Program-made: the position numbers and the translations under genes
Notes under the pieces: generated by a model
The model's database searches: none
What the model saw: only the letters and a program-made list of their open reading frames with translations
What the model was told of the DNA's origin: nothing
Assembly (NCBI GenBank): GCA_000004985.1
Contig: GG739285.1
Source of the DNA: Naegleria gruberi
Lineage: Eukaryota
Reading direction: 5' to 3' (one strand)
DNA length: 2,161 bases
Part shown: positions 1 to 2,161 of the stretch, piece by piece
Numbering within the stretch: position 1 is the first letter of the stretch
Layout of the letters: every line of letters begins with the position of its first letter

Positions 1-325
1 AAAAGTCATTAAGATGTGCGCCCCGTTGTGAAATGATTTATTGTGTAGAGTTTCGTTATTTATTTGATTACTTTTGGGTGTGACTGGAATATTGTTTGGT
101 AAATGTTTGATTGGTATTATTACTATTGGAAACAGACGGAGTGGTTGGTCAACTTGGTTGTGTTCTTTCATTACTTTTTGACTTTTGATTCATATGAACA
201 AGATCTTGTTAGACCACTACTGGTGCTTGACTGGTTATTGTTCACTAACTTTTTCTTTTGCTTACTGATGGAAATTCTGAAGAATCAGGAAAATGATCAG
301 AACTTGCACAAGACTATTTGTTTAA

Positions 326-331
326 TTTATT
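326..331 (-). promoter_or_regulatory. Putative polyadenylation signal AATAAA for the kinase gene
   Basis: The minus-strand AATAAA lies ~46 nt downstream of the TAA stop in an AT-rich flank. More AATAAA copies occur further downstream on the minus strand (around plus ~35-65). Hexamer presence only; no transcript evidence. Confidence 0.3.
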
Positions 332-376
332 GTTATACTATTTTACATGATTAAAATACATTTAAACTATACAATT

Positions 377-844
377 TTAAAGAAGAATAAAAACATTAGA
401 GTTCTTATTCATTCTATAGTTATTGTAAATATCAACAAGGAGTTCCAATAATTGACTGTGAATTTCCTCAAAAAGTGGTCTTTCAGATACTTCAGTAGAG
501 AGACATTTGGAACCAATTGAGTATAATCGTTCTGCTTGGGACTTGTTCAAGCATTTAAAGGTTGTCATCAATTCATCAATTGTAATGAACCTCTTCAAAT
601 GGGCCTTTAGGTCAATTTGGGAAGTTGGGGATGGAGGAGTAACTCCAAAGAATTTTAAACATCTTTCTGTAAAGGCCTTTCCACTTCCACTTCCATTAGT
701 GTTAGAGCTTTGTGTTTCCAATGGTTTAGCTGCTTGAAGGATCTCATTCATCGTCACACCAAAGCTGTATATATCAAATTTTCTGTAATCAAACTCAAAC
801 CCAGGTTTGAGTGTGCCTTCTTTTCTCTGAACTAATTCTGGCGC
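377..844 (-). CDS. Terminal coding exon of a split Ser/Thr protein-kinase gene (kinase C-lobe; ends with TAA stop at 379..377)
   Basis: Read in the frame of minus ORF 377..865, starting at codon GCG (844..842). Translation: APELVQRKEGTLKPGFEFDYRKFDIYSFGVTMNEIL... This contains the APE motif (subdomain VIII), D-I-Y-S-F-G (subdomain IX) and ...ERPLFEEI...L (subdomain XI). The exon start is fixed by the acceptor AG at 846..845 (minus). The stop TAA is followed by an AT-rich 3' flank. Confidence 0.85.
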   Translation of the reverse strand, partial: APELVQRKEGTLKPGFEFDYRKFDIYSFGVTMNEILQAAKPLETQSSNTNGSGSGKAFTERCLKFFGVTPPSPTSQIDLKAHLKRFITIDELMTTFKCLNKSQAERLYSIGSKCLSTEVSERPLFEEIHSQLLELLVDIYNNYRMNKNSNVFILL

Positions 845-888
845 CTTTAATATTGATGAAACCAAACACTTATCTTATAGATACTTAC
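845..888 (-). other. Spliceosomal intron (44 nt, phase 0), GTAAGTATC...ATATTAAAG
   Basis: The minus strand reads ...CATTATATG|GTAAGTATCTATAAGATAAGTGTTTGGTTTCATCAATATTAAAG|GCGCCAGAATTA... Removing it joins the two ORFs in frame and regenerates the G-T-x-x-Y-M-A-P-E activation-segment motif. A TAA at 849..847 lies inside the intron, which explains the ORF break. Confidence 0.9.
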
Positions 889-1791
889 CATATAATGGGA
901 TGTTCCTGAAGCAGTTGCTGTTGTTGATTGATAATTATCAACTTGTTCTGAAACGTTAAAATCAGCAATTTTTACATCACCAACAAGCTGCAATCCATTC
1001 ACATCAACCATGTCTATTAAGATATTGGAAGGTTTGATATCGTAATGGATGATTTTCTCCTTGTGCATATAATTCAAAGTATTGGCACACTTTACAAATA
1101 CCATCAGCAGTTGATATAATTTACCAAAACTATTATTTCCAAATTCAGTAATTCGACAATTTTCCAATGAGAAATCCATTAATTTCAAATACAAATGAAA
1201 AGATTCAGATGTTTGCTCCTTGTGTACAAGATCAACTGTTCCATGATGCGAGTTCAGTTTTTGAAGGATTTCATATTCGTGTTCTCCAATTTTAACATCA
1301 CTGAATACCTTCTTTACCACATTATTATCACCAATCTTTCCTTTGTAAACTTTGCTGCAGAGAATGGCCTCTTGTTCAAATTTCTTGCTACCAATATCTA
1401 GATAGGTTCTTGGAGTGAGTTTTACAAAAGGAAATAGGCTGTATGCAATTGATTCAGAAAGATTGTGGGCAAGGTATTGTTCGTAAAATAAATATCCATC
1501 TTGTTTCTTGTGGGAGAGAATATACGAAACTGGACTGATCATGTCATAGGGCAAAGTGTATGGTCTCTTGACATACATCAAAAGATTTTCAAAAGCAAAC
1601 TTATAATTAAAGAATTCTGTCACTAAAACAGATGGATCAAGAAGTACCTTCTCCCCTTTCTTGGTGGACATCAATCCGTATTCAGAAATAGAGAATTTGT
1701 TCGACAGGTGCAAATCATACATGATAGCTTTTGCAAGGAAAAGTTTCACAAAATTATAGCTCGACTTCTCCCATGCTTTCTCTAACAGAGG
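889..1791 (-). CDS. Large internal coding exon: linker region plus kinase N-lobe through the activation loop
   Basis: A 301-codon open frame, open from 1797 and modelled from 1791. It encodes VYKGK-type beta-strands, VVKK (VAIK-like Lys), EHEYEILQKL (helix-C Glu), HKEKIIHYDIKPSNILI (catalytic loop), VKIADFN (DFG-like) and SGTSHYM. It ends in phase 0 directly before a minus-strand GTAAGTAT donor at 888. The 3' boundary is high confidence. The 5' boundary (acceptor AATAAG|, AG at 1793..1792) is model-based. The first in-frame ATG is at 1722..1720. Confidence 0.8.
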
Positions 1792-1884
1792 CTTATTTCA
1801 AATCATATGAATAATGTTTCGTTTGTTTCTAATACTTACAACCTTTTGAAGAATTTATAACTATACCAATAAGCGCAAACTTAC
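1792..1884 (-). other. Intron (93 nt, phase 0) linking the second ankyrin exon to the kinase exon. It contains an internal GTAAGT at 1839..1834 and a possible 3-nt micro-exon GTT (1842..1840)
   Basis: The donor is AACATG|GTAAGTTTG at 1884. The only acceptor that enters the kinase reading frame in phase 0 is AATAAG| (AG 1793..1792). Intermediate acceptors (TATAG| at 1861, CAAAAG| at 1843) lead either to an in-frame TAA or to a 3-nt exon followed at once by a second GTAAGT donor. Both the 93-nt intron and the 42+3+48 arrangement preserve the frame. Confidence 0.4.
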
Positions 1885-1971
1885 CATGTTGGAAATCATA
1901 ATATTGGTATGACTGAGAAGGCTATGAACAACTGATTTGTGATTATTGTAAAAGGCAACACTCAATGGATT
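1885..1971 (-). CDS. 87-nt phase-0 exon encoding one ankyrin-like repeat unit
   Basis: The minus-strand segment is open in only one of three frames: NPLSVAFYNNHKSVVHSLLSHTNIMISNM. It fits the ankyrin core pattern (T/N)PL..A....H..VV..LL. It is bounded upstream by the acceptor ...CTAAC...AAATTAG| (AG 1973..1972). It is bounded downstream by AACATG|GTAAGT (donor at 1884). It is exactly 29 codons long. Confidence 0.55.
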
Positions 1972-2020
1972 CTAATTTCAGAGTTGTTAGAAATATTACT
2001 CAGAGATCAGTAACACTTAC
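1972..2020 (-). other. Spliceosomal intron (49 nt, phase 0) with a CTAAC branch-point motif
   Basis: Minus strand: GTAAGTGTTACTGATCTCTGAGTAATATTTCTAACAACTCTGAAATTAG. It has a perfect GTAAGT donor. The TTCTAACAA branch-point-like element lies 14 nt upstream of the AG. The flanking exons are each open in exactly one frame and join in phase 0. Confidence 0.6.
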
Positions 2021-2107
2021 ACCAATGTTCACGTCAATAGTTTCTGAACTCAATAATAATTTTACAATAGTATCACTTCCAATTTTACTAGCAGCAACCA
2101 GTGGTGT
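2021..2107 (-). CDS. 87-nt phase-0 exon encoding one ankyrin repeat unit
   Basis: Minus-strand translation: TPLVAASKIGSDTIVKLLLSSETIDVNIG. This is a close match to the ankyrin consensus TPLH.AA..GH..IVKLLL...D.N. It ends with a complete codon immediately before GTAAGTGTT (donor at 2020). An in-frame TAG at 2110..2108 forces the exon start to 2107 via the TTAG| acceptor (AG 2109..2108). Confidence 0.55.
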
Positions 2108-2152
2108 CTAATATTCTGTAAAGAAAACTGTTTTTATGGATTAGCAACTTAC
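2108..2152 (-). other. Candidate 5'-most intron in the window (45 nt), GTAAGTTGCTAATCC...TTTTCTTTACAGAATATTAG
   Basis: GTAAGT is at 2152..2147 (minus). The pyrimidine-rich tract and TTAG| acceptor lie immediately before the ankyrin exon. The upstream exon cannot be confirmed. In phase 0 it would read TGA CAG TCA, with the TGA at 2161..2159 on the window edge. An alternative weak donor GTCAGT at 2156 avoids this. Confidence 0.25.
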
Positions 2153-2161
2153 TGACTGTCA

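Follow-up and report, generated by a model that had tools for sequence, protein, structure and literature searches.

ILK and TNNI3K are kinases that carry ankyrin repeats at the N-terminus, and their ankyrin-then-kinase order resembles that of the gene described here, as an architectural analogy only. For the kinase domain itself, the best sequence matches among solved structures were STK32A, SLK, TNIK, and IRAK4 from the STE/TKL groups, with E-values of 1e-10 to 1e-12. These TKL/STE kinases (IRAK4, SLK/STK10, TNIK, and STK32A) have the fold in common with the kinase analysed here, at an identity of only 20-30%.

The ankyrin-kinase family to which the gene belongs was seen only in Naegleria, in both a word-indexed search and an exhaustive HMMER search, the two methods by which its paralogues were found. 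The Naegleria gruberi paralogues are XP_002674560.1 (43% identity), XP_002680160.1 (33% identity, 95% query coverage), XP_002674929.1, XP_002671040.1, and XP_002668129.1. The next matches, from outside Naegleria, had E-values of about 1e-11 in the word-indexed search, and in the exhaustive search they were multi-domain repeats of generic kinases. No specific orthology outside Naegleria, or to any named kinase subfamily, was found. In the literature searches, we found no described Naegleria ankyrin-kinase family and nothing specific on intron gain in Naegleria.

The paralogues and the gene described here have a linker-plus-kinase layout in common. Two of them, XP_002680160.1 and XP_002674929.1, have ankyrin repeats N-terminal to the kinase, as this gene would; in XP_002680160.1 an Ank_2 match at residues 66-129 scored 26.5 bits, just below the cut-off. 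Family-wide, the catalytic loop is of the non-RD type (H-[YNH]-D-x-K-P-x-N) and DF[DNSG] replaces DFG. Further motifs common to the family are G-T-x-x-Y-M-[AP]-P-E, SFGVT, and a C-terminal …L(T/N)xxQAxK…G..C…RP.F.

The locus and its gene model

The window, that is, the whole stretch of DNA that was analysed, has 2161 nt and a GC content of 33.2%, and comes from an N. gruberi scaffold. Its source contig is a tiny unplaced scaffold. The published GC content of N. gruberi NEG-M is 33% (PMC8296547), with which the window agrees. The preliminary description had argued from the letters alone that the DNA is eukaryotic and nuclear, not prokaryotic, and the 100% identity of its translation to the N. 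gruberi protein XP_002668137.1, together with the GC content, bears this out.

Two bacterial-style ORFs lie on the minus strand, at 847..1749 (300 aa, GTG start) and 377..865 (162 aa, TTG start). The ORF listing shows that they share 19 nt (847..865) in differing frames, as had been stated. From their sequence, they are very probably two exons of one ankyrin-repeat protein kinase gene, separated by a 44-nt intron on the minus strand of the window. The earlier claim that the two ORFs are a single intron-split kinase gene is thus supported by the domain, paralogue, and junction tests given below. The complete gene comprises no fewer than four or five exons. As a nuclear gene, it would encode N-terminal ankyrin repeats, then a linker, and then a C-terminal eukaryotic protein kinase domain.

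The large exon (889..1791, minus strand; 903 nt, 301 codons) begins after the acceptor AG at 1793..1792 and is open throughout. It encodes the linker region and, of the kinase, the N-lobe and the catalytic/activation segment, corresponds to positions 14-164 of the Pkinase profile, and ends in …GTSHYM. The last exon (377..844, minus strand; 468 nt including the TAA stop at 379..377) was delimited by translation, Pfam, and paralogue alignment. It contains the APE motif, subdomain IX (DIYSFG), an insert of ~36 residues, subdomain XI (…SERPLF…), and a C-terminal tail. Over this exon the AlphaFold model had high confidence, except in the insert.

Part of the gene is already in the databases as XP_002668137.1 / EFC35393.1 ('predicted protein, partial', Naegleria gruberi NEG-M), which derives from the same DNA, strand, and frame. 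The 100% identity extends over 278 residues (query residues 24-301; window 1722..889). This model begins at the internal ATG at 1722..1720, with the frame open and paralogue-like further upstream, and ends at …GTSHYM, precisely at the proposed donor. It has neither the downstream exon (844..377, with APE, subdomains IX-XI, and the stop codon) nor the ankyrin exons. In a collection of 5.8 billion proteins (Logan or other assembled), no protein matched the spliced junction or the last exon at high identity. RNA-seq data of N. gruberi are deposited as PRJEB23822 (PMC6142364).

The proposed 44-nt intron at the frame switch

The proposed intron (845..888, minus strand) is a 44-nt phase-0 GT-AG element that reads GTAAGTAT…TTAAAG and has a GC content of 25%. 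A canonical donor and a TTAAAG acceptor 44 nt apart had been reported exactly at the frame switch, and they are present there, at 888..845. On the minus strand the sequence runs …CAT TAT ATG, followed by GTAAGTATCTATAAGATAAGTGTTTGGTTTCATCAATATTAAAG, followed by GCG CCA GAA…. Since 44 leaves a remainder of 2 on division by 3, the element accounts for the switch of frame between the ORFs; the exons on either side of it are both whole multiples of 3. Conceptual translation confirmed that splicing joins …ASGTSHYM to APELVQRK…. The downstream exon then provides DIYSFG (subdomain IX) and, as subdomain XI, …SERPLFEEI…, in agreement with the preliminary description, and terminates at the TAA.

The hexamer GTAAGT occurs five times in the window, each time on the minus (coding) strand; 1.03 occurrences are expected on both strands together, and one of 200 shuffles reached five. 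At the base composition of the window, the probability per position is 3.4e-4 for GTAAGT and 0.058 for AG. The element has GT/AG ends and an extended donor, and GTAAGT is found at four further coding-strand sites in the gene. Its removal restores the frame and a gapless fit to the five paralogues. At 33% GC, the downstream frame of 155 codons would stay open by chance with a probability of ~5e-6, and the 301-codon upstream frame with one of ~5e-11.

By its signals, the 44-nt element reads as an ordinary U2-type GT-AG intron, and short introns are commonplace in kinase genes. The spliceosome would remove it (888..845, phase 0) from between the Met and Ala codons of Y-M-A-P-E, and such splicing presumably takes place in vivo. 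The joining of 889 to 844 would give an mRNA for a complete bilobal kinase domain that stops at the TAA at 379..377. If the intron is retained, an in-frame TAA (849..847) follows 15 codons past the donor and the product ends in …HYMVSIYKISVWFHQY before this stop; such a protein would be without the C-lobe.

An Rfam scan of the window gave a single match, to SNORD24 (916..985), which was below threshold (24 bits vs a gathering score of 41, E = 0.52). It lies inside the coding exon and was taken as chance. A repeat search returned short two-copy matches only, and no repeated element was tied to the intron.

Scoring of the splice junction

We compared the spliced product with the unspliced ORFs by Pfam profile matches, for which the curated cut-offs are 31.7 bits for Pkinase (PF00069) and 23.1 bits for PK_Tyr_Ser-Thr (PF07714). 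A single uninterrupted domain match across the junction had been named in advance as support for the model, and the spliced product gave one (Pkinase, 102.3 bits, profile positions 14-259 of 263). With PK_Tyr_Ser-Thr it likewise gave one match, of 72.9 bits, reaching profile position 258 of 258. Taken separately, the unspliced ORFs scored 64.3 + 18.4 bits with Pkinase and 33.3 + 26.1 bits with PK_Tyr_Ser-Thr, so the domain alignment is better with the junction than without it (102.3 vs 64.3 + 18.4 bits, Pkinase).

The intron boundaries were evaluated by scoring, around the frame switch, all 159 GT…AG pairs that span 15-200 nt; 42 of these pairs leave the downstream frame open. Against XP_002680160.1, the pair 888/845 scored 199.7 bits, the runner-up 188.2 bits, and the unspliced product 134.0 bits. 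Against a profile of the five paralogues, from which the window protein was excluded, the corresponding values were 315.6, 301.0, and 203.6 bits. No other splice sites came within 11 bits (XP_002680160.1) or 14 bits (family profile) of 888/845, and these candidates were rejected. The exact boundaries given in the preliminary description thus rank at the top of the 159 pairs, both against one paralogue and against the profile, and the BLASTP alignment to XP_002680160.1 is gapless across the junction.

Splicing had also been said to recreate the activation-segment/P+1 loop of kinases. In each of the five N. gruberi paralogues, G-T-x-x-Y-M-[AP]-P-E is uninterrupted, which upholds this. In the six-sequence alignment, G371, T372, Y375, and M376 from the upstream exon and P378 and E379 from the downstream exon are invariant. 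Modelled with AlphaFold2, the spliced domain forms a complete kinase fold (mean pLDDT 80.2, junction residues 88-92; pTM 0.81), with low confidence only in the first 33 residues and in a 34-residue loop. With Foldseek, whole kinase domains were matched over ~300 aligned columns, with IRAK4 at the top (E = 1e-13).

These comparisons also bear on a reading in which the ORFs are two separate prokaryote-like genes, or are connected by programmed ribosomal frameshifting within the 19-nt overlap. The mechanical ORF list is the one thing in its favour; against it, the DNA is that of Naegleria gruberi and neither ORF alone amounts to a complete kinase domain. In a frameshift product, ~14 additional residues would interrupt the invariant Y-M-A-P-E, a place at which none of the paralogues carries an insertion, and the unspliced product falls ~112 bits below the spliced one against the five-paralogue profile. 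We consider the chance of this reading vanishingly small, and for practical purposes homology rejects it.

State of the kinase domain

By fold and motifs, the domain belongs to the eukaryotic protein kinase superfamily (PF00069 / PF07714). The catalytic residues are present (in the numbering of alignment A2, VVK49, E61, H138-Y-D140-I-K142-P-S-N145, and D166-F-N), and the beta3 Lys, the alphaC Glu, the catalytic Asp, Lys, and Asn, and the Mg-binding Asp all fall in conserved columns. The GTSHYM-APE sequence, the subdomain IX Asp (D-IYSFG), and the subdomain XI Arg (SER-P) are all present only after splicing. The changes from HRD to HYD, as in a non-RD kinase, and from DFG to DFN are both family traits.

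The glycine-rich GxGxxG loop is absent. In alignment A1 its place is taken by a 4-residue gap without Gly, against GKGGYG and GNGANG of the paralogues; in alignment A2 at most the first Gly of the loop is kept (IGSKKFE). The match to Pkinase begins no earlier than position 14 of the profile, and the corresponding region of the AlphaFold model (residues 1-33) has a pLDDT below 50. XP_002674560.1 and XP_002671040.1 retain the canonical GxGxxG, which the gene in the window has lost. The missing loop lowers the claim of an active kinase, and leaves membership of the fold as it is. Judged by its residues, the product would presumably work as a kinase, though it may be a weak or an atypical one or else a pseudokinase; its catalytic competence is uncertain.

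The insert of ~36 residues that follows subdomain IX, at about 715..599, occurs in none of the paralogues and is predicted to be disordered. We considered it as a second intron and rejected this, because it contains no GTAAGT and stays in frame. Within it, one GT…AG span alone was plausible (56 nt by eye count), and its removal would change the frame; in the AlphaFold model the insert is a low-confidence loop.

Upstream ankyrin exons and the interval before the kinase exon

Two 87-nt ankyrin-repeat exons lie further upstream in the gene on the minus strand. The first in the direction of transcription (2021..2107; TPLVAASKIGSDTIVKLLLSSETIDVNIG) aligns to the P0104 ankyrin repeat …EIVKLLLTVPNVDVNLG, and the second (1885..1971; NPLSVAFYNNHKSVVHSLLSHTNIMISNM) was recognised by Pfam jointly with it. 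Joined, the two (2107..2021 and 1971..1885) matched Ank (PF00023) at 29.3 bits, with a cut-off of 21.1, and Ank_2 (PF12796) at 28.7 bits, with a cut-off of 27.3. A 49-nt GTAAGT…TTAG intron (1972..2020, minus strand) lies between them. The other short introns of the gene, which flank the ankyrin exons, have 42-49 nt and GTAAGT donors. In the mRNA, the ankyrin exons would presumably be joined to the kinase exon. At the locus 97% identical to XP_002671040.1 (see below), an ankyrin exon of ~84 nt has introns of 38 and 54 nt around it, in our own reading and not in a deposited model.

From 2108 to 2161 on the minus strand, intron sequence extends up to the contig end. It includes a GTAAGT at 2152..2147, and the intron would have 45 nt if that donor is used. 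Because a TGA stands in frame in the 9 nt before this GTAAGT, the window may end short of the true donor. An in-frame TGA in these first 9 nt of the window is also a possible sign of gene decay. The gene runs off the contig, and its 5' end is cut.

Between the ankyrin exons and the large exon, the interval 1792..1884 (minus strand) has three readings. It is either one 93-nt intron with a GTAAGT donor at 1884, or two introns, or partly coding sequence that has partly decayed. In the case of two introns, 1884..1843 (42 nt) and 1839..1792 (48 nt) would have an exon of just 3 nt, GTT, between them. Translated in the frame of the large exon, the segment 1842..1792 reads VVSIRNKRNIIHMI, then a stop at the TGA 1800..1798, then NK. 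This translation resembles the ankyrin helix VAIRNKRYNTINLLRKK of XP_002680160.1 in collinear position, with a score of 37 that was reached by 4 of 5000 shuffles; the TGA stands opposite an Arg of that helix. Against the family profile, the protein scored 317.5 bits with the segment included vs 321.8 bits with it left out, and in the pairwise comparison with XP_002680160.1 the values were 204 vs 199. The segment could belong to a decaying gene copy, contain a sequencing error, or be an intronised repeat remnant.

The first of these possibilities, extended to the whole locus, would make it a non-functional or decaying paralogue, in which the 44-nt intron is structurally intact and no working ankyrin-kinase protein is made. 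We regard such a pseudogene as rather unlikely, though its probability is not small. The in-frame TGA within the ankyrin-like segment fits it, as do the deletion of the glycine-rich loop relative to XP_002674560.1 and XP_002671040.1, the partial state of the deposited model, and the lack of a protein in the collection that matches the spliced junction or the last exon. Set against these points, the 301- and 155-codon frames have stayed open at the low chance levels given above, the catalytic residues and the conserved motifs of the C-lobe are all intact, and the TGA at 1800..1798 can be avoided in frame via the GTAAGT donor at 1839 or at 1884.

Intron presence across the paralogues

To compare genomic loci within the family, we used metagenome contigs with a Naegleria (ERR1078381) that carry close copies of three paralogues, among them the locus 97% identical to XP_002671040.1 (L001). 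At the equivalent site, the intron is missing in all three paralogous genomic loci, which read continuously as …TAT/TAC ATG followed directly by GCA/CCT CCx GAA…. The intron is therefore lineage-specific, and positional conservation gives no support to it. A scan of the metagenome contigs for an orthologue of the gene returned only an unrelated CaMK-type kinase.

The continuity of the three paralogous loci, as well as the very small size of the contig, would fit an explanation of the 44 nt as an insertion mutation or an assembly artefact that broke a continuous kinase ORF, without being a spliced intron. The probability that a random 44-nt insert has GTAAGT at its start and AG at its end is, however, only ~2e-5. 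The boundaries of the 44 nt restore the conserved motif exactly, with zero residues gained or lost, in length and donor the 44 nt agree with the gene's other introns, and the downstream frame is still open and conserved. An insertion or artefact thus appears highly improbable, and a spliced intron is the reading that we prefer.

A more specific history can be proposed tentatively, and we hold it to be unlikely as a whole. The 44-nt intron, which parts the M from the A in Y-M-A-P-E, would be a recent lineage-specific gain in the motif where conservation of the kinase domain is highest, and the neighbouring in-frame 48-nt GTAAGT…AAG element at 1839..1792 would be an 'intronised' ankyrin-repeat remnant, whose splicing bypasses the TGA at 1800..1798.

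Implications

The practical value of the gene model is a correction of annotation, as the public XP_002668137.1 is truncated at a splice donor. The locus also illustrates how very short introns cause genes to be split when ORFs of protist DNA are called in bacterial style. For the family, the absence of the intron from the paralogues implies a gain or loss within a Naegleria-specific group of kinases, which is of mild interest in itself. If the tentative history of gain and intronisation is true, the locus would show, on a small scale, how an intron can arise naturally within a paralogue family.

Divergent features of the kinase domain

Comparison of the kinase protein with its N. gruberi paralogues revealed that the glycine-rich ATP-binding loop is absent (~1330..1400, minus strand; residues LDIGSKKFEQEAILCSKVYKGK), leaving a 4-residue gap relative to those paralogues with GKGGYG or GNGANG. 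HYD occurs in place of HRD and DFN in place of DFG, and the protein may be a pseudokinase. After subdomain IX, the protein also has an insert of ~36 residues (QSSNTNGSGSGKAFTERCLKFFGVTPPSPTSQIDLKAH; ~599..715, minus strand) that is not shared by any of the five paralogues and was modeled by AlphaFold with a pLDDT of <50. Because this segment keeps the reading frame and no GTAAGT was found within it, we consider it probably a lineage-specific loop, not an intron. A match to SNORD24 (Rfam) within the coding exon (916..985, minus strand) reached 24 bits (E = 0.52), short of the gathering threshold of 41, and was taken as chance.

Gene structure upstream of the kinase exon

The interval preceding the kinase exon (1792..1884, minus strand) has GTAAGT donors at 1884 and 1839, spaced by 45 nt. 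It could be removed as a single 93-nt intron or as two introns of 42 and 48 nt, the latter leaving a 3-nt exon (GTT, 1842..1840), and the reading frame is kept under every option. When the putative intron at 1792..1842 (minus strand) was read in the frame of the kinase exon, it gave VVSIRNKRNIIHMI*NK, which resembles an ankyrin helix (VAIRNKRYNTINLLRKK) of the paralogue XP_002680160.1, with a score reached by 4 of 5000 shuffles. The in-frame TGA (1800..1798, minus strand) is aligned to an Arg of that paralogue. Possible origins of the segment include a decayed repeat, an intronised repeat, a pseudogene, and a sequencing error.

At the contig end, the 9 nt preceding the GTAAGT at 2152 (2153..2161, minus strand) read TGA CAG TCA in the frame set by acceptor 2108, the 3' splice site before the ankyrin exon 2021..2107. 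Either this GTAAGT is unused and the intron reaches past the contig end, or there is a stop within the upstream exon.

The 3' flank of the kinase gene

An AATAAA (326..331, minus strand) located 46 nt 3' of the TAA stop is a candidate polyadenylation signal of the kinase gene. A convergent ORF encoding a hydrophobic product of 83 aa (103..354, plus strand) ends 22 nt from the kinase stop codon, and Pfam gave no match to it. There is a possible short intron (GTAAA…ACAG) at ~99..135. This ORF could be the 3' exon of an adjacent membrane-protein gene, or it could be due to chance.

Closely related Naegleria in a metagenome

Contigs of a Naegleria very close to NEG-M were detected in an environmental metagenome (ERR1078381/ERZ929261). 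One of them (L001, 1..360) has 97% protein identity to XP_002671040.1, and the proteins of two others (L003 and L004) share 90%-identity clusters with XP_002674560.1 and XP_002668129.1. The metagenome calls, made by a prokaryotic gene caller, have longer N-termini than the deposited models (476 vs. 452 aa for XP_002674560.1, 357 vs. 241 aa for XP_002668129.1), suggesting that these two deposited models are likewise truncated.

Follow-up and report, generated by a model that had tools for sequence, protein, structure and literature searches.

A Naegleria gruberi ankyrin-repeat kinase gene with a non-RD catalytic loop, a DFN motif and no canonical glycine-rich loop

Can a protein kinase fold that departs from the consensus in its catalytic loop, its magnesium-binding motif and its glycine-rich loop still belong to an enzyme? 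The question is raised by a gene on a complete unplaced scaffold of the Naegleria gruberi NEG-M genome, the 2,161 bp of which are called the window below. A preliminary description of this DNA had proposed either an atypical active kinase or a low-activity scaffold, and these are still the right pair of options. We lean towards the following answer: the window protein is probably a non-RD Ser/Thr kinase of low activity or with atypical ATP binding, which has lost its glycine loop and is one paralogue in a family found only in N. gruberi. Three alignments were used, one of the paralogue family (A1), one with 24 canonical kinases (A2) and one of the linker and N-lobe (A3).

A spliced ankyrin-linker-kinase gene

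A spliced gene has its 3' part on the minus strand of the scaffold; its product runs from ankyrin repeats through a family-specific helical linker into a protein kinase domain (Table 1). Four GTAAGT...AG introns interrupt this part of the gene, with lengths that fit the frame, and 514 residues are encoded in the window. The GenBank record for the gene is a partial 278-aa model only (XP_002668137.1, 'predicted protein, partial [Naegleria gruberi]'), to which residues 82-359 of the window protein are 100% identical; the spliced structure corrects this model. The first ankyrin exon aligns with the ANK region of the paralogues P0001, P0178 and P0029 in A1. The linker domain (residues 59-190) has no Pfam match and is conserved in P0001 and P0177, for example at YILSHK and AYS (A1 and A3); AlphaFold predicts helices in it at model residues 53-75, 82-93 and 103-118.

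The kinase motifs HYD, DFN, VVKK and EHEYEIL are all read from the minus strand, which the preliminary description did not name, within a single exon of 903 nt (1791-889). The APE motif, which the preliminary description had listed with them, is indeed intact but does not lie within 889-1500: it is found at 844-836 (-) and is reached by splicing out the 44-nt intron (888-845). Removal of this intron recreates the family-conserved YMAPEL / YM(A/P)PE, and without splicing the frame past SHYM meets a stop after 13 further codons. The last exon contains the C-lobe invariants of A1, DIYSFG and R481 among them. It also contains a copy-specific insertion with pLDDT below 50 at model residues 345-380, outside which the model is confident. 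Hidden introns in this insertion were considered and rejected, as it has no GTAAGT-type donor and its frame is open.

Table 1. Features of the window, in order along the minus strand
Feature	Position	Strand	Observation
Upstream exon, putative last 9 nt (...DSQ), cut by scaffold end	2153..2161	-	Frame continuous with next exon; GTAAGT donor at 2152
Intron, 45 nt, GTAAGT...AG	2108..2152	-	Acceptor 2108/2107 is the only one avoiding in-frame stops
Exon, ankyrin repeat (TPLVAASKIGSDTIVKLLLSSETIDVNIG)	2021..2107	-	Pfam Ank E = 3.7e-4, at its cutoff; Ank_2 E = 2.3e-5
Intron, 49 nt, GTAAGT...AG	1972..2020	-	+1 frame shift across intron, as its length demands
Exon, second, degenerate ankyrin repeat (NPLSVAFYNNHKSVVHSLLSHTNIMISNM)	1885..1971	-	Pfam Ank_2 over residues 4-78
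Intron, 93 nt, GTAAGT...AG	1792..1884	-	Multiple of 3, frame kept
Large exon: helical linker, kinase N-lobe, catalytic loop, DFN, activation segment to SHYM	889..1791	-	Single open frame
Family-specific, mostly helical linker, residues 59-190	1396..1791	-	Between ANK repeats and kinase
IGS	1387..1395	-	Coil upstream of beta1 (model residues 133-135); aligns with LSN, LVN, IEG of paralogues
Beta1 strand FEQEAILC, residues 196-203	1357..1380	-	DSSP strand at model residues 138-145, pLDDT about 79-86
Two-residue turn S204-K205, where GxGxxG is expected	1351..1356	-	Model residues 146-147; gap in alignments
Beta2 strand VYKGKI, residues 206-211	1333..1350	-	DSSP strand at model residues 148-153
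Beta3 strand NNVVKKVF	1303..1326	-	DSSP strand at model residues 156-163
Helix-C Glu, E230	1276..1278	-	Column at least 90% conserved in A2; helix at model residues 166-178
Catalytic loop HYDIKPSN, non-RD; Asp309, Lys311, Asn314	1024..1047	-	H, D, K, P, N invariant in A1 and A2
DFN replacing DFG; Asp335, Phe336, Asn337 (GAT TTT AAC)	955..963	-	D, F invariant
Intron, 44 nt, GTAAGT...AG	845..888	-	Splits activation segment between SHYM and APE; frame consistent
Last exon: APE, kinase C-lobe, C-terminal helix, stop codon (379-377)	377..844	-	Open reading frame
C-lobe insertion, about 35-40 residues (ETQSSNTNGSGSGK...IDLKAH), copy-specific	599..718	-	Absent from all paralogues

Catalytic motifs and the Naegleria paralogue family

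The kinase domain is a Pfam PF00069 Pkinase domain (E = 8e-29, above the curated threshold) whose match reaches residue 489. The motif states reported earlier were borne out at the codon level. The catalytic loop HYDIKPSN reads CAT TAC GAT ATC AAA CCT TCC AAT at 1047-1024 (-), with Tyr in place of the HRD Arg (HYD at 1047-1039), and the magnesium-binding motif is DFN (963-955). The VAIK-type Lys of VVKK (1320-1309) is K219 (1311-1309), in a column at least 90% conserved in A2, and the helix-C Glu of EHEYEIL (1284-1264, -) is E230; together with the catalytic Asp D309, N314 of KPSN and D335 of DFN they are intact. The VAIK Ala is replaced by Val217.

The window protein belongs to a family of at least seven members found in N. 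gruberi only, which are 28-38% identical to it: P0028/P0177 (XP_002674560.1), P0001 (XP_002680160.1), P0030/P0178 (XP_002671040.1), P0029 (XP_002674929.1), P0038/P0179 (XP_002668129.1) and P0168 (XP_002667934.1). The match with P0028 has E = 6.6e-56 and that with P0001 E = 5e-52, the latter over 89% of the query, linker domain included. Where their sequence is complete, the paralogues show the same ANK, helical linker and kinase order, and they share with the window protein YM(A/P)PE, D.(Y/F)SFG(V/I)T and the C-terminal helix. The spacing from the catalytic Asn to the DFx Asp is 21 residues in 7/7 members, and the activation segment counts 28 residues in six of the seven and 25 in P0168. The HRD Arg is missing in all seven, which read HYD, HND, HHD or HCD; the DFG Gly is missing in 6/7 (DFD, DFN or DFS), with DFG in one member. 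HYD is also present in P0001, P0178 and P0038 and, among the best 152 representatives, is confined to the Naegleria family. The window protein differs from its paralogues in having DFN against the family-typical DFD, and in its C-lobe insertion. The motifs that had been singled out as an oddity are real, but they are family traits and not peculiar to this copy: HYD and the non-Gly DFx are inherited, whereas the loss of the glycine loop is specific to this copy, albeit in a length shared with the P0168 tail.

A sequencing error at the HYD/DFN codons had been raised as a possible source of these motifs. It is unlikely: TAC would need two or more substitutions to become an Arg codon, and three other paralogues have HYD too. 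The Asn codon AAC is two substitutions from Gly but only one from the family-typical Asp (GAC).

Word-indexed homologue searches with A1 and A3 returned little beyond P0001, P0027 and P0030 and no orthologue in other species, a result that may reflect the sensitivity of these searches and not a true absence. No contigs encoding P0001 are on record. A scan of viral contigs with A1 gave 33 loci, all generic kinases and no close relative, with at most 46% identity over short C-lobe segments (at most 35% save one 46-residue match). A literature search on the Naegleria kinome found nothing relevant to an ANK-linker-kinase family. Altogether, these kinases appear by sequence to form a small, undescribed, Naegleria-specific and uniformly non-RD family.

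In paralogues of about 35% overall identity, H307, D309, K311, P312, N314, D335, F336, P361/E362, D383 and R481 are invariant (A1); H307, D309, K311, N314, D335, F336, P361 and E362 are so in A2 as well. This conservation bears on the idea that the gene is a leftover without function, either a duplicate in decay or an artefact of assembly on an orphan scaffold of 2 kb, and that its odd motifs are meaningless. The tiny unplaced scaffold and the partial GenBank model would suit this idea, as would the copy-specific, low-confidence C-lobe insertion. Moreover, no near-identical copy was found in other assemblies: the 90% cluster of the window protein has one member, with no second sequence at least 90% identical, whereas ENA or Logan counterparts do exist for other family members. 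In this AT-rich DNA the frame nevertheless stays open for 514 codons, over four exons whose GTAAGT donors fit the consensus, the fold-critical and catalytic invariants are all intact, the model is confident outside the insertion, and HYD and the spacings agree with the paralogues. We regard a leftover as very improbable. The catalytic core of the window protein appears instead to be under selection, as suggested by the invariants and by so long an open frame in DNA of 33% GC.

Register of the glycine-loop region

The preliminary description had noted a non-canonical glycine loop, and in this it was right: the 514-residue translation of the window contains no GxGxx[G/A/S], and the canonical glycine loop is therefore absent. 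The sole G.G of the window protein is GSGSGK. This motif (residues 410-415) was considered as a displaced glycine loop and rejected, since it lies in the low-confidence C-lobe insertion that is missing from the paralogues. A canonical GxGxxG elsewhere, which had been put forward as a check on the register, was thus not found; yet the region probably was mis-registered, as judged from the alignments and the model.

In that earlier geometry, only the first Gly of the motif is kept; read in this way, IGSKKF is a remnant of GxGxFG in which the aromatic residue is preserved as well, followed by some 7-9 inserted residues (EQEAILCS), which would make an enlarged hairpin over the ATP site. Indeed, I-G-x-x-x-F fits three positions of L-G-x-G-x-F-G, and enlarged Gly-rich loops are known, e.g. 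in BSK8 (PMC4718504). The three multiple alignments do not agree with this placement. A1, A2 and A3 concur in laying FEQEAIL on the canonical beta1 and KVYKGK on beta2, with a gap of 4-6 columns at GxGxxG, and all three leave IGS upstream of beta1. The paralogue segments aligned with IGS (LSN, LVN, IEG) precede the paralogues' own glycine loops (A1 and A3), and in P0177 this pre-beta1 segment coexists with a canonical GKGGYG. FEQEAILC aligns with the canonical YEILALLG in A2, and the Pfam Pkinase alignment opens at VYKGKI, at profile position 14.

Lengths and pairwise scores point in the same direction. The distance from (I/M)AYS to the beta3 Lys is 43 residues in the window protein against 48 in P0177, 48 in P0001 and 52 in P0178, which makes it 5-9 residues shorter, and not about 7 longer before VYKG as had been stated. 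The best pairwise alignment, with the closest paralogue, is in the deletion register and scores 45. A Needleman-Wunsch alignment with P0178 that anchors on RTYL before GNGANG does give a 9-residue insertion in the window protein, at a score of 20. In the model, IGS is coil and three consecutive strands follow from F196; the AlphaFold register depends on the MAFFT alignment supplied and is not independent of it. Single-sequence AlphaFold of the kinase domain reached a pLDDT of 37.8 only, too low to place the hairpin. With hmmalign to a profile of 23 canonical bacterial kinases, the entire N-lobe of the window protein stayed unaligned, and a search of the PDB with just the N-lobe sequence yielded only weak matches (E about 5e-5), those to GRK being mis-registered, and did not place the loop.

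We consider the insertion register unlikely. Because the placement of beta1 and beta2 leaves a two-residue turn between them, with IGS upstream of beta1, the loop would be shortened and not expanded by 7. According to the alignments and the model, a deletion of about 4-6 residues has most probably removed the glycine-rich loop. Other members of the family differ at this site. P0177 and P0178 have canonical loops (GKGGYG and GNGANG) and a VAEK beta3, and the loops of P0001 and P0179 are of full length with a single Gly each, whereas the window protein has neither loop nor Gly; in the P0168 tail, a fragment, the hairpin is shortened like that of the window protein in length, but with a Gly. The replacement of the VAIK Ala by Val or Leu is also seen in the degenerate-loop members P0179 and P0001 and not in the canonical-loop members.

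Comparison with known kinases and possible function

The window protein has no Arg before its catalytic Asp and is in this sense a non-RD kinase. The preliminary description had added that such kinases do not depend on activation-loop phosphorylation; this is too general, as the independence is only 'thought' to hold, and one non-RD kinase is described in which this phosphorylation matters (PMC8463890). The plant kinases EFR, XA21 and FLS2 also have no HRD Arg. Unlike the window protein, the plant non-RD kinases are mostly HCD/HGD receptor kinases in which both the Gly loop and DFG are canonical. IRAK4 and the IRAK family (TKL) and the STE20-type TNIK, SLK and PAK1 are among the best PDB sequence matches, and the best Foldseek matches are IRAK4 (E = 3e-12) and TNIK. 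The C-terminal C...RP.F..I motif of the window protein is one that we take to be typical of TKL kinases.

Variant DFG motifs have precedents in active enzymes. STK32A (YANK1), reported as an active kinase (bioRxiv 10.1101/2020.03.04.976555), carries DFN like the window protein (ITDFNIA in the PDB sequence alignment, from the human solved sequence), and MNK1 and MNK2 carry DFD (PMC3326643). DFN and DFD do not, in themselves, argue for unusual activity. STK32A differs from the window protein in having HRD at the catalytic loop in the same alignment, and STK32A and MNK1/2 belong to the AGC and CAMK groups, with about 30% identity over the C-lobe only. All of them have normal Gly loops and are of the RD type.

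Is the window protein then a pseudokinase? By the classic definition, loss of the VAIK Lys, HRD Asp or DFG Asp, it is not, as had been recognised earlier: K219, D309 and D335 are present, and this definition does not fit because the Lys, Glu, Asp, Asn, DFx Asp and APE are all retained. A broader definition (PMC4718504) covers kinases in which at least one of the conserved motifs for nucleotide binding or catalysis is missing, the Gly-rich loop included. The window protein falls under it, its Gly-rich loop being absent, but such a sequence assignment does not amount to proof of inactivity. The pseudokinases VRK3, TRIB1/2, BIR2 and MLKL have likewise lost GxGxxG; MLKL and TRIB have a noncanonical HRD and/or DFG too, and VRK3 and BIR2 an occluded nucleotide-binding pocket (PMC4718504). 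In contrast to these, the catalytic residues of the window protein are intact and its loop is shortened instead of substituted.

The closest parallel in architecture is ILK, treated as a pseudokinase, which also has N-terminal ankyrin repeats ahead of a kinase fold whose Gly-rich loop is degraded and whose DFG Gly is replaced, and which nonetheless binds ATP at micromolar affinity (PMC4718504). On this precedent the window protein could be a scaffold, a kinase fold that performs no phosphotransfer, perhaps binds no ATP, and acts as an adaptor or allosteric partner by way of its ankyrin repeats and the surfaces of the kinase fold. Its glycine-rich loop is wholly missing, Val217 is bulkier than the VAIK Ala, and non-RD kinases show low activity in vitro (PMC8463890), all of which would be in keeping with a scaffold. 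However, the beta3 Lys, helix-C Glu, catalytic Asp, Lys311, Asn314 and DFG Asp are invariant at about 35% identity, which would be unexpected if catalysis or Mg-ATP binding were dispensable, and even ILK has kept the ability to bind ATP. The ILK loop is of full length, with Asn for Gly50 and Gly52, whereas that of the window protein is deleted, and the window protein keeps the catalytic Asp, Asn, Lys and Glu. ILK is not among the best 60 PDB sequence matches nor among the best fold matches; the likeness is one of architecture, not of family membership. A pseudokinase scaffold, the main rival of the reading that we favour, seems to us possible rather than probable.

We therefore return to the kinase of low activity or atypical ATP binding that we favour. 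Residual activity, phosphate contacts and regulation are here what we infer from the retained residues. Mg-ATP would still be bound via Lys219, Asn314 and Asp335, while the backbone clamp on the beta- and gamma-phosphates would be missing, leading to low activity or low ATP affinity; the Lys side chains K205, K208 and K210 of the hairpin may partly stand in for the clamp. The kinase would be activated independently of any Arg-phosphate contact in the activation loop, and the ankyrin repeats may recruit it to partners. The loss of the loop and the C-spine change from Ala to Val argue against robust activity, since catalytic activity has been predicted best from sequence by the VAIK Lys combined with an intact Gly-rich loop (PMC4718504). 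One could go further and imagine that the window protein and its P0168-tail relative are true phosphotransferases without a glycine-rich loop, in which K205, K208, K210 and K218 or the linker domain, in place of backbone amides, hold the phosphates. We speculate on this as a fairly unlikely case; if true, it would be a minimal, previously undescribed nucleotide-binding geometry inside a canonical eukaryotic protein kinase fold. Nothing relevant came up in a literature search on kinases without a glycine-rich loop.

The family offers a natural loop series, from canonical (P0177, P0178) through full-length degenerate (P0001, P0179) and shortened with Gly (P0168 tail) to shortened without Gly (the window protein), which could be used for an experimental test of the contribution of the glycine loop. 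If the window protein is catalytically active, it would show that phosphotransfer by the canonical kinase fold is possible when the glycine-rich clamp is missing, and this would bear on the prediction of pseudokinases from sequence. Otherwise, the gene is an instance of ordinary protist kinome diversification, an atypical paralogue and not a new kind of system.

Gene model and domain organization

The window makes up the whole of a small unplaced scaffold in the NEG-M assembly of N. gruberi. It is AT-rich (GC about 25-39%) and carries the kinase gene on its minus strand, where a prokaryote-style ORF list gave two frames of differing phase, one of 300 aa (1749-847) and the other of 162 aa (865-377). 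We read the minus strand for GTAAGT donors and AG acceptors, which led to a frame-consistent eukaryotic gene model. The resulting introns (45, 49, 93 and 44 nt) all start with GTAAGT, and the spliced product within the window is 514 aa long. An exon end of 9 nt reaches the edge; the gene is therefore truncated by the window end. Removal of the last intron brings SHYM next to APELV and restores YMAPEL, which is uninterrupted in all paralogues, while the unspliced frame meets a stop 13 codons past SHYM. The APE, first described as lying within 889-1500, is thus encoded beyond an intron and outside that range.

Features of the kinase gene and its product
Feature	Position	Strand	Remark
9-nt exon end	2161-2153	minus	frame-consistent gene model
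Exon	2107-2021	minus	frame-consistent gene model
Exon	1971-1885	minus	frame-consistent gene model
Exon	1791-889	minus	frame-consistent gene model
Exon	844-377	minus	frame-consistent gene model; stop codon 379-377
Linker domain	1396-1791	minus	residues 59-190; no Pfam match; predicted helical with a small beta-hairpin
VVKK	1320-1309	minus	Lys219 at 1311-1309
EHEYEIL	1284-1264	minus	Glu230 at 1278-1276
HYDIKPSN	1047-1024	minus
DFN	963-955	minus
APE	844-836	minus	past intron

Searched exhaustively with HMMER, a set of 1.84 billion representatives yielded a 278-aa protein with 100% identity to residues 82-359, namely EFC35393.1 / XP_002668137.1, 'predicted protein, partial [Naegleria gruberi]'. 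This partial record spans only Met82 to SHYM, inside the large exon. The scaffold (377-2161, minus) supports a longer model of at least five exons, which gains two upstream ankyrin-repeat exons and, downstream, the whole kinase C-lobe and the stop codon. Another open frame (1-171, minus) begins some 200 nt past the kinase stop and runs from an ATG at 171-169 to the window end (57 codons, MKEHNQVDQPLRLFPIVIIPIKHL...); it may mark where a neighbouring gene begins, or be mere 3' UTR.

Pfam matched Pkinase at residues 205-489 (E = 8.2e-29), beginning at profile position 14, just past the glycine loop, and PK_Tyr_Ser-Thr (E = 2.7e-20). The N-terminal ankyrin matches were weak, and the roughly 130 residues between the repeats and the kinase had no Pfam match. 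This linker, kept in the paralogues P0001 and P0177 (YILSHK and ..AYS motifs), was largely helical in an AlphaFold2 model based on a 30-sequence alignment (mean pLDDT 80.2, pTM 0.81), in which the kinase fold was complete. The sole long low-confidence stretch (model residues 345-380) was a C-lobe insertion. This copy-specific segment of about 35-40 residues (599-718, minus; residues 402-441, ETQSSNTNGSGSGKAFTERCLKFFGVTPPSPTSQ...; pLDDT <50) is absent from all paralogues, shows no intron-like signals and contains the only G.G motif of the protein (GSGSGK). Foldseek against PDB placed IRAK4 and TNIK on top (E ~3e-12, ~21% identity), and STK32A, TNIK, SLK, STK10 and IRAK4 led the phmmer matches to PDB sequences. 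With such mixed matches, the protein has no firm kinase-group placement.

A family of ankyrin-linker-kinase paralogues

The close relatives of the window protein are all N. gruberi proteins.

Motifs of the N. gruberi paralogues
Protein	Handle	Glycine-loop region	HxD	DFx
XP_002674560.1 (38% identity)	P0028/P0177	GKGGYG	HND	DFD
XP_002671040.1	P0178	GNGANG	HYD	DFD
XP_002680160.1	P0001	VISGNRKNK, one Gly	HYD	DFD
XP_002668129.1	P0038/P0179	INKNGSAH, one Gly	HYD	DFG
XP_002674929.1	P0029	N-lobe barely alignable	HHD	DFS
XP_002667934.1	P0168	hairpin in tail LGFGVYKA	HCD	DFD

None of the six paralogues has HRD and only XP_002668129.1 has DFG, so that, as judged from these comparisons, HYD and a non-Gly DFx are inherited family traits. 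The survey of paralogues for the HYD/DFN signature foreseen in the preliminary description found HYD in three of them and DFN in none, the others having DFD, DFS or DFG. The Asn337 codon is one transition from Asp, the usual residue in the family. Among the 152 best representatives HYD was confined to the family, other non-RD types making up roughly one in four of the catalytic loops there. In all seven members 21 residues separate the catalytic Asn from the Asp of DFx; among 282 further catalytic loops in the search matches the mode was 13, and 21 was found four times. The activation segment is exactly 28 residues long in six members (25 in P0168). The 21-residue stretch (window 955-1024, minus; ..DMVDVNGLQLVGDVKIADF) was modelled as an extended beta7-beta8 hairpin.

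In P0168 (1019-bp scaffold, partial), residues ~155-215 comprise a linker-domain end and a new N-lobe start, 'EVLGFGVYKAWLNGIEVAEK', directly after a family-type C-lobe; either the two are arranged in tandem or the gene model is a fusion. The beta1-beta2 hairpin of P0168 keeps G-F-G but is likewise shortened by about 4 residues, which suggests a short-hairpin subgroup including this tail and the window protein. Literature searches found no description of the family, which is apparently undescribed and N. gruberi-restricted, with the canonical eukaryotic protein kinase fold.

Probable loss of the glycine loop

The preliminary description took IGSKKF for a remnant of the glycine loop, with 7 inserted residues after it. 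MAFFT alignments of the family (A1), of the family with 24 canonical bacterial kinases (A2) and of the linker/N-lobe region (A3) agreed in setting FEQEAIL on canonical beta1 (e.g. YEILALLG) and KVYKGK on beta2 (RVYKVR), with a gap of 4-6 columns at GxGxxG; IGS paired with LSN, LVN and IEG, which precede the loops of the paralogues themselves by about 11 residues. Needleman-Wunsch alignment gave the same register with the closest paralogue (top score 45) and P0001 (22), and was ambiguous with P0179; with P0178 it recovered the remnant-plus-insertion register through a shared RTYL (score 20). An insertion is nevertheless unlikely, since the span from (I/M)AYS at the linker end to the beta3 Lys, a count that depends little on alignment, is 43 residues in the window protein, shorter than in P0177 and P0001 (48) and P0178 (52); it is 44 in the P0168 tail. 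DSSP assigned strands to model residues 138-145 (FEQEAILC), 148-153 (VYKGKI) and 156-163 (NNVVKKVF) and helix C to 166-178, IGS being coil (pLDDT 79-91 across this region). The model was built on A2, and this evidence therefore depends on the MAFFT alignments; single-sequence prediction reached a pLDDT of only 38, and hmmalign against a canonical-kinase profile left the N-lobe unaligned.

Altogether, we consider it quite probable that FEQEAILC is beta1, VYKGKI is beta2 and the loop between them is lost, and that the loop geometry first proposed is wrong. GxGxx[G/A/S] occurs nowhere in the protein; a canonical glycine loop is absent, as the preliminary description had recognized, and neither register leaves a functional GxGxxG.

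Possible consequences for ATP binding and activity

The remaining motifs were read correctly from the outset (HYD, DFN, the Lys, Glu, Asp and Asn, and APE): K219, E230, H307, D309, K311, N314, D335, F336, P361 and E362 occupy columns that are invariant or at least 90% conserved in A2. The protein is a member of the non-RD class. Such kinases, first described here as independent of activation-loop phosphorylation, are thought to be so, although exceptions are known, and their in vitro activity is low (PMC8463890). STK32A carries DFN in the phmmer alignment and is reported to be an active, dual-specificity kinase (bioRxiv 10.1101/2020.03.04.976555), and MNK1/2 carry DFD, with a bias towards the DFD-out state (PMC3326643); DFN and DFD are therefore compatible with activity.

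The ATP phosphates are clamped by the backbone of the Gly-rich loop, mutating the loop reduces both affinity for ATP and activity, and an intact loop with the VAIK Lys is the best sequence predictor of activity so far; sequence alone is nevertheless unreliable, as shown by ILK, which binds ATP via side chains despite its degraded loop (PMC4718504). In the window protein this clamp is lost and Val217 (1315-1317) takes the place of the VAIK Ala in the C-spine, as might be expected of a catalytically dead scaffold, the main rival reading, which we regard as possible but doubtful: no catalytic side chain varies among paralogues that are only ~35% identical (A1). Together with the 514-codon frame and consensus splice sites preserved in AT-rich DNA, this invariance disfavours inactivity, and the preserved frame and splice sites make a decaying copy or assembly artefact very improbable. 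Val or Leu also replaces the VAIK Ala in the degenerate-loop members P0179 (YVIK) and P0001 (VLEK), the Ala being kept where the loop contains glycine (VAEK in P0177, P0178 and the P0168 tail); features of the ATP site may have degenerated together. Ser/Thr specificity is suggested by the Lys in HYDIKPSN. The best reading, towards which we lean, is a Ser/Thr kinase of low activity or low ATP affinity, in which side chains would hold the ATP phosphates and the ankyrin repeats would recruit partners. The initial interpretation, an active kinase with unusual nucleotide-binding geometry or a low-activity scaffold, is partly supported.

The window protein resembles ILK in architecture and degraded loop, but membership tests place it outside the ILK family. 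It falls outside the classic pseudokinase definition; only the broad one, based on motif loss including the Gly loop, covers it. It is a new, atypical kinase of known type, with residues as first read and a probably different loop geometry. Degenerate kinases are frequent in expanded protist kinomes. The one interesting possibility is that this protein may carry out catalysis without any glycine-rich loop.

Follow-up and report, generated by a model that had tools for sequence, protein, structure and literature searches.

A Naegleria gruberi gene that probably joins ankyrin repeats to a divergent protein kinase, on a scaffold that cuts it short

Does the kinase gene annotated on a small Naegleria gruberi scaffold begin where its public model begins, or do two short minus-strand exons lying upstream of that start belong to the same gene and place ankyrin (ANK) repeats in front of the kinase? 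The scaffold is identical with the window, by which we mean the whole 2,161-bp stretch of DNA that was analysed, and the gene is cut by the scaffold end. We consider it likely that a single gene, on the minus strand, occupies the locus and encodes a soluble protein composed of an ANK stack, a linker and a divergent Ser/Thr-type kinase; the public 278-aa model would be a truncated version of it. The protein would open with a stack of at least three ANK units of 29 residues each, shorter in the hairpin than the 33-residue form of the repeat, and units 1 and 2 would each occupy one 87-nt phase-0 exon. A linker of about 120 residues, with counterparts in Naegleria paralogues only, would come next, and the C-terminal part is predicted to form a divergent Ser/Thr-type protein kinase domain.

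Gene layout and public annotation

The sole annotation on the scaffold is XP_002668137.1 / EFC35393.1, a 278-aa protein flagged as partial, whose model ends at the exon-3 donor and contains neither the ANK exons nor exon 4. This protein (P0111) is 100% identical to residues 82-359 of the model proposed here, which leaves 81 N-terminal and 155 C-terminal residues unaccounted for in the annotation, and its start splits the third ANK-like unit in two. When 2107..2021, 1971..1885, 1791..889 and 844..377 are joined on the minus strand, the resulting 1545 nt encode 514 aa followed by TAA (Table 1), the same count as given for the assembled partial protein in an earlier note on this DNA. All four exons are open, and the three internal introns (49, 93 and 44 nt) are all in phase 0 and run from GTAAGT to AG.

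Table 1. Positions of the gene features in the window and the basis on which each was placed.
Feature	Positions	Strand	Basis
Possible upstream exon, its last 9 nt, or piece of a longer intron	2153..2161	(-)	Donor and frame inspection
Candidate intron 0, 45 nt, GTAAGT...TATTAG	2108..2152	(-)	Splice signals; possibly just the 3′ part of a longer intron
Exon 1, ANK unit 1, residues 1-29, TPLVAASKIGSDTIVKLLLSSETIDVNIG, 87 nt	2021..2107	(-)	Frame, splice sites, Pfam, ANK profile, AF2
Intron 1, 49 nt, phase 0, GTAAGT...CTAAC...TTAG	1972..2020	(-)	Splice signals
Exon 2, ANK unit 2, residues 30-58, NPLSVAFYNNHKSVVHSLLSHTNIMISNM, 87 nt	1885..1971	(-)	Frame, splice sites, Pfam, profile, AF2
Intron 2, 93 nt, phase 0, GTAAGT...ATAAG	1792..1884	(-)	Splice signals
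Exon 3, residues 59-359: ANK-like unit 3, linker, kinase N-lobe and catalytic core to GTSHYM	889..1791	(-)	Open frame
ANK-like unit 3	1791..1696	(-)	Register with period-29 units; alignment to P0001, second ANK
Annotated start ATG	1720..1722	(-)	XP_002668137.1 / EFC35393.1
Protein kinase domain, residues 205-489, split by intron 3	455..1353	(-)	Pfam Pkinase
Intron 3, 44 nt, phase 0, GTAAGT...TTAAAG	845..888	(-)	Splice signals
Exon 4, residues 360-514 and TAA 379..377: kinase C-lobe, APE, DIYSFG, conserved Arg	377..844	(-)	Splice, Pfam, paralogues

Exons 1 and 2 are each flanked by ...TTAG before and GTAAGT after, and both contain stop codons in the two other minus-strand frames; the earlier note, which had described two exons open in a single frame and encoding these 29-aa peptides, was therefore right on frames and splice sites alike. 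Reading through from exon 1 into intron 1 meets a TGA after six codons. Intron 2 shares its genomic frame with exon 3 but has three in-frame stops, and a TGA stands two codons upstream of the acceptor at 1792/1791. A second GTAAGT lies inside intron 2 (1839..1834), and a micro-exon at this site was considered and rejected: the intron required would be just 24 nt long, and a phase-0 TAA falls in the 21-nt piece. Splice sites that might restore a 33-residue repeat were also sought; no in-frame donor or acceptor was available, other AGs gave introns of 20-24 nt, and the idea was abandoned when ANK arrays with 29-residue units were found elsewhere. Outside the gene, an Rfam search of the remainder of the window found no RNA family, and a Pfam search found nothing for the plus-strand ORF at 103..354, nor for the linker.

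Ankyrin units of 29 residues

We ran the HMM search that the earlier note had proposed, for Ank, Ank_2 and Pkinase domains. With the N-terminal 118 aa as query, Pfam returned Ank_2 (PF12796) at 29.6 bits (cutoff 27.3, E=1.1e-6) and Ank (PF00023) at 27.1 bits over two stretches (cutoff 21.1, E=4.7e-6); with the full 514 aa, Ank stood at 21.1 bits, which equals its cutoff, and Ank_2 at 25.3 bits, below its cutoff of 27.3. The score cutoffs of the family are thus passed, narrowly. Exon 1 alone scored 19.6 bits against Pfam Ank (E=0.0011) and exon 2 alone 13.4 bits (E=0.11), and unit 3 alone had no Pfam match. Moreover, a custom 29-aa ANK profile was built from 15 period-29 units of two unrelated proteins and controlled with 200 shuffles in six frames; on this profile exon 1 reached 14.2 bits and exon 2 reached 4.8 bits, the best of the 1,200 shuffled frames being 1.4. 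The ANK core reads TPLVAA…IVKLLL in unit 1 and NPLSVA…VVHSLL in unit 2, and a weaker core, PLLEKA…FVKLFL, is present in unit 3; units 2 and 3 are degenerate. Each unit has a TPLH-type start of helix 1 and the hydrophobic V-x-x-LL in helix 2, and all three lie in register with other ANK arrays.

The period of these units is 29 residues and not the canonical 33, and they cover positions 4-32 only of the Ank profile, so that the hairpin is four residues shorter. The same unit length, and the motif xPLxxAxxxGHxxIVxLLLxxPxIDVNxG, are found in P0149 (910 aa, Logan assembly) and in P0249. Since P0149 contains ten tandem units, each of exactly 29 residues, 29 is a known length variant and gives no ground for keeping the window out of the family. 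Set against triple 29-residue units of P0149, the three window units need no gaps and show 32-37% identity. Arrays of the P0149/P0249 type differ from the window in having ten or more units and no adjoining kinase domain, whereas the window has about three.

An AF2 model of the N-terminal part (pLDDT 88.8) consists of stacked helix-turn-helix pairs at residues 2-9/12-19, 31-37/41-48 and 58-66/70-83, with pLDDT 94-98 in the two helices of unit 1; its input alignment was made of ANK sequences chosen by us, and the model is therefore biased to the ANK fold. Its 50 best fold matches in the PDB are all ANK domains (TM 0.51-0.76, most 0.62-0.76), with Foldseek E values of 0.06-0.4 because the query is short. 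In the full-length model, unit 1 is the only confident ANK unit. Pfam, the shuffle-controlled profile and the predicted fold all agree with the ankyrin match that had been proposed for both peptides.

Paralogues and the continuity of the gene

In four N. gruberi paralogues the same linker and kinase are preceded, on the N-terminal side, by ANK or ANK-like sequence: P0001 (a 631-aa 'serine/threonine kinase'; Ank_2 26.5 bits and kinase), P0113 (XP_002674929.1, 506 aa; Ank 24.5 bits, Ank_3 25.6 bits and kinase), P0262 (XP_002671040.1, 474 aa; Ank_2 26.0 bits and kinase) and P0112 (XP_002674560.1, 452 aa). These proteins, which are gene predictions themselves, show 28-38% identity to the window protein over nearly its full length and, like it, have one or more ANK repeats, the linker (YILSHK…EEY…AYS) and the kinase in the same order. 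The BLASTP alignment with P0001 starts within exon 2, crosses the junction into exon 3 and takes in model residues 48-507, and the multiple alignment sets window exon 1 opposite ANK repeats in both P0001 and P0113. The window protein differs in having three consecutive 29-residue units, whereas the Pfam matches of the paralogues span one or two repeats, and it is a distinct, unique paralogue with no relative at 50% identity. The next-best matches, P0115-P0118, are multi-kinase-domain proteins and were rejected as close relatives because their scores are inflated by several kinase domains.

The structures of two paralogue genes could be read from ENA metagenome contigs. In contig L003, identical to P0112, an ANK exon missing from the annotation (NPLKVACRNCDIEIVKHLINAPSIKIDPSIS, Ank 19.3 bits) precedes a phase-0 intron of 46 nt, whose position corresponds to that of window intron 2. 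In contig L001, 97% identical to P0262, inspection by eye shows the large exon preceded by a phase-0 intron of 54 nt and, before that, by an ANK-like exon, whose peptide gave no Pfam match at E<=1. In the paralogues as in the window, ANK exons are set off from the large exon by short phase-0 introns. The GTAAGT phase-0 joins 2021|1971 and 1885|1791, by which the earlier note had connected the ANK exons to the kinase exon, find support in the sequence, and the second of them also in the equivalent intron of L003; the ANK-kinase architecture that it had proposed is backed by HMM scores, register, fold, paralogues and intron position.

The alternative that survives best, and which we still hold to be improbable, is that two genes meet here, an upstream ANK gene that ends by read-through of the exon-2 donor and a separate kinase gene that starts at ATG 1722. 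XP_002668137.1 does begin at this ATG, but it is no reliable guide, as it is flagged partial and exon 4 is missing from it. The exon-3 frame is open from 1796, and the 23 codons upstream of ATG 1722..1720 reach exactly to the phase-0 acceptor at 1792/1791; they account for helix 1 and some of helix 2 of a third ANK-like unit in the 29-residue register, and in the alignment with P0001 they fall on its second ANK. A read-through ORF is indeed present at 1861..1965 (…ISNMVSLRLLV, stop 1863..1861), but the two genes would then be spaced by only about 140 nt. The junction itself was not retrieved: no protein among 5.8 billion crosses the splice junctions, a query with the N-terminal 183 aa returned the annotated fragment alone, and JGI metagenome contigs contained neither the exact spliced-junction 24-mer nor a 26-mer from exon 1. 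Against two genes stand the paralogues, where ANK and kinase are found in a single protein, and L003, where the intron between the ANK exon and the large exon is in the same place. The read-through ORF 1722..847, looked up by exact match, had no record. The earlier note had held that transcripts starting at ATG 1722, with the upstream exons in a separate gene, would overturn the joined gene; a start at this ATG is seen as a computer annotation alone, in a model that is partial and without the last kinase exon.

Slightly less probable still is that the ANK exons are transcribed and untranslated, as a 5′ UTR or a decaying relic, with translation starting at ATG 1899..1897, 1887..1885 or 1722. 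Exon 1 has no ATG, and a clean join to the 9 nt upstream of it fails, as the sole GTAAGT donor there, at 2152 (2152..2147), gives a phase-0 TGA CAG TCA with an in-frame stop at 2161..2159. This TGA, however, hinges on one donor choice in the last 9 nt of the scaffold: a weak GTCAGT donor at 2156 gives xTG ACA and leaves the frame open, and intron 2 shows that an internal GTAAGT is possible within an intron of the same gene. The marginal ANK score of exon 2 and the lack of one for unit 3 alone would suit a relic, but in both 87-nt exons the ANK frame is precisely the open one, the others being closed by stops, and both keep the ANK core residues (PL..A....VV..LL) well above shuffles. No acceptor other than TAG|ACA at 2108/2107 leaves the ANK frame open. 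A stronger-looking TTTACAG acceptor for exon 1, ending at 2116, was rejected, since a stop follows within 18 codons in all three frames, a TAG being met in the ANK frame. In the single translated gene that we favour, the true protein N-terminus lies beyond the scaffold end (2161), as would any of the further repeats that the earlier note thought probable; an exon there might carry an N-cap ANK-like unit such as P0001, P0113 and P0262 have.

The kinase domain and its place among ankyrin kinases

Pfam Pkinase (PF00069) matches the C-terminal part at 101.2 bits (cutoff 31.7, E=8e-29, profile positions 14-259 of 263). The match crosses the junction of exons 3 and 4, where the splice 889|844 rebuilds GTSHYM|APELV, and pLDDT in the domain is 80-95 in the full-length model. 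The catalytic residues are kept, namely K219 (VVKKV), D309, K311 and N314 (HYDIKPSN, 1047..1024), D335 (DFN, 963..955) and APE at 360-362, and D309, N314 and D335 are invariant across the paralogue alignment. In the scheme of Hanks and Hunter, the catalytic loop of Ser/Thr kinases reads D-[LIV]-K-P-x-N and that of Tyr kinases D-L-A-A-R-N or D-L-R-A-A-N. The window has DIKPSN (residues 309-314, nt 1041..1024), in line with the Ser/Thr rather than Tyr signature previously assigned to it. The paralogues and the window share H-Y/H/N-D-[IL]-K-P-x-N and a replacement of the DFG glycine (DFD/DFN/DFS). A sequence search of the PDB returned, with E values between 1e-11 and 1e-9, STK32A (AGC), TNIK/SLK/STK10 (STE20) and IRAK4 (TKL); in the fold search IRAK4, TNIK, PAK1, ABL and CTR1 were level at about 1e-11. 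No kinase group stands out in either, STE20, TKL, AGC and TK being evenly mixed, and the TKL/STE-like label of the earlier note is a rough description.

The kinase is of the non-RD type (HYD) and has no GxGxxG glycine-rich loop: where the window has AILCSKVYKGKIG, P0112 has ILGKGGYGTVFKV and P0262 LGNGANGAVYSV, both with GxGxxG retained. MAFFT places a 6-residue gap in the window at the loop, and the Pfam match begins past it, at profile position 14. Given the HYD motif and the lost loop, the kinase could be weakly or atypically active. The C-lobe of the window also carries a 38-residue Ser/Gly/Pro-rich insertion that P0001 does not have. Least probable of all is a third possibility, that the entire locus represents a non-functional copy of the gene, or a leftover of assembly, stranded on an orphan scaffold; the gene is cut by the end of a scaffold of only 2,161 bp, and the window protein was found in no other assembly, even though run ERR1078381 has contigs 97-100% identical to two paralogues, but all four exons are open, the three internal introns are canonical and in phase 0, K219, D309, N314 and D335 are kept, and the deletion of the glycine-rich loop is a family trait and not decay of the window copy, since P0001 and P0113 are also without a canonical loop.

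Among known ANK-kinases, TNNI3K and the plant and Dictyostelium ANK-TKL kinases have N-terminal ANK repeats and then the kinase. The window has the same domain order and a Ser/Thr-type catalytic loop, and its structural neighbours include the TKL kinases IRAK4 and CTR1; no specific sequence relationship to this group was found, however, and the window linker is Naegleria-specific. ILK is an ANK-pseudokinase that has lost the catalytic Asp and has a scaffold role. Both ILK and the window protein have an N-terminal ANK stack and then a kinase fold with unusual ATP-site features, but the window keeps K219, D309, N314 and D335 and does not qualify as an ILK-like pseudokinase, and ILK was not among the best 60 of 887 solved-structure sequence matches. 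RIPK4 and ANKK1 have an N-terminal kinase of the RD type and C-terminal ANK repeats. They too combine kinase and ANK in one polypeptide, but the order is the reverse of that in the window, where ANK occupies residues 1-90 and the kinase residues 205-489.

The single gene preferred here is a new member of a known ANK-kinase architecture. Its ANK stack would, by analogy with other ANK-kinases, bind proteins and so localise or regulate the kinase. A literature search found no specific description of a Naegleria ANK-kinase family. We regard it as a speculative and rather unlikely extension that these genes form a fast-evolving, Naegleria-restricted ANK-linker-kinase family in which short-hairpin 29-residue ANK units, each on a symmetric phase-0 exon of its own, would be easy to duplicate or shuffle; several members, the window protein among them, would be atypical or regulatory (pseudo)kinases that have lost the glycine-rich loop and kept the catalytic residues, and their N-terminal ANK exons would systematically go unannotated. 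An ANK module ahead of a kinase is a familiar device for targeting or regulation and leaves current understanding unchallenged; ANK plus kinase being an ordinary domain pairing, the chief value of the finding is practical, the correction of a gene model. An upstream ANK exon likewise appears to be missing from the annotation of at least one paralogue, XP_002674560.1, and, given the gaps at this gene and at the window gene, domain counts of the Naegleria kinome probably under-report ANK-kinases.

Gene structure and the public annotation of the scaffold

The window (33% G+C) carries on its minus strand a gene of eukaryotic type, whose introns are short and run from GTAAGT to AG. The earlier note had described two short minus-strand exons, connected in phase 0 through GTAAGT introns to a kinase exon within a 514-aa partial protein, and we recovered exactly the same segments. 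Exons 1 and 2 each have one open minus-strand frame, with ...TTAG before and GTAAGT after, and joining the four exons gives 514 codons followed by TAA. The G+C content is 34.6% in the exons versus 26.8% in the introns. Intron 2 holds a second GTAAGT, which is apparently unused; a micro-exon at this position (1834..1839) was ruled out by the 24-nt intron it would require and by a TAA in phase.

Coordinates of the features of the gene model and of the opposite strand
Feature	Coordinates	Strand	Description
Exon 1 / ANK unit 1	2107..2021	minus	87 nt, encodes TPLVAASKIGSDTIVKLLLSSETIDVNIG
Intron 1	2020..1972	minus	49 nt, phase 0
Exon 2 / ANK unit 2	1971..1885	minus	87 nt, encodes NPLSVAFYNNHKSVVHSLLSHTNIMISNM
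Intron 2	1884..1792	minus	93 nt, phase 0
Second GTAAGT in intron 2	1839..1834	minus	
Exon 3	1791..889	minus	
Linker	1354..1722	minus	residues 82-200 (to 204)
Position of the missing glycine-rich loop	1330..1368	minus	residues 200-212
Catalytic loop	1047..1024	minus	HYDIKPSN
Intron 3	888..845	minus	44 nt, phase 0
Exon 4	844..377	minus	kinase subdomains VIII-XI (APE, DIYSFG, conserved Arg) and TAA stop
C-lobe insertion	602..715	minus	residues 403-440
ORF	103..354	plus	83 aa

An exhaustive search returned a protein of 278 aa that matches model residues 82-359 at 100% identity and is recorded as EFC35393.1 / XP_002668137.1 under the title 'predicted protein, partial [Naegleria gruberi]'. The window takes in the entire 2,161-bp scaffold that bears this annotation. 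This public model runs from the ATG at 1722..1720 to the exon 3 donor and contains neither the ANK exons nor exon 4. That exon 4 is part of the kinase gene is not in doubt; its splice to exon 3 restores GTSHYM/APELV, the Pkinase domain assigned by Pfam (residues 205-489, 101 bits) crosses the same junction, and the exon aligns with the C-lobes of all paralogues.

At the 5′ end, no ATG is present in exon 1, whose upstream join must be in phase 0. The sole upstream GTAAGT lies at 2152..2147 (minus) and is preceded by 9 nt that give TGA CAG TCA in the exon 1 frame, so use of this donor would place an in-frame stop at the extreme end of the scaffold, at 2161. The stop could be avoided in three ways: through a weak GTCAGT donor at 2156..2151, giving xTG ACA; if the GTAAGT were an unused internal site of a longer intron, by analogy with the one in intron 2; or if the scaffold end carries a base error. 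The paralogues have 50-70 residues ahead of the equivalent repeat, including a degenerate unit that resembles an N-cap, such as ILQVVEDGNVAELLKF in the paralogue P0113 (XP_002674929.1), which makes one additional ANK unit upstream of exon 1 plausible.

On the plus strand we observed a Trp/Tyr/Phe/Leu-rich ORF (MFDWYYYYWKQTEWLVNLVVFF…), which ends 22 nt from the opposite-strand kinase stop codon and had no match in a Pfam search. It may represent the terminal exon of a convergent gene for a membrane protein, or a chance ORF.

Ankyrin identity of the N-terminal units

The reading of both exon peptides as ankyrin was borne out by Pfam and by an independent profile. In Pfam, the N-terminal 118 aa scored 29.6 bits for Ank_2 (cutoff 27.3, E=1.1e-6) and 27.1 bits over two stretches for Ank (cutoff 21.1), while the full 514-aa protein scored 25.3 and 21.1 bits against these respective cutoffs. 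Searched singly, exon 1 reached 19.6 bits and exon 2 13.4 bits, and the start of exon 3 (unit 3) gave no Pfam match by itself. The independent profile, made from 15 units of 29 residues from two proteins unrelated to the window, was run on the six-frame translation of the window with 200 shuffles x 6 frames as a control. It matched the minus-strand ANK frames only (exon 1, 14.2 bits; exon 2, 4.8; exon 3 start, 0.5), the top score of the shuffled control being 1.4 bits, which both exons exceed.

The window units are 29 residues long, versus 33 in the canonical repeat. Wrong splice sites were first suspected as the cause of this period, and no alternative site is present. An exhaustive HMMER search retrieved ANK proteins whose best match is model residues 1-80, one of which, the 910-aa protein P0149, contains ten units in tandem, each exactly 29 residues long and of the form xPLxxAxxxGHxEIVxLLLAxPxIDVNxG. 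Gapless alignment of the three window units to triples of 29-residue ANK units gave 32-37% identity. AlphaFold, given an input alignment built from chosen ANK sequences, folded each unit of residues 1-91 as one helix pair (pLDDT 88.8), and in a fold search with this model all 50 of the 50 best PDB matches were ANK domains, including Skd3, ORP1, RNase L, RFXANK and DARPins (TM 0.51-0.76, mostly 0.62-0.76). In a full-length AlphaFold model from six sequences, unit 1 alone was confident among the ANK units. Exons 1 and 2 each encode an ANK repeat of the short-hairpin variant; by its register and predicted helices only, unit 3 (PLLEKAWEKSSYNFVKLFLAKAI…) is ANK-like and ends the array.

Ankyrin exons and kinase as a probable single gene

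The ANK exons and the kinase probably form a single ANK-kinase gene. Searches of proteins and metagenome contigs found no transcript data for the window junctions, so the case rests on comparative evidence, and the splicing proposed in the earlier note is supported by the open frame, the layout of the paralogues and an intron position on a metagenome contig. Upstream of ATG 1722 the frame stays open over 23 codons, as far as the phase-0 acceptor 1792/1791, and this annotated start falls within helix 2 of unit 3 in the predicted structure. Among full-length relatives, N. gruberi paralogues come closest, and they share the layout of the window model, the kinase being accompanied by Ank_2 at 26.5 bits (P0001), Ank at 24.5 and Ank_3 at 25.6 bits (P0113) or Ank_2 at 26.0 bits (P0262). 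The BLASTP alignment with P0001 covers model residues 48-507, starting inside exon 2 and passing through the exon 2/3 junction, and a multiple alignment sets exon 1 against the ANK repeats found in P0001 and P0113.

Two metagenome contigs give the gene structure of paralogues, L003 being 100% identical to P0112 and L001 97% to P0262. In L003, the exon encoding NPLKVACRNCDIEIVKHLINAPSIKIDPSIS (Ank, 19.3 bits) occupies nt 1-93 and ends at a GTATGT donor. The phase-0 intron behind it, 46 nt long, corresponds in position to intron 2 of the window, and the large exon that comes next begins KEILEHVEKNVRKEMDLNSLLL…. The JGI model of P0112 (XP_002674560.1) starts only at the Met of MDLNS, and this annotation appears to be N-terminally truncated, its ANK exon lost as in the public model of the window. 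In L001, an exon within the stretch 130..353 (GEAPFEIAKTNNFTKIMRLLIAHHLIK) is ANK-like by eye, had no Pfam match at E<=1, and precedes a 54-nt phase-0 intron and a large exon. It is absent from the JGI protein of P0262 (XP_002671040.1), where it may have been skipped. As L001 comes from metagenome run ERR1078381, the sampled material contained a Naegleria close to N. gruberi.

Kinase domain and proposed working of the protein

The catalytic loop is of the Ser/Thr type and non-RD (HYD). K219 (the beta3 Lys), D309 and N314 (the catalytic Asp and Asn), D335 (in DFN instead of DFG) and APE are present, with D309, N314 and D335 invariant across paralogues. The window has no glycine-rich ATP loop, reading AILCSKVYKGKIG where P0112 reads ILGKGGYGTVFKV. 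Sequence and fold searches brought up kinase neighbours from several groups in equal measure, all at ~1e-11: IRAK4 and CTR1 (TKL), TNIK/SLK/PAK (STE20), STK32A (AGC) and ABL. None of these groups prevails, and 'TKL/STE-like' is acceptable as a loose description only. The linker is conserved only among Naegleria paralogues (YILSHK…EEY…AYS), had no Pfam match and was modeled with low confidence. The Ser/Gly/Pro-rich insertion of 38 residues in the C-lobe (TQSSNTNGSGSGKAF…PPSPTSQIDLKA) is absent from P0001, has a pLDDT below 50 and, as it lacks splice signals, is probably a coding disordered loop.

By analogy with other ANK-kinases, the N-terminal ANK stack would serve as a surface for protein binding, through which the C-terminal kinase is recruited or regulated. 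Being non-RD and lacking the glycine-rich loop, the kinase may have constitutive but weak or atypical activity, or it may act partly as a scaffold.

The combination of ANK and kinase is well known from TNNI3K, ILK, plant and Dictyostelium ANK-TKLs and RNase L, and occurs in reverse order in RIPK4/ANKK1; paralogues encoded in the N. gruberi genome already carry this annotation. The new elements are a corrected model of the gene on one orphan scaffold, with repeats of the 29-residue variant that occupy one symmetric exon each, and an indication that annotations of the Naegleria ANK-linker-kinase family tend to leave out ANK exons.
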